A stretch of DNA of 63,834 bases, counting the filler, from Globobulimina sp. (taxonomy: Eukaryota): assembly GCA_003354225.1 (NCBI GenBank). It is 36 parts of 36 records of this genome, joined end to end, with 100 filler letters (N's around TTAATTAATTAA, not from the genome) between each part and the next. Parts side by side here need not be neighbours in the genome. Positions count along the whole stretch, not along the records: positions 7,109 to 8,785 come from PIVH01013246.1; 35 more parts are not named here. The stretch is one strand, 5' to 3'. This document shows positions 1-63,834 of the stretch, piece after piece. Both the position numbers and the translations under genes were made by a program. The notes beneath the pieces were generated by a model. The model saw only the letters and a program-made list of their open reading frames with translations. It searched no databases and had not been told where the DNA came from. How positions within the stretch are numbered: the stretch's first letter is position 1; each line of letters begins with the position of its first letter.

Positions 1-1277
1 ATTTTTAATAGATAAATTATGGTCTGTATCTTTCGCACGATGTTATCCACTTCGGGCGAGTATATTGCATAGCTTACTCGCACATTACGTAAATTTAGGA
101 TGGCTGTGTGGAATTGCATTTTGGGCTAGTACGGTTTTTCAGAAAGGATATGTTCAACTGTTTAAATGCCGTGCTGACGAACAGCATTACTAAACAAAAG
201 TATCGATGGCTACTTTAATGAGCAATATCAAAGCAGAGAAACTGTGACAAATAATGGGCAGAAATTTAAACCATTCAAAATTAAAAAACCGAAAATGTCC
301 GGACTTAAATTTCCTTTTGCTGCCAATGCTATCAATGAGAATGAAGAAATACATGCATATGTGCAGAGCGTAAATAAAGGGTTTGAGCATTTTCACAACC
401 GTCAGATTCTCAGCTTTGCAATGATGGTCATACCATTGTTCACAGACAAGTATTTCATGTTGTGCGTTGTGTTTGTTTTGGTAGTCTGTGTATTGTTGGC
501 TGTGTTTGGGCTCGGGAGTGTGAGGGAGTGTGGGCGGAGGGGGTATGCCCTGTGAGGATAGGTAGTTTTGGCCTGTGTTTGGGTTGATTTTGAAGTTGAG
601 ATGCGAGTGAGACTGGCTTTGTCTGTGGTATGAGGCGTCAGAATAGGCGGAGTGACCGCCATTTGAAACAAAAGTTATGCCATTCGAAAGCTGTGATTAA
701 ATGGCGGGATATTCTGTAATCAAATGATCATATTTTTTGCATGCTTTTTGCGAAAACATATATTCTGTAATCAAATGATTTCTTTGCAACATATATTCAT
801 TGAATGCTTTTTGCGAAAAGTCTGGTTTGAAGAATATAGTTTTAGGATGTGAGTTTGACGCATAGTAATTGAAAATATCAACGCAATGAATACTTTGCCC
901 TGCAAGGCTGAGCTTATTTGTTTCAATGATTTGTACCCTCGTAAATGCAGTGAGGAATGGATTATGTTTTCGTTATATGTTTTCATACTTTCGACGAATG
1001 TCTCGTATGCATTGAGAGTTGAATGCGAGTGTTGCTTTCGAAATAACATTTCTGTAGGGTTATTCCGTTTTAGTTTTTTCGTTCTAACTGAAGAAGAGTC
1101 TGAGGAAATTAGTAATAGAGGGACAGATGGTCGAGTGAGAGGGCGAGGTAGAGGCAGAGGAAGAGGAAAAGGCAAAGGCAAAGGCAAAGGCTTGTTTCAA
1201 TCTTTCACATAATCGTTGACAACCAGTCTGTTCTCCTTGTTTCACAATGACGAAATCAAATGTTTGGGAAACAACTT

Positions 1278-1677
1278 CTGCATTGTCCTGTGTCATCCAT
1301 TCGGCAGGAATAACAGCATTATTAAAATATTTGAAATCGTTTTTTGAAGATTGAAAAACAAAGCGTGTATTTGAGATCAGCTTTTCTGTTCGAAGATTTA
1401 ATGCTGCCGTGGTGATATAAGTGTGGAAGCTTCCGAGCATTTGCGAAATATCAAGTAAAGGTTTAGGTGTATTAGGGTTGTTTCCGAGTTCAATACTTCC
1501 GCCCAGTGCACCTGAAGTTGATTCGAGTGAACTGCCGCCATAATGAAGCTTTGCTTTGTCGAAGAATGCATTCGGAACAAGCGAAAGATCCACCTGTCCC
1601 AACATGGGTGAGTTGATTTGAAAACCATTCCACAACACTTGTGTATGTGAGGCTGCTGTCCCTCTAAACGATGCAGT
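1278..1677 (-). CDS. Bacterial TonB-dependent receptor, plug-domain fragment (Bacteroidetes-like), truncated by a junction
   Basis: Open from contig end: TASFRGTAASHTQVLWNGFQINSPMLGQVDLSLVP...GGSS...GALGGSIEL, the typical plug signature; similarity lost after about QDNA (left boundary approximate). Confidence 0.85.
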
Positions 1678-1777
1678 NNNNNNNNNNNNNNNNNNNNNNN
1701 NNNNNNNNNNNNNNNNNNNNNTTAATTAATTAANNNNNNNNNNNNNNNNNNNNNNNNNNNNNNNNNNNNNNNNNNNN
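1678..1777. other. Artificial contig linker (N44-TTAATTAATTAA-N44); the same linker recurs about every 1777 bp, 35 times
   Basis: Identical 100-bp spacer with stops in all six frames; flanking contigs are 1675-1677 bp in decreasing size. Confidence 0.98.
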
Positions 1778-4112
1778 CACTAATCATATATATTAGCTAA
1801 TCATATGCATGTATATAATCCGCATTTTGTTTCCGCACTTGTAAAAACTGTTCCGCAAAATCACGACTTTGCACTTTGACTTTTCCGCAATGATTGTTCC
1901 ATAAAACATAGCAAAACTCCGCAACTATGTTCCGCAAAAATAGTGCCGCCGCCGCCGTCACAGGTAGCATGGACATTACAGCCCAAACAAGATTGGTATT
2001 CCCCATTATTTTTTCCAGCACAGTCAGTGATGCATATTTTAGATCGCATGGTTTAAAACAGGAATATTGCTAATATATGTATGTACATATGGATGTTGTT
2101 TATTGTGTAGAAAAAAAAAGAAATTACAAACAAAATATAATGTTGTAACCGCTGCTCGTTTGTATGAACATAGCAAAAAAGATAAAACATGAGATAAATG
2201 AGGTAAACATTGTGGAGTAAGTTGTTTATTTAGGAGTTTAAAAACTGCTAAATCAAGGGAAATATATTTCACTTATTTTATGCTTTGAAACTTCAAAAAC
2301 GTACATTTCTGGTGTCCTAATTTATCTGGAAAACCACCATTTCTGGTGTCCTAAAAAAATTGGAAAAATGTCACATCAACCACCGTTAGTACTGCACAGA
2401 CCAAACAAAAGACAAAGATTGGAGTTCAATGAAAGGATGGCAAGATATTCAAATTCGAGTAACAATCATAATAATAATAACAATAATAATAACAACAACA
2501 ATAACAATCATAATAGTCATATATAATAACAATTAAACATGGACAAAAACAAAGAAGGAAAAAACAATGGAACAAAAAAAGAAAGATTTGATACCACGAA
2601 TTAAAAAAGAATTGAGATATTCAACATAATGTGATATGATATTTATTGATCCACAATTGAAGTATTGGTATTGTCACTCAACTATTGTATTTTGCAGCTG
2701 CTGTCAAACCATGTGACTGTGAACTAATCATAACAAATTATATTGGGATGCTGCAGCACCGGAAAGAGGAAGAACACATTCACCACCAGCACCATGTATT
2801 GACTAATAAAAATAATTTTTCTTTTTAAAAATTGATGGGTCATTCGAGTTTTTTGCGCACTTGCGAGACTAAAAAAAACGAATCATCTAAATCAGGACAG
2901 AAAACAACAAACTCCTAATCATATTTTGAAAGCACTAAAAGTTTTATTTCGTAATTGCAGATTTTAAAATTCTGCTAAATTAATACCTAAAAACAACTAA
3001 ATAAACAGCATATTGTGGAGCAATGTCTTAATTGACTATGTCCAACTAACGGTTTTTGAAACGTTAACTTTACACTGCGATGTCTTTTAGATTGCCAATT
3101 CTAAATATGATTCTCATTATTGAATTTCATTTAGCTGTTTCTACAACTAAACAGAAATCATATTTAGAACAATCTAAATTCGAGCCTTCCCGACTTTTTT
3201 TATTTTGCACAAAAAAGCTATTAGGAGCTATTTAAATGTCCAACTCTCACATTTCCATCAAATGTTTGAATATTTTGTCTTTATACATATTTTCATAATC
3301 ATTGTCGTTCATGTTTTAGTATCCATAGACTTTTTGGATTTTGGAACTTTGCGATTCTTCTGTCCCGCTGCAGATAGAAACGTTTCTCAAGGTTTTGAGC
3401 AGGTTTTTCTGTCAATCAGCAACGCATTTGTTAACTTATAACGTTTTTGTCACCNNNNNNNNNNNNNNNNNNNNNNNNNNNNNNNNNNNNNNNNNNNNTT
3501 AATTAATTAANNNNNNNNNNNNNNNNNNNNNNNNNNNNNNNNNNNNNNNNNNNNTATGAAACTATTATGACATTGATTACTTTAGACATTTTTGCTTTAT
3601 CGTAAAAATCTGTTTTTAAACAGAAAAAATCAGTTTTTTCCCTTAGAAAATAGATTTTCACGATAAAGCAAAAATGCCTTTTGAAATTAATATATTGCGG
3701 CGAGAAAATTCGAGAAAATATTGTATGATGATCCTTGCGCATATCATGCATAAGATTCTCTTATGTTACAACTTTCCTCTTTTGATTTTTGTCCCTTTTT
3801 TCTTTGCTCTCGCTTTCTTTTTCCCTTTGAGTTTAGACTTTGTGAACCAAGTATCAAAATCTATTGAATCATCCATGGTTCCAAATAATGACCAGATCCA
3901 AGTTAAAGGTGAAACATTCAACATATTATTATTTATATTCCAATCATAGTTAAATTTATGTAACGTAGAAATGCTTGGCGATATATTGCTACATAAATTA
4001 CGTGATATTTGACAATGGAGATGTGAATCAATATTTTTTGCATATTTTGCCGTTCGTTGAATACATCGCATCATCTTAAAAAAAACCTGCAAAAACTTGT
4101 CTTACTAATATA

Positions 4113-5231
4113 ATGCCTGGTAACTGTCATTTGTGCAAAAAAGCTGATGCAAAGGCATCTTGTGGCGGATGTAAATCAGTATTTTATTGTGATCGACAAT
4201 GCCAAGTTAAACATTGGAGTACACATAAGTTAGAATGTAAAACATTTAGATCTGCAAAAGAAGACGAAAAAAAAGAAGAAGCATTGGATATGCATGACTT
4301 CACATTTACGTTGCCGCCATTCGATGAGACATCAATCCGCATTCAACAAACAAATAATTGTGGATATGGTATGTTTGCAAACTGTGAAATTAAGAGAGGA
4401 ACAACAATCTGTAAAGAAAAAGCAATGATGGTATTACCTGAATATGCAAAACAGAAAACGACATTTTATATTAAACAGCAATTTCTATTATTATCAGAAA
4501 CGCAAAAAAATATTTATAAATCACTGTCGCGTAAATCTAACCAAAAGCAGCCATATAAGGATAATGACAACGTAACATTGTTAAATATTTTTGTAAATAA
4601 TCAAATTGTAATTAAACAGAGAAAATCATGCTGTATTTTTCCGTTAATATCGCGTGTAAACCATAGTTGTGTTAGCAATGGGCATTGGATATGGAATGAA
4701 AAAATGAACGAAGAGCGATTGATTGCTTTGAATGATATCAAGAGCGATGAAGAAATATTTGCAAATTATTGTGACGAATGGCCCAAAACCAAAGGAGAAA
4801 GAAACAAAGAATTGAAAACGAAATGGAATATTGAATGTAAATGTGAGTGGTGCTCAGATGACAGCGATATTGTAATAAACGAATATAATAAATTGGAGCA
4901 GTCATTGGAATCATTAATATCAAATCCATTGAATGGTTATAAATCGGCGCAAAAATTGGTGAAAATGGTTGAGAAACACTTTAATTCAAATGCGAATTTG
5001 CTGAATAAACATTGCTATTCGACTGCGCAGTTTGCACTGGGATTACAAAAATGGAGTGAAGCGTCATATTATTTGGAACGAGCGATAAAAGAAAAACAAA
5101 TTGCAGAAGGACTGGATATTGAAATTGACAGTGTTTTTATGGAAAAGGTGTATTTATTACCAACGAGATTTAGAAGTAGATTTAGGAAATTTGATAAAAA
5201 ATATATTAAAGAGAGAATGCACAAAAATAAT
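4113..5231 (+). CDS. MYND zinc finger + SET domain lysine methyltransferase (SMYD/SET5-like), 3' end at contig edge
   Basis: CHLC..CGGC..YC...CQVKHW..HK..C MYND; GYGMFA, RVNHSC, EEIFANY SET motifs; post-SET CKCEWC; TPR-like tail. Confidence 0.92.
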
Positions 5232-5331
5232 NNNNNNNNNNNNNNNNNNNNNNNNNNNNNNNNNNNNNNNNNNNNTTAATTAATTAANNNNNNNNNNNNN
5301 NNNNNNNNNNNNNNNNNNNNNNNNNNNNNNN

Positions 5332-5566
5332 AAATCTGACTGGTCAGAATAATATGCTGACCGCAGAGCTAAAGGGAAATTACTATAGGAATATCATATC
5401 GTATGTTGACCGGTCAGATTTGTCCCATCGATCACTGCATTTCGCTGACCAGTCAACCATCAAAATTCAGGTCATAATCTACTGACTGATTTCATTCTGA
5501 TCTGTCAGATTTATTTTCTGATCTAAAATTCTGACCTGACAGACTGTTGACCATCATTCTTGACCG
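5332..5566. repeat. Cluster of short palindromic TGAC-NN-GTCA motifs (repeat or transposon-end like)
   Basis: ctgactggtcag, ttgaccggtcag, ctgaccagtcaa, ctgatctgtcag within about 230 bp. Confidence 0.5.
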
Positions 5567-6007
5567 TACGTTTTTGTAAAATATTTTATCATTTTCTTTT
5601 AATATAATTCGTAATATGTTTATTCGAACCACAAATATTAATTTATTAAACTTCCACTCCTTTATCTCTTGTAATCGCAATGTATTTGCCCTCCACCCAA
5701 ACGATTGCCCGCTCATAGTATATGTGGCTATGGCTGTATGGCTGGATTTTGTTTGTGGCGATTCAATGCTTCTGTTAATTATTATACTTTTCCAGGGCGA
5801 GGGTAATTTTATTAATTCCAGATACACCTGAAATGAACCAATTTCTTCTTCTGTCCTTCCATTTGGGAATATAAAAATTCGCCAATTAATTTCTCCAATT
5901 TTAAAGACGTCAGACACGAAATATTGCTCGTTTGGTGAGTTAGTTATTTTTTTAATTAATGTGGGATCAGCAATGTCCCATTGATATGTTCCTTGTCTTA
6001 CTGACAT
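5492..6007 (-). CDS. MATH/TRAF domain protein, probably 3'-truncated by the repeat region
   Basis: YQWDI..FVSDVFKIGEINWRIFIFPNG..FQVYLEL..SFGW..LIFVVRINI. Confidence 0.75.
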   Translation of the reverse strand: MSVRQGTYQWDIADPTLIKKITNSPNEQYFVSDVFKIGEINWRIFIFPNGRTEEEIGSFQVYLELIKLPSPWKSIIINRSIESPQTKSSHTAIATYTMSGQSFGWRANTLRLQEIKEWKFNKLIFVVRINILRIILKENDKIFYKNVRSRMMVNSLSGQNFRSENKSDRSE

Positions 6008-6079
6008 GTTTACACTAACCGCATATTTAAATAATTCAGATTAAAATCTCACTTTCGAGTATTCTACTTAGCTCTAACC

Positions 6080-7008
6080 ATGGCGGCACTGTCAGATGAA
6101 TCAGAGACAGATGAGTCAGAATGGTCTTCAATGATCAAACGCTTCGGGTTTCTAAAGCCTTTAGCCATTGGTTGCCAATCTGTTGAACCCTGCTCGTACA
6201 ACATCCACGACAGCCAAACCAACTGCCCTTGTTTCAACCGTATTAAATATGTATTAAACTATTACGACATATGGTGTTCGAACCAATTAAGCATTGCCAA
6301 AAATACTGACAAATCCATGCATTATTACATCAATGAACACCTCCTCTGTTATAACACGACTGCTTTATTAAATGACTATAATCACATCTTAAAGTTCCAC
6401 CATTCGAACGACGAACACTTTGAAAAAATGACATCTGAATTGGACAAATGTGATATGATTGAATGTGGCAAAATGAATCGAAAAAAACAGGAACAAAAAG
6501 AGAACTTTTTAGCTGAGAAACTATGCATTGACATATTAGATCGTATCCATTGTTCGCTATGCCATTCATACGATTTATTTCGATTAACTGCTTCACAAAA
6601 ACAAAAATTGCAACAACTGAATGCCAAAAACGAGCCACGAATACTAAATTCCTCCACAATCTCTCTGATCCGCGAGATTTCCGCGCGATCCACCTTCAAT
6701 TTAGAGATTGTGAAGAACCGCGTCGAAGACGATAATAAATGCCACGACAATTACCATATCATTAAAAACAACAAATTTGTGCATTCCTCGCCAGTCATAC
6801 ATAACTTACATGAGTTAAAACAGAAATCCATTTACGAGTTCGGGCACACATTTAATTATTTCCATATTAAGCCACATTTCAAGAACTTAAAAGAGGAGTT
6901 GATCCACAACAAAATCTACAAAATATCCCTATCGCAATGGATCTGCACGTTGGAGAAGGCGTATTTGTTAAATAAGTGTGCCTCGGCCAAGAACATGTTT
7001 TATAAGAA
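6080..7008 (+). CDS. Uncharacterised eukaryotic protein, 3' partial
   Basis: Long ATG-initiated ORF running to contig end; LLNDYNHI..H, LDRIHC..CH, KPHFKNLKEEL motifs; no function recognisable. Confidence 0.65.
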
Positions 7009-7108
7009 NNNNNNNNNNNNNNNNNNNNNNNNNNNNNNNNNNNNNNNNNNNNTTAATTAATTAANNNNNNNNNNNNNNNNNNNNNNNNNNNNNNNNNNNN
7101 NNNNNNNN

Positions 7109-8785
7109 CTTTTTTGACGAATTTTTTAGCTTCCTTAAATTGTTTCATGTTAACATTATGTGAATCTTCTTCCTGTGACAATGAATCATTGTCTTTTGCC
7201 ATAAATTTGACATTTCCAGTTCCATTATTCCACATAAATACCGGTAATTGATTGGTATCACCCAATTCTTGTTGTATTTCATCAAATAATTCGCTTAACA
7301 TTTGACCTTCGCCATACTGCATCAATGATGCTTTTGTTTTTTCAACAAATTTATGGATCACAAATGAACCCCTCGTTGTCTGCATATATTTGTACATGTA
7401 CAGTATATACAAGTTATATGGGTTTCCAGCAAACCATTTTGTATAAAAAGTTATAACATACACTCATATTTGATCGAAATCCGACATTTGCTGCGTGAAT
7501 GGTGGCCAATTTATAATCGGGGTTTTTGTCACCTTTCTGCCACGATGGTTTATGTGAGGAAGCCTCCAATTGTTGCATACCATATTGTTTCCCAATCACA
7601 CTCACCACGCTGTCCACGTGTTTCCTTCTATCGTTCCCATCGCAACAATCAAACAGTACTATCCGTGGAATATTGCGCGATTCAGGATGGTCAATCGAGA
7701 ATATTCTATGAATTACATTCTTTTCAATCTTGCGATGATCGCTGGTAATAATATGGTCCTGGATGCCATGACTGGATAAAACCAAAATCAATCCATCAAA
7801 TCTGTCAATATCATCATTATACTTATCATCGCAGCTCGAAATGAGATTATATTCCAATAATTGTGCCTGTTTTTTCAACAATGCAATTAGTTCAAGCTCA
7901 GTCCAATGCGTTTTAATTTTAGTGGACTCACTGTATTGAGGATATATTTGATATCTCAATGCATCTTTGAACAAAGATAATAAATTTCTAATGTCAATAT
8001 GAACGGGTAAGTCAGTGACGAATGTATCGCCTAAAAAGTCCGACTGTTGAGGTTGCTCATCGTACTCACCAATGCCTAATAAAATAACCATGGGATTGGA
8101 CAATGGAATGATTTTATCCTTTGGTGCTTTGGCCTTTGATGTCTTACGACAACAAAAGCAAATACATACTGTGAGTATAACAAGTATTATTATGAGCGCT
8201 ACATAAAACAATGGTGTTTTAATTAGGAACAATATGCCTTCCACGAGCACTGCCATTATGTCTTTTGTGTCTCCTGTGGTTTTTGGAGGGACATCCTCTG
8301 CATTTGAGGAAACATTGGCAGTGCCGGTCTGTGTCGAATTGACTGCTTCCGTTGTATCAGAATCGTGAGCGCTTAATGTGGCAAATAAGTAGCTGGGTGC
8401 CGGCGATTGCGGTGATAATGTAGTGGCCGTGGAGTTGGTATAAGTTATATTGCTTACTTGATTCCTAATTGGTGTGTATTGAGAAGCAGCAGAATAAACT
8501 GGACAGATAGAAAAGAGTCCGCATGAATTAATATTAGTAACACCGCCAACATGTATAATAAACATCCATTCTGTGTCAGGTTGATATGTGATTGAAGCAA
8601 AAGCGTATACAGCAGTCAACATTGACTCTTTGGTACTCCATTCGTTGCGTGTGATATTATAGAAATATGCAGTACTGAATGCATCCACATATGATACCGA
8701 TGCAGCACCACCAGCTAAATAGATACCATTTGAGTTTGCATTATAAGCAAAACTACTCGTTATCGCAGCAGGTATGGCGCTGACT
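7109..8785 (-). CDS. Membrane-anchored caspase-like (peptidase C14) protein: Kelch repeats, S/T stalk, TM, p20 + p10; partial at both ends; intron 7380-7461
   Basis: IYLAGG..YNITRNEWS and IIHVGG Kelch; TM LFYVALIIILVILTVCICFCC; MVILLGIGEY, LILVLSSHG (His), PRIVLFDCCDG (Cys); GTATGT...TGCAG intron joins to TTRGSFVIHKF...LFDEIQQEL...QLP. Confidence 0.82.
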
Positions 8786-8885
8786 NNNNNNNNNNNNNNN
8801 NNNNNNNNNNNNNNNNNNNNNNNNNNNNNTTAATTAATTAANNNNNNNNNNNNNNNNNNNNNNNNNNNNNNNNNNNNNNNNNNNN

Positions 8886-10561
8886 GTCGGGGGGGGAGAT
8901 TGAAGTTCGTGGCTAGCGTCGGATAAGATAGATTTAGATATAATTTCAACACCTAGGTAACGTAAATTATTATATTTCATGTTTGTATTATTTTTTTGAA
9001 ATTTAGTTTGACCAATATCGAATGGTTTCTTATTTAATTTTTTGATTTCGAAATAGTTCTTTGACTTTTTGATAGAATTCGACGCATAATCCGTGCGCGA
9101 TTCAGGAAAACAGCGCCCAGATTTAGACGAAATTTTACCTCCGTATGTTAGCATAGGGATTAATTCGTTAGACGTATACGAATTCGTATTTGAAACATTT
9201 AGATCGGTGATAATACCATTATTCGATGTAAAGGTGGTTATTGAGTCCTTTTTGATACTTGATATATGATCTTCGTCTTCAGGTTGAACATCTGTAATTT
9301 TAGGTGTTAGACATATAACGTTTGTATCTATATTGATGGTTTGTTCGATAGTTTCGAGAGTGTTCGATATAGATGGAATTAGTGCCATTTCTATAGGCAT
9401 TTCTTCTGAGTCAATATTGGAAAATATTGGTGTTTTAGGATGGTCAATTGAATATTTAGGATATTTTGGAAAAGCTAAAGTTTGGTTAAATCTCTGATTA
9501 GGACATTTTTGTGGTTGAGTAATATTACCTGAATTTTTAATTGTTTGAATAGTTGTAGGTGGTTGTTCTACTAATGTTGGTAGTAATACAGAGGTAGATA
9601 CGAATCTTAAATCAGGTGAATTTGAGGCGACTACCGTAACGGTTTCGCCGTCATTTATTGAAGTCGAATTTTTCGAATTTTTAGAATATTTAGAATTTTG
9701 TTCGATCGAAGGGTCCGCCCACGGTATATCGGTTTCTGTTATTGATTCAATAGATAGTAGAGATGCATTAAATACTGAAATATTATGTAAATCTGGTGTT
9801 TTTGGGGAAAATACCGTAACGATTTCACCGTCGTTTTTAAAAGTTGAATTGTTAGAATTTTGATCGTCGGTCGGGACCCCCGATGAGTTTTCGGGTCCTG
9901 TTGATGATATAGTTGAGATTAATGGAGGTGCAAACGTTGCTGTAATAGTAGAAGTATATGGTATTTCGTTTAATTTATCGATACATATAGTATCAAATTT
10001 CTCGTCGATATTTTGAATGGAAGTTTGGAATTTAATGGAGGTTTCAGGGCTGAATATGGTTTCATCCTCTACCGTAGAGTGTGTTGATGATGTTGAAGTG
10101 TCCAAAAAGCTGAGGTTTAGTTTTTCAGGCACATAAGGAGTAAATTTTGGATCTACTGATTCGATAGATTTTGCAGCCAGTTTCAGCCTTTTAAGATCAT
10201 TTAGAGTTGTCGAATTCAATTTTTCTATGTTCTCAGTAGCTTTGCTGTTGTCCATAGTAATAGATGTAACAGCATTCTGCTTTATAACTTTAGAAATATT
10301 GTCATTTAGCGATTTACGCTTAGAATTAGACGATTTTTTAGAATTTTCTTCATCGACGGTCGGAATTTTTTGCAATTTTGCAATTTTTCGATCTTCCATA
10401 CTCTTCTTTCGTTCTTCATTTCTTTGGTTTCTTTCATCAACAACATTTTGAAATTTTGATTTAGATTTTCTTTCGTATTTTTGTCTTTCGGCCGGGGGAT
10501 TAATGTTAGTAGATAAATCTGTCGTAGAACTTGTCGGTAAAATAATATTGTTAGTATCAAT
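8886..10561 (-). CDS. Uninterrupted low-complexity S/T/N/K/I-rich ORF spanning the whole contig; function unknown
   Basis: Frame open end to end (about 558 codons); internal repeat NDGEIVTVFSPKTPDL / NDGETVTVVASNSPDL. Confidence 0.55.
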
Positions 10562-10894
10562 ANNNNNNNNNNNNNNNNNNNNNNNNNNNNNNNNNNNNNN
10601 NNNNNNTTAATTAATTAANNNNNNNNNNNNNNNNNNNNNNNNNNNNNNNNNNNNNNNNNNNNTTCAAAGTTCTAAAAGTCCTGGAATTCCTAAAAACGAC
10701 AATGATTATGAAAAGAAACTGAGCGACAATGATTTTGACAATTAGTATAACAGATTTAAATCGATATCAAATTTGTCAAATCTGGGAAAAGCCCGAAATA
10801 TGTTGTGAAGTAAAGTAAGTTTTTAAACACAAATCCTGGCATTAAAAAATATAAATTAAACACATACACATAAAAACACTAGTTTTCCCACTAC

Positions 10895-11839
10895 CTATGA
10901 TTTAAAAGAAAGCGATCGAATTGATATTATAATTTGAATTGTAAAATAGTTTAATTTTTTTAATTTTAAAGATTCAAATCTATTGTCACCAACAGCCCCT
11001 TTCCCTTTTGACTCCATAGTCTCGCCATCATAAAATTTAATTTCAGGAATACAAAACTCAAAACGAAAAGTAAATGAATTAATTGTTTTATGCGGATATG
11101 ATTCCAATTTTAATCCATATCTAAACCGTCCATCATCTTTTACTGTGTGTTGTTTACATAATGGATAAAATACAAATTTATTATCTTTTTTATTGGTTTC
11201 AATCAAATGTGAAATATTACATTTTATATCTTCGCCTTTGATTTGTTTCCCACTCCAAAACGATTCAAGTTGTTTTCCTTCAATTTTCCATTTAAAATGC
11301 GATACTTTCTGCAATCCAATATTTTTATTTACAAATTTCTCACTTAAAAACAACGAAAACGTACCAAATTTCATGTTTTTATCGTTTTTTTTATTTCTCT
11401 TAATCAACTTTGAAAACCCAGAAACCGATTTTTTTGTACTTTCTACCGGTGCTTTGATTAAACATTCTTGTAATTCAAGAATAAAAAACTGAAATTCTTC
11501 TTCATTGATCCAAATCGTATCAATATTATCACAAAAATGATTGAACAATGTTTGTAAATACGACGGTATCTTATAAGTATTCTCATTATTATTCTGCATA
11601 TAATTCGCCATCATATAAATCAATGTTTTCTCATATTTCACCTGAAATAATTGCTTATCGTGGCGAATAAATGAGCCATTGATAATCTTTTGAAACAATT
11701 TCAAACATTTTACATGATATTTGGTAGACGTTCCATTATAAATTATATTGTTAAAGGACCAGTTATTACACATAATTAACCTCTCTTCTTCCTTGGGGTA
11801 ATCGCTTAAAAACGACACATTCACAAAGACCGGACCGCG
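10895..11839 (-). CDS. C-terminal part of an AT-rich eukaryotic protein (ART-like SDYPKEEERL motif; MATH-like tail), fused in frame to the bacterial segment
   Basis: Strongly AT-rich codons, stop at 10895; composition differs sharply from 11840-12339. Confidence 0.6.
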   Translation of the reverse strand, partial: RGPVFVNVSFLSDYPKEEERLIMCNNWSFNNIIYNGTSTKYHVKCLKLFQKIINGSFIRHDKQLFQVKYEKTLIYMMANYMQNNNENTYKIPSYLQTLFNHFCDNIDTIWINEEEFQFFILELQECLIKAPVESTKKSVSGFSKLIKRNKKNDKNMKFGTFSLFLSEKFVNKNIGLQKVSHFKWKIEGKQLESFWSGKQIKGEDIKCNISHLIETNKKDNKFVFYPLCKQHTVKDDGRFRYGLKLESYPHKTINSFTFRFEFCIPEIKFYDGETMESKGKGAVGDNRFESLKLKKLNYFTIQIIISIRSLSFKS

Positions 11840-12339
11840 GCTATCCGCTTTGCCCAATGCAATAACGGGCAGGCCTAAAATCATCGTATTGGTGAGCGTT
11901 TTATCTTCATCAATAAACGCGCGTACTCGATAGTTTTCAGACGCTCTTAGCGCAACAGCCAATTGACGACCACCAGAACCCGCACCGTAGATCAGCACTT
12001 CTTGACGAATATCTTTTGACGTCGTCGCGACAAGATTGCGAACCACCAAACGAGAGCCGCCACATAACAAAGCTAAATAAGCACCGTAAATAATAGGCAC
12101 CGTACGAGGAACTGGTTCTTGCAGGTAATACGCAAAAAGAGCCAAAGATATTGCCGACAATATTGCGCCTGCCGTTACCACAAACAATGCTTGAAAGGTG
12201 AGATACCTAAGTACTGCGCGATAAAGCCCTAATTTAGTAAAAATAAGCACCGTCATTATTACTGTTAAGCCTGTCAGTAATAAGTTGTCCCCATCATTCA
12301 AAAATTCGAAATCGCCTAGCCTTGTCCACAACGCAATGT
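11840..12339 (-). CDS. Bacterial nucleoside-diphosphate sugar epimerase/dehydratase (CapD/PglF/WbfY-like), N-terminal membrane part, Gammaproteobacteria-like
   Basis: KLGLYRAVLRY, VPRTVPIIY, VLIYGAGSGGRQLA..FIDED..ILGLPV. Confidence 0.88.
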
Positions 12340-12589
12340 NNNNNNNNNNNNNNNNNNNNNNNNNNNNNNNNNNNNNNNNNNNNTTAATTAATTAANNNNN
12401 NNNNNNNNNNNNNNNNNNNNNNNNNNNNNNNNNNNNNNNTGTCATAATCTATCAATAAACTATTATTAAGATATTTATGCATTCAGGTGTACGGAGGAAT
12501 ATTATTCGATACGACAAAAAATGATTCAACAAAAAATTTTGAAGTAAATTTTTACTTATTTTTTTGTATTACATCATGGTACACATATT

Positions 12590-12790
12590 TTTGATCATAC
12601 ATTTGTGTATGATCACATGCACTTGAGGCCCATGAGCAAAAAAAACTCTGTATTTGTCAGAGGTATGATCATATATTCTGTATGTATAAATGTGATCATA
12701 CATATATGTATGATCACATGCACTTGAGGCCCATGAGCAAAAAAACATTTAGTGGAAACCCATGATCACATGCACTTGAGGCCCATAGTT
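12590..12790. repeat. Three copies of ATGATCACATGCACTTGAGGCCCAT among TGATCA-rich palindromes; related motifs at about 13671 and 14082-14116
   Basis: Copies start at 12609, 12710 and 12762. Confidence 0.8.
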
Positions 12791-13075
12791 GCAATAGGGC
12801 TCTCCGATATGTACTGAATTTTCCAAAAACTTTTCGAACAGATCCGTTCAGTTCGAAAAGGTCCCACCATGTCCAGAAGAAAAGGAAACAACATATTATT
12901 GTCGCTTAGCTCAAGAAGAGCCCTGGATGGCCGGATGGATCCAGAAGATTCAGGTTCAAATCCTGATGCGACCGCACACAAACAAACCACGAAAAGAATA
13001 TGCATTGGCTGTGAAATTAGAAAAAGCAAATACACGGCACCCCCAATTGCAATACGAGTCCCGTATTTATAACAT

Positions 13076-13470
13076 ATGAAAGGCAGTATGGGTGCGGAGA
13101 AAATTGATATCACCCAATCCACCATTCATTATAAACCGAAAGAGTTTCAAATATATGTTTACAATGATAATAACACTGAATTTTATTTTGAATGTGATTC
13201 TATGTTAGATGCAGATGAATGGTTATCCATTTTACAAAAAATAAATACTTCATCACAACAGACAACAGATATACGCACAGTGTACGAAGGAACATTATAT
13301 AAAAACGGCAAAATGAACACATCATGGAAACATCGGTGGTTTTCTTTAAGCACAGATTTTAAACTAAAATATTACGAATCAAACGTTAATATAAATGCAT
13401 TGGGTATCATTGACTTATTACACATTGAAAAGATTACAGCATCACATATTAAAGACATACCATTATCTTC
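13076..13470 (+). pseudogene. Isolated fragment of a tandem PH-domain gene (end of one PH, start of the next)
   Basis: FYFECDSMLDADEWLSIL then YEGTLYKNG...SWKHRWFSLS...LKYYE...LGIIDL; runs into a 24-bp tandem repeat. Confidence 0.7.
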
Positions 13471-13486
13471 GATACCAAGATATATC

Positions 13487-13558
13487 AATGGTGCCTTATT
13501 GGGCGTATTTTATGGTGCCTTATTCTGCGTATTTTATGGTGCCTTATTTGGCGTATTC
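13487..13558. repeat. 24-bp tandem repeat x3
   Basis: atggtgccttattNNgcgtatt(t/c)t repeated three times. Confidence 0.85.
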
Positions 13559-14430
13559 TAAGACCCTGCACTAAGGCATGCGCTAAGACCCCACACTGCA
13601 TATATGGAGGCATAGATAGGAGTCATAGATAGGAGAGTCATAGATTATAGTCACAAATTATAGTCCACATTGATGTATGATCACATGGACAACCACACGG
13701 GTCGCCCGCATTAACAGACAAAAAAAAATCATGAAAAAAATAAAGTTTCCGAAAAAAATAAATTTATAAAATATTTTTTGATTTTTTTTCTATTTAGAAA
13801 ACACTTGAAAATTCGCGTGACACGAGAGATCGCTACTTTTCTGTCTGGCTGGCTGTCTGCCTATCTGCTTTACTTGCCTATCTGCCTGTCTGGCAGGCTG
13901 GCTGTCTGGTTGTCTGGCTGACCTAGTCACTACTTTTTTTCAACGATCGTCTGCTTCGACAGGTAGCTCCAAAAGGATTGCATAAAAAAGATCTTGATCT
14001 ATCTAGCTACTCCTAAAAAAAAGTTGGGATCGTCAGTGCTCCAGAAACACATTGAAAAACTCGAGTTCGAGTTCGAGTCCCGTGATCATACATCAATGTA
14101 TGATCAAATGTATGATNNNNNNNNNNNNNNNNNNNNNNNNNNNNNNNNNNNNNNNNNNNNTTAATTAATTAANNNNNNNNNNNNNNNNNNNNNNNNNNNN
14201 NNNNNNNNNNNNNNNNTTGTGAATAAAATAATTACGACATTACGGTCTTTTCATCTATTGACCTATTATTGCCCAGTTATGTCAACAGTCTCCAATTTAG
14301 TTTTCGTTTTCATAACGAAACGAAAATTAATATCGCCCATTTAAACGATTCTTCCATCCCTAATAATTTCATTGAATTGAATTCATTTCATTTCAACGTT
14401 TATTCCATTTTTAGTAACTACAAACAACAA

Positions 14431-15892
14431 ATGGCAGAGGAAAACAACAAACTTGTCAATGCTTGGACCGAATGGGGCACATTGGAAGAAATAATGGTAG
14501 GACGTGTGGATGGGGCTTGTTGTATGCCAATTGAACCAAATTTCCAACCTCAGATAAATGATCCTGAAGTAGCCAAACTTATACATTGGCCAATTGGACC
14601 AAAGTCTAGCACATCCATCAAACTTGCGAACAAACAGCTTGATCAATTGGCTGAAATGCTAGCTGCTGAGACAGTCAAAGTGTACAGAACAGAGGAATAT
14701 GATGACTTAGTGAAGGAGAAGGTGGAAAAAATCAAAACAGAAGGTTTGTAATTCATTTTAAAATCTCACACAATATTTTAGAATAGACTGAAAAATTTCT
14801 TTCCCTACATTTAACTTCATTCACCACATTTCTTGTTTTTGTGTCAAACCTAAAATTTAGAGTTGTCAAACTTATGGAAGAATGTGTGATGATGAGCTCA
14901 GTTCCAATCGGCCATGCAGCCGTTTCAAATTTCAGTCTGACTGGTTCGGTTGGATATTGAGCAAAGGCATTAGTTATAAACCTTTATAGTGTGATCACTC
15001 ATGCAGTTACATTAGTGACTGTTTTCAGTTGTCCATTCAACTACAGAAAAAACAAAACATGGTGCTGAAGTCCGAAGGCCAAGTGTATTTGATTTCAACC
15101 GATCTTGCAGGACCCCAGACTGGGAGATTGCTACAATGAATAGTTCAGCATGTCCACGTGATATAATTATCACTATAGGAAACACAATTCTCGAAGCACC
15201 AATGGCACTCCGGTCACGTTTCTTTGAATATCTGCCATATCGGGAAACGATTCACCAACTTTGGAGACAGGATCCATCAATGCGTTGGATAGCAGCTCCT
15301 AAACCAAGCATGGCTGACTGCATGTATGATACAGCATACTGGGGAATGACAAAGGAACAACAATACGATCGAAGTCATCAAGAAATTTGGTATGTATTGA
15401 AGAATGATGAACCAGTATTCGATGCAGCCAGTGTGACCAGAATGGGAGTGGATCTTTTTGTCGAGACCGGTTTAACTACAAACCAAGCTGGCATCGATTG
15501 GCTGAGACGAGAATTCTCAGAGATACACAGAGTACATGAACTACATTTTTTGGATGACTTAAAACCAATGCACATTGATGGAAGTTTTCTACCCTTGAGA
15601 CCACCAAAGGGTCTTTGGTACTGAAGGTTTAGCATTGTACTGTCCCGATCGGCCACCATTAGAAGCTGAAATGGCTCTCTTTCACAACAACAACTGGAGT
15701 TTGGTTAGCGCTGCATTACCAGCAACTGATATTTTACCTGTTCTATCCCAAAGCAGTAAGTGGACTGGGGCAATCAATTTATTGTCATTGTCTGAAAACA
15801 GTGTCATAATAGAAGAAAGCGAAATTCCCACTTACAACTTGCTGACAGATCTTGGTTTTGACATCTTAACAACACCAATGCGTAAATTTTAT
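14431..15892 (+). CDS. GATM: Glycine amidinotransferase (AGAT)-family enzyme; intron about 14744-15046; frameshift near 15610; 3' partial
   Basis: VNAWTEWGTLEEIMVGR, EVRRP..TPDW, ACPRD, EAPMALRSRFFEY, APKP, EPVFDAA, TNQAGIDWLRR, PMHID. Confidence 0.9.
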
Positions 15893-16177
15893 NNNNNNNN
15901 NNNNNNNNNNNNNNNNNNNNNNNNNNNNNNNNNNNNTTAATTAATTAANNNNNNNNNNNNNNNNNNNNNNNNNNNNNNNNNNNNNNNNNNNNTCGCTAAT
16001 AAGTCATCATTGAGATCAATAGTTACGTTTGATAAATTTTGTGTTTTTTCATCATCAAATTGAAGGTCATTCTCTTTATCATCCTCAGATTCACCAATAA
16101 CTTCCATGACGGTGGTGATTGTGTTATTGTAGTTTTTACTTCAAAATTGCAACCTACAAACAAACCATTGCAACTTC

Positions 16178-17212
16178 ATGAACCCAAGCACAGCAGCAAG
16201 ACGACGCATCAACGCAGCTAAAACGTCTACAGGAACATGTAACAAACAATATTTTTGTATATTTGTTGTTTATGCGCTGTTCGTTTTCTCATCAGCCATT
16301 GTTTTCTCATTCTTGGAAGATTTATCGTATATTGATAGCGTATATTTTATCGTTGTTACGCAAACTACTGTGGGATACGGCGATATTACACCACAAACTA
16401 ATGCTGGATTGGTTTTTAATTTGTTTTTTATTTTCCTATCATTGGGAGGGATTGTAATATTGTTCCAGGCATTATTGACTTATTTGTTTGATTCAAAAAT
16501 CAATAATTTAATCTCAGAAATAAAAAATGATATGAAAGTAAAAAATGAAAGTAAATTAAATGCAGCAGTTGCGAGAAAAACAGCTGCTGAAATTCAAAGA
16601 AAAATATCTTTGTGTACCTTTTCAGGAATTTACATTGTTTGGGTTGTTATATGGGTCATGTTCTTTGCTCTAAATCCTGCAGAAGAACCATTCAATTTTT
16701 TTGAAGCAATATATTTTGCCGTAGTCAGCTCCACAACAGTTGGATATGGTGGCTTTCTGCCGCAATCCGATGGAGCGAAAGTATTTGTATCTATCTTTTT
16801 AAATTGCGGAGTTGAGTTATATTGCGGAACCTATTTGTATTAATATTATATACATAATATATGATAGATAATGTCGTTGGCGACCGTATTAAGTGTTTTT
16901 TCTGAATATATGATGGATTTTATCAAGAAATTTGAACCAGAATCCTTAATTCCTGGTGTTTCTGATAAAACTGCAGCTGTGTCACACAAGAGACAATTGA
17001 CTAATTTGCTGGCTCTGACTAATAAGCAAGCAATGAACAAGCATCATTACATTGTGCATAGACTGTTGAAGACAAAGAAAATAACAAACGAAGAGTATGC
17101 AATATTTGAGAGGGAATTTGAAGAGTTGGATAAAGATGGAAATCAAGTGTTGGATGTAAATGATTTAAATTTATTTGATGAAAAAGTGGAAATTAATCCA
17201 TTGTTACCATGA
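16178..17212 (+). CDS. Two-pore-domain K+ channel (TPK/K2P-like) with C-terminal EF-hand; intron 16811-16867
   Basis: Pore 1 YFIVVTQTTVGYGDITP; pore 2 YFAVVSSTTVGYGGFLP; four TM segments; FEELDKDGNQVLDVNDL EF-hand; GT..AG intron restores frame. Confidence 0.92.
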
Positions 17213-17768
17213 CCATTGCGAAAAAAATTGACAATTATTTTATAACCTTATTTTATAACACTATTTTTATTATTATTGTAATTATATAACCATTTTTTTT
17301 TCTTTTTATTTTTTTCGCAATAATGCATCTTATGACGGATAGCAAGGTCAAATAGGAAAACTCTAATGAATCCTCTTTGATGTCTGTTGCCAGTGACATG
17401 CTATAAAAGTTTGTTTTTTTTGTACATTATTCTAGTTCGAAACCCAACAGAAAGCTATAGCAAACCGTTTCTGTATGTAGACAGAGCAGCAACACAATTT
17501 GTGTTATTTGTGTTATTTGCTTTTGACCAATGGAATTGTTTCAATCGGCTTATCTTTGCTTCTCCATTTATTTCTGTAATAACATTTATATCCGCCAAAT
17601 ACCACTAAACCAATACAAATAGCAACAACTACAACGATAACATAAGTTTGATTTTTATCCCACCAATTNNNNNNNNNNNNNNNNNNNNNNNNNNNNNNNN
17701 NNNNNNNNNNNNTTAATTAATTAANNNNNNNNNNNNNNNNNNNNNNNNNNNNNNNNNNNNNNNNNNNN

Positions 17769-18642
17769 TTACTTTATATACTCTATACAGTTCCTCACTC
17801 CATCGTGGTAAATTAATTTTTCCAAAAGCTCCTTGTTTGTCGAGCTCTAATTTATGTACAATGTCATCCTTTTGAAATTTGGGTGGTATTGCAATATTTT
17901 TGGCGATAATTTTTCTTCGTTTGTTTAGGACTAAATGTAGTACTTCGCCCGCGTTTTCAGTGGTCACACTGTTTGGTGTTCTATTACCGATTGAGCTGTG
18001 TGGTGAGTTATTGTATATGTCAACAGCTTGCTTGACACCATTCCATCCAGAACCGCCACCGGTTACAATTCTGCCAAGTATAATTCTCAACGATCGTATC
18101 AAAGATTCTGCTAACCCAGTTTTTGAGGGGTTGTTGCCAGATGTAAAAATCTGCTTGACATTGTATTGCTTCATCTTATCACGAAATGACCTCCCCATAA
18201 ATTCAACCCCGTGATCAGAAAAAGCTGAGTGAATTTTAAATTTATAGTTTTTTATTATTTTTTCCATACCATTCGCGACATTTTTAGCAGTTAAATTACG
18301 GACTGGAACAACGGTTGCAAGTTTACTCAATGCATCGACTGCAACGAGAGCGTGCGGAAACTGTGATTTTGTTTTCTGTCCTAGAAACCAAATATCAATC
18401 GCGACCATTTGCCCCGGGTATGACACGTTAATCCATTGATTCCAAATCGATGTTCTCGGTCTCGGTACCTGTTTATGTCTGGCATATGCTGGTTGAGTAG
18501 AGAGGTAACGGTCTACATCTGATTGGTTAATTTTAGGATTCTCTCTGTGGGCTTGCAACCAAAGTTTCTTGGCAGAAGTAAAACCTGTCTCTGGATTATA
18601 GTACAATTCGGCAAGCAACTCTTTTTTCTTTTTTGTCAACAT
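17769..18642 (-). CDS. Polinton/Maverick-type retroviral-like (rve, DDE) integrase, 3' partial
   Basis: LYYNPETGFTSAKKLW N-terminus; AIDIW, VAVDALSK, SDHGVEF, LAESLIRSLR; YNNSPHSSIG; KFQKDDIV..FGK...RWSEELYRV. Confidence 0.9.
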
Positions 18643-18678
18643 GATTATTAATGATGGAATTTTGAACAGGTAAGTTAA

Positions 18679-18700
18679 CTTTACCTTATATATAGTAAAG
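18679..18700. promoter_or_regulatory. Candidate bidirectional TATA promoter
   Basis: Palindromic TATATATA (18687-18694) flanked by CTTTAC/GTAAAG inverted repeat, about 45 bp and 42 bp from the two divergent ATGs. Confidence 0.55.
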
Positions 18701-18735
18701 AACAGCGAGGTGTAAACCAATATGTAAATGAGAGC

Positions 18736-19245
18736 ATGGCGGGTGCGTGTCCCGACTCTGTTGAGTCTATTATTATGGTACGCGACTACATTGGGTATAG
18801 ATTAAAATTAGCTGGAATCGATTGGGAATACCAACCCGATTATTTGCTTCCGGGCAGAAAACATTTAATGCTGCGCGAACTGGCATATTCATTTGAATTG
18901 CAATACAAAACTCAACTAGAAGAATTAATCAACAACATGGAATTTTCGTTGAACACTATTCAAGACGAATACCAAAAAATATTAGACTTGTTGCTAGGCA
19001 AAAAGATCACATGGAAGCGAATCGTTTTAATATTTTCTATAACCGGATACTTAGCTTTAGAAAGTATAGTGAGAAATAAGCCATCGAATGTAATTATGTT
19101 CATGGATACATTGTTATCGTTGTATATCAAGAGAGAATTGATTTATTGGGTAATAGAAAATGGTAATTGGGAACATGGGTTAGAAAAATGTTTGCGCCAA
19201 TATTTGAAATCAAATCAGCGGAACAATTGCTGTATCATCATTTAA
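18736..19245 (+). CDS. Bcl-2-family homologue with C-terminal CaaX motif (complete, 169 aa)
   Basis: BH4-like MVRDYIGYRLKLAGIDW; BH3-like LMLRELAYSFELQY; BH1-like LLGKKITWKRIVLIFSITG; BH2-like WVIENGNWE; ends CCIII*. Confidence 0.85.
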   Translation: MAGACPDSVESIIMVRDYIGYRLKLAGIDWEYQPDYLLPGRKHLMLRELAYSFELQYKTQLEELINNMEFSLNTIQDEYQKILDLLLGKKITWKRIVLIFSITGYLALESIVRNKPSNVIMFMDTLLSLYIKRELIYWVIENGNWEHGLEKCLRQYLKSNQRNNCCIII

Positions 19246-19248
19246 ATT

Positions 19249-19444
19249 TTACATAAAATATTTTAACAATTTTCGAAAATTTCGTCTGTCTTCTCTACTT
19301 CTGAGCTCAATGATTGTTTTATCATAGATATTATCAGCTTCGAAAGCTCTTATTTCATATGAATCTTGTTTCTCCAGTTCGTCATATCCCATACACTGTA
19401 CTTCAATTTGATATCCAGACTCGGTTTTACCAACAATCATAGTA
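19249..19444 (-). CDS. C-terminal fragment of an unknown protein, convergent with the Bcl-2 gene
   Basis: Frame open from contig end; stop lies 3 bp from the Bcl-2 stop. Confidence 0.5.
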
Positions 19445-19631
19445 NNNNNNNNNNNNNNNNNNNNNNNNNNNNNNNNNNNNNNNNNNNNTTAATTAATTAA
19501 NNNNNNNNNNNNNNNNNNNNNNNNNNNNNNNNNNNNNNNNNNNNTGTATTTGTGTGCAAGAATTTGTAATCACTCTCTCTCTCTCTCTTTGTAATGTACA
19601 TCGTCTGTAATGTTTGGATGGGTACTGATTT

Positions 19632-19907
19632 TTATTGGCGTTGGATATCGACTTCCAGTGCAAATAAAGCAAAAATCAAAGTAAATATTATCTTAAAAAT
19701 GTTGGAAATGGGACATGATATCGATTTGTAATGAGTGGAGTCGACAATTGCCAATGTCATTCCTGGTGTATATTCAAAAAAATCTTTTGGTTCAATAATT
19801 GTAAATCGAAAATGTCTCAATCTACTGTCATCTTGCAACAATTTGTGTATTTCTCTGCCAGCAAATGAATAACCGATGATAATCACATCTTGAATAACCG
19901 ATGACAT
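19632..19907 (-). CDS. N-terminal fragment of an FAD-dependent pyridine nucleotide-disulfide oxidoreductase (AIFM2/FSP1-like), truncated
   Basis: VIIIGYSFAG Rossmann-like motif followed by TIIEPKDFFEYTPG; similarity ends after about 70 aa. Confidence 0.65.
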   Translation of the reverse strand: MSSVIQDVIIIGYSFAGREIHKLLQDDSRLRHFRFTIIEPKDFFEYTPGMTLAIVDSTHYKSISCPISNIFKIIFTLIFALFALEVDIQRQ

Positions 19908-20285
19908 TTCTTAGCAACTTGTAAATCATCTTGTTGCGGTTACTTCTACTTATATATAAATGTAAAGTAGATTTAAATATTTAATTCTGCAACATATTCT
20001 CAGATTGAACCAAAGAAACAATTAAAACAATTTAGCAATAAAAATATTATTGCAATGAAGATTATTATTTAAAGAAATCAATGTTAAACAACATCTGAAA
20101 GAAGTTCTGATTTTCCGCAAAAATAAATTTCAGTAAATAAAAATTTAACATTCACGGATTTCAATGATAAGCATATCATTTGAAAGAATCGAGCATGGAC
20201 AAATATATGGAAGTACATACAAAAAATTTATCATTTTCATTATTTATTATTTAATTTTGAGTTTTGGAGTTGGTGTTTCGCAAAA

Positions 20286-21220
20286 ATGCTCACTACTAAC
20301 GATAATGTCTCTGTCTCTGACAGCCTCATTCTATGCAAAGGAAATATTTACATTCTCGGATGGTTTAACAATTGGAAGTCACGCTATTGTACATTGTCAA
20401 CATCACGGAAGTTAGAATTTTGGTGTCATTCGGAGCACATCGACAATATTAAGCCAATATTGACAATAGATTTATCGACAGTTATTTCAATCCATGATAA
20501 TATTATACATGATCATGATAATAATAATAATAAATTCACATTTTGTATGGAAACGAAATCAAGCCACAAGTATACGTTTGGCTGCAATAACGAAGATATT
20601 TTGGATCAATGGATTAAACATTTGAATGTTTATGTATTTGGCGATATCATTCATTGTGGATTTATGATAAAACAAGGTCATAATTTTAAAACATGGAAAA
20701 AACGTTGGTTCACATTATCAGCGCATTGGAGGGAATTACGGTATTATGAGAATGAGCATATATCCCATGTTACGTATAAAGGCGCAGTTGATTTATCATT
20801 AGTAAATGTATTGAGATTTGGCGATAAATTAAATTATGGATTCCAATATACGATTGAATTGATATTAACACGGCGTACATATGTATTTGTAAACACATAT
20901 CACGAGAATAGAGAGAAATGGATGAAACAATTTGAAAATGTATTAAAAGGGCAAAATTATTGCTCAATTTGTAAAGATATAAATTCGAGGAATATGGCGA
21001 TGGCGATGAATAAAAGAATATATTATAAAATGAATATAATTTATGAAGGATATTTGAATTTATTTACACCAAATGGGGCATGGAAAGAAAGTTATTATGC
21101 GATTGATGGTAAAACTATGCGTTTATTTTATACAGACACAATCTCAAAAATGGATCAATTTCAAAGTGCGGTTATAAAAAAAGAATATTATGAAAAATAT
21201 ATATCACAACATATGGAAGG
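20286..21220 (+). CDS. Tandem PH-domain protein (2 complete + third partial), 3' partial
   Basis: NWKSRYCTL..DQWIKHL; GFMIKQGHNFKTWKKRWFTL..KGAVDL..EKWMKQF; IYEGYL..WKESY. Confidence 0.9.
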
Positions 21221-21410
21221 NNNNNNNNNNNNNNNNNNNNNNNNNNNNNNNNNNNNNNNNNNNNTTAATTAATTAANNNNNNNNNNNNNNNNNNNNNNNN
21301 NNNNNNNNNNNNNNNNNNNNACCGGTGAAAACATGCAAAACAACGCATAGTTATTCTGTGCGAAATCAGATATTTGAATTTGAATAACTACAGGATCTAG
21401 GATCGTTAAA

Positions 21411-22736
21411 ATGCGTCTCAAAAAAAACAAAAACTTTGAGTTCATGCATCGTCCTTACAACTCCAGAATTACTATGTATCAACGCCTCAGACATTCGCCA
21501 TCGTCATATTTAAATAATATTAAACACAAATGGTGCTTATTTGTATTTGCATTTCTATGCATATGGTTTGTAATGGCAACATACTTTTTATACCGTCCAG
21601 CAGCCAAATTGCAAACAGACACTCTCTCAACACTCTGCACACAAATATCATCCAAACAAAATAACAATGTCATCATACATAACATGTGCTCACTTCTGGA
21701 ACATTTAAAACTGGACACATTCTCCAACAAAGACTGCCATTTCAAACACCCCGTGGAAGGACATTGGGCCATCGGGTGGTTCATGACAATGTTTTACAAA
21801 ATGAGCAAAAACCAACATTGCGGCACTGTCAACATCCACCAATTCCTAACTCAGACTGCGCAGCAAAACCAAAATCAAGACACAAATTCCAAATTCACAG
21901 TGCTAATAAACACATGGCAAAGAAACGAATGTTTGATCAAATCTGTGCAGCATTATCTGTCCTGCAATGATGTGGCACAAATACGGATTATTTGGAGTGA
22001 CAACAACAACGACATACCAACTTATTTGCAGAATTTGCGGACTCAAATCCCAGATCCAAACAGATTAGTTTTTGATGAATATAAAGACAATAAACTGACC
22101 AATCGCTTCAAATATAATAATGAATGGCGCACCGATGCAATATTCCAAACCGATGATGACATAAAATATTCCTGTTCGTTGATAGCAAATGCATTCAAAC
22201 TATGGCAGTTATTTCCGGATTATATGATCGGATTTGCGCCGAGAGAGCCCTTTGAAGAGTACAAAAGTCGGAAAAAGTTGGAAAATCTGAGCAAATATCA
22301 ATTTTATACTTGGGATAAACCATTCAGTAAATGTGAGTATTCGCTCTTGTTTGTGACTTTGGGCGGGTTTATGCATAAGAAATATTATCGAGTGTATGAC
22401 GAGAATAATATCAATGGATGGGACGTGATAAAGGAGTCCGTGAATGGCAATATTACAGCGGAGGATATCTCGATGAGTCTGTTGTATAGTTTTGAGAGTG
22501 GATTGCCTCCGATGGTTGTGACTGTGCCTGAGTCGGAGATGTTGATTGAGGATTTTTTGTACTGTCAAAAAGATAAATCGGTGATAATGCATACGGATTC
22601 CGGTAAGAAGAGGACAAATATTTATATGGATGCTTTGGAGGTGTTGGGATATTATGAGAATACGTTTGATTTACTTGCCTCGAGTTTGTGGGTAGATGTT
22701 ATGCCTTTGTCTCGACAAAAATGCTGGGCCGGTTAA
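21411..22736 (+). CDS. Glycosyltransferase family 64 (exostosin C-terminal/EXTL2-like), type II membrane protein
   Basis: N-terminal TM; FTVLINTWQR, QIRIIWS, LTNRF, TDAIFQTDDDI (DxD), IGFAPR, AEDISMS. Confidence 0.9.
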   Translation: MRLKKNKNFEFMHRPYNSRITMYQRLRHSPSSYLNNIKHKWCLFVFAFLCIWFVMATYFLYRPAAKLQTDTLSTLCTQISSKQNNNVIIHNMCSLLEHLKLDTFSNKDCHFKHPVEGHWAIGWFMTMFYKMSKNQHCGTVNIHQFLTQTAQQNQNQDTNSKFTVLINTWQRNECLIKSVQHYLSCNDVAQIRIIWSDNNNDIPTYLQNLRTQIPDPNRLVFDEYKDNKLTNRFKYNNEWRTDAIFQTDDDIKYSCSLIANAFKLWQLFPDYMIGFAPREPFEEYKSRKKLENLSKYQFYTWDKPFSKCEYSLLFVTLGGFMHKKYYRVYDENNINGWDVIKESVNGNITAEDISMSLLYSFESGLPPMVVTVPESEMLIEDFLYCQKDKSVIMHTDSGKKRTNIYMDALEVLGYYENTFDLLASSLWVDVMPLSRQKCWAG

Positions 22737-23228
22737 CTTAAATTTTATACTCGAAGTTGACCGATGACTAGCTCACTTCAAGAAAATCTTAAATCAGGGT
22801 TCTCACCTCATAGACGACAATTTTTTACCTTTATTGCATAGATTTGTCTCTTCTTTCATATGCCAGAATCCTGGAAAAATCTATCATTGCACTGTCGTCT
22901 GTCGTCTATGAGTAGGTTGAAAACCACTCTAGCTAACCCAAAAACTTTGCTAATCGTTGAAATGAAACGAAACGAAACTAAGCCAAAAAAGTTATANNNN
23001 NNNNNNNNNNNNNNNNNNNNNNNNNNNNNNNNNNNNNNNNTTAATTAATTAANNNNNNNNNNNNNNNNNNNNNNNNNNNNNNNNNNNNNNNNNNNNTCAG
23101 TATTTATAATAATAAGCGATTGTATCATATGGTTTTCTCAATGCTACTCAAATCGTTGTTATTCTGTTTCTGTTTGCATTCAGCTGTTTTTTTTTTAACA
23201 TTTTGCGTCAAAAACATCTTCTTGCACC

Positions 23229-24482
23229 ATGTCCTTAGTCGATAACACTCCAATAACATCGTCTGATGATGATAATGATGTTATCCATGGGAATGAAACC
23301 ATGGGTAATTTCACAGTCACCAATCTCGACGCAAACGAGACTCCACATTCTGATGACAATGATGATATCATCAACGACAACAACAACAACTTCATACAGA
23401 TCCATTACGAAGGCACAATGGAGAAATTCAGCATCACCAACCATCACGAAACATTATCAGATCTACGTCAGCGTATAAACACGCACAGTGACATGGAAAT
23501 GGGTGAATCGCATTATTTTCTATTACCACATAACAATGGCAACAATTATTACGATGAAGACGAGGAAGAATTGATCGCTTCCGGCAGATTAATATCCATT
23601 GATTCTGAACATATTCCATTACATACTTACTCCACAAAAACGATATCCGTTTATTGGAAATCATTTGAGTTACAAGTTTTGGACGGCATTGATTTGGAAT
23701 TAACCCTTCGCGTATCATCAGATTGGACCATTCATAAATTAAAAGAAGAGATCTCCGCCACACAAAATATAAAAATCAATCAGTTATCACATAACGGCAT
23801 GGAATTAATTGACAGCGATACGTTATCGTATCACGGTATAAATAAAACCGGATTTACATTGATATCACGTATCTCCATTACCATCGAAGATATGTCTTGC
23901 GATCTATCCACACAATTATTAATTTGCGAATTTTGGGACTTTGATAAGGTTTTGAGCACATATTTGGATGCTGAACGGAGGGAATTTCATGCGGAGGGAG
24001 CATTTTTTTATAGTGGAAAGAAAATTAATTTAAATGAGCAGGTTTATCAGAACAAGTTGGGCAATTCGAGCAAATTGGAGTATCGGGCCGGGAAATATGA
24101 TGTAAATATTTATGACAGTATTCAGGTGCAAGGGGATGATTTGAATGCAGTGAGGATGGAAGTGTATGATCAATGGACATTGGCTGATGTCAAGAAAGCA
24201 TATTCCAAGAAAACAAAGAAACCGTTTATGGAGAAAGAGAAGTTTTTGTCACAGGAACGGGAGTTGGAGGACGATGTTTCATTATGGAAGTTGAGGATTG
24301 CTGATAATGAGAAGTTGATAATACAGAGGGAACAGCAGGAGGTCAGTGTGGAATATATTTGTTGCGAATGTGGCTCCAAAGTCATTTTGAGGAGATACGA
24401 TTCGGTGCAATGTAGGCAATGTTTTCATGGCGCTGTCTATAAACAGAGAACAAAAAGAGTTTGCCAATATTCTTGCAGATGA
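23229..24482 (+). CDS. Multi-ubiquitin-like-domain protein fused to C-terminal RNA polymerase I/II/III subunit Rpb12 (RPABC4) zinc ribbon
   Basis: LTLRVSSDWTIHKLKEEI...LSHNGMELIDSDTLSYHGI and MEVYDQWTLADVKKAY...ELEDDVSLWKLRI Ubl units; C-terminus VEYICCECGSKVILRRYDSVQCRQCFHGAVYKQRTKRVCQYSCR*. Confidence 0.85.
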   Translation: MSLVDNTPITSSDDDNDVIHGNETMGNFTVTNLDANETPHSDDNDDIINDNNNNFIQIHYEGTMEKFSITNHHETLSDLRQRINTHSDMEMGESHYFLLPHNNGNNYYDEDEEELIASGRLISIDSEHIPLHTYSTKTISVYWKSFELQVLDGIDLELTLRVSSDWTIHKLKEEISATQNIKINQLSHNGMELIDSDTLSYHGINKTGFTLISRISITIEDMSCDLSTQLLICEFWDFDKVLSTYLDAERREFHAEGAFFYSGKKINLNEQVYQNKLGNSSKLEYRAGKYDVNIYDSIQVQGDDLNAVRMEVYDQWTLADVKKAYSKKTKKPFMEKEKFLSQERELEDDVSLWKLRIADNEKLIIQREQQEVSVEYICCECGSKVILRRYDSVQCRQCFHGAVYKQRTKRVCQYSCR

Positions 24483-24632
24483 ATTGCATGAGGGTTTATT
24501 TATTATTTTATTTATTCAATTTAGGTGTTTGGTAATTTTAATTTTTTATCCTTGCGCTCAGTGCGTAATGTTTTTACAAAAACGAGTGTTGTTACAAGTT
24601 ACAACTGACCTTAAATATAATAGTATTTTACC

Positions 24633-24772
24633 AAAAGGCAGTAATTTCGTGGCTAGAAACGTGTTTCCAAAAAACAGTTTTTAGGGTCAAGGGGCGCGCC
24701 CTTGTGGCGCCCCGAGCCCTTAACAACTGTTTTTTGGAAACACGTTTATAGCAGACAATAAACCTGCCTTTT
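24633..24772. repeat. Nested imperfect inverted repeat (about 140-bp hairpin; MITE- or structured-RNA-like)
   Basis: AAAAGGCAG/CTGCCTTTT outer arms; perfect 23-bp arms 24657-24679 and 24725-24747; inner GGGGCGC/GCGCCCC. Confidence 0.85.
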
Positions 24773-25026
24773 NNNNNNNNNNNNNNNNNNNNNNNNNNNN
24801 NNNNNNNNNNNNNNNNTTAATTAATTAANNNNNNNNNNNNNNNNNNNNNNNNNNNNNNNNNNNNNNNNNNNNCGTTATAATTGTGCTAAAGGCTTACAAT
24901 GGCAAACAAGATATGAAAATTTTTGATTTACAAAGACTTGTTGAATCCGCTGGCGATGTTTAGTTTAATAGGTAGCAGAAAGGTTTTTTTTTCAACATAA
25001 CATCATCAAAAATCCCTACACAAACA

Positions 25027-26430
25027 ATGGCTCACTTTGACGTCGATATGAACGAAAGAATCATCAATGAAGAATACAAAGTTTTGTTGTCCGCAATGAT
25101 ATCTTATCTACCAATTCTTTTGTAATCGGTAAACAACATAAAACTCCTAATTCAACTTTGCTCCTTGCACTTACAATTACAAAATAAACAGTTATGGAAA
25201 AAAAACTCACCGTTTTTATACGATATAATATTATCCTCCACATTAGAATGGCCCTCATTGACCGTGGAATGGCTACCAGACAAAAAATTAGTTACCGACT
25301 CCAACGATATCGACTATTCCATCCAACGGCTAATACTCTCCACACACACAAACGGCACCGAACAGGATTACTTACTCATCGCTCAAATAAAATTACCAAC
25401 CATCGACCCCAAGAAACTAAGTGAAAAATACAAGCATTCGTGCGATGTGTACGGTGGTTTTGGCGGCGCCGCCGGCAAATTTGAAATCATTCAAAAAATA
25501 CCGCATAACGGCGAAGCAAACCGTGCGCGATATATGCCACACAACGCCAACGTCATAGCGACAAAGACTGATATCGGACATGTCAACGTTTTCGACCGTA
25601 GAAAATACACAAATAAGCCCTCAAAAAACAGTACGTGTAAACCGACATTGACATTGCGAGGACATGCAAAGGGCGAAGGATATGGTTTGGAATGGAACAA
25701 ATATCGCGAAGGTTATTTATTGTCCTCTTCTGACGATGGAACGATATGTTTATGGGACATCAAACAAACGACCAGCGACACACTGCATATATTTAAGCCG
25801 CACAACAATAACAACAATGGGAAGACCAATGGCATTGAGGACATTTCATGGCATCAACGCGGGAATGGCTGCGGTGACATATTTGCGTCGGTGGGCGATG
25901 ACAAATGCATAAGTTTATGGGATTTGCGCAATGGAAACGCAAATAATATGAAACCGATTGGGATTAAAAAAAATGCACATAAATCCGGCATAAATTGTGT
26001 GGAGTTTTCGCCGTTTAATGAACATTTGTTGATAACGGGCGGCGGAGATAACAGTGTTTGTTTGTGGGATAAGCGTAATTTGGATAAGAAGTTGCATTCA
26101 TTGGAAGGACATTCGGATGAAATTTTCAGGGTTTCGTGGAGTCCGCATAGCGAAGTACATTTAGCGAGTTCGTCGGCGGATCGTCGCGTTATGATTTGGG
26201 ATTTGTCGCAGATTGGACACGAACAGGCCTCGGATGAAGCGGAGGATGGTCCGCCGGAATTGATGTTCATTCACGGCGGGCATAGAGGCGGAGTGACGGA
26301 TTTTTCATGGAATAAAAACGATCCTTGGGTCATTGTGAGCATTGCGGCAAACAATGTTATGCAATGTTGGCAAATGACTGATGAGTTACTTACTTTTGAT
26401 GATTGTTCTGCGCATGTTCAGTTAGAATAA
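25027..26430 (+). CDS. RBBP4: Histone-binding WD40 protein RBBP4/RBBP7/MSI1 (CAF-1 small subunit); intron 25081-25191
   Basis: ERIINEEYK|LWKKNSPFLYD..LEWPSLTVEWLP; NRARYMP; WD repeats; EDGPPELMFIHGGH. Confidence 0.96.
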
Positions 26431-26648
26431 ACTTTGAGTCTGTTTTTTTTCGTGTTAATTGCTTGTTTCAATAAAGTTAAAGGACCAAGGTCAACCTGGC
26501 CATAGGCATCAAAGTATTCGTCTCCGGTAATTTTTAGTGTTCGTTTTCNNNNNNNNNNNNNNNNNNNNNNNNNNNNNNNNNNNNNNNNNNNNTTAATTAA
26601 TTAANNNNNNNNNNNNNNNNNNNNNNNNNNNNNNNNNNNNNNNNNNNN

Positions 26649-28324
26649 ATGCTGCTCAAATAAATGATATTTTACAGATTGCTGCACTTTTTGATACGCA
26701 TTTTTTTGTTTTAATGCTTTATTTCCCAATGGAACGCGTAAATTCTCCTTATCGGTCTCGAATTCTTTCACCATATTCTCAATATTATTACTCTTTTTAT
26801 TCTTATATTTGATCAATAATTTCGCATATTTTTCATCTTTGATTTTCATGCTTTCCTTATACGCTTTGAATTGTTTTGTATCATTGTTCCAATTCCTTTT
26901 TAACGAAGCATATAATGCGCGATGTACAACACATTGAAAGCGCATCACATTATTTTCGGATTTTAACTCACTTTCACTTTGTTCCAATGATGATTGCAAT
27001 TCATTTAATGCAGATTGCCTCGTTTCAATTTGTTGCGAAGAGGTTTGAGTAAATAGACTGTATTCATCACGCATTTCAGCATAAGTTCTGGAAACTAAAT
27101 CGTGTTCAACTTTTAATTTATTTAATGCAGTTTGCCTCGTTTCGATTTGCTGCGAAGAGGTTTGTTTAAATTGGTGATATTCTTCACGGATTTCCGCATA
27201 CGCTCTGCTAACTAAATCATGTTCGACTTTTAACTCTTTATAGGCACTTTGAATGGGTGTGATTTCTTGTAATAATTCATTATATGATGTGGTTATATGT
27301 TCAATATCTTGCTGTTTAGTCTCAATCGATGCATTTAATTCTTTCATTTTACCATTTTCTAGTTTCAACTGCTCATTTTCTGCATTACTCTCTTTCAATA
27401 ATTGACTGCTTTCATCATATAATTGCGAAATATTTCCGTATTCGGATATCAATTTTTCATTTTCTAATTTATCTTTCGTGAGTTGTTCCATTTGGGTTTG
27501 TAATTCATTTATTTCCGTACTAAATTCATCTCTTTGTCGTGCAAACTTATTTTGTAATTTATTATTAATTCCTTGTATTTTTGATGATAATTGTTGATGA
27601 ACAACCGATTGAAACTGTAACTGTACCACTTTACTTTGTTCATCTTCTAACTGTTTACATAACGTATCCTTCACTTCATTGCGCGGTGTATTATGCACCG
27701 TCAATTCGTCCAAAACGACATTTAATTCCTTTAATTCCTTATCATGACATTTATTCATATCATGTATTTGTTGCTGTTGATCGTTAATAATTTGTTGTGA
27801 GTGCTCAATTTGTTGTTTATAGACATCGATATCCGAATTAAACGAAGCACTCACTTTTCCGAGCACACTCTCCAAAGAGTTAACTTTGTTATTTTGTTGC
27901 GATATCTTTACTAAAATGTCATTCCAACACAAATTACGGTTGCAATCAATATCAATTTGCAATAAATTGGTAATTTCCGATAGAAAATGTTTAATTTGAT
28001 TGGAGCTGTTTAGCAACACATTGATTTCACTTATTTTAGTTTGCAGAGCTTTTTCGTACTCATTCCTCGTTGCGTCCACTTGTTCCGATAAGCGAGCAAT
28101 AGTCTCATTTTTATGCGACAATAATTGCTCAGTGTGGGCGTGAGATGCCTCTAACTGTGCATGTGCTGAATGTAGCAATACCTTCATATTACTGTTGGTG
28201 CTGTCTGCGCTGATTTGTAATAAGTTACTCGGCGTTGGAACTGTATCCAAATCTGAATCTTCTGAGCCACTTTGATTCGAATTGGATGTATCTTCTTTGC
28301 TGACTTTTGTTGAATCATTTGTTT
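26649..28324 (-). CDS. Long coiled-coil protein, partial
   Basis: About 550-aa Q/E/K/L-rich heptad ORF; internal 39-aa duplication. Confidence 0.75.
27002..27235. repeat. 117-bp tandem duplication within the coiled-coil CDS
   Basis: LKVEHDLVSR(A/T)YAE(I/M)R(E/D)EY..F(K/T)QTSSQQIETRQ(T/S)ALN twice. Confidence 0.85.
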
Positions 28325-28649
28325 NNNNNNNNNNNNNNNNNNNNNNNNNNNNNNNNNNNNNNNNNNNNTTAATTAATTAANNNNNNNNNNNNNNNNNNNN
28401 NNNNNNNNNNNNNNNNNNNNNNNNTTATTGTTTCTGAGAAACGAAGGCAAACCTATATTGTTTTTACCTTTATCAGTCACCAGAAACGGTTTGCGTATAC
28501 CTTGCCCCAATAAAAATCTGACGCTGAAGACCGGATGCTCTTTTCATTTCGAGTGTTTTGGGTTTTTGAGCAAATAGTTTATTATCTCCGAATATTTGTT
28601 ATTTTGCCCATCCTTTCGTTATCACAACTAAGTATCAATTAATGTATCA

Positions 28650-29939
28650 ATGGTAGTAAATTCAATTAATACATCAATGTCATTCGATCATTTATCATTA
28701 CCACCAGAGAATTCGAATTATAATAAACCACCAAATCTAGTCACAATGAATACCAATACACCAAACTCATTAAAACATCCAACATCGCCACACTTCCAAT
28801 TCCAATACAAACATTCAAAAAACAAGCATTTATCGCAAAAAATACATAAAAAAAAGAAAAATCGGAACAAACAAAACCAACACAAAAAGAAAAAATTAAT
28901 CAAAATAAAACAAATTAAACATACAAGCAAAAAACACTCAAAACACAAAAAACCAAAATTAAAAAAATCATTATCATTATCTTCACTCACTCAAAACGAC
29001 GATGATTTTGCATATATGAATAAACACAACGAACACAACGAAATGAATCAAAAACATAAAAAAATCCAAGTGATTAATAATAAGTTACCATATTATTACC
29101 TCCACACAACGTCGACATCCAATAAAAACCTAAATAACTATAATTATAACAAAGCGAAACCAAACATAATTTGGGTGCAATCACCTTCGCCGATGTTAGT
29201 GCCTACAAATATAGCCACAAATGACCCCAACACACATCAGCAACAATGCACTGTTTCCAGTGTATCCTCTCCATTCTTGTTACCTGTTTCTATGCCACTT
29301 CACAGAAACGCTTGCACTGAAAACACGGACAATTCTCTCGCTCAAAAAGCAAACTTAAGCCAGTCACCATTTCAGTCACCGCTGATGGAGTCCGTGGAGC
29401 TAACAAACAGCGGTGAGCTGTTAATGGGCTTCGAGTCGGGGAATGCAAATATTTTATTTCATTCCTTATCAAAAATTGGCGACTTGTTGCCACAACGAAG
29501 CAATTGCCAAATATCTGTGGTCTCTGATTATAAATATGAAGGATTGGAGAATTATGGCAATGCGGACAGAGTACAGTATGGAATTAATAATTGTTTGAAT
29601 ACGTTGAAATCTATAAATAATTTCAAGGGCAGTTATACAGCGAAGCAGTTATCATTGGACAAATTGGATGAAATGGAACGTATAATCAATGAGTTGAGGG
29701 ATAAAATAAGTGAAGAAAAGAAATGTGATACGGATACAAATGCGTCGGATAATGAACAGACCGATAGCAGTTTTTTGAGATCGCATTTGTCGGTGAATAC
29801 AAACACTTCGGATGAGGAACATGAGGATGAAGATGGATATGACGATGATGACAGTAATCAGAGTATGATTGCTGGAGTCAGATTTATTGAACATCCAACA
29901 AATAATGGAGCACAGGACAAGGTTGAATATTATGACTAA
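28650..29939 (+). CDS. Hypothetical low-complexity protein (basic N-half, acidic C-terminus)
   Basis: 429-aa ATG-to-stop ORF; K/H/N-rich NLS-like block; short coiled coil; D/E tail. Confidence 0.65.
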   Translation: MVVNSINTSMSFDHLSLPPENSNYNKPPNLVTMNTNTPNSLKHPTSPHFQFQYKHSKNKHLSQKIHKKKKNRNKQNQHKKKKLIKIKQIKHTSKKHSKHKKPKLKKSLSLSSLTQNDDDFAYMNKHNEHNEMNQKHKKIQVINNKLPYYYLHTTSTSNKNLNNYNYNKAKPNIIWVQSPSPMLVPTNIATNDPNTHQQQCTVSSVSSPFLLPVSMPLHRNACTENTDNSLAQKANLSQSPFQSPLMESVELTNSGELLMGFESGNANILFHSLSKIGDLLPQRSNCQISVVSDYKYEGLENYGNADRVQYGINNCLNTLKSINNFKGSYTAKQLSLDKLDEMERIINELRDKISEEKKCDTDTNASDNEQTDSSFLRSHLSVNTNTSDEEHEDEDGYDDDDSNQSMIAGVRFIEHPTNNGAQDKVEYYD

Positions 29940-30202
29940 TATTTGAGTTTGGTGTATTTATTTGTATTGTTTTTAATTCAGTGTTTTTACTTCGTCTGTT
30001 TCTGGATCAATTTTAAGATAACATTATTTTTTTTTAATCTTTTTCTGAAATTGATTTGTATTTAATTGATATTACTGTGCCTTTTGTGTGTTTATTGACA
30101 NNNNNNNNNNNNNNNNNNNNNNNNNNNNNNNNNNNNNNNNNNNNTTAATTAATTAANNNNNNNNNNNNNNNNNNNNNNNNNNNNNNNNNNNNNNNNNNNN
30201 GA

Positions 30203-31876
30203 ACCTACGCTGATTTTAATCCAGGTTCATACCAACCAATAAATACAGAACCGCAGGCCAAAAGATTCCGATCATTGTCGATTAGCCCACAAAAATCACC
30301 ATCTGCAACATCGCAGTCGCAGATAGAAACACTTATTCAAAAATATTTAACCAAACTTGGTCACAATTCGTTCCGTGCATCACAAAAGGAAACAATAACA
30401 GATATTGTAAATGGTTCTAATGTATTTTTATCCGCCGCAACAGGCAGCGGTAAATCCTTATGTTTCCAAATCGCTATTTTGGCTAGAAACGAATTACATA
30501 ATTCTGCTATGTTAGACAATAAACCAGCAATCGGCATAGTGATATCACCATTAATTGCTTTGATGTCCGATCAAGTCAACAAATTACAAAGCAAAGGGAT
30601 AAATGCAGTGTATTGGAATTCCACATTAAATGATGCTGAAAGGGATGAGGTTAAATACAATCTACGAATTGGTAATATTGATATTGTGTACACCACTCCA
30701 GAATCATTATTGTCGCGGACTAATGGCATAAAAAAATTATTGATTAAACATCGAGCAGTAACAACATTCTGCATTGATGAGACACATTGTATTATTACGT
30801 GGGGCAGCTCATTCCGTCCATCCTATTTTGATATGGCTAAATCATTGAAAGATTTTAACAATCCAACAGTTTTAGCATGCACTGCTACTGTTCCTCCTGT
30901 AATGAAATCTGATATCATACGAAATTTAAACATTAAACACAATGTTATACAGCATTTATTACCCTCAAATCGACCAAATATTGAATTAAATATTGAGTTG
31001 CGGTGCTCAAAAACAGATATATTTATAAGAGCAGTTCATTTGATTGGATGCATTCATCAGAAATATGATTTAAATAAAAATTGCATCATTGTATTTGGTG
31101 GAATGATCAAAACAGCAACGCAATTTTATGAATATTTGAAGAATGAGTCTTCATTGGATATTGTGCCTGGATTATATCACAGCAAAATTAAAAAGCATGA
31201 AAAGAAAGGAATATTGAATGATTTTATGAATGGTTCGAAGAATGTAATTGTAGCCACTTCGGGTTTTGGAATGGGAATTGACAAAGCAAATGTTCGCTGT
31301 GTTATCCATTTAGCAATGCCTCCAAATCCTGAAGAGTGGGCACAACAAATTGGCAGAGCTGGCAGAGATGGCTTGCAATCACATGCATATTTATTAACAT
31401 CTCCTTATGATAGGTTTGCAAGTTATTGTGTTAGCAAAGCATGCAAAGCAAATATACGAGAAACAATGGGATATTTGTTTGGAAGTTATCGGGTGAATTG
31501 TGATCGAAAAATTGGAACATTCCTACAAATTTATAAGAGAATGCATGGTATTCCTGAAGATTATGCAGCATTCGAGGAAATGTCATTTGAGGAAATGTTT
31601 GGATTTAAGGAATATTTTCATTCTATGAAAATATTGCAAAGATATGGTATTATTCATAAAGCAGGGAATAGTGTGTATTTATTGAAGAAAGATGCAGAGA
31701 ATATAGATTGGGAGGAAGTGGATAAAATTGATGCAAAGAATATGAATAGTTTTTTGGAGATGACTGCTATGATAAGACAAGGGGAGTGTATAAGAAAACG
31801 TTTGTTGGCGTATTTTGAGGAAGAATATGTAACTTCAAACGACAATAAATTCCCTTGTTGCTCATATTGTCAACAA
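30203..31876 (+). CDS. recQ: RecQ-family DNA helicase, partial at both ends
   Basis: FRASQKETI, ATGSGKSLCFQ, ISPLIALMSDQV, IDETH, WGSSFRPSY, VATSGFGMGIDK, QQIGRAGRDG, CIRKRLLAYF..CCSYC. Confidence 0.95.
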
Positions 31877-31976
31877 NNNNNNNNNNNNNNNNNNNNNNNN
31901 NNNNNNNNNNNNNNNNNNNNTTAATTAATTAANNNNNNNNNNNNNNNNNNNNNNNNNNNNNNNNNNNNNNNNNNNN

Positions 31977-32220
31977 CTTTGTAATCAAATGACTGTTCAG
32001 TAACTGACGGAAACGGAAGAACAACTTTAGGAAGAGAGTTGCTGGGACCCAAACTGCCAGCAGAGCGTAGAGCCTCGACGGTTTGTTGAGCAATGGTACG
32101 ACCCAAAGTAAGGGCATCAGCGACAGTCAATGCTTGGTCATTCGAAGCAGAAGGCGTCAAATTAGCCTGTGTCGTCGGTGTCAGCAAAGTTTGTGACGTT
32201 TCAGCAGTTTCAGTTTCCAT
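31977..32220 (-). CDS. N-terminus of an unknown protein (possibly gag-like), in a mostly non-coding contig unlike the main genome
   Basis: ATG-initiated ORF running off contig; more GC-rich than the flanking non-coding DNA. Confidence 0.35.
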
Positions 32221-33541
32221 ATTGAAGTGAACAAAAGTGATAAATGGCTGATTTAGATAAACGACACAAAGAATGAAATAGCTAAGAACGAACGAACGGC
32301 CGGATTTCGTCTACCAAAACGCCGTGAATGAATAGGCTTCTCCTCCTCTGCTCAACCCTAACGAAAACACCAAAAAACTAGACAAAGAACCTATACAAAA
32401 ATGGCTGAGAACCCGCCCCCATGGAGCCTGGAAATGACTAAGCACATTTCCAAAATAAATACATTTATTTTTTACGATTTTCTACAAAAATAAAATATTT
32501 ACTTGTTTTAAAGTGCTATGTGTCCATACAGAGCAGAAGTTTATTGATGGATGACAGTTTTTGTTCAGTTTTATTTATTTATTTAGCAACATTATTTAAA
32601 CTAAGACAAGTCAAACTCTAACAATATCGTTGTTTGAAATCCTTAACTCCTTTTACAAATTCAATGCAACATTATTAGCCAACTCATATTGTTCACTTTT
32701 GAAAAGAGATTGAGTTATCCTTGATGGTACAATTATATAATATAACTATGTACACTTGACGTGATGAATAATGTTGCAGTAAACAGTTAACATAAACAAA
32801 ACAAAATTGACCGCAATCAATAGTAAATGGGCGTTTTGTATTAAAAATTTCTAATTAGTCAAACATGAATTCCAAATTTGGAATGTAGGCCCTTATATTA
32901 GTCTAAAAGCATGTTTTCAAATTTAGTTTTCTAAAAAATAATGCTTGAAATTAAGATTTTTAAATTTTTTTGTTTGAACCTCTGATTTTTTGCCAGTTTC
33001 AAATGATGGCATATCATTATGACATTTTCGAGCATTATTGATTAAAAATGTGATCTGTCATTCATAGTAGTATTGTGAAAGCCAATGTCACTATTTAATT
33101 GAGATATCTGATCAATCTATTAATCGATAATCGATATAGGTTACGGAAAATTTACATAAAACCGATATTTCAATATCGATTATCGATTAATTTTGTGATC
33201 GAACACAAAAACAGATACCGGCATTGGATTCGGCGACCTCGAAAACCTTAGTCAACGATGTGAATAGAAAATTATACGAATTTTTTTTTTGACCAAAATA
33301 AATTTTCAAATTTGATGACCATTTGCATTGGGCATTGGCTATAAATTAACCTTTTTGCTTGTAAATCGGTCAATTTTCAAAATAAACTGCTGAAATTTGG
33401 AATATAGGGTAAGGAAATATGCTTGTTTCCATGCATTATACAAAAATTCGAAAAACTACAGTAACCCTGGTCCCAGCACGAAAAGTTTGATTTTAGTCAA
33501 TTATATACAAAATTGAAAATAAAATCAGAAATAAAAGGAGG

Positions 33542-33652
33542 GTAATGCAATGCATGGCAAGTGTAATTCAGTGAATGTCGGGTGTAATGTTCATTGCAGA
33601 ACGTGTAATGCAATGCATGGCAAGTGTAATTCAGTGAATGTCGAGTGTAATG
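33542..33652. repeat. 63-bp tandem repeat at contig end
   Basis: gtaatgcaatgcatggcaagtgtaattcagtgaatgtcg at 33542 and 33605. Confidence 0.85.
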
Positions 33653-33923
33653 NNNNNNNNNNNNNNNNNNNNNNNNNNNNNNNNNNNNNNNNNNNNTTAA
33701 TTAATTAANNNNNNNNNNNNNNNNNNNNNNNNNNNNNNNNNNNNNNNNNNNNTCAGGTCAAACGATACTGAATTCTTGTTGTTGTGCTAGATGGTACGTC
33801 GGAGCAGTGGACAGTTTATGCAGAGAATCAAGAACGGAAAAAAACGTTATGAATTAATGTGCTAAATTTGCTCTAATAATAAACATCATATTTACACTTA
33901 TTTTACAGTTTGTGATGTATAAA

Positions 33924-35238
33924 TTAATACTCTTCCTCATCCGCGTATTCATTTTGCATTCGTAATAATGAATCCTCATCAGAATCATCATCAATTTTAA
34001 TATTCAACGCGTTCCGTTTCCCCATTATGGTTGGTAATGATGGCGGGACATTAACTATTGGTACATTCACATTATGCACATTAATATTATTTGATATTGT
34101 TCGTTGATGTTGATGTTGTAAGTGTTGTTGCTTATAATTATTATAATTATTTGTAGGTACAATATGTGCAGGCGATGCTGCTGGTTTATGTTGCTTTGTT
34201 TTATATGAATTCCAATCAAATGTAGATTTTAATTGTGTTTTATCCGTAATCTTTTGTCCTTTCACCGTATATTTCCAATCTATTGTTATTCCATCATCTG
34301 TCATCTCTACATTTGCATTGATATTATCATGGTCAGTTTTTGTTTTCTTTTTTGTACAATAAATAATAAGAATCAGTATTATCACAATCAACACACATCC
34401 AACAACAACTAAAATGATTATAAATATCAGTATATCCATGCCAATAATTTCATCTTTTTTAGATGTATCAGACACATTATAAATTGCATCCATTTTGAAC
34501 TGAATATTTGTAACTGCCCAATATTTATCATCATCTTCATAAGGTGACGAATAATCAAATTTAGATGCAAATGAAATTGCAATTGCTGTGTTTGCCTTAT
34601 CTCAAACATAAATATTTCGGAGTTTATTAATAAAAAAAGTTTTTTTGTAAATAAAAAGCGTTTTTGTATTATACCTGATGTGGTTTGCTGGTCACGATGC
34701 CATCAATGGTCCATACAGTGGTATCGCCAGGAATTTGATCACATTTATCGTATAAAATAGGATCAGAATCAAATACATTTATAGTGAATGTTTGTGTATT
34801 GAATGGATAATTATTTGTAGCATAGCCATAATCATATGCATCGAGCCAATAATATATATTTTCTGTATCACCTACAGTCACTGTAACAATATCTGTTAGA
34901 TTCAATATGTCGCATCCGAATATCAACGTAAATGTTACGGTTAATGTACCATACTTTGATAATTGAATATCATTGCGAGATAATTGTGATATGTATGCTC
35001 GTTGGTTGCTGTTTATGCTCGTATTGCTATTTGAATTGCCACCAAATAGTCCATGATATTTTTCATTTGGAAATGTGTTGCTGTGTAATACTATGTCACC
35101 GTTAACCCAGCCGCCATCAGAATTGCTGCTATATACACTCCAATCATCATATATTCTAGAATCAGATGATAATAATTTTGCAGGCGCGTGGGTGATGCCG
35201 ATATAGACACATAAAACGTGTATCAAACTTGACGACAT
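33924..35238 (-). CDS. Type I membrane protein (signal peptide, ectodomain, TM, cytoplasmic tail), intron-split
   Basis: MSSSLIHVLCVYIGITHA signal-like; TM ILIFIIILVVVGCVLIVIILILIIYC followed by KKKTK; splice donor near 34676. Confidence 0.65.
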
Positions 35239-35717
35239 GCAAATATCTAGTGATTTTCTGACGGTTATCACGGTACGGTGTACAAACTTGTGAAACGAAT
35301 GTAAAGACGACAACGACTAATCACGGCAAGTTGGTAAAATTCTTTACTCCAAAAATTAATACACAAATTTATTTTATTTTATTTAATAATGTAATATGAA
35401 AAATTTAATTAATGTAATAGTGATAATANNNNNNNNNNNNNNNNNNNNNNNNNNNNNNNNNNNNNNNNNNNNTTAATTAATTAANNNNNNNNNNNNNNNN
35501 NNNNNNNNNNNNNNNNNNNNNNNNNNNNGAGATAAATTATTGTGGTCAGCGATTAACTCCAAAAGTTGAACTCCGATCATCACAATGAAAATCAGGTCAA
35601 TAGTTGTGACTGTAGTGTTAGAAATATCAATTTCATGGGATAGTCACACAAAAAAAGTAAACCAACCCACACTATCCACGAAATTAAATAAATTATCAGC
35701 ACATTTAACGTATTCTC

Positions 35718-36962
35718 TCATATTACCACTTCATATATTTTGTCAGCATTAGAATTCCAGAATCTAACAACAATATCCTTACCTCCATTATACCCAAAAT
35801 GAAATGTCGCAAATCCTCTCTCCACTGCCAAATACTTCAACTCAATCACTTCATTCCTCCCTTCCTCACTATCCACTAATCCATCAAACTCGCATCGCCC
35901 TTCATCCATGCCATGCAAACACGCACCAGCACCGCTCAAAAAAGTATCAACTATAAAATCAGCATCCATTGTCCATTCAAAATGTTCCAAACCATGATTA
36001 TGACCGCACAAATATGCTTTTATCTTCCTACTCCGCTCAAATAAAGGTCGAATATGTTTGCCCATTATCTGGGGACATCCATGCGGCCCATTTGACCATA
36101 AACAATGATGCCCCGCAATAAATATATCACGGATATTATCATCATTGTCCGCTTCCATGATAACCTTTTTAATCCATTCTATTTGCACTTCCCTGGGAAC
36201 AAACTTATCCTCATCGCGCTCATTGTATTGAGATTTTTTATCATCGTTATAATGATACCAAGCTTCATCACAGCTCCATGATTCCAATGAATCAAAGTTT
36301 GTCCTGTCATCATTATAGCACATAATAGACGAGGTATCAATGAATATGACACGGAATAACTGCGTCTGGTGCACTTCAGCTGAAACTGGGAAATCTTTAT
36401 AGTAATAATTGTAGGGCAGGTTCCAGCGCCCAGATACGGAAATGTTTGAATATTTAAATAATGCTTTTGCAGAGCCTCGCATGTCGTGGTTACCTAACAA
36501 CAAATACCACGGAGATAGGGATTTATCATACACATTCTCGAAATGATTAATGAACCAATAATTTAAATCGCTGGATGTCTCCAAATCTTTCAATGGCTGT
36601 TGTAAATGTACTCCGTTATCATAATATTGATCACCAACTGATATTACAAATGATGTGTTGTATTTTGCTTGAATGATTGACATAGCTTCAGCGACTTTTA
36701 ATTTATTATTGTAATCTTCATTTGTTTCTTCAACAATGCCCCAGTCGCCAACTAACAAAAATGATGTGTATTTCTGATTGTTGCCGTTGTGCATTGGTTT
36801 GGAGTCATAATTGTTTGAGATATCTGGTTGTATGTGTATTTGAGTAAAGATTGTTAGCACACAAATGGTGCATAATATAAACGCAATAAATTTATTTTGT
36901 GAAAGTAGTCTCGTTAATTTTAATCGTAGATTTATCCATGCAATCTTCCTCTTACTCAACAT
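35718..36962 (-). CDS. Purple acid phosphatase / tartrate-resistant acid phosphatase (ACP5-like), N-terminal TM
   Basis: All five metal motifs: GDWG, GDQYY, GNHD, GHH, GHNH. Confidence 0.93.
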   Translation of the reverse strand: MLSKRKIAWINLRLKLTRLLSQNKFIAFILCTICVLTIFTQIHIQPDISNNYDSKPMHNGNNQKYTSFLLVGDWGIVEETNEDYNNKLKVAEAMSIIQAKYNTSFVISVGDQYYDNGVHLQQPLKDLETSSDLNYWFINHFENVYDKSLSPWYLLLGNHDMRGSAKALFKYSNISVSGRWNLPYNYYYKDFPVSAEVHQTQLFRVIFIDTSSIMCYNDDRTNFDSLESWSCDEAWYHYNDDKKSQYNERDEDKFVPREVQIEWIKKVIMEADNDDNIRDIFIAGHHCLWSNGPHGCPQIMGKHIRPLFERSRKIKAYLCGHNHGLEHFEWTMDADFIVDTFLSGAGACLHGMDEGRCEFDGLVDSEEGRNEVIELKYLAVERGFATFHFGYNGGKDIVVRFWNSNADKIYEVVI

Positions 36963-36989
36963 GTTTTTTTGTTTATTTTAGAGATAACA

Positions 36990-37204
36990 ATGTTAACGCA
37001 TGGGACATGGAGGACAGTGCCAATCAGCTGCAGTATATGTTTGCGTGATATTAGTCGCTATCGGCAACGTTCGCAATGCATGAATTGTCTGAACGATCAG
37101 TTGTGTCATCGTTGTATGATAAATGGATGGTGTAAAGGTTGTTATTGTAGTAAGAAAATAATGTGCGCGTTTTGTAATGTCATTGTTAAAAAGAAAAAGC
37201 AAAA
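36990..37204 (+). CDS. Cys-rich (multi-CxxC) putative zinc-finger protein, 3' partial
   Basis: CSIC, CMNC, CHRC, CKGC, CAFC in about 70 aa. Confidence 0.45.
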
Positions 37205-37304
37205 NNNNNNNNNNNNNNNNNNNNNNNNNNNNNNNNNNNNNNNNNNNNTTAATTAATTAANNNNNNNNNNNNNNNNNNNNNNNNNNNNNNNNNNNNNNNN
37301 NNNN

Positions 37305-38780
37305 AGAATTGAGCAAAATATATATTTGAGCAGCAATTCTGATGGATCGTGTATGCAATTTATTAATGGAAATATCGATTTTGAGAATGTCGAAGATTAT
37401 TTAAATGAATGTATGAAGAATAAATGCGTAGAAATTGCAGATTATCACGCTTTACAATGTCAGTGTGAAGGACCCATCAAAAGTATTGTTATGCCGCCTA
37501 ATTGCAATGACATGGCGGATCCCAGAAGTGGACCCACCGCAAACTTAAATGCATTTGGATTGCCAGCCAGTAATGGAGCTATTGTCGGACATATGGCCTT
37601 TGCATTGGTCACAGAGCGCGACGAAGATAATTACACCGCAAATTGGACCATCGCCGGAACGGGAATTACGTTGCAGGTCAAGCCAGGTTTTAACTTTTGG
37701 ATTGATGTACTGCCCGGAATGTCGCCCGGATTGGGAATGATTCGCGATATGTTTTTGTATGACGGAGAGGTGCAACTGAACGGGTTTATTAGTTTTGAGA
37801 ATAAATTCCGATTAAACGGAGTGATTCGGGAATTGGCGCTGGATGAAGGGAAGAAATACATTCCTTATTTGAATGTAACAATTTCCAACGTAGCGCCTTA
37901 TTTCATTGGCGAAGGTGAAATATATTTAAATCGTGATTTTTTAGGCTTGCCCAATATGAGGGACATATTGTATTTTCTGTTTGATTTTGCTATTCCGGAG
38001 GAAGAGAAGGAAGACGCAAACGCATTAAGTGAAGAGGAACAATATGAGAAGGATTACTTGCAACGAATTTACAATGCACGGGAAAGCATGGAACATGGCG
38101 TGAATTTTATATTGGAATATGCTGAGATTGGTAAAAGCTATGCGTATATGTCTTTGGTTATGGCAGAGAATGCTAACTTAGATTTGTCATTTGGTTTTAA
38201 AGCATTTGCATTGGAACGCGTCGATTTAGTGATTGCGATATCGATGGGAGAAGCAGTGAAATCCACGGATAAAAGACCAAACATTTGCAGTGGTTTCAGT
38301 GCGCGTATTTTAGCAGACATCAATATTTTGGGTCATTGGATGTGGATTGATTACGCACAGAATGCGTGCAAGCAAGGAAAGGCGAATCCGATTATCATTC
38401 AATGGACATCGACCATTGAATTATGGCAGACATAACAAAACCAGGTATTTGTATGTATTATTTGTTTTGTATGCATGGGTCTGTTAACTGTTTGACGCCA
38501 AAGATATGTGGCTGGCAAAGAAGATATTTGCATGCAATTAGATAAAAAACGCTTTAATTCCACAAAAGAGGATGATTCGTTGAGTGGATTGACAGCTGCG
38601 TCCGGAATGCCGTTGCAAGAGAAGAGGGAAACTGTGGAGAACACTGCGGCCAATGCGTCCAAAGCAGAGAGCACAGCCAACGAATATGATGTATTGGGAG
38701 TTAGCATATACACAACGGGCTTAATGGTGTACCCCACCACATTGTCAATTCGCGGCAAAGGGTCGTTGAGATTGACATTC
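37305..38780 (+). CDS. Internal fragment of a large unknown protein; probable intron about 38444-38503; joined to GC-rich DNA after about 38780
   Basis: 369-aa ORF followed by a second co-oriented ORF; no recognisable family. Confidence 0.5.
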
Positions 38781-39080
38781 ATGGACGGCTGCTATGCGTG
38801 GCAGACGCTGACGACGGCGATCAGACTGGAGCGCTCGTGGCCGGTCGCCCTCTACAAGTGCATCGACCAGCCGGCGTTCACCGACGAAGCGCTCTGCGCT
38901 ATCGCAGGGTCGTATTGCGACCAGGCACGCCATCTGTTCGCCTGGCCGACTGGACACAACTGGCTGACGGAAGAGTGCATNNNNNNNNNNNNNNNNNNNN
39001 NNNNNNNNNNNNNNNNNNNNNNNNTTAATTAATTAANNNNNNNNNNNNNNNNNNNNNNNNNNNNNNNNNNNNNNNNNNNN

Positions 39081-39422
39081 GTTTGGGGAATTGATATTGA
39101 CGCGGTTGCCGTTGATGTCGCCATAAAAAATCTAATGCAAAACCAGATAGATTCTTCAAAGTTTAAAGTTTTTACCGGCAGCCTTGATGAAATTCCTACA
39201 AGAAAATTTAACCTTGTTGCAGCCAATATATTATCTGAAGTTATTGTTACCCTGCTTCACAATATTAAAAATATTTTAGATGAAAACGGGATCATTATCT
39301 GCTCAGGAATTATTGAAAAAAATAAGAATTTGGTTTTAGAAAAGATGGAATCACTCGATTTTAAAATTATTGAAATAGTTAATAGAGAAAGCTGGGTATG
39401 CATAGCCGCATCACAGGGATGA
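39081..39422 (+). CDS. prmA: Ribosomal protein L11 methyltransferase, C-terminal part (bacterial)
   Basis: GIDIDAVAVDVA..N...N; FNLVAANIL; GIIICSGII; ESWVCI. Confidence 0.92.
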   Translation, partial: VWGIDIDAVAVDVAIKNLMQNQIDSSKFKVFTGSLDEIPTRKFNLVAANILSEVIVTLLHNIKNILDENGIIICSGIIEKNKNLVLEKMESLDFKIIEIVNRESWVCIAASQG

Positions 39423-39621
39423 TTTGATTCAAGCCCACACAACTTATATTGTATTCACAAATTCTGTTAACTACCACACATCCAATTATAATCATTAAGA
39501 TTATATTCAAACCTTAAAACTTCCACAACATAAATTGTTTGCACGTTTTCTCTATCCACAGTCATGCCGGTGCATCATAATAGCCAATAAATTCTATATC
39601 TTTTAAGTTCAAAACCACCAT

Positions 39622-39637
39622 TGGCACACCCATTGCT
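39622..39637 (+). promoter_or_regulatory. Sigma-54 (-24/-12) promoter
   Basis: TGGCAC-ACCCA-TTGCT with exact GG-N10-GC spacing, upstream of the PilZ gene. Confidence 0.75.
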
Positions 39638-39856
39638 CACTATATTCGATAAAAAATGGTCTGCCAAATACAGTAGATTTTATAATCATCAATTGGTGAA
39701 GGAGAGTGAAACTATGAAATCCAAAATCATTTTATCCGCGTGCATTTTTATTACAACCTTTTCATCAATTTAATTTGACACCGGAAAACCAGGATATCCA
39801 GATGAATTTGATCATGAACAGCCTACTCTTAACGGACTCATTCTTCGGAGGTTATT

Positions 39857-40477
39857 ATGAGCATATGCACTGAAAATGAATTTGTCGAAAGAAGAAAACA
39901 CCGTAGATACGAAGTTGAAAACGGTTCATTAGTTGCATTCAACCATTGTACCCCGAAATTTGGCCAGATTATTGATTTAAGTATAGGAGGCCTTGCTTTT
40001 CGTTATATTGAAAACTGTGAAATGAAGCCTGTAAAAGAGTTTTCTGAAATAGACATATTGGTGCCAGAAGAAGGTTTTTATTTAGACAGGATACCAATAA
40101 AGAGTTTAGTTGACATTGAAATAACGACCGAAATCCCCCTCAGCGATTCGACTATGTGGCAACATTGTGTTCAGTTTGAGACCATGACTCAGAATCAGAG
40201 ATCACGCCTGGAATTCTTTATTAATAATTACACGAAAAATAAATATGAAGAACACCCGCCACCTTATTTTGTAAAAAATGAAAAGGGGAAGAATGTCGGC
40301 ATCACTATTCTCGAACTCTATTTTGGAAATCTCTGGCAGTTAACACTGGATCGACTTGATCATTATCTGGATGGATATTTATTAACTATTCAACATCAGG
40401 GATATAAATATAAAATTTATCGCGGCTTAGAACCATTTCACAGGTATTATCCGGCATTACGCATGATCACGTCTTAA
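39857..40477 (+). CDS. PilZ-domain c-di-GMP-binding protein (Desulfobacterales-like) with C-terminal extension
   Basis: ERRKHRRY (RxxxR) and IDLSIGGLAF (DxSxxG); RBS GGAGG upstream. Confidence 0.88.
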   Translation: MSICTENEFVERRKHRRYEVENGSLVAFNHCTPKFGQIIDLSIGGLAFRYIENCEMKPVKEFSEIDILVPEEGFYLDRIPIKSLVDIEITTEIPLSDSTMWQHCVQFETMTQNQRSRLEFFINNYTKNKYEEHPPPYFVKNEKGKNVGITILELYFGNLWQLTLDRLDHYLDGYLLTIQHQGYKYKIYRGLEPFHRYYPALRMITS

Positions 40478-40738
40478 TTTTTAGGCAGATAATATTAATT
40501 TTCATCAAAAATCGAGTAAATAATAAAAGTTTTCTCAATAGAAAAAAAACTGAATAAACCCTGCAACTTTTGTTGATTAAGCAACTTTTGTTAAGCACGT
40601 TAACTATTTGACATCATAAATTTAATTTTGTTTTTCACGATTTCTCTGCAACCTAGGTTACAACGTTTTTTTTCGCAGTTTCTTTTCAATAAGCATTTTT
40701 AATTATATATATCTAATAGTTATATATATTATTCATTG

Positions 40739-40754
40739 TGGCACAGCATTTGCT
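40739..40754 (+). promoter_or_regulatory. Second sigma-54 promoter (target gene off contig)
   Basis: TGGCAC-AGCAT-TTGCT with GG-N10-GC; upstream GCAACTTTTGTT direct repeat and AT-rich tract. Confidence 0.7.
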
Positions 40755-40904
40755 TTNNNNNNNNNNNNNNNNNNNNNNNNNNNNNNNNNNNNNNNNNNNN
40801 TTAATTAATTAANNNNNNNNNNNNNNNNNNNNNNNNNNNNNNNNNNNNNNNNNNNNTCCGTCGTCGTCGTCGTTGCTGTAGTAAGTAGCAGTAGCTAGTA
40901 GTAA

Positions 40905-42206
40905 CTAGCTAGGTAGTAGCACTACTAATACTGGCAAGGATAGTATGTAATCCATAGTAATCGTTTTTGGATTACAATTCTTATTATTGCTCCATTCAAA
41001 ACTATTCAAAACCGGTTTCCCTGCTTCCACATCGGGGAAAATATCATCTTGGAACACATCACCACCACGTTTTCGTGGTACAATAATTGAAATAGGTTCA
41101 ATTGCATCCCGTGTTAATTTTAAAAATCGATTTATTTCACATTTCCAAACATCGCATGCTCGTTTTGGTATAAAACATCCACCTCTTTGAGGGTTCACAC
41201 TTCTGTACATACCCAAATGATAACAAATTCTCGCATCATTAATAAGTTCATACCATGACAAAGTGCCATCACCTTTGCCGAAACTATACAATAAACCAAG
41301 CTCGTTATCATAATATGGCACAATAATTGAAGCAGACTGATCAATGTCTTTTGAATATATTGGTTTGGATAAATTCTTCAAATCCCACATTTTAAGTTGC
41401 CGTTTGGCTGTTTTACTAAACCCAAAACTACCAATCCATCCCATATTATTCACCCAAAATACATTGGAAGCCTTAGCAGCTCCAAAGGCAAACTGCGAAG
41501 TGGCTTCATTCAATTGTCTCGGATCAAATATTCGAATGTGTTTATCCTTTCCAGTCATTGCTAACTGAGAACCATCGACATTCCATTCCATTGACCATAT
41601 TTGACATTTTGTATCTAATTTGTTTGATTTTGTTTGTTGGAAACTCATCAATGTATAATCGATATATATACCTTTGAATGTCATTATATTTTGAGCTAAC
41701 TCAATGTTCCATATTTTAATGGTTTTATCAAACGAAGATGTGGCTAATATTGAGTTTGAACATGGATTAAATTTGCATTGATTGATTTTCTTTGAATGTC
41801 CAATCATTACAATATCAGCGTTGGTAATATTGTTTCTTAAACCATCGATTGGGAATGTTGTTATTGCCACAGTGCAATCTTCAGAAACTGTGGCAATCAT
41901 ATTTGTGATAAATGGATGAAAATCATGATCTAATGTTTTACCTTTGTGTACACATAGTAATGGCTGATTTGATGGTATTTGGTGTGGTTTATCAAGTACT
42001 AAAATATAAACTGGACCACCTGCAGCAACTTTTGATACAGCAATAAATTTATCATTGGCAGATACATAATTTGATTGTCCTGTAGTTAGTGGTCTCTTTA
42101 TGTCACGAAACCATTTGTCTGCCCTTTGACGATCCCCATAAACATGTCTAAATTTGCGTGATCTTTTACCTGCTGCTGCCATTTGACCTAATGTGGTTAT
42201 GGACAT
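40905..42206 (-). CDS. Coronin (WD40 actin regulator); C-terminal coiled coil replaced by simple-repeat sequence
   Basis: SRKFRHVYG, HKGKTLDHDFHPF..ATVSEDCT, GKGDGT..YE, PQRGGCFIPKR..DV..CEINRF, IVPRK..DVFQDDIFP. Confidence 0.95.
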   Translation of the reverse strand: MSITTLGQMAAAGKRSRKFRHVYGDRQRADKWFRDIKRPLTTGQSNYVSANDKFIAVSKVAAGGPVYILVLDKPHQIPSNQPLLCVHKGKTLDHDFHPFITNMIATVSEDCTVAITTFPIDGLRNNITNADIVMIGHSKKINQCKFNPCSNSILATSSFDKTIKIWNIELAQNIMTFKGIYIDYTLMSFQQTKSNKLDTKCQIWSMEWNVDGSQLAMTGKDKHIRIFDPRQLNEATSQFAFGAAKASNVFWVNNMGWIGSFGFSKTAKRQLKMWDLKNLSKPIYSKDIDQSASIIVPYYDNELGLLYSFGKGDGTLSWYELINDARICYHLGMYRSVNPQRGGCFIPKRACDVWKCEINRFLKLTRDAIEPISIIVPRKRGGDVFQDDIFPDVEAGKPVLNSFEWSNNKNCNPKTITMDYILSLPVLVVLLPS

Positions 42207-42632
42207 GATTTAGTGTCTCAGTTTATTTTCTGGTGCGTAAAACTGTGTCCAAAACAAAACTTGTGTTGTTTCAGACACACTTTTTGCAAAACATAAGATT
42301 TAAACAAATTGAAATTAAGGATACCTAGAAATGGGACCACTAAGCTCCTTACGGATGCGCATATAAGAACCCCTAACCTAAACGATGAGTTTTTTAGAAA
42401 GTTATTACTTTCCCTGTAGAATGGTTCGAAAGGATTTCGTTCCAGTTTTTTTAGAATGGTGATAATGGAGCCACCATCTTCCAGCACTGCAAGGATATTC
42501 TAAAATCAAATCCTTTTTAACCAATCTACAGGNNNNNNNNNNNNNNNNNNNNNNNNNNNNNNNNNNNNNNNNNNNNTTAATTAATTAANNNNNNNNNNNN
42601 NNNNNNNNNNNNNNNNNNNNNNNNNNNNNNNN

Positions 42633-42855
42633 TTTTGTCACGGAGATATGCATCCGTTGAATGTGATCTGGGATCAGGAGCAAATCAAGGCGGTGATTGA
42701 TTGGGAATTCTCGGGAATAAAACCGGACCTCTATGATGCGGCCAACATTGTCGGGTGTGCTGGCATTGAAGATCCCAAGGGGTTGGGTCAGCCAATGGTT
42801 ATGACCTTTATTAAAACAATGAAGAATAGCAGAATTTATAGTGATATTGGGTGGT
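42633..42855 (+). CDS. Bacterial APH/homoserine kinase type II-fold phosphotransferase fragment
   Basis: FCHGDMHPLNVIW...VIDWEFSG..PDLYDAAN. Confidence 0.8.
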
Positions 42856-43352
42856 GGCGAATTTGGTGAAGCCTCAAAAACGGCGGAGTTATATGCATTA
42901 AATTGCAACAAATCAATTACTTTGCGAGATATGCAGAGTGAAAAGGATTTTGCACTGAGTTTGTATGATGATAAATTTCATAGAATCATAGTAAGTGAGA
43001 CATTCAGGTTTGTATATTCACATTTGACACACAAAATATTTTATGTTTTACAAACTGTTTTGCTAAAAGGACAAATCAGACTCATTTTCATCATAGACGG
43101 CATATGGAATGGTATGATATCAATAAGGACATATGGATGATAATTGAGAATGATATGGATATGGATCAAGTGAGTAATATGTTTATGTCGAAGGTAAATC
43201 CAAATATATTGTTTTTTGTTGGGAGGAAAGAATTAAACATATTGGTAAATCGATTTGATTTAAGAAATTGTGAATGCAGAGTTGTGACCAATTTAAATAA
43301 GGTGTTAGGAAAAAATGGATGGAGATATGATGTTTCTACTTTGTTTTTGTAA
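42856..43352 (+). CDS. C-terminal fragment of a eukaryotic Kelch-like protein (intron-split)
   Basis: GG..SKTAELY, (M)EWYDINKDIW; AT-rich composition. Confidence 0.45.
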
Positions 43353-43534
43353 TTTATCCAATATTTGCATGTAACTTGAGATATATAATGTATATTAAAC
43401 ACTAAAACTGCGTTCTTTGCCAGTTCTTTTTTTTGGAATTAGTTTCCCAAAATCACCTTTGATTAGCCCCGTCTTCACACACCACTGAAATAGACACAAC
43501 TAACAACCTAAATTGATTGCGATCTCTATCGATC

Positions 43535-44308
43535 ATGACGACTCTTAGCTCTTTGCCTTTGTCATTACAGCGGGGACGATGTGATAAAACAGCTCATTTT
43601 GATCATCAGAGTATCCCCAAAGGACAGCAGTTTGCATTGATGACATCATACCAAACAACAGTTAAACAAAAATGTGGTTTGATGCTATCATTCATATTTA
43701 TGGTATCATCAATTGTGGTATTTCCACGATCATACGAGATCTATAGAACTGTTTTATTTATTTTTATGTTGTTATCATCATTACTTTTAATTCCTTATTA
43801 TTTTGGAATATTTGACCATTCAGAAAAATGGTTATCTTTTTTACTTATTATTAATAAAAATGTCGATGAAAAATATGTTGATAACAAAGTGTATTTGCTC
43901 CAAGAATCCACGCAAACAAACTATAGAACCATTGCAATTTTAGAAAATATAACCTTTGCCGATATAGAAATTATTAAAAATAATATCAACTCATTTACGA
44001 TCAAGATAAAAGGGGTTGTATTTAATAATAATCCTATATCAAACAGACGAGCAGCAACATTCGTTAATGAAGTAATGAATTTCTTATATAATAATAATAT
44101 CGCCACTGCGAATCGTGTAGAATTTGAGAAAGTGTCCAAAGGCAAATGTAAATGGCTGGGCTGTGATGTGTGCGGTTTTAATGGATGTTCGATGTTTATA
44201 ATGCTGTGGTTCATGTCTCTGAGTATATTATTTGTTGCAGTTCCAACCAATGATATACATCATACGTTATGTAATTATCATACGTTATATAAGGATGACA
44301 ATCATACG
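43535..44308 (+). CDS. Hypothetical multi-TM protein, 3' partial
   Basis: Three hydrophobic segments in a long ORF. Confidence 0.5.
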
Positions 44309-44408
44309 NNNNNNNNNNNNNNNNNNNNNNNNNNNNNNNNNNNNNNNNNNNNTTAATTAATTAANNNNNNNNNNNNNNNNNNNNNNNNNNNNNNNNNNNN
44401 NNNNNNNN

Positions 44409-44998
44409 TTGTTGTTGCATTATATAGTTATGCAAGGGACGAATTTTTGCGCACAGGAATATTTATGGATACCTTTGAAACTTGTATTAAATGGAGTTTA
44501 TTGGCGCAGCTACACGAGAATATATGCAATACTGTACAGCATAATATTGCAAGATTATTTTATAAGAATTGTTTTTATTTATTAACCAAAAGATTTACGC
44601 ATGTTTATAGTGATGGAGTGAGTATATATTTTACATTGATTATTGATCCACGGAAAGAGTGGAGGAAGAAATATGGAAAGAATTATAAAGAGTATTTACG
44701 TGAGTTATATTCAGCGTGGTGTGAGTTGAAAAATAATATTCAAGAATGTATTGTAACGAATGTTGGTTCGGCAACTCATCATCCTGTTGTTGGAAAGGAT
44801 CATTCTCCAAGTTTTGTTAAAGAAGTTGGCATTCAAAATATTGAATGGATGATCTCATTGAAAAAGCATTTTGATCCAAATTGGATTCTTAATCCTGGTG
44901 TATTAATTCCATACATTCCAAATAAATCATTAGTTGCTGATATTGACAGATACGTTCCAAATAATTTTGTTCGTACATTCATGCCATCAAAACTTTAA
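44409..44998 (+). CDS. FAD-linked oxidase C-terminus, alkyl-DHAP synthase (AGPS)-like, with PTS1 (-SKL); 5' partial
   Basis: DTFETCIKW, RFTHVYSDGVSIYFT, THHPVVGKDH, LKKHFDPNWILNPGVL, ends PSKL*. Confidence 0.8.
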
Positions 44999-45165
44999 TT
45001 TTTTTCTTTCTAAATCATCCAAATTAACCGTACGTTTGTATCAACGCAATTGACTTTTTAGGTTAAAAATTCACTTCATTTCAGTGCAAAAAACTTTAAA
45101 AAACTTAGTCAATCACCTAACACTCCCAGTTTCTAAACAAAAATATGTACAAAAACAACAACATT

Positions 45166-46026
45166 TTACGTATTTTGTGTCCAATGTGATGACACAAGTT
45201 CAATCGTTTTCGGTTGGTATCCCATTGCTGTGATAAGAATATATTTTTCTTTTGGCATTTTTACGGTAAACCCAATATCTTGACCATTCATTGAATAACA
45301 CATTTCAAAATTTCCCAGATCTAAATGCATATCCAATACGTCGCCGGCTTTATTGAAACGTTGGCATCCTTTGGCAATCGACACTTCTCCTAAGTGTGTG
45401 TTATAAAGTATAGCTTTTTCATTGTGCGCATACAATGTCCCACAGCTGCTTGGATGGGTTGCAGTAAGTGCTAAATTGTCAGATTTAACTACGCCAAGCA
45501 TAAAGTAATGATTATATGATCGTATCTTAAACTTCCAATGATAACTATGCGGTGGTTCACATATCTTTGTTCCATAAATACTGCACCATTTGGATGTAGA
45601 TGGGCCTTTAATGACAGCTCCATTTTCTTTGACTTCGGTAAGATCACTTTTGTTGTTTTCATTCCATGAATCACCAAAAGGTTTTTCCAATTCGACCATC
45701 ATTCCTTGTAAATAGCTCATATTCGAAAATCTGAAAAATAATTTTGTATAATTTTTTATATTATTAATTGTAACGATCGTTTCTTGTTCTTTGTCAATGC
45801 GAATGCCTTTTTTTTGAATGAATTGACTTTTTATCGGTGCAATATCTAATTGCTGCTGTTTGCCTTCTTTCTCGTCTTTCTCGTCTTTTTCATTTTCAGT
45901 GTTAGCACCTTCGAAACATTCAAGCTTTAATTGATTATTTGCTTTTACGTTTTGTCTTAATTTCCATACAATTGTAATTGTTCCATTTTTATTATTTCTT
46001 AGATCTGTTATCTGCGGTACTGTCAT
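45166..46026 (-). CDS. B30.2/SPRY-like domain protein (FN3-like N-terminal part)
   Basis: YHWKFKI..FMLGVV..GDVLDMHLDL...MCYSMNGQDIG. Confidence 0.7.
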   Translation of the reverse strand: MTVPQITDLRNNKNGTITIVWKLRQNVKANNQLKLECFEGANTENEKDEKDEKEGKQQQLDIAPIKSQFIQKKGIRIDKEQETIVTINNIKNYTKLFFRFSNMSYLQGMMVELEKPFGDSWNENNKSDLTEVKENGAVIKGPSTSKWCSIYGTKICEPPHSYHWKFKIRSYNHYFMLGVVKSDNLALTATHPSSCGTLYAHNEKAILYNTHLGEVSIAKGCQRFNKAGDVLDMHLDLGNFEMCYSMNGQDIGFTVKMPKEKYILITAMGYQPKTIELVSSHWTQNT

Positions 46027-46244
46027 AATATCCCTGTTGTTATTCTTAAGGGTGTCAACTTTGCAGAAAACATTTATAAAAAATNNNNNNNNNNNNNNNN
46101 NNNNNNNNNNNNNNNNNNNNNNNNNNNNTTAATTAATTAANNNNNNNNNNNNNNNNNNNNNNNNNNNNNNNNNNNNNNNNNNNNTGGCCAAGCGGCTCGA
46201 GCCTTACGAGCCTCTTTTGCGATGCGAGGCTTGCCCTGCGTCAG

Positions 46245-47340
46245 CCATTGGCAATAATGGTCAGTGTCGATCTCTTTGTAGCCACAGACCAGAGTACGGA
46301 GGCCAGAGCCGGCAAATACTTGTAAGCTTTGTAAGGTTTTGTTCCATTCGTCGATCAGAACTTGATCGCCATTTGGTTTATAGTCAGATATTAAGCGTTG
46401 ATAAATCACATTATCTGCGCCTTTTGAGTATAATTTGATTTTATCGTCGCGTTCATCTTTGACAATAACACTCATTCTCTTCCGTTTGGAGGTGAATTCT
46501 AACATATTATACACATCAAATTGGTGTTTCTCGCCAAATATATTCACATAAAATCTGTGCCCATCAATCATTTGCTTGACATTGTCCATTTGTAATATTT
46601 GCACGTGTGCTTTGTAAAAATAATAATGCATATTTTTGGCAAATACAACCAGTGCTTTCTCGTCTGGCGAGGAGGCATTATATACAATGGGGCCATCCTC
46701 ACCCATCGGATATTGAGGGATTATGCTGTGGCAAACTGATAACAATGTTAAAAATTCATTGATTTTACAATTATTTCTGCGTTGTGCTAACCGGTTATCT
46801 GTAAATAGGCATTTTGTTTCATCGAAGCTGGGCATATTTGTGGGAGTTGGTACTCGTCCAACAAAATCATTTTGTTTTTCCATTTCATTTGGTCCATATC
46901 GAACACCATCAACATGACATTTACAAAAAGCCATTTTATTTTCCGTCAAAGTACCCGTTTTGTCACTGAATATATACGATATTTGACCTAATTCTTCATT
47001 CAAATTACTAGTCCGCGCTTGTGCTCTGATCTTAATTACTTTGGCCGCTTTCATCCACAACAACAGAGACCATATTATCATCGCATGTGATTAAATACGC
47101 CTGCGTGAATTTGACTAATTCCATGCTGACATACAATGAAATTGGCACCAAAATGTCCAACAACACCAGAAATGTAAAATAATTTAAGATTGCTTGTTCC
47201 GCATAATTTGTTTCCGGACTCCCATCAGAATTAATATATTGATACCAATGTGCATCAGAATTAATATTCAACCAAACCCCATGATATATGGCAGCAAATA
47301 TGCACAATATCTGTTGCACGAAAAATATAAAATACAGCCC
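46245..47340 (-). pseudogene. P4-type ATPase (phospholipid flippase) fragment with 1-nt frameshift near 47040; both ends joined to unrelated DNA
   Basis: [72 protein letters not shown]. Confidence 0.85.
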
Positions 47341-47489
47341 ATAATCTACAATAATGTCAACATATCTGTCACAGATGGCAACCAATTGTTTCCTGACATC
47401 CACCACGGATTACTGTACTTATTCGCCTTCCATTTGTTATACACACACAACAATGTAATGTGATCCCCTTCAGACTCAAACATAGCGAG

Positions 47490-47845
47490 TCGACAACAGT
47501 CAATATACTCGAAGTACATCCCAAGGCCACCGATGATATCAATATCTTCGACAATTGCGGCTCCAAAGGGAACTCTGCCATTCTTCTGCCTAATTTTGTC
47601 AACAACCCCTCGTCGTCCAAAGCGCCCAAATTATACAAATTATTAATGCCCATCGCTTTTAATGTCAATCCCGTCCAACATCTCATTCACAAACGCACTC
47701 TGTGTGTATAACCGGTAACATTAACCAAGGAATCCATGCGCATTTTGCTATTATACACTTGTTGTTTGACGAAACGGGGGTCAATCACATAATAAATGCA
47801 ATCGATGGTCAACGACGCCTCTTCGATATTGTTGGCAATCACATT
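47490..47845 (-). pseudogene. Internally deleted DEAH-box helicase (Prp22/DHX8-like) remnant
   Basis: [80 protein letters not shown]. Confidence 0.85.
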
Positions 47846-47959
47846 AACGACAGCCCACCNNNNNNNNNNNNNNNNNNNNNNNNNNNNNNNNNNNNNNNNN
47901 NNNTTAATTAATTAANNNNNNNNNNNNNNNNNNNNNNNNNNNNNNNNNNNNNNNNNNNN

Positions 47960-49634
47960 TAAAAGTAAATTTGGTACCGATTACAATTTATCACTCTTAG
48001 TGGAAATAATAGATCGTTTAAAGCAAAAAGATGCTAAAAAAGGCATCAAATCCCTGCCATTCCGCGCTCATTTCGAAGCACCGCAAGCATTGATCACTTA
48101 CTTACGTAACGGCGCAAATACCATCGATTTTCGCTTCGATAATGGTCGTTATATATTATGCAAAATCATTGACCGTGACTTGAAATATGAACACAAAATC
48201 TTACTCCACCCAGCATCACAACCATTGCACATCAACAAACATAACAAATATTGCTTCATATATCAGGATTACACCAAATTAGCCATCGAGAAATCTGTCA
48301 CTTTGCGTAAAAGCAATAAATCGCACAACTTAGCCACCGTAGCTATCGATGAATACATTGATATTAATCCTTCCTTCAAAGCAGGCCATGTCGGCTGGAA
48401 ACATGGTCAAATCATCAAACTCGACGCAAACTCGTCGCAAGTCAAAGTTTTATATTTTTTAAACAATGAGAATCATTCTATTTGGATCCATTTAGAAAAC
48501 ACGGCCGAAGCAGCACCCTTTAACAGCAAATACGACCCGTTACAGGACCATATACCGCAACTTTTTAATGAATATCGCGATGTCCATCCACTGAAACGCT
48601 TCACTTCCATTGATGTGATCGACAATAATTATTATCAGAACATGAAACCGCAGAAACAGCCCATTCAACAACAAGAGCAAGATTCTATCCATCAACTAAT
48701 AAATTTTGGATATGGCAGAAATCAAATCATCTCCGCCATGCAATTGGCAAAGGATAAAAGCGATATTAACGAAATTATTGAGTGCATTGAACAGCAAGAA
48801 CAGAAACGAAATCAAGGGAAACAACAACAAAATCAGCAACAGGTTTGGAAATGTTGGTGTTTTTCATATTCGTGTTAGTGAAAAGATTTTGAGTGAAAAC
48901 TATTTTTAAAGCATGACTTCCATGCACACCTTCCATGCTATAATGTCAGCTCACTAAATTTCATTCTTTTTTTCTTGTGTGATGTAAGCAACAAAAACAG
49001 TCGCAACCTGTCAGTAGCAGTCACCATGAGGTCCACATATCAGCCATGAATATGAATGGCATGAACGGTATGAATGAGCTCGAGATAGATTATAATATGA
49101 TCATCGATGACGATAAAGATGATGATGTCCCCATGAATGTGATGCAAGGCTTGCAAGTCGGTGTGAACAGACCGCAAGATTTTGATAAGCAATTAAGTTC
49201 CATGGCCTTCGGCATTGATCTGATGATGGATGACATCATCGATCAAATGGAGATGGGCGACGACGGCCAAAACTCAGACGAAGACGGCATTGACGACGTG
49301 CATTCTACGCCCATGGGACCGACCTCTATGGGGCCAAAACCCAACAATAAAAACATGGTTTTGGCGGAAGGCGGCCAGGGCGCTGTCAACGGCGAAGGCT
49401 ATCATGGCAACAATCCGTTGATGGAAGGCATTGATGGCAAGAATGCGAAACCAGTGCCATTGCAAATACTCCCTATGGACATGAAACAAAATAACTATCA
49501 AAAAGCGAAAAGGTACAAAAACGCGAAAAGCCCGAAAAGTCCGATATTAAAATGGAAGAAATTTGTTCAAAAAAATAAAAATAAAAACGACAAAAATAAA
49601 AATAGAGTGTTTGGGATCGATCCAAGAAACTTAA
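47960..49634 (+). CDS. Uncharacterised eukaryotic protein fragment with UBA-like domain and acidic low-complexity region; probable intron about 48843-49020
   Basis: IHQLINFGYGRNQIISAM UBA-like; cag|gtttgg donor; second co-oriented ORF. Confidence 0.55.
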
Positions 49635-49734
49635 NNNNNNNNNNNNNNNNNNNNNNNNNNNNNNNNNNNNNNNNNNNNTTAATTAATTAANNNNNNNNNN
49701 NNNNNNNNNNNNNNNNNNNNNNNNNNNNNNNNNN

Positions 49735-50012
49735 ACACTACCATAATAACAACCATAATAACCACCAGTAACAATATTTTGTATTTTTTTTTCAAATGTT
49801 TTTATTTTTGTGATTTTTTTAATATCTTCATTTCCTCCGTTTCCTTGTTGCCCCGATTTGTTGTTACCGATAGAATATAGCAGCAATAAAATATAATAAT
49901 GGAATGCGTGAATGATGCTAATAATATCTGTATGGATGTAGTGAGTGCTACAGTTTCTAACGTATCCACTTACTAATAATTGTGATCGTCTTTTACTGAC
50001 AGCATTGTTCAT
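49735..50012 (-). CDS. N-terminus of an RCC1-repeat-like protein
   Basis: LYSIGNNKSGQQGNG...KIQNIVTGGYY. Confidence 0.6.
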
Positions 50013-50072
50013 CTGGTTTAATATTTGCTAATGAAAACATTTTAGTCTCTCACACAAAAAGCTCACTTGGCA

Positions 50073-51134
50073 ATGGCGTCAGTTGAAACTAAAGAGGACA
50101 ATTTTTCATTGACTGTGCACTATGCGGGAGAAAAGGATGCAAATGGAAAGTATTTGTATGGCAACATTGGAGACTTTAAGCTGTGCTACAAGCACATAAA
50201 AAATAAATATATTTTATTTAAAAAACAATTATGTATCGACTCAGACAACGATAGAATGATGTGGAATATTGCAAAATATAGCAAATTAAGTAAGGAATCC
50301 TTGACCATATTATATTATTGTCCCCTCAGAGACGGTGACCCAACTCATTGTGTACCAAAAACACCGTGGAAATGTTATGACGACAAAGATGATGGAATTC
50401 CATTTGTTTTAACATCCATAAAGAGCGCAGATTATCTGTATTATTCAGATGCACTCGATACAAACACAAAGGGCAATATCTTTGACATAAATGTGCGTAA
50501 AGCGCTATTGATTGATATTTATAAATTTTCAACCTATCATTCGTGGTATAAACATCTCCCGTTACGCGGCAATGAATATATATTAATTCCAAAAATGTAT
50601 GGTCAGATCAGAGGATACAGCGCCAATAATCGCAAAATAAATCAAATTCGATGGCATTGTGTGTCGCGAATGTATGCAAAGGATCTACCAAAAACGAATA
50701 CGTTTATCGCAGAAATTTGTAGAAAATATGCAATGAAATTTAACTGTTGTTTTGGTGCCGGGAATATTCATATTGCTAAAAGAAGAAATTCTGACTTTGG
50801 CACTTATATGAAAAATAAATATAGCTTATTTTTTAAGTATTATGAGGAAAAGGAAAATATGAATGAATGGGATATAATGAATCGGGTATTTAAGGAGGAA
50901 AATGAAATGCAAATTGAAAATGCTGTTCAATGTGGTTATAAAATATATGATGAAATTGTCGGTTTGTTTAGAAAATGGATTAAAGTGATTGCAACAAAAT
51001 GGATCAAAAAGAATTATAAGAAATATACAAAAATACCAAACGATATTTTGTTTGTTATTGTCATGTATTCGGATCTTACATTTCCGCATGTATTTGAGAA
51101 GAAAGATTTTAACAGACTGTATATCAATAGTTGA
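50073..51134 (+). CDS. Hypothetical protein
   Basis: 353-aa ATG-to-stop ORF; F-box-like KIPNDILFVIVMY near C-terminus. Confidence 0.65.
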   Translation: MASVETKEDNFSLTVHYAGEKDANGKYLYGNIGDFKLCYKHIKNKYILFKKQLCIDSDNDRMMWNIAKYSKLSKESLTILYYCPLRDGDPTHCVPKTPWKCYDDKDDGIPFVLTSIKSADYLYYSDALDTNTKGNIFDINVRKALLIDIYKFSTYHSWYKHLPLRGNEYILIPKMYGQIRGYSANNRKINQIRWHCVSRMYAKDLPKTNTFIAEICRKYAMKFNCCFGAGNIHIAKRRNSDFGTYMKNKYSLFFKYYEEKENMNEWDIMNRVFKEENEMQIENAVQCGYKIYDEIVGLFRKWIKVIATKWIKKNYKKYTKIPNDILFVIVMYSDLTFPHVFEKKDFNRLYINS

Positions 51135-53284
51135 TAGTGTGGCAATTACAAAATTAGTGATTTCTTAATTGCTGTTTTCTGATTTTGTTTTTTGTTTTGT
51201 TGTTGGACTGATTTTACGGCATTGATCATTCTCAAAATAAATTGTGGCTTAATTTCAAAATAAATTATGAACTCGGATAATAAATAAGTTATAATCTGGA
51301 AAGGTTTCCACAGAGAAAAAAAATAATATTTGTTAGAAAAGTACAAACGTATAAAAACAACTTACAATATCAATCAAAAACACACATAAAGAAATACAAC
51401 ATTTAATACNNNNNNNNNNNNNNNNNNNNNNNNNNNNNNNNNNNNNNNNNNNNTTAATTAATTAANNNNNNNNNNNNNNNNNNNNNNNNNNNNNNNNNNN
51501 NNNNNNNNNTTTGATTTTCATCATATTGATATACCATTCCATTCAAAGGACCATCATTAAAAATACCAATAGTTAATCGTTGAAAATCTGTGATTGGTAT
51601 AACACGATTACGACGGGCTGTAAAAGGAATCTTTGTATTTTTTGTTGCCTCAGCTATTAAACAGCCAAAATTCAATTCGGAGTTTTATTTGTTTACAAAT
51701 AAAACGCAGTGTTATGATTCTGAAGAAATAAAAAGTGTTTTAATTTTACTTGTTTTATTTATCTTCAGTTCACTTAAACTTATTTCTTCTCTTCTAATCC
51801 TTGCATTTACTTTTTTTGACAAACTTATTTCTAATTTTTGACAAACTGTCACATCGCAAATTAGCAACGATCCTCAGCTCCAGCAAACGATTGATTTTTA
51901 TTCTAAGAACCATCTGAATGTACGGTATATTACCTTTAGATGTATTCAGCACATTCCCCAGCTTAAACCATTGAAAAATCCAACTGCGGCACCTATTAAA
52001 TATTATAAAGAGGATTATGAAGAGATATTAAATTATATTCACAAGTCATTGCTTCTTTTTCCGTATTAGAAAAATCTGCAAATAATCCATTATCCATATT
52101 ATGCAAATAATTTACGTGTCTTTGATCTTGATTGAATATTATATCCACATCGCTTTGTTTATCATTTCAACCCCGTCCATACTGCCATGCATCAAATAAT
52201 GACGCACCAACAACAAAATCAAGAACAACTGAACAATAGTTACATATTTCACAACAGGACCGCAACAAATACAGCTTTGTACCCGCCATACATGTCATAT
52301 CCAACAAACACTGACATCATAACAATAGTACATCTACAAATATACCCTTTCTGTTGAAATATACATACTAATATACAACAGCAAATATAGAGAAACAGAA
52401 ACAAAATAAACACAAACTAAAATTAACAGATTGTATATTAATTTGAATCGTTCAATCATTATTTATTGGAAATATTTGTCATTTTGTTTGAAAAACCGGA
52501 TGATTTTGATACTAATTTGAGATTGTTCATATTTCGATACACGCAAATTGTTCAATGTTTGTATCCCATTCTTTTATGTTAGTCAATGTATATACAAAAA
52601 ACAGCAAACCCAACAATATTAACCAAAAAAACAGCGAACTCCACGATTATTCCATTAATTTTGACATATTTATAGTCCGATGGTTTCAGAAACGATTTCT
52701 GTTAAATATTCGATACAATTAACACAAATATTCGATACAAATACCAAACTCTCTCAAAGCAAACCTTAAAAACAATACTGATGAACAGTCGAATACGAAT
52801 CACAACATAATATTTGATTTGATTAAAATTTTGGATTTACAAATATTCAATCACATTAACACAAAAATTGCAAACGATAATATTCAACGAATACATGAAT
52901 GCATTACAGTTCGCAATTTAGATTTTTATTTATTTTTTTGTTGTATGACATTTTGAAAATAATAAAAATATCACACAGTAAATCCAACATACAATCAAGC
53001 ACCAAATCCAACAATGATAATCTTTAATATTTGATGAGAAGAAAGCAGATTTATCTTCACCTGAATGCTTATTCATTAATCCATCGATCTTGGAATTAAA
53101 TACAATGTTATTTGAGTTTTTCATTTATACGCCGCCACCAAACAATATTATTAATTGAATATAAAGAGAGTCAAATGAATTTGANNNNNNNNNNNNNNNN
53201 NNNNNNNNNNNNNNNNNNNNNNNNNNNNTTAATTAATTAANNNNNNNNNNNNNNNNNNNNNNNNNNNNNNNNNNNNNNNNNNNN

Positions 53285-53430
53285 TTACTTCCAATATCTA
53301 TATCTCCCGCACATTCAGACGCATTGCAACAATAAGAATCATCGGCGCAACCATAAGCATATCCAATAAAAGCAGATAAGAAAAAAAGAGAGATCGTGGT
53401 TTGGTTTCCTTTGGAACCTTTATTTTTCAT
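53285..53430 (-). CDS. N-terminus of a secreted Cys-rich protein
   Basis: Signal-like ISLFFLSAFIGYAYG then CADDSYCCNASEC. Confidence 0.5.
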
Positions 53431-53520
53431 TTTTTTTATAACAATATATCGCACGAATGGTAGCTAGCCAGTCACTTTAATGAGCACAATATAGTTTTTT
53501 GTTTTTTTTTCATTTTTATC

Positions 53521-54959
53521 ATGGAACCTGAAAAAGTTTCGCAATGGACGTTGTTATCAATTATATGGTGTTTGATCCTCCCATATGTGATGTACACGTT
53601 ATACATTTACGTAACACAGAAACGGATGAAAGTGTATTTTGAGAAACGAAAACGTTTTCTGATTGACCTCGTTTTAGCTCTCGTATTAAGTGGCATATTC
53701 ATCGAGAATCAATTATTGATATTCCTCTCCATTTATTCTCGCGTTGACAATGTGTTTGGTGAATTCCTGCATTTTTTCAATATGTCCTCCATGATTGGCA
53801 TATATATGATCATCATGGAAAGAATCTATTTGTTATATTTCCAATACCAATACAACGAAGCCACGATATCTGCGAAATGGATGGAATATGTCAATGAAAA
53901 GCATGAAGATTTTTTCTTGTCCAATATCCATACTTACGGCGACGACAAGTTCTTATTCCGACTCACTGCCATTATCTGGCTCATCTTTTCTGCCATTTAT
54001 ATCATTTTAGATTTCCTCATTCCATCAACATCCTATTCCTCGTGGTTCATATTGATAATATTCTTTTTTTTGTTCATTTTCGCCGTTTATATTTGGCGCA
54101 AATTCCCTCATTTTCACGACACATTATATATTCGCAAAGAATTGCAATATTTCTTATCGCTCAATTTCTTGATGTTATTCATATGGAGTTTTGTAATGCA
54201 TTCAATGTACGTTTTTGTCTGAAACTCAATATTTTAATATTTTAAACAACACAAAGGCACCGCGATATTGTTGGCAATCCGCAGTCGCGCCGCAAATGAC
54301 ATAATTCGCGAATATCTGCAAGTTTTAATGTATTGCGTTATTTTTGAAATATCCATAAATCGAGTTATCAAATGGAACGAAGTGAAAATAAGCAGCAATG
54401 ACGAAAATGACGTCTTTTTCAAGCAAATGAATGATAAATCTTTCGGCTTCAAACAAGTCATTCAAACTAATAACGGCTACGCACAGTTTATGCAATTTTT
54501 AGTCACCGAGTTTAGTATAAATTCAATTGCAATTAAATATAATATTTGTTATTTAAATTGTTTTCATTAATTTTCGTAGATTCGCCACCGAGAATTTGTT
54601 GTTTGTGACGGAATACGTTCAGTTAAAAAGTATTTTGTCGTTAAGCGACCGCGAGATGAGATCGTTAAAATTGACGTATAATTTGGCATTGCCGCCAGAT
54701 TTGCCAATTCCTAAAATTATACAGGATTTGAACTTGGATTTGGAGCAAATTAAAGCAAACCAGAAATACAGAAAAGAGAAGCAATTGAAGCGAGAAAAGG
54801 AAACTTTAAAACGAGAGTGCGAGAATAAGAAGAAATTGATGCAAGAAATATTAAATGCGAAAAATAAACATATTACGGACGAAGCCAAGCAGACTGAAAT
54901 TGAAATGTATACAGTGGCACTAACGAGTTCTGCGTCGATATCACCTTTACGAGGTATGC
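53521..54959 (+). CDS. 7TM-RGS protein (multi-pass membrane domain + RGS domain); introns about 54188-54256 and 54510-54579; 3' partial
   Basis: About 7 hydrophobic helices; DTLYIRKEL; spliced FKQVIQTNNGYAQFMQFLVTEFATENLLFVTEY matches RGS helices 3-4. Confidence 0.8.
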
Positions 54960-55059
54960 NNNNNNNNNNNNNNNNNNNNNNNNNNNNNNNNNNNNNNNNN
55001 NNNTTAATTAATTAANNNNNNNNNNNNNNNNNNNNNNNNNNNNNNNNNNNNNNNNNNNN

Positions 55060-56444
55060 CAATTGTTCCACTGATCATATTTTCATCTTTTACACATTTC
55101 TCCTGTGCCGTGCCTCTTTTTCTCTTAATGACAACAATAAGAATTACCAGTATACAAATTGTAACAACAACAGCTCCAATCATTATCAATGTAAATGGAT
55201 TACTCAGTACACTCAATAAATTGAATTTATTTATTCCTCCATCTTCAGATCTACTCTCTGTATTTATATACATTTGAGAGGTTGAGATCTGCACAGCGGC
55301 TTCATACAATTTTATTTCTACATTATCTCCAAATTGCACTGTATATTATATTATACGTACATATAATACAGATATTAGCATGTAATATGATGCATGTACA
55401 GTACCTGTTAATTGATTCTCTGTCACCGCGATTAATCTTTCTTCATTAATTTCAACATCGCCACTGTATATTATCACTATTAGTATCACTAACAACAAAC
55501 AACTTTATTTCATGTTGATCAGTTAAATTAGAAAGAAAATTGTTAGTTGAGTTAGTCACTACATTTATTATACTTTGCGAATTCACATCATTTTCATCTA
55601 TATCGATTTCTATAGTAACATGGACTGAATTGCCATTGTCATTGTCATGCGCTGATGGTGGCTCAGTAGGAAACACAGTTGTATTAATAGACCCATTTGT
55701 GGGTAATATGGCCGTCGGATTTGTAGTTGGCTTATTTGAAGGATTCGCAGTTTGATATTTTGTGGGATTATGGGAAGGGTTAATGGTAGGATTCTGTGAT
55801 GGAATGATGGTGGGATATTTGGTGGGATTATTTGAAGGGTTATAAGTCGGACTACCTGTCGTGTTTAGTATTGGAGTCCCCCAAATTTGAATATTATCCC
55901 AATAACAATGGTCTTTAATTTTGTCAGTGCCGTCAGTTTGAGATAATTGAATTTCAAATGATGTTTGATCTTCAGCTGAATTAGAACTTATAGCAACATC
56001 AAAATGTCGAAGATAAACCTCCTGAAATTCAGTAGAAAATGCGATTGAAAATGAAGGAGAAGCGCTGCTTTTCCATAGAACCTGGCAATTACCATTCATC
56101 AGCACAATATAAGTCTTAATATTCAATCAACAATCAAGTTGTCAATATGTGTATGCGATATTAATATAATTAATATAGTGTACTAAACCAAAGTAAATTT
56201 GAATCGACTGATAATTGGTGGTTGTTACCATTTGCGTTGCGGTACTTCTGTCTAATAAGTCACAACATGAGGAAGGTAAGGACGGGCAGTTTGTTTGGTT
56301 GACTATATCCATGCGTTTACCAGATATTGTCCATCCATCTAATGAGCTACAATTGAAACTGTATAATAGTTGTTGTGCGTTGGCAGTATAATGAAGAATC
56401 ACCACATTGCTGAGAATTAGAAAAATCATTCTACAGATTGACAA
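55060..56444 (-). CDS. Type I surface protein with PT/PS mucin-like repeats, intron-split, 3' partial
   Basis: Signal peptide; PTYNPSNNPTKYPTIIPSQNPT repeats; TM LIMIGAVVVTICILVILIVVI-KRKR. Confidence 0.7.
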
Positions 56445-57267
56445 AGTTTTTGACTAGGTTTCATAAATTAATGATTTAATTCTGGCTGTGAAAACTGAAA
56501 AAGTGAACTATGAATCATAGTCTATGATATAATTATACATGTTGAAGAATAATTATGCTGTCAATCCAATGCAAGGCTGCAGCATTTTTATAAAAAGATT
56601 TACTGACGTATTCTAACCATTATCTGATCGTTTTCTGAAATCAGAAAAGATTTCTGACGAAAGTGTTTTTATTACTATTTTCTAACGTTTTATGATCATT
56701 TTCTGACGGTTTTATTAGTATTTGTTAATATCAGNNNNNNNNNNNNNNNNNNNNNNNNNNNNNNNNNNNNNNNNNNNNTTAATTAATTAANNNNNNNNNN
56801 NNNNNNNNNNNNNNNNNNNNNNNNNNNNNNNNNNAACCAGTTAGTCCAACGAAACAGATAGTTTTCGCCAAAAATCGTTAAAGTTAGCCTAATGTTGACC
56901 ATTAAAATGGCGTTAACTCAAACTCAATACCTCTTCGCCAAAGTTGACTTTAATCCCGAGCAGGTGAGCCAGTAAGTGTTGTCTGTGCAAAGTATCAGCT
57001 CTGAAAAATGTTTTGTCTTGGAGTTATTAAGCACTGAAGAAAAAAAAACCTCGTGATATATATTATAGTATAAGTATGCACTTTTTTGTTGCGATGGTGT
57101 CATTGTCGATTTGGAGGCTTCTACAAATTGGATTGTTGCGAGTCTTGCGACAAATGAATGATTAAAATATTGATGTTTTTTTAGTTCCAAAACTTTTTTT
57201 AAGCGATCATCTTCCTTTCTACACACATTACAATACCCACCTTACAATACCCACATTAATTACAGCA

Positions 57268-58302
57268 ATGGAATGTGAATATATAGGCACTGTATGGTTC
57301 ACAACATTATGCATTATTTGCGGCCTTTCATTGATAATTTCCACCATAATTTTATTTAAATTTTTAAAATTCGACAAATCACACACATCACTCCATTATA
57401 CCGCCCTAATTTTCTTCATCTTATCATGTTTAAATCCAATTGCAAAATTAATGGAATCACCATACCCCATCGCTATTCATTGTGATCACGACGACACCTC
57501 CCTATTATTCGTTGTTGCAGCTAAAATCAGTTCCATTTTGTATGCAGCACAAGTGGCGGTATTATTATTATTTTTTTTCTTGCGATTACGTCACATTTTT
57601 GCTGGTACAGCGTTTGAATTATCAAAGCGTACAATTATACCATACCGCATATTATTTGTAACAATGTTATTTTCGATGATATTCGCGCAAATATTTGATG
57701 CCTTACAAGTTGGCTCATTAACCACTATTTGTTATGGATTGGTGTTTTTATGCTATCTCTGTATCATCATTTCATTGCTTTCATTATTTATTTATAAATT
57801 AGTTAAAGTGTATAAATACCAATTCAACGGCGATGAAGATTTGGTGGCGATCATCACCAAAGCGACTTTATTGAATTTCACTGCCATTTTTATCACATTT
57901 ATGCAAGGCGTCACAGTGAGTATGCATACAATGTCTGGTACGATTACCACCGAATATATGATTTCCATTGGTGGCCAATTAGATATTTTATCAAATTGTA
58001 TATGTATCGCTTTATCGTATTCGTATTTTGAACCATTATATAAACGCATTTGTAATTGTGTAGATTTGCAGTGTAGGAAATGTTGCCGACGGTGTGTTGG
58101 CACAGTCAATGTGGCAGAAAATATAAAAAATATTAAAATTTCTGTCCAATCCACGACAATGGCGAGTGCAACAATGCAATCTGTCGAATTTGAGGTGAGT
58201 GCCAATAGTAATTCGCCGGCAGTTGCAAGCCCAACAGGATCGGCAGTTGGAAGCCCAATGTCTTCCACGAACGATGGCACCGTTACGATGGTGATTAATT
58301 AA
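57268..58302 (+). CDS. Seven-transmembrane GPCR-like protein
   Basis: Seven hydrophobic helices; FFLRLRHIF after TM3; Cys-rich then S/T-rich tail. Confidence 0.78.
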   Translation: MECEYIGTVWFTTLCIICGLSLIISTIILFKFLKFDKSHTSLHYTALIFFILSCLNPIAKLMESPYPIAIHCDHDDTSLLFVVAAKISSILYAAQVAVLLLFFFLRLRHIFAGTAFELSKRTIIPYRILFVTMLFSMIFAQIFDALQVGSLTTICYGLVFLCYLCIIISLLSLFIYKLVKVYKYQFNGDEDLVAIITKATLLNFTAIFITFMQGVTVSMHTMSGTITTEYMISIGGQLDILSNCICIALSYSYFEPLYKRICNCVDLQCRKCCRRCVGTVNVAENIKNIKISVQSTTMASATMQSVEFEVSANSNSPAVASPTGSAVGSPMSSTNDGTVTMVIN

Positions 58303-58609
58303 AATTTTCTTGAAATTTGTCTGTTAAATATGTACACAGATGTTTTGTATAAATTGGATTCAGATTACAAATTAGTTTGCAATCTGTACTTTTATATAAC
58401 ATCTGTATATATAGATTATCTATTTTGTTGTTTTTATTTTATATATTTTATTTATTTGTTTGTTTCTATTTTATATCTATTTTATATATTTTATATAATA
58501 ATTTATCATNNNNNNNNNNNNNNNNNNNNNNNNNNNNNNNNNNNNNNNNNNNNTTAATTAATTAANNNNNNNNNNNNNNNNNNNNNNNNNNNNNNNNNNN
58601 NNNNNNNNN

Positions 58610-60284
58610 TGTGTTAAAATAAATATGTTTAATATTGTCATCTGATCTCATCACGGTGCAAGGACCAAAAACAGCAATACCATTAACAAAATCTGTTGAT
58701 GTGCCAGTATTGGCAAAATTAAATGAATTCTATGGAGTGCAAAATGTAGAAAATAGTTTTGCAGATATAATTAATCGAAATGATGGAACAGAAATATCCA
58801 ATCAAGCAAAAGAGTTTTGTTGCTCTCCCAATATCGTACCGACAATGAATGGAAACCGTTTCAGTGAAAATTGGGAATATCCGTATTTGAAAATATTTAT
58901 TGAAGGAAGTTTTATAATAAAAGTATCAAACACAGATATTTTGAATACGAGAGCTTTTAATAGGTCGTGGGGTGAAACAAATGCCATTGAAATAAAGAGA
59001 AAAATAATTACAACTCGAGTACCGGTATCTGGTCCAACAGAGCCATTATCTCAGGTTTATGGAGAAACCATTCGATGTCCGATGGATGCCCAAATTGGCG
59101 GAGATCTGACTGACAAAGATTGTGTTGAATGGAATATTGATGAGAATGGTAAAAAGGTGACATATATTTCAGAATATCCATTTCCTTTAACCAAGCAAAG
59201 AAACACTTATTTTCATGAAGATACAGAAACAATGTATGTATAAAATTGTATTTAATTATATATCGAAATAATTATCAAAATCTGCTTTGCTATGTACAGA
59301 GTTTTAAGAAATGCACAAATGTCAACAATTGCAGTTGGTTTATTTGATAATTTAGAAAATTTAAAATTTATTGATTTATCACATAATATATTTAGTGATA
59401 TACCATCATTAGGATTAGGTTCGGCATTTATTAGTGAATTGGATATCAGTTATAATAAATTACAAACTTTAAATATTTACACCTTTCGAGATATGATCAA
59501 ATTAAAAGTATTAAAAGCAAATAATAATAAAATAGAATATTTAGAACCACAAATCTTTGAAATGATGTTGTTGCAGCAATTATATTTAAATAATAACTCA
59601 TTATCAGTATTACCCAAAGGTTTATTTACAACTATTCCGACATCAATGCTATTTCTACAAATATTAGATTTAAGATATAATAATTTACAAATCTTATCAG
59701 ATATTAATTTCTTTAGATACTCAGCCAATTTAAAAGAATTATTATTGGATCATAATCCGATCAAAGATATCTCGCCCTTTTTAACTAAATTATCTCCATC
59801 GGAGTTATTGATAAAAGATAACAAGGAACCAATCAAAGTCGAGCCACAATCCAAAATAAAGAAATTTACTGTTGACTTTTCTTTAGCAACCTCCATTACA
59901 AACAATTTATTTCTAAATATGATATCTTTGCAATATTTAGACATCACCGTATCAGTCACCGTCGCATCACAATTAACAAAAGATTTATTTGTTCCAATTG
60001 GCGCTACATTGCAAGAACTTCATTTATGGACAAAAGACGCATTTCGAATTCCTAACAATTTCTTGCATTCTTGTCAAGCATTACACAAAATTGTATGGAC
60101 AAACTCTGGTTTATTATCCATAAAAAATAGATTTATCGGATTACAAAACCTTAAACATTTAGATTTATCGGCAAATATTATATTTACTTTACCATTGGCT
60201 GTATTTGATGATTTAAAGAATTTGCAATATTTAGATTTGAGTGAAAATAATATCCAATATATCAATCCCAACACTTTCAGCCAT
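58610..60284 (+). CDS. Leucine-rich repeat protein (extracellular-type LRRs), intron about 59234-59299, partial
   Basis: Repeated LxxLxLxxNxL units, e.g. LKFIDLSHN, LQQLYLNNNSL, LQYLDLSENNI. Confidence 0.88.
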
Positions 60285-60431
60285 NNNNNNNNNNNNNNNN
60301 NNNNNNNNNNNNNNNNNNNNNNNNNNNNTTAATTAATTAANNNNNNNNNNNNNNNNNNNNNNNNNNNNNNNNNNNNNNNNNNNNACTCGAACACAACGCC
60401 TACAACACAGCCAATCAAAAAATTAAATTAA

Positions 60432-61757
60432 AAACAAATCAGAAAAAGAAGAGCAAGATTAAGAAATAAGGAAAAACAAAAAGAAAAAGAAAAACAGCAA
60501 AATGATATCGAGAGTCACTCAAACTTTACAAACGTATTACGCAGAGATAATGCGATTAGTTTTGATATTTTATTATCAACAAAAAGATTGATTGGTGGCA
60601 GGAAAAAACGAAAACACTCCATTCCCATTCCATCAATCAATAATTATATAATAAATAAAAAAGAAATAAAATATCATTATACACTAACTTTTTGTGTACG
60701 TTTTCCATATTCAAATGATACATGTTTTTTGTCCTATTTTTATCCATTTTCGTATACTGATTTCCAATCATATTTAAATGTGTTATGTATCTCACCAATC
60801 AGCAATTTATTAAATATATTCCGGAGACAATTATTATGTTTTTCTAGATTGGGAAACCGAATCGATTTGCTAACAATCACCAATTTCAACTCTACAATGA
60901 ATATAATGAGAGATCGGCCAATTATTATATTATCCGCGCGAGTGCATAGCGGAGAGGTTAATTCGTCGTTTATTATGAAAGGAATTATTGATTTTCTGCT
61001 GAGTAAAAATGTGATGGCCAAAGCGTTGCGGAATAAATTTGTTTTCAAAATAATACCATTATTGAATCCAGATGGTGTTATTTGTGGTAATCACCGATGT
61101 TCGTTGAGCGGTGTTGATTTGAATCGGCAATATCAAAACCCATCGCATATTTATCATCCACCAATATTTCATTTGAAAAAATTAGTGCAACAAATATCAG
61201 AATCGCAGCCAGAAAGAAAGATATTTTTAATGTGTGACTTTCACGGACATTCTCGAATGATGAATGTTACACTTTATGGATGTGCGCCTGGTGCCAGTTA
61301 TAAGAATGGCAAAAATAATAAAAAATTTAAATCAAAAAAATCAAAGCTAAAATCTCTAAAATTGGCATCAATGGATTATTTTTTACCAAATTGTGTCACT
61401 GAAACGGCAGAAAGATACAAATTATTTGCGTTTTTGTTGTGGCAAAGAGCAGCAAATATGTTTAATTATGATCAATGTGTTTGGAATGTATCCAAACAAA
61501 AAGAAGGGACCGCGAGAGTTGTGTTTTGGAGAGAATTTAATATACAAAATACTTTTACTATGGAATCTTCATATTGTGGCTCGAATTTAAATTCAAATTT
61601 AAAAGGATTTCATTTTAATATCAGCCATTATTTAAAAATGGGCGCTAAATTTTGCGCAGCTTTGTATGACATTTCTTCCTCGAACATATCGAATGATTCA
61701 AAAACAAAAATTCAAAATGCTATAAAACAATTAAAATCTATGCAAAAATCAAAATAA
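60432..61757 (+). CDS. Cytosolic carboxypeptidase (CCP/AGBL, M14; tubulin deglutamylase family), 5' partial
   Basis: YFYPFSYT, ARVHSGE, NPDGVICGNHR, DLNR, DFHGHS, KEGTARVV, FTMESS. Confidence 0.93.
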   Translation, partial: KQIRKRRARLRNKEKQKEKEKQQNDIESHSNFTNVLRRDNAISFDILLSTKRLIGGRKKRKHSIPIPSINNYIINKKEIKYHYTLTFCVRFPYSNDTCFLSYFYPFSYTDFQSYLNVLCISPISNLLNIFRRQLLCFSRLGNRIDLLTITNFNSTMNIMRDRPIIILSARVHSGEVNSSFIMKGIIDFLLSKNVMAKALRNKFVFKIIPLLNPDGVICGNHRCSLSGVDLNRQYQNPSHIYHPPIFHLKKLVQQISESQPERKIFLMCDFHGHSRMMNVTLYGCAPGASYKNGKNNKKFKSKKSKLKSLKLASMDYFLPNCVTETAERYKLFAFLLWQRAANMFNYDQCVWNVSKQKEGTARVVFWREFNIQNTFTMESSYCGSNLNSNLKGFHFNISHYLKMGAKFCAALYDISSSNISNDSKTKIQNAIKQLKSMQKSK

Positions 61758-62159
61758 TATTTCTTCATTATATTATTTTGAAATATTTAATAATTATTTT
61801 AAGATTTCCATGAGAGAGTTACCTTGTACACAGTATACATTTCATTTTCATTCTGAGTTGGATTTGTTTTGGGTTTGTATAAAAATTGAGTAAACGTAAG
61901 TAATCCAGTACTAATCCTTGCATTTGGAGTTGAAAACAACACAAAAAAGTTCAATACCGCTCCAAGCACAGTCTCAATCATAAAAAAAAATCAATGAATG
62001 AATGAAATTTAAATAGCGCTATACTTTTTTTGTATTAATTTTTTAATATTCATAAAAAANNNNNNNNNNNNNNNNNNNNNNNNNNNNNNNNNNNNNNNNN
62101 NNNTTAATTAATTAANNNNNNNNNNNNNNNNNNNNNNNNNNNNNNNNNNNNNNNNNNNN

Positions 62160-63834
62160 AAAAAATGCAGGATAAACGGGATAAATGCCCAACTCAATTA
62201 TCTGGCGGCCAAAAACGTAAACTCTCACTAGGAATAGCATTAATTGGTGGCAGTAAAATCGTATTCCTCGATGTTAAGTAAAACGTACCTATGTGCATGG
62301 AATGAGTTTAAAATGCTTTTACAATTACTTAGGAACCTACGACCGGGTACTTACTATCTCGCCGATGGATAATGAAAATCTAAAATATAATCGTAAACTA
62401 CTTAGGATGGATCCGCACAGTCGCCGCGATGCATGGGAATTAATTAAAAAATCGTCCAAAGGAAGGACCATTGTGTTAACGACACATTACATGGATGAAG
62501 CAGATATATTAAGTGATCGAATCGCAATAATGGCCAAAGGTAAAATTGTGTGTTGTGGTTCTTCCTTATTTTTAAAGCGATTGTATGGCGTCGGATATTC
62601 ATTCACCATATCCGTCAATACTGATATTGCAATAAAAGATGTTTCTGAACATATTAATGACTTAATAGTGAAGACAATTGATACCGCACAATTACTAAGT
62701 AATTACGGATCTGAATTAATTTACAGATTACCATTCGATTCAAGTAAATCTTTTCCATCCATGTTCAGATTGATTGACAATCAAAAAGATCGTTTACATA
62801 TTGATTCATATGGCATTTCCGTAACAGTTTAGTCTTTTGTATTTGTGATACTTTTAGATCTTAAACAAAAAATACTATCGTACGCATGATGTAGACCTTA
62901 GAAGAAGTTTTTATTAAAGTTGGTCATGGTTCGGGTGCTGGTTCACAAGACAAAATGGCAGAGTCTGTCGCAGAACAAAATGACTTTAAAGGTGTGTTAA
63001 GAAGGAGGAGTATGTCGAGTGTAACTGCAGCGCTTGCGGCTGAAATCGAACTGGGTGATTCTGAAACGAAATTAGGTGAACAATATGCACGAGAAAGTAC
63101 TAAAAGAGCTTCAGTCCATATGGAAGCAATTCGTATTCGATCGCAAAAGAATTTATTCTTTGTGCATGTTCGTGCCATGTTGACTAAGAAATGGAAGTAT
63201 AGCAAACGGGATAAGCGGGCTGTATTATGTCAAATGGTATTGCCTATTCTATTTATGGTGTTTTCGTTTGCTTTGATTGACTTGGAACCGCCGCTACATT
63301 ATCCACGGTTGAAATTAGATATGACACAATTTGCAATTGCAGAAAATAGTGTGCATGAAATACCCTTCAATTCGCAATCGGTATCTTCGGTAAATCCATT
63401 CCCCGCAATTTGGGAGAATATTAATGGTACTCTGCTTCCATTAGATGGTGGTGATAATGGTAAAGCGTATGAATATGATGTACTTGCTCAACAATCCATG
63501 CATACATATTTTGATTCCATGTTAGCAATTTCTGATGAAAAACCATTTAAATATATTTCTTATTATTTTCCAATTCACGAAACAAATATCTCCACTTTGC
63601 AGCATATCGGAATTAATGGTCAGTTTAATATCGATCCACGGCGTCATATTGGAATTGGTGCCAATGTGTCGGCCTATCATTCATTGCCTATTTCAATCAA
63701 TATTGCATCCAATTTAGCATTGAAAAAAATTAAAAATGATGCTTCGATCAATGCATATATTCAGCCATTACCAACCACAAAACAACAAACAGAGCAGTCG
63801 AAAATAGTCGAATCCTTTATTTTCTCCGACTTTT
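62160..63834 (+). CDS. ABCA-subfamily transporter, internal fragment; introns 62273-62332, 62347-62405, 62827-62894
   Basis: [77 protein letters not shown]. Confidence 0.95.

Follow-up and report, generated by a model that had tools for sequence, protein, structure and literature searches.

We analyzed a window of 63,834 nucleotides from Globobulimina sp., consisting of 36 unrelated contigs of 1,675-1,677 bp each that are joined by spacers and come from a fragmented assembly (70 Mb in 48,370 contigs). Positions 7109-8785 are one whole contig of 1,677 bp (PIVH01013246.1, G000:C13246); as it stands in isolation, it has no true gene neighbours and its gene is cut at both ends. On the minus strand, a frame of 456 codons (8784-7417) encodes protein P0001, in which the end portion of a Kelch propeller, a Ser/Thr-rich stalk, one transmembrane (TM) helix, a CICFCC cluster with a basic run and a C14 domain follow one another from the N- to the C-terminus. 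The N-terminus lies off the contig together with the 5′ part of the Kelch region, and the contig holds no stop codon for this gene. Elsewhere in the window we found a MYND-SET protein (4080-5231, plus strand) and a MATH-like domain that scored below the cut-off (5495-6040, minus strand).

All parts of the gene lie on the minus strand. Residues 1-107 (8464-8784) correspond to approximately the last two, C-terminal blades of the propeller. Taken alone, this fragment matches Pfam Kelch_4 below the curated cut-off (E 0.01), but it aligns with a full-length orthologue, P0003, starting at residue 237, and the Kelch repeats reported in the first-pass annotation thus stand through the complete propeller of the orthologue rather than through the fragment itself. 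The stalk (residues 108-180, 8245-8463) is 33% Ser/Thr, carries N-glycosylation sequons at residues 112, 117, 149 and 157, and matches a stretch of low pLDDT in the P0003 model. P0001 has five sequons before the TM helix and one after it, in line with the earlier suggestion of glycosylation before the membrane, although this distribution is weak evidence. The TM helix (residues 192-210, 8155-8211) has a Kyte-Doolittle hydropathy of 3.19, corresponds to helix 410-443 in the P0003 model, and is followed, as originally read, by the juxtamembrane CICFCC cluster and a basic stop-transfer run (8119-8166). The cluster is a possible palmitoylation site.

The first exon of the caspase-fold domain (7462-8103) comprises the large-subunit region, the linker and the start of the small subunit; it matches Pfam C14 above the cut-off (E 8.1e-6) and is recovered in the P0003 model. 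Its S1 loop (7993-8013) has Leu259 at the position of caspase Arg179, placed by offset, and Asp264 as the equivalent of MALT1 Asp365, aligned with caspase-2. The SSHG and LFDCCDG motifs of the first-pass annotation are both present: SSHG (residues 337-340, 7765-7776), with catalytic His339, aligns with caspase-2 LSHG, and LFDCCDG (377-383, 7636-7656), with Asp379 at the Gln283 position and catalytic Cys381, aligns with caspase-2 IQACRG. Further downstream are a linker motif around Lys399 (7579-7599), a candidate self-cleavage site based on conservation of this Lys in the family, and a GFRSNMS substrate loop (7462-7482) with Met440 at the Arg341 position. The latter placement rests on an ungapped, very weak-scoring alignment anchored on GS, in which caspase-2 AAMRNTKRGSWY is matched to the family profile. 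A GT-AG intron of 82 nt (7380-7461; phase 0, 28% GC), across which P0003 is continuous, separates this exon from exon 2 (7203-7379). Exon 2 encodes the rest of the small-subunit region, with GSFVI, two helices and a strand at ~7230-7247 that we take to be beta6 from the strands of the P0003 model and the topology of caspases, and is 59% identical to P0003 residues 660-740 (E 1.6e-25). The C-terminal tail (7109-7202) follows, with no stop codon.

We compared the contig with four of eight public sequencing runs, the types of which are guessed or unknown, reading splicing from the run contigs. Contigs of X1, X4 and X8, which come from three studies, skip exactly 7380-7461, and those of X3 do not reach the intron. 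This confirms that the 1,677-bp contig encodes a real, spliced gene, including the spliced GSFVI segment noted previously. It could still be asked whether the assembly had fused two genes, one for Kelch/TM and one for a caspase, given how fragmented it is, that another contig in the window looks chimeric, and that the last 29 bases of the present contig lack run support. However, one X8 contig spans 7474-8785 gap-free, joining Kelch to protease, one spliced X4 contig (8306-7326) covers the TM helix, the protease and the junction, a full-length orthologue exists, and the layout is common to 126 of 127 relatives. Such a chimera is therefore so improbable that we set it aside, and it is practically certain that one chain unites the Kelch propeller and Ser/Thr stalk with the TM helix and caspase-fold domain, as the first-pass annotation had proposed.

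The chimeric-looking contig, at 10663-12339, has a bacterial-type CoA_binding_3 segment (E 3.7e-6) of 40-49% GC fused in frame to sequence of 27% GC, and is probably a true chimera. At the 5′ end of our gene, the X8 and X4 contigs extend beyond the assembly contig by 716-719 nt (716 nt in X8), approximately the length needed for the 236 residues of P0003 that are absent here. A separate contig (L033, C44266) carries, at 52-570, Kelch exons that match P0003 residues 91-216. It is about equally identical to P0003 (61%) and to P0160 (59%), a protein discussed below, has no physical link to C13246, and may hold the upstream exons of its gene. At the 3′ end, X4 and X8 contigs depart from the assembly contig at 7138 and go on with other sequence, so that the last 29 bases (7109-7137) are doubtful, being a contig-end artefact or an allele; the point of divergence has no GT. 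Of 74 variants, 40 were listed, 22 of them synonymous; six of the nine listed in the stalk alter the residue.

P0003, a Bolivina protein of 753 aa, has the layout of P0001 in full length. The whole fragment aligns with it at 49% identity (471 columns), and the two are sisters on the protease-domain tree with a support of 0.997. Its Kelch region is recognized by Pfam (E 1.6e-24) and it is positive in a crude hydrophobicity test for a signal peptide. The structural models are of this orthologue, not of P0001 itself, and show a Kelch propeller and a caspase domain, with a disordered stalk and a TM helix between them. The propeller was unreliable in the first AF2 model and was therefore modelled with a Kelch-rich alignment, after which it matched the Kelch domain of LZTR1 (Z 30.5, rmsd 2.6, 291 aligned). 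When the protease model was ranked against 48,161 chains, caspase-8 came first (Z 24.9, rmsd 2.5, 220 aligned), followed by caspase-9 (23.2), caspase-3 (22.6), CED-3 (20.2) and MALT1 (19.2, rmsd 3.5, 210 aligned), with plant metacaspases (17.9 and 17.7), legumain (15.7) and PIG-K (14.7) lower; metacaspases overall gave 17.9, 17.7, 14.1 and 11.3. The best PDB sequence match was caspase-2 (E 1.7e-7), and an enlarged profile gave no better PDB sequence matches. ESM Atlas matches to the protease reached at most 0.85 and serve as leads only. As modelled, the protease fold is thus nearest to animal caspases, which bears out the earlier reading and agrees with the available parts of PMC5982838 and PMC10565124. 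The model strands and the Z ranking favour a six-stranded caspase-type sheet, with no extra beta7/beta8 seen at the level of strand assignments.

A profile search with the protease domain yielded, when clustered at 50% identity, 389 clusters with E<=1e-30 and 780 with E<=1e-10, and our family analyses used the best 150 of these matches. Relatives were named for 18 of 30 entries looked up, and all were foraminifera (14 from Bolivina argentea and four from Nonionella stella). No relative was found in bacterial and archaeal (GTDB) or viral contigs in a search for close relatives with P0018 as the query. Among relatives with at least 60 residues upstream of the domain (n=127), a TM segment was found within 60 residues before the protease in 126, at a median of 15 aa, and just beyond that distance in the remaining one. 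In the family, net charge is +3.5 after the TM segment versus -1.2 before it and is higher after it in 120 of the 127, placing the protease, by prediction, in the cytosol; Cys residues lie close to the inner end of the TM segment in 87. One TM segment with basic residues on its C-terminal side is a feature of type I single-pass proteins. The crude signal-peptide test was positive in 50 of 116 proteins overall, many entries appearing 5′-truncated.

What lies outside this conserved module varies. A Pfam scan of 112 new matches of at least 500 aa identified Kelch (19) and C-type lectin (12) ectodomains, with RCC1, phytase-like, LRR and reelin-like domains once each, while most had no Pfam ectodomain match; a LamG ectodomain is found in P0007, and four of the 112 proteins have a C-terminal SAM domain. 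The expectation that TM-caspase architectures would occur with different ectodomains is thus borne out. On a FastTree tree of 114 protease domains, with shuffled ectodomain labels as a control, the Kelch label (21 proteins) changes 14 times versus a shuffled mean of 19.5, indicating some clustering, and the lectin label (12 proteins) changes 11 times versus 11.6. These label changes point to repeated exchange of ectodomains over one protease module, with the caveat that truncated entries are mislabelled.

In the Globobulimina assembly we examined 41 contigs, and the counts given here are lower bounds. By the same test, the TM segment is present in nine of the 11 family contigs that extend far enough upstream; of the other two, C9 has its TM segment in a broken copy and C40166 has a tandem domain. 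A second gene with Kelch, stalk, TM and protease is found on C7331 (L039:1052-2332), cut at its 3′ end, and another family member (C266, L056:1-4263) has a single frame of 1,421 codons. We also found a TM member that lacks the catalytic His (L015:2-1957), the broken copy on C9 (L017/L057), tandem domains (L023:182-643) and, in P0072, two inactive copies; these four are possibly regulators akin to cFLIP. A second set of caspase-fold proteins is without a TM segment where this could be assessed (L021, L022, L024, L025-L028, L030, L059, L060, L061). They mostly have D-x-C-R motifs, include proteins fused to SPRY (L030), to Myb (L060) or to a RanBP zinc ribbon (L059), and possibly act as downstream partners of the receptor-proteases.

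Type I topology cannot distinguish the plasma membrane from an endomembrane and fits both. The proteins might therefore be proteases tethered inside the cell, in the membrane of a food vacuole, an endosome or the ER, and be triggered not by an outside ligand but by their own local density, by stress in the lumen, by ions or by a protease acting upstream of them, the last being a role that the soluble caspase-fold paralogues in the genome could fill. Yet the long, varied and exchanged lectin and propeller ectodomains, borne on mucin-like stalks, better suit recognition at the cell surface, and we consider an inner compartment unlikely.

The protease is very probably active. The catalytic His is kept in 149 of 151 rows and the catalytic Cys, the second of LFDCCDG, in 147 of 150, with the first Cys variable; both are intact in 147 of 150. 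A misaligned dyad had been named as a possible flaw of the first-pass annotation, but the alignment to the caspase-2 motifs upholds its placement. The substrate pocket, in contrast, departs from that annotation, which had read the Cys motif as caspase-like. In caspases S1 is formed by Arg179, Gln283 and Arg341, and in para- and metacaspases, which cleave after Arg/Lys, by Leu179 with an Asp downstream of it, Asp283 and Asp or Glu at 341 (PMC2064784, in part). Two residues before the catalytic Cys, where alignment is direct, caspase Gln283 is replaced by Asp in 150 of 151 rows. The Arg179 position is Leu in 142 of 149 and no row has Arg in profile columns 33-35, this position being set by offset (five profile columns here, six in the available part of PMC2064784) and not by superposition. 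The equivalent of MALT1 Asp365 is Asp in 148 of 149. Finally, the Arg341 position, which depends on the weak ungapped alignment with caspase-2, is Met in 69, Leu in 50 and Cys in 14 of 151 rows, and never Arg, Asp or Glu.

By these alignments, the clade lacks all three Asp-specifying residues of caspases. This mostly para-/metacaspase signature makes cleavage after a basic residue, rather than after Asp, probable, with Lys the likeliest P1 residue. The third acidic S1 residue of para- and metacaspases is absent in all rows, so that the pocket matches no characterized enzyme, and the family falls outside the caspases while also lacking one defining residue of paracaspases. That P0001 is nonetheless a true Asp-specific caspase, in effect a one-chain death receptor for animal-type apoptosis, would fit its best sequence and fold matches, which are animal caspases, as well as the branching of Reticulomyxa proteins with animal caspases (PMC5982838, in part). 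However, Arg179, Gln283 and Arg341 are missing from every row and Pfam finds no CARD or DED in P0001 or P0003, making this reading very unlikely.

The linker after the catalytic Cys has a median length of 49 aa and is variable in sequence, and yet a Lys within it is kept in 121 of 148 rows. We parsed the linker in 161 of 186 proteins, 116 of which had a Lys fitting the pattern. In these, Asp or Glu occupies P4 in 86 of 116, versus a background of 23%, and Gly, Ser or Ala occupies P2 in 85; the P2′ column is circular because it was used in selecting the pattern. P0001 itself keeps the Gly-Lys but has Val at P4 in place of an acidic residue. Linker P4 and residue 340 did not co-vary significantly (80/25 versus 6/5, p 0.15). 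With this conservation, [DE]-x-[GSA]-K is a plausible candidate for a self-cleavage site that matches the predicted acidic pocket. A cut site within the protein's own linker would also be expected if the domain served mainly for self-processing or as a scaffold, maturing or shedding its own receptor or nucleating complexes, with few outside substrates. The dyad-less members L015 and P0072 and the C-terminal SAM domains (4/112) fit this as well. Against it, 147 of 150 rows retain the dyad and the caspase fold is complete, and we find it improbable that such functions are the main ones.

Our combined findings suggest that foraminiferal cells convert signals from outside straight into proteolysis. 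A caspase-fold domain with an intact dyad begins only 15-17 residues from the membrane, below exchangeable binding domains, and is most simply explained as a sensor switched on by clustering. Dimerization via beta6, an edge that two extra strands block in metacaspases, activates initiator caspases and MALT1, although legumain, with the same six-stranded topology, works as a monomer (PMC4357240, in part). By analogy, activation by dimerization is likely here. The full chain, namely that this is a foraminiferal receptor-protease of type I, single-pass topology, which is turned on when its ectodomains cluster and cleaves after a basic P1, has in our estimate slightly better than even chances of being correct. 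A multivalent outside ligand (the surface of prey or a pathogen, a glycan or another cell) would cluster the ectodomains, and the tethered protease domains would pair via beta6 and become active. The activated domains would then cut their own linkers at [DE]-x-[GSA]-K and act on targets in the cytosol or the membrane, with defence, feeding, local cell death or adhesion as conceivable outcomes. In animals, adaptors link receptors to caspases; here, the TM tether would take the role of the death-domain/adaptor platform. If this mechanism is correct, a major marine protist group has a large lineage-specific system for signalling or innate recognition, and one that offers a natural test, within a single chain, of activation by induced proximity.

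Tentatively, and with odds well below even, these proteins could be a foraminifera-specific receptor-protease class comparable to receptor kinases. It would consist of hundreds of exchanged lectin and propeller ectodomains on a Lys-specific module that, once clustered, cuts itself at [DE]-x-G-K, with a pocket type between those of paracaspases and caspases (a caspase backbone with two aspartates as in paracaspases and a neutral residue at 341) and a possible pairing with a lipid scramblase. The last element stems from P0160, in which this Kelch ectodomain, at 59% identity to that of P0003, is joined to a multi-TM membrane domain. The XK-related match of the membrane domain is weak (Pfam E 0.006, below the cut-off; ESM Atlas 0.77), its ESM Atlas matches, at most 0.84, being leads only. 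Globobulimina has five relatives of it (L070:2-1964, L071:2-1990, L072:1-750, L073:1282-2172 and L081:1-1326), two with Kelch or Kelch-like sequence upstream and none with a Pfam match of its own. Animal caspases activate Xkr8, and by analogy the Kelch receptor-protease and the XK-like protein might be paired receptors that couple the protease to a lipid scramblase.

How do these proteins compare with known systems? With the animal initiator caspases (caspase-8, -9, -2, CED-3 and Dronc; MEROPS C14A) they share the fold, the His/Cys dyad, a long linker after the Cys and, probably, by analogy, activation by induced proximity. They differ in being fused to their own TM helix and ectodomain, with no CARD or DED found, and in having Leu/Asp/Asp/Met with a predicted basic P1 instead of an Arg/Gln/Arg S1. 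MALT1 (C14B), which is dimer-activated with a basic P1 (PMC4357240, in part), has a similar caspase-like fold and the equivalents of its Asp365 and Asp462 (148/149 and 150/151 rows), whereas that of its Glu500 is absent. Pfam finds no death or Ig domains in P0001 or P0003, unlike in MALT1; moreover, MALT1 needs no linker cut, while the P0001 family is membrane-integral with a long linker and a conserved Lys. Metacaspases (C14B) share Leu179 and two S1 aspartates, in keeping with the Arg/Lys preference predicted here, but have lower fold scores, and the P0001 family has no acidic residue at 341 and no sign of beta7/beta8 in the model. PIG-K/Gpi8 (C13, GPI transamidase) is also single-pass with a caspase-haemoglobinase domain (Z 14.7 versus the P0003 model). 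In PIG-K the catalytic domain lies in the lumen, ahead of the TM helix, whereas the P0001 protease comes after the helix, on the basic side.

Caspase-like proteins from Reticulomyxa filosa are likewise foraminiferal C14 proteins nearer to animal caspases than to metacaspases, and the available part of that report mentions no TM helix, ectodomain or S1 analysis (PMC5982838). In PMC11463336, as far as the part available goes, a Reticulomyxa caspase-like sequence is used only as an outgroup. Foraminiferal proteins are quoted as examples of caspases outside animals and serve to root caspase trees. That they include a clade without any of the three Asp-specifying residues bears on the order in which the caspase backbone and Asp specificity appeared. 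New here are the transcript support for the locus, the analysis of the S1 pocket, the linker motif and the Kelch ectodomain shared with an XK-like protein. Within the open-access literature, the scope of our search, we found no description of a eukaryotic receptor-TM-caspase layout. Papers with related transmembrane-caspase wording concerned animal cells, by their titles and the beginnings of their abstracts, and the available part of PMC8195603 does not mention foraminifera.

The closest parallel in layout is prokaryotic. Membrane-bound orthocaspases of cyanobacteria are predicted to combine a cytoplasmic C14 domain, a TM segment and an outside domain (WD40, with CHASE2 and ANF-receptor in earlier reports), and self-activation on an outside signal was proposed for them (PMC7475262, in part). 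In that account the WD40 forms have an N-terminal protease and a TM segment precedes the protease in only three of 25 TM-bearing proteins, in contrast to the order of the P0001 family. Thus, a receptor that carries its own protease, which we did not find for eukaryotes in the open-access literature, has a predicted precedent in the TM-orthocaspases of prokaryotes.

Follow-up and report, generated by a model that had tools for sequence, protein, structure and literature searches.

Polintons are defined by a protein-primed PolB (pPolB) together with a retrovirus-like integrase (PMC5499653), and a Bcl-2 gene is already on record in elements with such genes: an earlier note on this DNA had stated that Bcl-2 accessory genes are reported from some adintoviruses, in agreement with PMC8502044, which states that Bcl2 and IAP homologues were observed. 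The pairing of an integrase with Bcl-2 is known from animal viruses, and our literature search found no Polinton carrying Bcl-2 besides that adintovirus paper. Some viruses excepted, genes for Bcl-2 proteins have been regarded as exclusive to the Metazoa, with an obscure origin for which horizontal transfer is among the proposals, and their C-terminal hydrophobic transmembrane anchor has been called crucial (PMC8998228). A different tail is found in A179L, the Bcl-2 homologue of African swine fever virus (ASFV): in a yeast reporter assay this tail received a farnesyl group (bioRxiv 10.1101/2023.09.19.558494). Here we describe a short contig which is probably a fragment of a multicopy, integrated DNA element of the Polinton/Maverick class (adintovirus-like) that has captured a Bcl-2 gene of pro-survival type.

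Results

Organisation of the contig

The window, by which we mean the whole stretch of 63,834 nucleotides that was analysed, consists of 36 unrelated contigs of 1675-1677 bp each, joined by 44 N's, 12 nt and a further 44 N's; positions 17769-19444 are exactly one entire contig of 1676 bp. Both of its ends fall within genes. The earlier note had given three open-reading frames separated by gaps of 93 bp and 3 bp, and the coordinates confirm this arrangement:

17770-18642, minus strand: rve (DDE) integrase gene, ATG at 18642, 291 codons, 3' end cut off by the contig end
18643-18735, no strand: AT-rich spacer of 93 bp between two diverging start codons
18736-19245, plus strand: Bcl-2 family gene, 169 aa, identified by PF00452, a Bcl-xL match, an AF2 model and Foldseek
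19246-19248, no strand: 3-bp gap separating the two converging stop codons of the Bcl-2 gene and ORF3
19249-19443, minus strand: ORF3, last 64 codons and stop, running off the contig end and converging on the Bcl-2 gene

The integrase, the Bcl-2 gene and the layout of the reading frames are far beyond chance. A repeat search of the contig returned two weak inverted pairs and no terminal repeats, and no Rfam family was found in the window. The spacer, in which a TATA-like run precedes the ATG of Bcl-2 by ~40 bp, is presumed to be a two-way promoter; in another copy of the locus 70 letters of the 93 bp are swapped out, with both coding flanks retained. ORF3 is the C-terminal part of a conserved protein of ~124 aa (relatives 120-132 aa) that belongs to no known family; of 69 candidates six are relatives, sharing 75-80% identity, and a search with ORF3 gave no Pfam family above cut-off. 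A match to the SOUL heme-binding family was rejected, scoring 18.5 bits against a cut-off of 27 and placing only profile positions 1-51 of 173 on the C-terminal end of the protein.

The integrase and the class of the element

The integrase matches Pfam rve (PF00665) at an E-value of 6.7e-10 (39.6 bits, cut-off 32.6), and the catalytic residues D83, D143 and E179 are invariant in a nine-row alignment (A2), which upholds the DDE assignment made earlier. Among 735 candidates, 13 relatives share 56-86% identity with it, and its full-length relatives are 327-335 aa. The evidence on element class comes from a public contig (L001), where an integrase 71% identical to ours diverges from an adjoining 1376-aa protein, the two genes lying 716 bp apart. 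This protein scores above cut-off for PF03175 (E 1.1e-8), hits a PHROG DNA polymerase at an E-value of 1.7e-10 and has no solved relative by sequence, and this protein-primed PolB beside so close a relative of our integrase points to a Polinton/Maverick-class element with Bcl-2 cargo. The nucleotide similarity between the two contigs (69% over 860 nt) covers the integrase gene with nothing beyond, and Bcl-2 and ORF3 are absent from L001, so the PolB link is indirect; elements can, moreover, swap modules of genes with one another. The two remaining reading frames of L001 have no Pfam or PHROG family. An OTU domain was not seen on its PolB: Pfam gave none, and the PDB gave only summed sub-threshold matches to TAL repeats, an artefact. 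PolB, capsid, packaging ATPase and protease genes were not found on the 1676-bp contig, nor were capsid (double or single jelly-roll), ATPase or protease genes seen on L001, both being short records. None of the window's remaining 35 contigs carries a counterpart of the L001 proteins. Searches of IMG/VR returned no relative of the integrase (alone or as A2), Bcl-2 (A1), the L001 PolB or ORF3 (A3), and those of the prokaryote genome collection gave none for the integrase (A2) or Bcl-2 (A1).

The integrase might instead belong to another rve-bearing element, such as one without pPolB, of polinton-like-virus or virophage type, or a Ginger-type cut-and-paste transposon, with Bcl-2 and ORF3 as its cargo. 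The contig's own lack of PolB and capsid genes is compatible with this, as is the sharing of the integrase module alone with L001. Solved structures do not tell the classes apart: Ty3 and retroviral cores come nearest, at E-values of 3e-4 to 0.01, with the Ty3 integrase best at only 3e-4. In the Atlas, the closest clusters consist of rve proteins 268-313 aa long whose few known taxa are viruses, Parabasalia and Arthropoda, a lead only. We nevertheless consider such an origin unlikely in view of the 71% identity to an integrase encoded next to a pPolB gene, and of a contig on which we found no reverse transcriptase, no LTR or direct repeats and no second transposase domain.

A Bcl-2 clade with a CaaX-like tail

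The 169-aa protein is a true Bcl-2 family member, as had been proposed. It matches PF00452 over profile positions 1-100 of 100 (E 4.6e-12, 46.8 bits, cut-off 31.4), its best solved relative is Bcl-xL (E 1e-12, residues 14-149), and an exhaustive search returned 168 relatives with E<=1e-3. A first AF2 model built on five rows was unusable (pLDDT 46.8), whereas that built on an 80-row alignment has seven helices with a pLDDT of 89.3 and a pTM of 0.85. Foldseek, run on the product of 18736-19245, recovered the Bcl-2 fold: 323 of the 500 best PDB matches had E<=0.001, the top ones were all Bcl-xL or Bcl-2, and matches to these two gave TMq 0.73-0.81 and TMt 0.82-0.92 (for example 6qgk, TMq 0.81, TMt 0.92, rmsd 2.0). 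Cellular Bcl-2 is far closer to the model than any viral homologue, the best BFVD match having an E-value of 3.4e-4 and the Bcl2 of a lancelet adintovirus appearing at rank 42 (E 0.47, TMq 0.45). The order of BH4-, BH3-, BH1- and BH2-like segments that had been read from the sequence is borne out by residue-by-residue alignment to Bcl-xL, and W93, R95, W138 and W145 are conserved. Two motifs depart from the usual form. The BH3 segment has A-Y in place of the usual Gly-Asp pair, and BH1 reads W-K-R where most relatives have W-G-R; at this position (94) glycine occurs in 59 of 80 rows and lysine in four, all from the contig's own family (A4). In mutagenesis work on Bcl-2 the BH1 glycine matters for partner binding, and with lysine in its place the BH3 groove may therefore behave differently in this protein.

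The C-terminus is CaaX-like, with two cysteines followed by three isoleucines, and the last 25 residues are polar, without a hydrophobic transmembrane anchor. Tail hydropathy is ~0 in three full-length relatives, against ~2 or more in tail-anchored matches, and a C-x-x-x end, present in all eight rows of the Bcl-2 clade (SH-aLRT 96), marks the CaaX tail as a clade-wide feature. Two intact, diverged copies of the protein (P0001 and P0002, 167 aa) are 74-75% identical to ours and preserve both reading frame and tail. Two further CaaX-tailed subfamilies (the P0030 cluster and P0045) are ~33% identical and occur in environmental contigs. There were no named relatives of the clade among 1.84 billion cluster representatives; of 28 proteins looked up, the only ones with names are distant animal proteins at 24-30% identity, from a bivalve, Trichinella, Trichuris, a nemertean and Plectus, and neither the close Bcl-2 relatives nor those of the integrase are named. 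What is new here is an unnamed Bcl-2 clade in which a CaaX box replaces the transmembrane tail, together with the lysine in place of the BH1 glycine.

Linkage and diversity of copies

In X1, a run labelled with the organism, 71 Logan contigs align to the contig and cover all 30 depth bins; 21 are at 99% identity or more, 21 at 95-99%, 18 at 90-95% and 11 below 90%. The integrase-Bcl-2-ORF3 unit is thus multicopy and diverged in X1, with some copies continuing into unlike sequence. The junction between integrase and Bcl-2 across 18643-18735, which the earlier note had treated as a point to be secured, is bridged in two studies: in X1 by record 3 (18610-18811) and by record 2, the copy with the replaced 70-nt spacer, and in a marine metagenome from a different study (X2) by record 10 (18528-18791). 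The junction between Bcl-2 and ORF3 is bridged by X1 records 5, 6 and 7, all diverged copies, and every bridging contig has at least 31 letters on either side. We scored 38 coding differences, drawn from the best-supported 40 of 237; among those listed, 12 in the integrase are synonymous and nine are not, and six in Bcl-2 are synonymous and 11 are not, where chance would give ~20% synonymous, counts that indicate weak constraint at best. Two further runs from the same sample as X1 (X3 and X4) share almost no words with the contig, which is not proof of absence, and no RNA runs were listed with it. Relatives occur on longer contigs, of 3.5-5.7 kb for P0005, P0007, P0008 and P0021 and of 6.3 kb for P0167.

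These copies bear on the possibility that the host has Bcl-2 and ORF3 as normal genes of its own cells, to which an integrase, inserted or domesticated, is merely adjacent. Sequence and model alike are nearest to cellular Bcl-2/Bcl-xL and not to viral homologues, and the two additional CaaX-tailed subfamilies resemble a cellular gene family; yet Bcl-2 and ORF3 are repeated and diverged in X1 just as the integrase is, with summed depths per bin of 22-87 and 25-73, respectively, and the junctions are retained in diverged copies and in the second study, which makes this explanation quite improbable. That unrelated genes were joined artificially in this contig, during assembly or amplification, is scarcely credible, for although the window contains bacterial contigs (a TonB Plug domain at 1087-1677) and a reading frame at 10898-12337 that combines unrelated AT-rich sequence with a CoA_binding_3 domain of bacterial type, so that chimeras may occur, both junctions recur in independent, diverged copies and that between integrase and Bcl-2 in another study as well.

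Host

The proposal of an integrating element with Bcl-2 cargo stands on the gene identities, their linkage and the pPolB beside the L001 integrase; nowhere do its flanks extend into host DNA. A co-sampled animal or other eukaryote has close to an even chance of being the source, the window's dominant genome, AT-rich and poor in introns, is a plausible host with the odds somewhat against it, and a free virus is a rather unlikely origin. In codon usage the element correlates at r 0.61 with 23 long reading frames from the window, whose own leave-one-out values average 0.67 (sd 0.13); because the PolB of L001, an unrelated record, scores r 0.68, this measure does not discriminate between hosts. 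The contig does not stand out among the 36 in GC content (0.362) or trinucleotide make-up (distance 0.022), which for the same reason is weak as host evidence. The window also contains genes for RbAp48 (25126-26427) and coronin (40908-42209); an Atlas search with the coronin, meant to place the host, hit clusters biased towards chordates and was uninformative.

Discussion

We propose that the contig derives from an integrated Polinton/Maverick-class element whose DDE integrase, through D83, D143 and E179, would insert the element's DNA into host chromosomes, whilst the shared 93-bp spacer would drive a Bcl-2 homologue that the element has captured and that is of the pro-survival kind seen in Bcl-2/Bcl-xL. 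Having lost the usual transmembrane tail, this protein is most likely bound to membranes through a prenylated cysteine in its C-terminal CaaX box, and the neighbouring cysteine is perhaps acylated as well. Once membrane-bound, it would be expected to bind pro-death partners and so prevent the death of the carrier or infected cell during replication of the element.

If the host is an animal, the contig would add a distinct, lipid-anchored variant to the Bcl2 cargo of adintovirus type. If it is the protist-like genome of the assembly, this would be the first Bcl-2 to come from neither an animal nor an animal virus, and its vector would be plain to see. A bolder version of the second case, which we regard as doubtful but worth stating, is that the element is endogenous in the dominant AT-rich, intron-poor eukaryote and that the CaaX-tailed Bcl-2 and its two sister subfamilies form a non-animal Bcl-2 lineage spread by Polinton-type elements. 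Such elements would then provide a tangible means by which Bcl-2 genes could pass from one eukaryotic lineage to another, which would bear on the proposal that animals acquired their first Bcl-2 gene by horizontal transfer. With either host, the exchange of a transmembrane tail for a CaaX box and the change from glycine to lysine in BH1 raise testable questions about membrane targeting and partner binding in Bcl-2 proteins.

Amongst known systems, the adintoviruses are described in PMC8502044 as pPolB-bearing, polinton-like elements with an rve integrase and an accessory anti-apoptotic Bcl2, a combination matched here by the contig and its L001 relative, and the L001 PolB matches pfam03175, the type which that paper names Alpha. 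They differ in their adenovirus-like virion genes and adenain, none of which was seen on the short records studied here, and in their Bcl2, since ours is not specifically like the single adintovirus Bcl2 in BFVD; no OTU domain was seen on the L001 PolB, and adintovirus virion and accessory genes are on record from animals alone. As in the Polintons/Mavericks of protists and animals more broadly, the integrase stands alone, with a DD35E core and a length of ~330 aa, the family exists in many diverged copies, and a close relative has a pPolB beside it; in this partial element we saw no terminal inverted repeats, target-site duplication, capsid genes, ATPase or protease. Cellular Bcl-xL and Bcl-2 have the same order of BH4, BH3, BH1 and BH2 and provide the best sequence and fold matches, yet are 24-31% identical to our protein, which lacks their long loop and ends in a CaaX-like motif in place of the transmembrane tail. 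A parallel for that ending is ASFV A179L, whose last four residues, of CaaX type, are modified by human farnesyltransferase in the yeast reporter as reported in the preprint; its fold match to our model is distant (rank 5, E 6e-3, 17% identity over aligned columns), and it comes from a large nucleocytoplasmic virus of pigs, not from an integrating element. Finally Burro, a giant Gypsy-like LTR retrotransposon of planarians, is likewise a mobile element with a BCL-2 domain, but as described in PMC6431247 that domain sits within a retroelement polyprotein of 5,140 aa, whereas the Bcl-2 of our contig is a separate gene of 169 aa beside the integrase of a DNA element.

Integrase, Bcl-2 and ORF3 on a single contig

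The 63,834 bases of the window consist of 36 contigs of 1675-1677 bp, ordered longest first (1677 to 1675 bp) and separated by spacers of 44 N, a 12-nt linker with stops in all frames and another 44 N. Positions 17769-19444 coincide exactly with one whole contig (1676 bp); what flanks it in the window is therefore uninformative on its genomic surroundings. Re-deriving the reading frames recovered all three ORFs that an earlier note had described on this contig, and their coordinates confirm the gaps it had claimed (93 bp between integrase and Bcl-2, 3 bp between Bcl-2 and ORF3):

18642 (ATG) to the contig end at 17770, minus strand: rve (DDE) integrase, 291 codons, Pfam PF00665
18736-19245, plus strand: Bcl-2 family gene, 169 aa, its start codon 93 bp away from that of the integrase and on the opposite strand
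19249-19443, minus strand: last 64 codons of ORF3, converging on the Bcl-2 gene and ending 3 bases after its stop

The integrase matched Pfam rve at E 6.7e-10, above the curated cut-off, and 13 of 735 candidates from a 5.8-billion-protein collection proved to be relatives (56-86% identical). As complete relatives are 327-335 aa long, about 40 codons are missing from the contig's copy. Residues D83, D143 and E179 are invariant in a nine-row alignment, with 35 residues between D143 and E179, and the predicted catalytic residues thus follow the DD35E pattern. An embedding (language-model) search placed the protein among rve proteins of 268-313 aa, the few with a known taxon being viral, parabasalid or arthropod, which is a lead only. 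ORF3 belongs to a conserved protein of 120-132 aa with six relatives (75-80% identical) and no family in Pfam or PHROGs; a SOUL protein match was sub-threshold and positionally impossible and was rejected.

The 169-aa product scores 46.8 bits across the entire PF00452 profile, where the cut-off is 31.4 (E 4.6e-12), and also matches human Bcl-xL over residues 14-149 (E 1e-12), the N-terminal BH4 helix included. Modelling from five close sequences gave nothing usable (pLDDT 46.8); an 80-row alignment, its rows taken from the exhaustive search, gave a confident structure (pLDDT 89.3, pTM 0.85, seven helices). Of the best 500 PDB matches from Foldseek, 323 have E<=0.001, and the top-ranking ones are Bcl-xL or Bcl-2 throughout (TM-score 0.73-0.81 normalised to query length, 0.82-0.92 to target length), so that profile and fold together bear out the Bcl-2 homologue first proposed from the sequence. 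Among predicted viral structures just two matches reached E<=0.001, the ASFV homologue came fifth (E 6e-3), and the single adintovirus Bcl2 in the set, from a lancelet adintovirus, stood at rank 42 (E 0.47, TMq 0.45). With strong cellular and weak viral fold matches, the modelled protein looks to be a cellular Bcl-2 of the pro-survival type that was copied fairly recently, and not an old viral lineage.

A Bcl-2 clade with CaaX-type ends

HMMER against 1.84 billion cluster representatives gave 168 proteins at E<=1e-3, of which only three, all of the contig protein's own family, reached E<=1e-30; the next-best match beyond it, P0030, is 33% identical. Those relatives that carry a name are animal proteins, 24-30% identical (bivalve, Trichinella, Trichuris, nemertean, Plectus). 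A quick maximum-likelihood tree (85 rows, SH-aLRT support) groups the contig Bcl-2 with the related proteins P0001-P0003 (99), then with the P0030 cluster (83) and then with P0045, making an eight-row clade with support of 96. Every row of this clade ends in a cysteine plus three residues, and most other matches carry a hydrophobic tail. Cysteine at position -4 was found in 9 of 151 matched sequences checked (the contig's own excluded): five in the clade, P0167 outside it, and three that are at chance level. The last 25 residues of the contig protein are polar, and a second cysteine lies beside the CaaX-type one. Polar tail and clade-wide Cys-x-x-x end together argue that the transmembrane anchor, called crucial for Bcl-2 proteins in an extract of PMC8998228, is replaced here by a predicted CaaX-type prenylation signal. 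A precedent for such an ending on a Bcl-2 homologue is A179L of ASFV, whose CaaX-type end is modified by human farnesyltransferase in a yeast reporter (extract of bioRxiv 10.1101/2023.09.19.558494).

CaaX-type ends instead of a hydrophobic tail were also seen in P0030/P0177-P0179, P0045 and P0167, and two of these groups join the contig protein in the supported clade. P0167, a Bcl-2-like protein with a basic stretch before its tail, is encoded on a 6253-bp JGI contig. The P0034 and P0037 clusters are short, tail-less Bcl-2-like proteins (147-149 aa) that stop just after BH2; metagenome assemblies from JGI, ENA and Logan contain 43 and 62 members respectively, and the contigs of some measure 260-800 kb.

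The BH1 segment of the contig protein reads W-K-R in place of W-G-R. Among 80 aligned sequences the glycine position holds Lys in four, all of the contig's family, and Gly in 59, and the sister subfamilies retain the glycine. As mutagenesis of human Bcl-2 found this glycine to be needed for partner binding, the BH groove may have altered specificity.

A multicopy unit

Logan contigs from four runs were aligned to the contig and depth was summed in 30 bins. The organism-labelled run (X1) contributed 71 contigs, 21 at >=99% identity, 21 at 95-99%, 18 at 90-95% and 11 below 90%, which covered 30 of 30 bins; summed depth is comparable across integrase (25-73), Bcl-2 (22-87) and ORF3 (46-75). The spacer between integrase and Bcl-2 is spanned by three records, each with 31 letters or more to either side: a near-identical X1 contig, a diverged X1 contig in which 70 spacer letters are replaced, and a contig from X2, a marine metagenome of another study (five X2 contigs aligned, from <90% to 99% identity). 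The Bcl-2/ORF3 junction is bridged by three X1 records. A single chimeric read had been raised as a possible origin of the pairing; with three spanning records from two studies, chimeric joining of integrase and Bcl-2 is ruled out. Several diverged copies continue into unlike sequence, and the N-terminus of copy P0003 differs. This is the pattern of a multicopy family ageing within a genome, and the repeated unit takes in all three genes. A single cellular Bcl-2 gene merely lying beside a stray integrase is argued against by the diversity of copies, by all three genes being multicopy at similar depth and by junctions kept in diverged copies.

Scoring the 38 coding differences among the best-supported 40 of 237, we counted synonymous to non-synonymous changes of 12:9 in the integrase and 6:11 in Bcl-2, where ~20% synonymous is expected at random; these sequence counts indicate constraint on the integrase and weak constraint only on Bcl-2. 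In two diverged Bcl-2 copies (74-75% identical) the frame is intact at 167 aa, with the tail and every BH segment preserved.

A probable link to Polintons

Scanning metagenome contigs with the integrase alignment matched one public contig, L001 (6787 bp), whose integrase is 71% identical to ours and diverges from a 1376-aa ORF. In Pfam this ORF scores above the cut-off for PF03175 (DNA polymerase type B, organellar and viral) at E 1.1e-8, and in PHROGs it hits a DNA polymerase (E 1.7e-10). Polintons are defined by a protein-primed PolB together with an integrase resembling those of retroviruses (extract of PMC5499653), and the integrase/PolB pair of L001 offers an indirect, putative Polinton link. 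At the DNA level L001 and the contig share the integrase gene alone (69% over 860 nt); Bcl-2 and ORF3 were looked for on L001 and are absent. Capsid, ATPase and protease genes were seen on neither the 1676-bp contig nor L001, both of them too short for such genes to be expected. No part had a relative in IMG/VR, and scans of the prokaryote genome collection with the integrase and Bcl-2 alignments found none. The 716-bp gap between PolB and integrase on L001 contains a GC-rich palindromic sequence at 4757-4910 (self-complementary matches of 45 and 99 nt; GC 0.51 vs ~0.38 elsewhere) and a 102-aa ORF with no family.

Possible mode of action

The unit tightly links ORF3 to an integrase whose predicted catalytic triad is intact and to a Bcl-2/Bcl-xL-like protein, modelled as well-folded, with a conserved CaaX end and no transmembrane segment. 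The integrase would insert a linear element into chromosomes. The 93-bp spacer, AT-rich and with a TATA-like run ~40 bp before the Bcl-2 start, may act as a shared promoter for both genes. Once prenylated, and perhaps acylated, Bcl-2 would sit on mitochondrial or ER membranes, facing the cytosol, and restrain pro-death partners, and the cell would thereby survive while the element is expressed or replicating. ORF3 is a conserved companion of the two genes.

Host of the element

Elsewhere in the window the contigs are AT-rich for the most part (GC 0.29-0.43), and ordinary eukaryotic proteins are encoded there by long unbroken ORFs, among them RbAp48 and coronin (434 aa each), GT64 (441 aa), SET-MYND, a caspase-domain protein and a P-type ATPase. 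Most of these genes are uninterrupted over 300-590 codons; a 68-nt GT-AG intron was read by eye at 62827-62894, between two long exons of an ABCA-like gene. The bit scores of RbAp48 are 435 with human RBBP4, 451 with fly p55 and 349 with fission-yeast Mis16, well below animal-versus-animal scores, so this dominant genome is unlikely to be that of a typical animal. Bacterial DNA is present in the assembly too (TonB-dependent receptor Plug domain, 1087-1677, minus strand, E 1.2e-5), and a 480-aa ORF at 10898-12337 (minus strand) passes from 150 residues of bacterial-type CoA_binding_3 (E 3.7e-6) into unrelated AT-rich coding sequence, its contig being likely chimeric; co-sampled material is therefore present.

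That the element comes from a co-sampled animal or other eukaryote has close to an even chance. According to extracts of the literature, Bcl-2 is unique to metazoans, viruses aside, and is lacking in a choanoflagellate and a filasterean (PMC8998228), and adintovirus accessory genes are reported only from animals (PMC8502044), so the prior favours an animal source. Against this prior, no close relative of integrase, Bcl-2 or ORF3 bears a taxon name in a collection that includes annotated animal genomes, which points to an under-sampled marine lineage. Hosting by the dominant genome is a real possibility, short of an even chance; GC (0.362), trinucleotide make-up and codon usage of the contig fit that genome; so, to the same degree, does the unrelated L001 PolB, and the match carries little weight. 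A free virus is improbable.

Should the Bcl-2 element reside in the same cell, the caspase-domain protein of the dominant genome could merit attention. It spans 7417-8784 (minus strand, 456 aa), with a C-terminal Peptidase_C14 domain (E 8.1e-6, above cut-off) and, by eye, a central hydrophobic segment; solved caspases matched marginally (E 0.15).

Comparison with known elements

As the earlier note had stated, Bcl2 homologues have been reported from adintoviruses, which are polinton-like (extract of PMC8502044), and a Bcl-2 domain lies inside a giant retroelement of a planarian (extract of PMC6431247), so Bcl-2 cargo on a mobile element is already known. Literature on Bcl-2 with polintons gave no account of Bcl-2 as Polinton cargo beyond adintoviruses (PMC8502044). 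Among the papers listed on Bcl-2 homologues and CaaX boxes, judged mostly by title and abstract opening, none beyond the ASFV case points to a CaaX-ended Bcl-2 homologue, and no description of the clade was found. That the family represents a Bcl-2 lineage outside animals, carried by Polintons, is a tentative proposal. New beside the known cases are the CaaX-tailed Bcl-2 clade, the BH1 Gly-to-Lys change, the head-to-head placement of Bcl-2 with an integrase and the possibility of a non-animal host.

Follow-up and report, generated by a model that had tools for sequence, protein, structure and literature searches.

A Bcl-2-family protein encoded next to an integrase lacks a tail-anchor helix and ends in a putative CaaX box

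The stretch of DNA analysed here, referred to as the window (63,834 nucleotides), consists of 36 unrelated contigs of approximately 1676 bp each (1675-1677 bp) joined by N44-TTAATTAATTAA-N44 spacers. One of these contigs carries a Bcl-2-family open reading frame (ORF), the gene order being a stand-alone rve integrase, the Bcl-2 ORF and a third ORF (Table 1). The integrase is of the retroviral type (rve, DDE); its gene diverges from the Bcl-2 gene and is truncated where the contig ends. Its full length is probably about 330 aa, as judged from the lengths of its relatives, with 10 of the 13 relatives found at E 1e-5 or better lying outside 327-335 aa (176-362 aa). Within the intergenic region, positions 18687-18696 form a TATA-like run, and the CAG/GTAAGT at 18667-18675 resembles a splice donor. 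The third ORF ends 3 nt past the Bcl-2 stop; its only Pfam match is SOUL and stays below threshold (E 0.0021, 18.6 bits vs cut-off 27), and it has no match in PHROGs. Outside positions 17769-19444 the window holds contigs unrelated to the Bcl-2 gene, one of which carries a caspase-domain ORF for which no sequence match was found in the PDB.

Table 1. Position of the genes, of the structural regions of the Bcl-2-family protein and of its C-terminal features within the window.
Feature	Position	Strand	Remarks
Contig with Bcl-2 ORF	17769..19444	.	1676 bp; sole real context for the gene
rve integrase, N-terminal 291 aa	17770..18642	-	Pfam rve E 7.7e-10
Divergent intergenic region, 93 bp	18643..18735	.	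sequence read directly
Bcl-2-family ORF, 169 aa	18736..19245	+	ATG start, single open frame
Helix 1, residues 8-25, BH4-like	18757..18810	+	AF2; aligns to Bcl-xL N-terminal helix
Helix 2, residues 41-56, BH3-region equivalent LRELAYSFELQY	18856..18903	+	AF2 helix
BH1 region, residues 88-107	18997..19056	+	TWKR in place of family WGR
BH2 region, residues 137-151, YWVIENGNWEHGLE	19144..19188	+	W138, W145 nearly invariant
Polar Asn-rich linker, residues 157-164	19204..19227	+	sequence variable; 2-residue indel among relatives
Cys165, candidate S-palmitoylation site	19228..19230	+	kept in 5/5 intact family tails
CaaX box C166-I-I-I	19231..19242	+	Cys166 is the predicted prenyl acceptor; III is aaX
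Stop codon TAA	19243..19245	+	same place in L001 and in the second-sample (X2) fragment
Convergent third ORF, C-terminal 63-65 codons	19249..19444	-	runs off contig

The ORF encodes a genuine Bcl-2-family protein. It matches Pfam PF00452 with 46.8 bits (cut-off 31.4; E 4.6e-12), ORF residues 46-145 covering profile positions 1-100 of 100, and in sequence the closest proteins of solved structure are Bcl-xL chains (E 1e-12 over residues 14-149), the top structures being 21-26% identical to the ORF. An AlphaFold2 (AF2) model built from a 96-row alignment reaches a pLDDT of 90.6 and a pTM of 0.86; a first model, based on 8 rows, had a low pLDDT (54) and was discarded. The best Foldseek match of the AF2 model is human Bcl-2 (6qgk; TMq 0.80, TMt 0.91), and the top matches listed are Bcl-2, Bcl-xL or chimeras of both. 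The model shows seven DSSP helical elements, the one spanning residues 117-141 being read as two canonical helices. We take helix 1 to be the BH4 region, and the LRELAYSFELQY of helix 2 aligns to LREAGDEFELRY of Bcl-xL. The Trp set W93, W138 and W145 is present, W93 being nearly invariant in alignment A4, in which the BH1 consensus reads GIxWGRIVALF. In the close family the consensus Gly is replaced by Lys and the Arg is kept. Because BH1 has a Lys at the consensus Gly, a residue we assume to be functionally important, classical BH3-groove function is uncertain. Like human Bcl-2 and Bcl-xL, the protein combines this Pfam family and fold with BH4-, BH3-, BH1- and BH2-equivalents in the same order; unlike them, it has a short helix1-helix2 loop and the Lys at the BH1 Gly, it ends in CCIII in place of a C-terminal hydrophobic anchor, and its gene has no intron at the BH2 site and adjoins an integrase in a multicopy unit.

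Multi-domain members of the Bcl-2 family are textbook examples of tail-anchored proteins. In the ORF studied here the hydropathy maximum (Kyte-Doolittle, 19-residue window) of 1.42 lies in helix 5 (residues 96-114), and a hydrophobic tail is absent, the last 12 hydropathy windows ranging from -0.41 to -1.74; for comparison, a tail window reaching at least 1.6 occurs in 70 of the 154 proteins scanned. Positions 19228-19245 read TGC TGT ATC ATC ATT TAA, translating into C165-C166-I-I-I followed by the stop. Both observations of the initial annotation, i.e. that no hydrophobic tail follows BH2 and that the terminal CIII is a CaaX-type ending, are confirmed, all of the last 12 windows being negative and CCIII-stop lying at exactly these positions. 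A Cxxx ending occurs in three of the 37 window ORFs of at least 100 aa, the other two being non-canonical (CWAG, CLRR), and in 6/147 non-family Bcl-2 matches. As chance endings we set aside CVDT of P0057 and CFYF of P0089 among distant matches, as well as CLLS of P0106, a Bcl-xL of vertebrate type whose sequence reads through an intron.

The missing helix could be an artefact of the gene model: if an intron had been overlooked or the assembly were wrong, the real protein would run on into an exon for a hydrophobic tail anchor. The assembly is fragmented and the contig short, many database members of the family are mis-called through the BH2 intron, and 15 of the 75 tree rows were classed as such read-through, recognised by GGW followed by VS. 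However, at the canonical intron site of the window gene the BH2 TGG is followed by GAA with no GT, a helix-8 equivalent is in frame, and the residues past the BH2 Trp align with helix 8 of Bcl-xL. The position of the stop is shared with L001, a metagenome locus carrying a related copy, with a contig fragment from the second sample (X2) and with four protein relatives. In the 200 nt downstream of the stop each of the three forward frames is interrupted by stops and no hydrophobic stretch of TM length occurs, and this downstream DNA encodes the convergent ORF, which is conserved in L001, the first ~90 bp past the Bcl-2 stop being identical there. Neither a frameshift hiding a TM tail, named by the initial annotation as a refutation of its own reading, nor an exon doing so came to light by hydropathy, by the downstream frames or by comparison with L001. 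As far as the sequence tells, a hidden TM exon is not likely, and we regard an artefactual gene model as highly improbable.

The tail is conserved among relatives. Within the close family, counted as the window protein plus P0001, P0002, P0003 and P0005 (readable C-termini, 73-89% identical), all five proteins end in CC-[I/T]-I-[I/M], i.e. CCIII in the window, P0001 and P0003, CCTII in P0002 and CCTIM in P0005, with a2 being Ile in 5/5 and X being Ile or Met, and the linker ahead of this conserved tail differs in sequence and by a 2-residue indel. The X2 fragment ends in QNNCCIII-stop with synonymous codon changes, and both Cys are encoded by different, synonymous codons in the window and in L001 (Cys165, TGC and TGT; Cys166, TGT and TGC, respectively). 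Further away, all four members of the cluster formed by P0008, the best outgroup match (E 1.3e-16, 33% identity), and its three mates end in FCTIM, P0023 (~32-33% identical) ends in CNYM, in which a1 is non-aliphatic and a2 aromatic, and P0145 ends in a polybasic run followed by CCIS. A Cys at position -4 is present in 5/5 family tails, in 4/4 tails of the P0008 cluster, in P0023 and in P0145. The expectation that homologues retain the terminal Cys is borne out by the window protein and its four relatives, the X2 fragment, the CTIM cluster and the CNYM protein. The preceding palmitoylatable Cys proposed by the same annotation fares only in part: the equivalent of Cys165 is conserved in the close family and restricted to it, being absent from the CTIM and CNYM relatives. 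Judged by this pattern, the CCIII-type tail looks selected.

Whether the Cxxx tails have a single origin was approached with trees from which all columns past the BH2 Trp had been removed. The free-search tree places the Cxxx tails in two clades, and a tree joining the eight Cxxx-tailed rows lies 11.3 log-likelihood units above the free-search tree, with a p-AU of 0.845 for a group that was named after the first tree and that involves long branches. The AU test speaks weakly for one clade and does not reject a single origin of these tails. A quick tree grouping all Cxxx tails was set aside since the tail columns were still included.

The arrangement of integrase, Bcl-2 gene and third ORF recurs in many diverged copies. 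In one run, 71 contig pieces match the contig, 21, 21, 18 and 11 of them at 99+, 95-99, 90-95 and <90% identity, respectively. Single pieces bridge the integrase-to-Bcl-2 junction (two in sample X1, one in X2) as well as the junction between Bcl-2 and the third ORF, and in one diverged copy the intergenic stretch is replaced by 70 other letters with the flanking genes still adjacent. A scan of metagenome contigs returned the single locus L001 (1102 bp), a 5'-truncated copy in which homology begins at codon 38. Samples X3 and X4 contained no pieces matching the contig, the window held no further copy, and no relatives were found among viral contigs (queries: Bcl-2 ORF, P0145, P0008, integrase and integrase alignment) or genome contigs (queries: alignment A1 and integrase P0163).

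Further information on this element comes from its integrase. The PDB sequence matches of the integrase are retroviral integrase cores, its atlas neighbours are unnamed rve clusters from mixed taxa, and in PHROGs it hits generic transposase families only. No polyprotein was found among its relatives at near lengths, no chromodomain in the four relatives scanned, and no reverse transcriptase in the 1.7 kb around the Bcl-2 gene. An rve integrase is one criterion for Polinton/Maverick elements. The 1676-bp context, in which a stand-alone rve integrase adjoins the gene, does not establish the label "Polinton-like elements" used in the initial annotation. Giant Gypsy-like "Burro" retrotransposons of planarians carry a BCL-2 domain (PMC6431247). 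Burro elements resemble the unit described here in placing a Bcl-2-family domain on an integrase-encoding mobile element, whereas their domain lies within a huge ORF1 polyprotein and the gene studied here is separate, small and divergent from a stand-alone integrase.

A multicopy unit of this kind might carry the Bcl-2 gene as decaying, non-functional repeat cargo, the tail being retained only through the youth of the copies. Some copies are decaying: in P0007 a frameshift alters the tail so that the motif is missing, and both P0004 and P0006 are truncated; the truncation of L001 and a run contig that skips 71 nt within the Bcl-2 ORF point in the same direction. Against this stands a dN/dS of 0.27, obtained by comparing 132 codons of the window gene with L001 (13 differences synonymous, 16 non-synonymous), by which the Bcl-2 ORF is under purifying selection. 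Relatives as little as 73% identical still have a full-length open frame, the places of start and stop are shared among relatives, those at ~32-33% identity share the ORF architecture, and the AF2 model is a complete Bcl-2 bundle at high confidence. Mere decay is very unlikely as an explanation of the tail.

The conserved tail is most likely prenylated and, in the close family, also palmitoylated, as suggested by its sequence. CTII, the exact tail of P0002, was modified to 100% by human and yeast FTase and to 75-81% by GGTase-I when placed on a Ydj1 reporter (PMC11152559); the prenyltransferases of the host may differ in specificity. CIIM, CIIL and CIIS were prenylated as well, and the a2 and X residues of the family fit the CaaL/I/M rule given in the same source (PMC11152559).

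The alternative is a soluble, TM-less Bcl-2 homologue whose CCIII is unprenylated and either serves another role, e.g. palmitoylation alone, a weak hydrophobic patch, metal binding or a disulfide, or is kept by shared descent only. Several viral and cellular Bcl-2 members lack a tail anchor. Prenylation of the protein is so far deduced from its sequence, and two invariant residues at 73-89% identity are weak evidence when taken alone. Prenyltransferases moreover require an extended C-terminus, and the AF2 model predicts helix 8 as far as residue 163, almost to the Cys pair, leaving only two residues ahead of it; confidence is low there, with pLDDT averaging 58 over the model's last block and values below 50 for residues 166-169, and the polar, indel-bearing linker suggests the end of helix 8 fraying. 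The tetrapeptide CIII itself is absent from the main text of PMC11152559 and from the supplement consulted, and is not among the tetrapeptides tested there. On the other side, the Cys stays fixed four residues from the end at ~32-33% identity while length and sequence of the linker shift, Ile at a2 and Ile or Met at X are what prenyltransferases prefer, both Cys codons have changed synonymously, and CTII is a proven substrate on the reporter (PMC11152559). We consider the soluble form unlikely.

Our preferred reading, to which we assign a probability of roughly 0.6, is that a Bcl-2/Bcl-xL-like helical bundle has lost its tail-anchor helix and gained a CaaX lipid anchor as cargo of a multicopy element. 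According to this model, the protein would be a functional bundle with BH4-, BH3-, BH1- and BH2-equivalent regions in which the CaaX box replaces the tail-anchor helix. A cytosolic CaaX prenyltransferase would add a farnesyl or geranylgeranyl group to Cys166, and either FTase or GGTase-I could act since X is Ile or Met. At the ER, enzymes of the Rce1 and ICMT types would then cleave off the terminal -III and methylate the C-terminus so exposed, and in the close family Cys165 may subsequently be S-palmitoylated, as in yeast Ras2 (CCIIS) or Ykt6 (CCAIM). The membrane anchor resulting from these steps would be peripheral and potentially reversible, probably bringing the Bcl-2 domain to endomembranes or the plasma membrane, as opposed to its insertion as a tail-anchored protein. 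The gene would travel as cargo of a multicopy integrase-carrying unit, either a DNA transposon or an endogenous virus, and by analogy to viral Bcl-2 homologues the protein most likely restrains cell death or stress signalling of the host for the benefit of the element. The analyses support the lipid-anchor reading of the initial annotation at the level of sequence.

Precedents for the single parts of this model exist. The closest one for a Cxxx-tailed Bcl-2 homologue is A179L of ASFV, a TM-less Bcl-2 homologue ending in CNLI, a tetrapeptide that is called non-canonical and that was prenylated on a yeast reporter, being tested out of context only; prenylation of native A179L is not reported there (PMC11152559). 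Compared by description, both are Bcl-2 homologues on mobile genomes with a Cxxx C-terminus, whereas the family tails described here are canonical (aliphatic a2, X being Ile or Met), have an additional Cys and are conserved throughout a clade. The statement that this anchoring mode is unrecognised for the Bcl-2 family has to be narrowed, since A179L with its reporter-prenylated CNLI preceded it, but only as a tetrapeptide, and in the literature searched we found no published description of a natively prenylated Bcl-2 homologue. In yeast Ras2, ending in CCIIS, prenylation takes place on the CaaX Cys, and the Cys next to it is normally palmitoylated (PMC11152559). Tails of the Ras/Rho type share the Cys-Cys-Ile-Ile-X ending, but follow a GTPase and a long hypervariable region, whereas here helix 8 and a short polar linker precede the Cys pair. 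The SNARE Ykt6 is TM-less, carries a CC-a-I-M tail that is farnesylated and reversibly palmitoylated, and cycles between cytosol and membranes (PMC7696345). As in the Bcl-2 protein, the TM helix of a normally tail-anchored family is replaced and the tail consists of CC, an aliphatic residue and Ile or Met; unlike it, Ykt6 has an unrelated fold and function and its lipid is shielded by the longin domain. By analogy, the BH3 groove might take up the prenyl group while the Bcl-2 protein is off the membrane, as the farnesyl of Ykt6 is shielded; such shielding by the Bcl-2 groove is speculation.

A bolder version of the model, distinctly less probable and in our view doubtful, has a whole clade swapping the tail-anchor helix for a prenyl group, with palmitoylation being added in one lineage, as cargo of integrase-bearing mobile elements or endogenous viruses of a marine, AT-rich, compact and maybe non-animal eukaryote. 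If true, this would be Bcl-2-type cell-fate control exerted by a selfish element via a reversible lipid switch outside Metazoa.

The location of Bcl-2 proteins at the mitochondrial outer membrane and the ER, and their targeting, are central to the control of cell death. If the preferred reading holds, a CaaX lipid anchor would be an unusual route to membranes for the Bcl-2 family, implying that the helical bundle can work, or has been re-purposed, on other membranes while held there by a peripheral, reversible anchor, and the protein would be a natural counterpart of engineered, retargeted Bcl-2 proteins. It would lend comparative support to the unproven idea that the tail of ASFV A179L is prenylated and would add to the examples of death regulators taken up by integrating mobile elements. 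Should the host be a foraminifer or another protist, the finding would also bear on whether Bcl-2 proteins act outside animals.

The 169-residue ORF encodes a member of the Bcl-2 family, supported by Pfam, by solved relatives found by sequence and by its predicted fold. The profile PF00452 is matched over its whole length (46.8 bits versus a cut-off of 31.4, E 4.6e-12), Bcl-xL and Bcl-2 are the best solved relatives by sequence (E 1e-12, residues 14-149), and an AlphaFold2 model built on a 96-row alignment is confident (pLDDT 90.6, pTM 0.86), showing helices at residues 8-25, 41-56, 58-66, 72-87, 93-112, 117-141 and 144-163 and having human Bcl-2 and Bcl-xL as its best Foldseek matches (6qgk, TMq 0.80, TMt 0.91). 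An earlier model from an 8-row alignment was poor (pLDDT 54) and was set aside. Within BH1 the close family carries a Lys (TWKR) versus the Gly of the Bcl-2 consensus (WGR), a Gly that is kept in the relatives ending in CTIM and CNYM and in the group of database protein P0019; the Lys may alter the BH3-binding groove.

Features around the Bcl-2 ORF and elsewhere in the window
Feature	Position	Strand	Remarks
Caspase-family ORF, 456 aa	7417-8784	-	PF00656, 26.1 bits versus cut-off 21.4, E 8.1e-6; different contig
rve integrase, first 291 aa	17770-18642	-	Upstream of Bcl-2, divergent; Pfam E 7.7e-10
Upstream part compared with L001	18560-18846		Against L001 positions 1-616
Splice-donor-like CAG/GTAAGT	18667-18675	+	Perfect; in the 93-bp intergenic stretch; the Bcl-2 ATG follows 60 nt downstream
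TATA-like run	18687-18696		Beside CAG/GTAAGT
Bcl-2 ORF, 169 aa	18736-19245	+	ATG start; stop at 19243-19245 closes the frame
BH1 TWKR, residues 92-95	19009-19020	+
Part skipped in a run X1 contig	19064-19136		71 nt
Terminal codons TGC TGT ATC ATC ATT TAA	19228-19245	+	Base reading
Third ORF, fragment	19249-19444	-	Convergent; ends 3 nt past the Bcl-2 stop; stays beside Bcl-2 in diverged copies

The initial annotation had described a protein lacking a hydrophobic tail and ending in CCIII, and this is confirmed by the codon reading and by the hydropathy profile: across the whole protein the 19-residue windows reach their maximum of 1.42 in helix 5, the last twelve are all negative, and none reveals a hydrophobic C-terminal tail. 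In many Bcl-2 genes an intron immediately follows the BH2 Trp, and the database shows it: in 15 of the 75 rows of our first tree 'GGW' runs into 'VS...', the translation of GTAAGT or GTGAGT, and these calls were classed as intron read-through by that pattern. For the present ORF, a frameshift or hidden exon supplying a TM tail was sought and not found, and a gene-model artefact of this kind is highly improbable: GAA rather than GT comes directly after the BH2 Trp codon, and the residues after the Trp (EHGLEKCLRQYL) align to helix 8 of Bcl-xL and are modelled as helical. Over the 200 nt past the stop, each of the three forward frames is interrupted by stops and none encodes a hydrophobic stretch of TM length; the same nucleotides code for the end of the convergent ORF. 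The stop position is moreover identical in L001, a diverged copy of the locus in a 1102-bp metagenome contig region (the next ~90 bp being identical), and in a contig from a second sample, the public run X2. The query family has no BH2 intron, nor do the relatives ending in CTIM and CNYM, a pattern that capture of a gene in cDNA form would predict. The proteins with the most similar N-terminal helix (P0019, P0155, P0156, P0160 and P0161) are all called from 'GW' into 'VS/VK...' junk, therefore read-through into the canonical BH2 intron, leaving the tails of this group unreadable.

Among 5.8 billion clustered proteins four relatives were found, and three more came from their clusters, giving a close family of seven. 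Four have readable C-termini, namely CCIII in P0001 and P0003, CCTII in P0002 and CCTIM in P0005; P0004 and P0006 are truncated, and in P0007 the ending is frameshifted and lacks the motif. Including the query, all five intact tails read CC-[I/T]-I-[I/M], following a linker that is polar, variable and contains a 2-residue indel. Query and L001 share 89% protein identity over codons 38-169, with 13 synonymous and 16 non-synonymous differences (dN/dS 0.27), the two Cys codons being synonymously swapped (TGC TGT versus TGT TGC), and a fragment in run X2 codes for QNNCCIII-stop, again synonymously changed; that the gene is decaying cargo of a repeat appears improbable beside these figures. Homology between L001 and the window begins only at Bcl-2 codon 38, the upstream part of L001 being unrelated; L001 is therefore a copy that is truncated at its 5' end or rearranged, or else a chimera of the assembly. 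The 178-residue database protein P0003 starts within this unrelated part. One contig of another public run, X1, skips part of the Bcl-2 ORF and carries a 7-nt duplication at the stop which leaves the CCIII ending unchanged, this contig probably being a deleted, dead copy.

Beyond the close family, 1.84 billion representatives were searched exhaustively with HMMER, yielding 168 matches at E <=0.001, only three of which, all close family, reach E <=1e-30. Among 154 scanned C-termini, including 147 non-family matches, 70 show a hydrophobic tail and ten a Cxxx ending (four close family, six others). The Cxxx tail of P0106 belongs to a vertebrate-type Bcl-xL read through an intron and looks like chance or artefact, as do those of P0057 (CVDT) and P0089 (CFYF). 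The best outgroup match P0008 (E 1.3e-16, 33% identity) has an Asn-rich linker followed by FCTIM, P0023 ends in CNYM, and P0145, encoded on a 6253-bp contig (Pfam Bcl-2 E 3.6e-15), has a polybasic run followed by CCIS, an arrangement resembling K-Ras; all three pass the Pfam Bcl-2 threshold. Retention of the terminal Cys in homologues, on which the initial annotation had made its reading depend, thus extends from the five intact close-family tails to P0023 and to all four members of the P0008 90% cluster, each ending in FCTIM. The closest relatives that carry a name share 28-30% identity and are Bcl-2 proteins of animals (bivalve, Trichinella and Trichuris, nemertean). In a quick tree of 75 rows, tail columns included, P0023 groups with the query family and the P0008 family as a single 8-row clade (SH-aLRT 95). 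A careful tree of sequences cut after the BH2 Trp (145 columns; 45 rows picked by hand, comprising the group of 24 rows starred in the first tree and a sample of other matches) splits the Cxxx rows, placing the query family with P0021 (97/80) and the P0008 family with P0023 (96/95). In the AU test the tree holding the eight Cxxx rows together, a group named after seeing a tree and with long branches, lies 11.3 log-likelihood units above the free-search tree (p-AU 0.845); one origin of the Cxxx tails is thus not rejected and is the best-scoring arrangement at present. P0145 lies apart from these on a very long branch, which makes an origin of its CaaX-like tail independent of the query clade probable.

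According to the main text and examined supplement of PMC11152559, GGTase-I accepts CaaL/I/M and FTase CaaX sequences more broadly, CTII, which is identical to the tail of P0002, is modified on a Ydj1 reporter to 100% by human and yeast FTase and to 75-81% by yeast and human GGTase-I, prenylated tetrapeptides include CIIM, CIIL and CIIS, and the Cys beside CIIS in Ras2 is normally palmitoylated. CIII and CTIM are absent from this main text and examined supplement, their substrate status hence being interpolated. The only earlier Bcl-2 homologue with a CaaX-like tail found in these sources is ASFV A179L, a 'homolog of mammalian Bcl-2' ending in CNLI; both human enzymes modify this tetrapeptide when it is placed on the reporter, outside its native A179L context (PMC11152559). 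A close analogy from another tail-anchored family is the SNARE Ykt6, which according to PMC7696345 has a farnesylated and reversibly palmitoylated CCAIM tail in place of a TM domain and moves between cytosol and membranes. The initial annotation had proposed a CaaX lipid anchor replacing the TM tail, with the adjacent Cys possibly palmitoylated; all in-silico tests run support this, and we infer from the sequence, with a probability of about 0.6, that the tail would be prenylated natively. An unmodified soluble protein is an unlikely alternative to such a prenylated tail.

The window comprises 36 unrelated contigs of 1675-1677 bp ordered by size (63,834 bases, mean G+C 34.2%) and separated by N44-TTAATTAATTAA-N44 spacers; ORFs spanning these, seen as X runs in translation, are artefacts. 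The context of the Bcl-2 gene is limited to piece 11 (17769-19444), and no second copy of any of its three genes occurs elsewhere in the window. Most pieces contain one or two long unbroken ORFs, and the domains these encode are ordinary eukaryotic ones (SET/MYND, PH, WD40 of RBBP4 and coronin type, DEAD-box helicase, two-pore K+ channel, GT64, M14 carboxypeptidase, caspase-family). With the PF00656 ORF, for which the PDB offers no match by sequence, a caspase-type protease and a Bcl-2 homologue occur in the same assembly. Caspase-type proteases are reported in Foraminifera in the portions considered of PMC10565124 and PMC11463336, and the sources covered by our foraminifera/Bcl-2 literature search contained no description of a foraminiferal Bcl-2. 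L001, the only named record with a copy, belongs to an accession that its depositors label as unclassified metagenome found in association with the benthic foraminifer Globobulimina (PMC6783311); run X2 is labelled marine metagenome. The host may be a protist, an associated animal, or a virus infecting one or the other.

The ATGs of Bcl-2 and integrase lie 93 bp apart, and the CAG/GTAAGT between them could represent a 5'-UTR intron or chance. Integrase relatives are stand-alone at the lengths searched, not polyproteins, with a full length of ~330 residues; the four scanned lack a chromodomain, and the PDB matches of the integrase are retroviral integrase cores. The third ORF has only a sub-threshold SOUL match in Pfam (E 0.0021) and no PHROG match. 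Aligning contigs of four public runs to piece 11 gave 71 pieces in run X1, distributed 21/21/18/11 over identity bands of 99+, 95-99, 90-95 and <90%. Single pieces bridge integrase and Bcl-2 (two in X1, one in X2), the intergenic stretch being swapped for 70 other letters in one of them, and other pieces bridge Bcl-2 and the third ORF. Given this identity spread and these bridging pieces, the three-gene unit is repeated and has diverged as a unit, in the manner of mobile elements or endogenous viruses. No relatives turned up when viral and prokaryotic collections were scanned. Planarian giant Gypsy-like retrotransposons already provide an example of a Bcl-2 domain within a mobile element (PMC6431247). 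Taken together, this is a Bcl-2-family protein whose CaaX tail is canonical and conserved and whose gene sits on an integrase-bearing repeat.

Follow-up and report, generated by a model that had tools for sequence, protein, structure and literature searches.

The window analysed here, a stretch of 63,834 nucleotides composed of parts of 36 records of the Globobulimina sp. genome assembly GCA_003354225.1 joined end to end with filler, contains a gene predicted to encode a fusion of ubiquitin-like (Ubl) domains to the RNA polymerase subunit Rpb12. An uninterrupted, intronless ORF extends from an ATG to a TGA at positions 23229..24482 on the plus strand and encodes a protein of 417 aa; the first-pass annotation of this DNA had described a single intronless ORF of this length, and the exact coordinates agree with it. 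Homologues align with the window protein from Met1 through the last Arg. Runs of N flank the gene, at 22998-23096 and from 24774. Neighboring genes on the plus strand encode a PH-domain protein (20286-21272), a GT64 glycosyltransferase (21411-22736) and a WD40 protein (25534-26430), none of which is evidently linked to the fusion. The fusion gene has the following features.

23229..24482, plus strand: complete ORF of the fusion protein (four Ubl units and Rpb12), 417 aa plus the TGA stop; 31 of the 40 contig differences listed are synonymous.
23229..23387, plus strand: acidic, disordered leader (aa 1-53), recognized by composition and pLDDT <50; the short aligned motifs TPxTSSD, GGFTETxLD and TPxSD are conserved.
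23388..23657, plus strand: Ubl unit 1 (aa 54-143), whose beta-grasp carries an acidic insertion in a loop (EDEEEL.ASGRL), recognized by its DSSP pattern (pLDDT 79-96) and located within the tetra-ubiquitin match.
23664..23867, plus strand: Ubl unit 2 (aa 146-213), which of the four resembles ubiquitin most closely, matching PF00240 at 30.0 bits; polyubiquitins match this part of the profile.
23871..24089, plus strand: Ubl unit 3 (aa 215-287), a divergent beta-grasp, recognized by its AlphaFold2 fold (pLDDT about 98) and the Foldseek alignment with tetra-ubiquitin.
24096..24329, plus strand: Ubl unit 4 (aa 290-367), matching PF00240 at 23.9 bits and PF11976 at 21.3 bits; together with the ribbon it forms the conserved core module of the family.
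24330..24347, plus strand: linker EQQEVS, in place of the RGG tail of ubiquitin, recognized from the sequence and the alignment of relatives; no di-Gly.
24348..24479, plus strand: Rpb12/RPABC4 zinc ribbon and tail (aa 374-417), matching PF03604 at 32.9 bits and aligning end to end with 8hil_L, 7eu0_L, 3j0k_L and 1i3q_L.

The C-terminal 45 aa had been assigned to Rpb12/RPABC4 in the first-pass annotation, and this assignment is borne out over the last 44 aa by both PF03604 and PDB chains. This part of the protein carries the zinc ribbon CxxC-x13-CxxC (C378, C381, C395 and C398), followed by YKQRTKR and the terminal R417. PF03604 (Zn_ribbon_RPAB4) matched the whole protein at 27.6 bits, against a cut-off of 24, over residues 376-407, and matched the last 50 aa alone at 32.9 bits (E 5e-8), which disposes of the concern that the C-terminus might miss the Rpb12 profile. 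Moreover, a profile (A1) was made from the window protein together with its eight closest relatives and compared with every chain sequence in the PDB. The best twelve chains were all Rpb12/RPABC4 subunits of solved polymerases, among them the plant chain 8hil_L (E 3.9e-10), 7eu0_L, the yeast chains 3j0k_L and 1i3q_L (5.8e-9) and chains labelled RPABC4, such as 28jc_L. Positions 381/386-429 of A1 align with the Rpb12 chains to the last residue of both (E 3.9e-10 to 1e-5), and the alignment begins just ahead of the first CxxC. Ribosomal L40e reached an E of only 0.81 in the same search, and neither PF01020 nor PF01599 matched the whole protein. By every sequence test available, the C-terminus is Rpb12. 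It departs from canonical Rpb12 in the Phe that replaces Gly after the second CxxC and in extra cysteines (YICCEC and CQYSCR) found in the foraminiferal clade. A tblastn search of the 64-kb window with seven Rpb12 tails did not reveal a second ribbon, as only 24330-24479 was matched; a weak match at 56353-56430 on the minus strand (E 0.04-0.6) lies in an ORF without a ribbon motif and was read as chance.

The region ahead of the ribbon begins with an acidic leader, as had been reported, with 13 Asp or Glu and no Lys or Arg among residues 1-53; residues 1-46 were modelled by AlphaFold2 as disordered (pLDDT <50). The HMM scan that had been proposed as a check placed all three of its profiles (PF03604, PF00240 and PF11976) above their cut-offs in the whole protein, with PF00240 (ubiquitin) at 42.8 bits against 25.4 and PF11976 (Rad60-SLD) at 32.5 bits against 23.8. 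When single units were scanned against Pfam, unit 2 exceeded the PF00240 cut-off (30.0 bits), unit 4 fell just below it (23.9 bits, with 21.3 bits for PF11976), unit 1 gave only a hint of DWNN (E 0.17) and unit 3 gave no match. A first AlphaFold2 model, built on 9 sequences, was poor (pLDDT 58.3) and was superseded by a final model built on 68 family sequences (pLDDT 88.4, pTM 0.75), which shows four beta-beta-alpha-beta-beta-beta units (approximately residues 54-143, 146-213, 215-287 and 290-367) followed by the ribbon (374-417). The best Foldseek match of this model in the PDB was a linear tetra-ubiquitin, 7yui_A (E 6.5e-21, 335 columns, 305-residue chain), which was also the top match of the earlier 9-sequence model. 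Further tetra-ubiquitins came next, along with tri- and di-ubiquitins, the USP7 HUBL array (E about 1e-10) and ISG15. Because the model shows four folds and matches tetra-ubiquitin, the number of beta-grasp/Ubl units, previously given as three or four, can be set at four.

Several ubiquitin folds in one chain are also found in the USP7 HUBL array, ISG15, FAT10 and the SUMO-like domains of Rad60; the model matches the first two of these, and PF11976, at 32.5 bits in the fusion, represents the last. None of them, however, has a polymerase subunit at its end, and two of them, ISG15 and FAT10, carry a terminal Gly-Gly and undergo conjugation. In unit 2, the position that corresponds to Ile44 in ubiquitin numbering is an invariant Ser among the close relatives, and the units are therefore not plain ubiquitin mimics.

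While ubiquitin ends in LRLRGG, unit 4 ends in LIIQREQQEV in place of this tail and leads directly into the ribbon. No Gly-Gly was found anywhere in the 417-aa protein, and none of the 75 relatives with at least 100 aa ahead of a C-terminal ribbon has GG in the 15 residues before that ribbon, so that the absence of a di-Gly ahead of the Rpb12 part, already pointed out for this protein, extends to its relatives. Throughout the family the linker follows the pattern h-x-h-x-R-E-D-x-x-Q, and in the AlphaFold2 model it prolongs the last strand of unit 4. Since there is no Gly-Gly, the array should not be removable by ubiquitin-type C-terminal hydrolases and would therefore remain attached.

As the gene is located between two runs of N, independent support was needed for the junction between unit 4 and the ribbon. 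Nine sequencing runs were found and four were compared with the window; all are contigs and therefore show presence only. Run X6 provided contigs over 24295-24540 and 23598-24319 and run X7 a contig over 23790-24482, and both runs bridge the boundary between unit 4 and the ribbon with more than 31 letters on each side. These two runs, for which the label "RNA?" is a guess, belong to two studies other than that of run X1, the likely source of the assembly. In run X3, the contig over 24039-24372 was not counted as bridging because it ends 25 letters beyond the linker, and the lack of a contig over 24220-24331 in X1 itself proves nothing. The contiguity of 24300-24360, on which the first-pass annotation had made its reading depend, is therefore supported by contigs from two other studies, and foraminiferal transcriptome proteins described below support the same junction. 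Between the bridging contigs and the window, about 4-6.5% of letters differ (9/246, 47/722 and 39/693), so that these contigs come from a relative or from a divergent allele. Among 40 of the 74 contig differences, 33 are at codon position 3 and 31 are synonymous when applied singly, which is the signature of purifying selection in this frame. The fusion gene is intact, conserved and under selection.

A word-indexed protein search identified eight relatives with 50-61% identity. In six of these, the precomputed annotation contains both PF00240 and PF03604; the other two are P0009, which is truncated, and P0006, the tail of which diverges after the second CxxC. An intact ribbon is present at the end of seven of the nine aligned rows of A1. 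The closest named relatives are proteins from the EukProt sets of two foraminifera, Bolivina argentea and Nonionella stella, which share the architecture at about 60% identity, and the search of foraminiferan transcriptomes that had been suggested thus found the architecture in both species. Proteins P0003, P0010 and P0030 belong to foraminiferal EukProt sets. Polyadenylated-RNA-selected transcriptomes and metatranscriptomes of field-collected specimens of B. argentea and N. stella are described in PMC8153729, and the EukProt sets of both species presumably derive from that work. The N. stella set contains two different fusions, P0010 and P0030, which fits paralogy or the presence of a second organism in the field-collected sample (PMC8153729).

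An exhaustive search with A1 against 1.84 billion representatives retrieved 233 proteins with E<=1e-3, including 80 with E<=1e-10 and 22 with E<=1e-30. A profile word search with alignment A2 found only 7 proteins. The better A1 matches are mostly 200-500 aa long and cover the profile from a point within units 2-4 up to position 429, which falls at the C-terminus of the matched protein; polyubiquitins and free Rpb12s do not come up until about 55 bits and below. At least 100 aa precede a C-terminal CxxC-x(10-20)-CxxC ribbon in 75 of 160 proteins collected, and of these 75, P0133, P0146 and P0154 match A1 at the ribbon only. Among 40 distant members, PF03604 was found at E<=1e-3 in all 40, PF00240 in 25 and PF11976 in 21. 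With HMMs built from the foraminiferal units, 78 of 167 proteins collected were seen to have a Ubl unit ahead of the ribbon; it is mostly the unit-4 HMM that matches the domain adjoining the ribbon, whereas polyubiquitins go to the unit-2 HMM. Therefore, the module of unit 4, linker and ribbon is homologous across the family and does not represent a set of independent fusions to ubiquitin. This module is represented in dozens of clusters, at <=50% identity, of eukaryotic sequences, which makes the initial framing of the fusion as a rhizarian peculiarity too narrow. Within the family, no part is better conserved than the ribbon. Three members are labelled RPABC4 or RPC12/RpoP in JGI annotation, and one family member is an MMETSP transcript.

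In a tree of the last 135 residues of 76 rows, which is based on few columns and has many unresolved forks (P0133, P0146, P0154, P0159 and P0016 were left out), the window protein falls with the named foraminifera, including P0010, in a clade supported at 100/99, which is nested in a 17-row clade (97/87). The divergent N. stella protein P0030 is placed in a 5-row clade (96/85), and a further clade of 46 rows (95/84) is made up of proteins with tails ending in QYLAR. Scans of viral and prokaryotic genome collections with the clade alignment A5 found no relative, so that, within the sensitivity of the patterns used, nothing points to a giant virus or a prokaryote as the source. Metagenome contigs scanned with P0061 and with P0001 yielded pattern matches and no relative.

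The gene probably encodes the Rpb12 (RPABC4/ABC10alpha) of this organism, made as one permanent polypeptide with an acidic tail and four divergent Ubl domains. An uncleaved, Ubl-extended Rpb12 had been one of the readings offered in the first-pass annotation, and it gains support from the matches to the Rpb12 profile and PDB chains, the absence of a di-Gly and a non-Gly linker in all 75 relatives. Like Rpb12, the protein ends in 44 aa with CxxC-x13-CxxC, YK.RT.R and a terminal Arg, aligned to the last residue. Unlike typical Rpb12, of which the solved chains are 46-76 aa long, it is 417 aa long, the leader and four Ubl domains taking up about 370 aa before the ribbon, and it has the Phe for Gly and the extra cysteines mentioned above. 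Pol I, II and III have five subunits in common, of which Rpb12 is one; it is described as a member of the Rpb3 subassembly, where it assembles with Rpb3, Rpb10 and Rpb11, and as a subunit whose availability is limiting for assembly (PMC8136413). In the fusion, the ribbon part would be expected to sit at the usual Rpb12 site of the Rpb3 subassembly, while the Ubl array would stay on and project outward from the surface of the enzyme. In free Rpb12, the stretch preceding the ribbon differs in length and sequence from chain to chain and mostly lies outside the alignment, so that a projecting array seems sterically plausible. Taking into consideration that Rpb12 is limiting and common to the polymerases, the most economical role for the arm could be that of a built-in folding or assembly handle for a small, limiting zinc-ribbon subunit and/or of a docking platform on the polymerase.

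A less likely explanation, which still deserves consideration, is that the fusion is a specialized paralogue that exists beside a free Rpb12, with the Ubl-fused copy reserved for a single polymerase, a single life stage or a variant enzyme. Plant Pol IV and Pol V use subunit paralogues of their own. The placement of the two N. stella fusions in separate, supported clades (P0010, 100/99; P0030, 96/85) and the lineage-specific changes in the ribbon, Phe for Gly and the additional Cys, would be consistent with such a specialization. By contrast, a word search of 27-88-aa proteins with a 50-aa ribbon query found no candidate for a free Rpb12 sharing three 5-residue words; this argues weakly against a paralogue, as such a search reaches close relatives only. 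The strong conservation of the ribbon, which exceeds that of all other parts, is also what would be expected of an essential core subunit, and the second N. stella form could come from another organism in the field sample (PMC8153729).

The protein could also be a precursor from which a protease that does not recognize Gly-Gly frees a small Rpb12, in which case the Ubl part would act as a transient chaperone, as in the ubiquitin fusions Ub-L40 (UBA52) and Ub-S27a (RPS27A). This appears improbable. The analogy itself is in its favor, as in these fusions, too, a single ORF encodes an N-terminal ubiquitin fold followed by a small, zinc-binding part of a large nucleic-acid machine, and ubiquitin-ribosomal protein fusions are the nearest neighbors of P0001 and P0039 in a protein-atlas feature search (scores of 0.76-0.81, to be taken at the level of leads only). 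The conservation of the linker motif across the family also counts in its favor. However, Ub-L40 and Ub-S27a contain one true ubiquitin that ends in Gly-Gly and is cleaved off, whereas the protein described here has four divergent units, no GG and a polymerase subunit instead of a ribosomal partner; GG is also missing ahead of the ribbon in all 75 relatives. Moreover, the last strand of unit 4 runs on into the conserved linker in the model, and four divergent, individually conserved units exceed the needs of a transient tag. Finally, an assembly chimera or a dead gene made of coding pieces mis-joined near the N gaps, which the runs of N on both sides and the missing X1 contig could have suggested, can be set aside with near certainty given the bridging contigs of two other studies, the mostly synonymous substitutions and the recurrence of the architecture in transcriptome proteins of named species and across dozens of independent clusters.

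Ubiquitin fused in frame to other proteins has been reported in the rhizarian Bigelowiella natans and the cryptophyte Guillardia theta (PMC6332867). Tables 1 and 2 of that paper include partners named "zinc ring finger" or "zinc ring finger-like"; the fusions concerned have 1-2 ubiquitin units and lengths of 273, 199 and 145 aa, sizes that can also be found in the Ubl-Rpb12 family. Their possible membership in the family is a lead; the terms RNA polymerase, Rpb12 and RPABC4 do not occur in the whole text of PMC6332867. In the literature searched, no description of a Ubl domain fused to Rpb12 was found. While the parts are familiar, their permanent combination on a core polymerase subunit, and the breadth of this combination, are absent from the literature searched.

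If the preferred reading of the fusion as a permanent, Ubl-extended Rpb12 is correct, the arm could be regarded as an uncleaved counterpart of the ribosomal ubiquitin-L40 and ubiquitin-S27a fusions. It may tentatively be proposed, with distinctly less assurance than for the fused subunit itself, that foraminifera and a broad set of other eukaryotes have no free Rpb12 and that each of their Pol I, II and III enzymes carries a permanent arm of two to four ubiquitin folds. As a further possibility, two fused foraminiferal paralogues might divide the polymerases between them.

Should the fusion be a working subunit, whole eukaryotic lineages would run nuclear transcription with about 40 kDa of ubiquitin folds on the core of the enzyme, and the protein would be a natural equivalent, without cleavage, of the ubiquitin-ribosomal protein fusions. 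If there is no free Rpb12, all nuclear transcription would share, through this arm, a built-in platform that serves assembly, recruitment or turnover. Once the lineages bearing it have been named, the fusion may also become a rare genomic character of use in deep eukaryote phylogeny, and, if the reading is true, it would offer a handle for studying the role of ubiquitin folds in the assembly or regulation of large nucleic-acid machines.

The acidic leader and the Rpb12 part of the 417-aa fusion protein, which is encoded on the plus strand, both carry short stretches that are shared with its relatives:

23229-23387, plus strand: disordered acidic leader (aa 1-53) with the short motifs TPxTSSDxD, GGFTETxLD and TPxSD
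24354-24479, plus strand: Rpb12 part (aa 376-417) with added conserved cysteines

In the foraminiferal clade (relatives P0002-P0026), the Rpb12 part has added conserved cysteines at the second Cys of YICCEC and at two positions in the tail, CQY(S/N)CR. By comparison, the tail at the same place reads PCQYLAR in the large distant clade and VQ(Y/F)EAR in canonical Rpb12. It is conceivable that the extra cysteines of the foraminiferal clade provide a second metal site or form a disulfide. The three leader motifs are kept among close relatives and look like putative linear docking or phosphorylation motifs.

Two distinct fusions of ubiquitin-like domains to Rpb12, P0030 (398 aa) and P0010 (422 aa), were found in the Nonionella stella protein set. 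They fall into separate supported clades in the tree, and each has a C-Q-Y-x-C-R tail, as is typical for the foraminiferal group. P0030 and P0010 may be genuine paralogues of each other; alternatively, one of them could come from a second organism within the field-collected sample. In another relative, P0006 (470 aa, from an ENA contig), similarity extends as far as the ribbon's second CxxC. Beyond that point the sequence is unrelated, which would fit a frameshift or an intron left unspliced in its contig.

The gene lies between assembly gaps, and a palindromic element is found just past its 3' end:

22998-23096: N run, upstream of the gene
24612-24770: G+C-rich palindromic element with inverted A/T-rich arms on both sides
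24774 onward: N run, downstream of the gene

Contig depth in X1, the sequencing run that is the likely source of the window, was 96-235 at this element as compared to 2-14 across the gene, and several contigs were broken or rearranged within it (joints 24651/24720 and 24663/24711). Its 22-nt core occurs once in the 63,834-nt window. The element looks like a multi-copy, MITE-like repeat. Upstream of the gene, one X1 contig has a 4-base insertion at 23130.

In a survey of ubiquitin fusions from Bigelowiella natans as well as Guillardia theta, the tables list 'zinc ring finger(-like)' partners that follow a single ubiquitin unit or a pair of them; the proteins concerned are 273, 199 and 145 aa long (PMC6332867, Tables 1 and 2). 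By the size and layout given in these tables, these proteins would fit as candidate short members of the Ubl-Rpb12 family.
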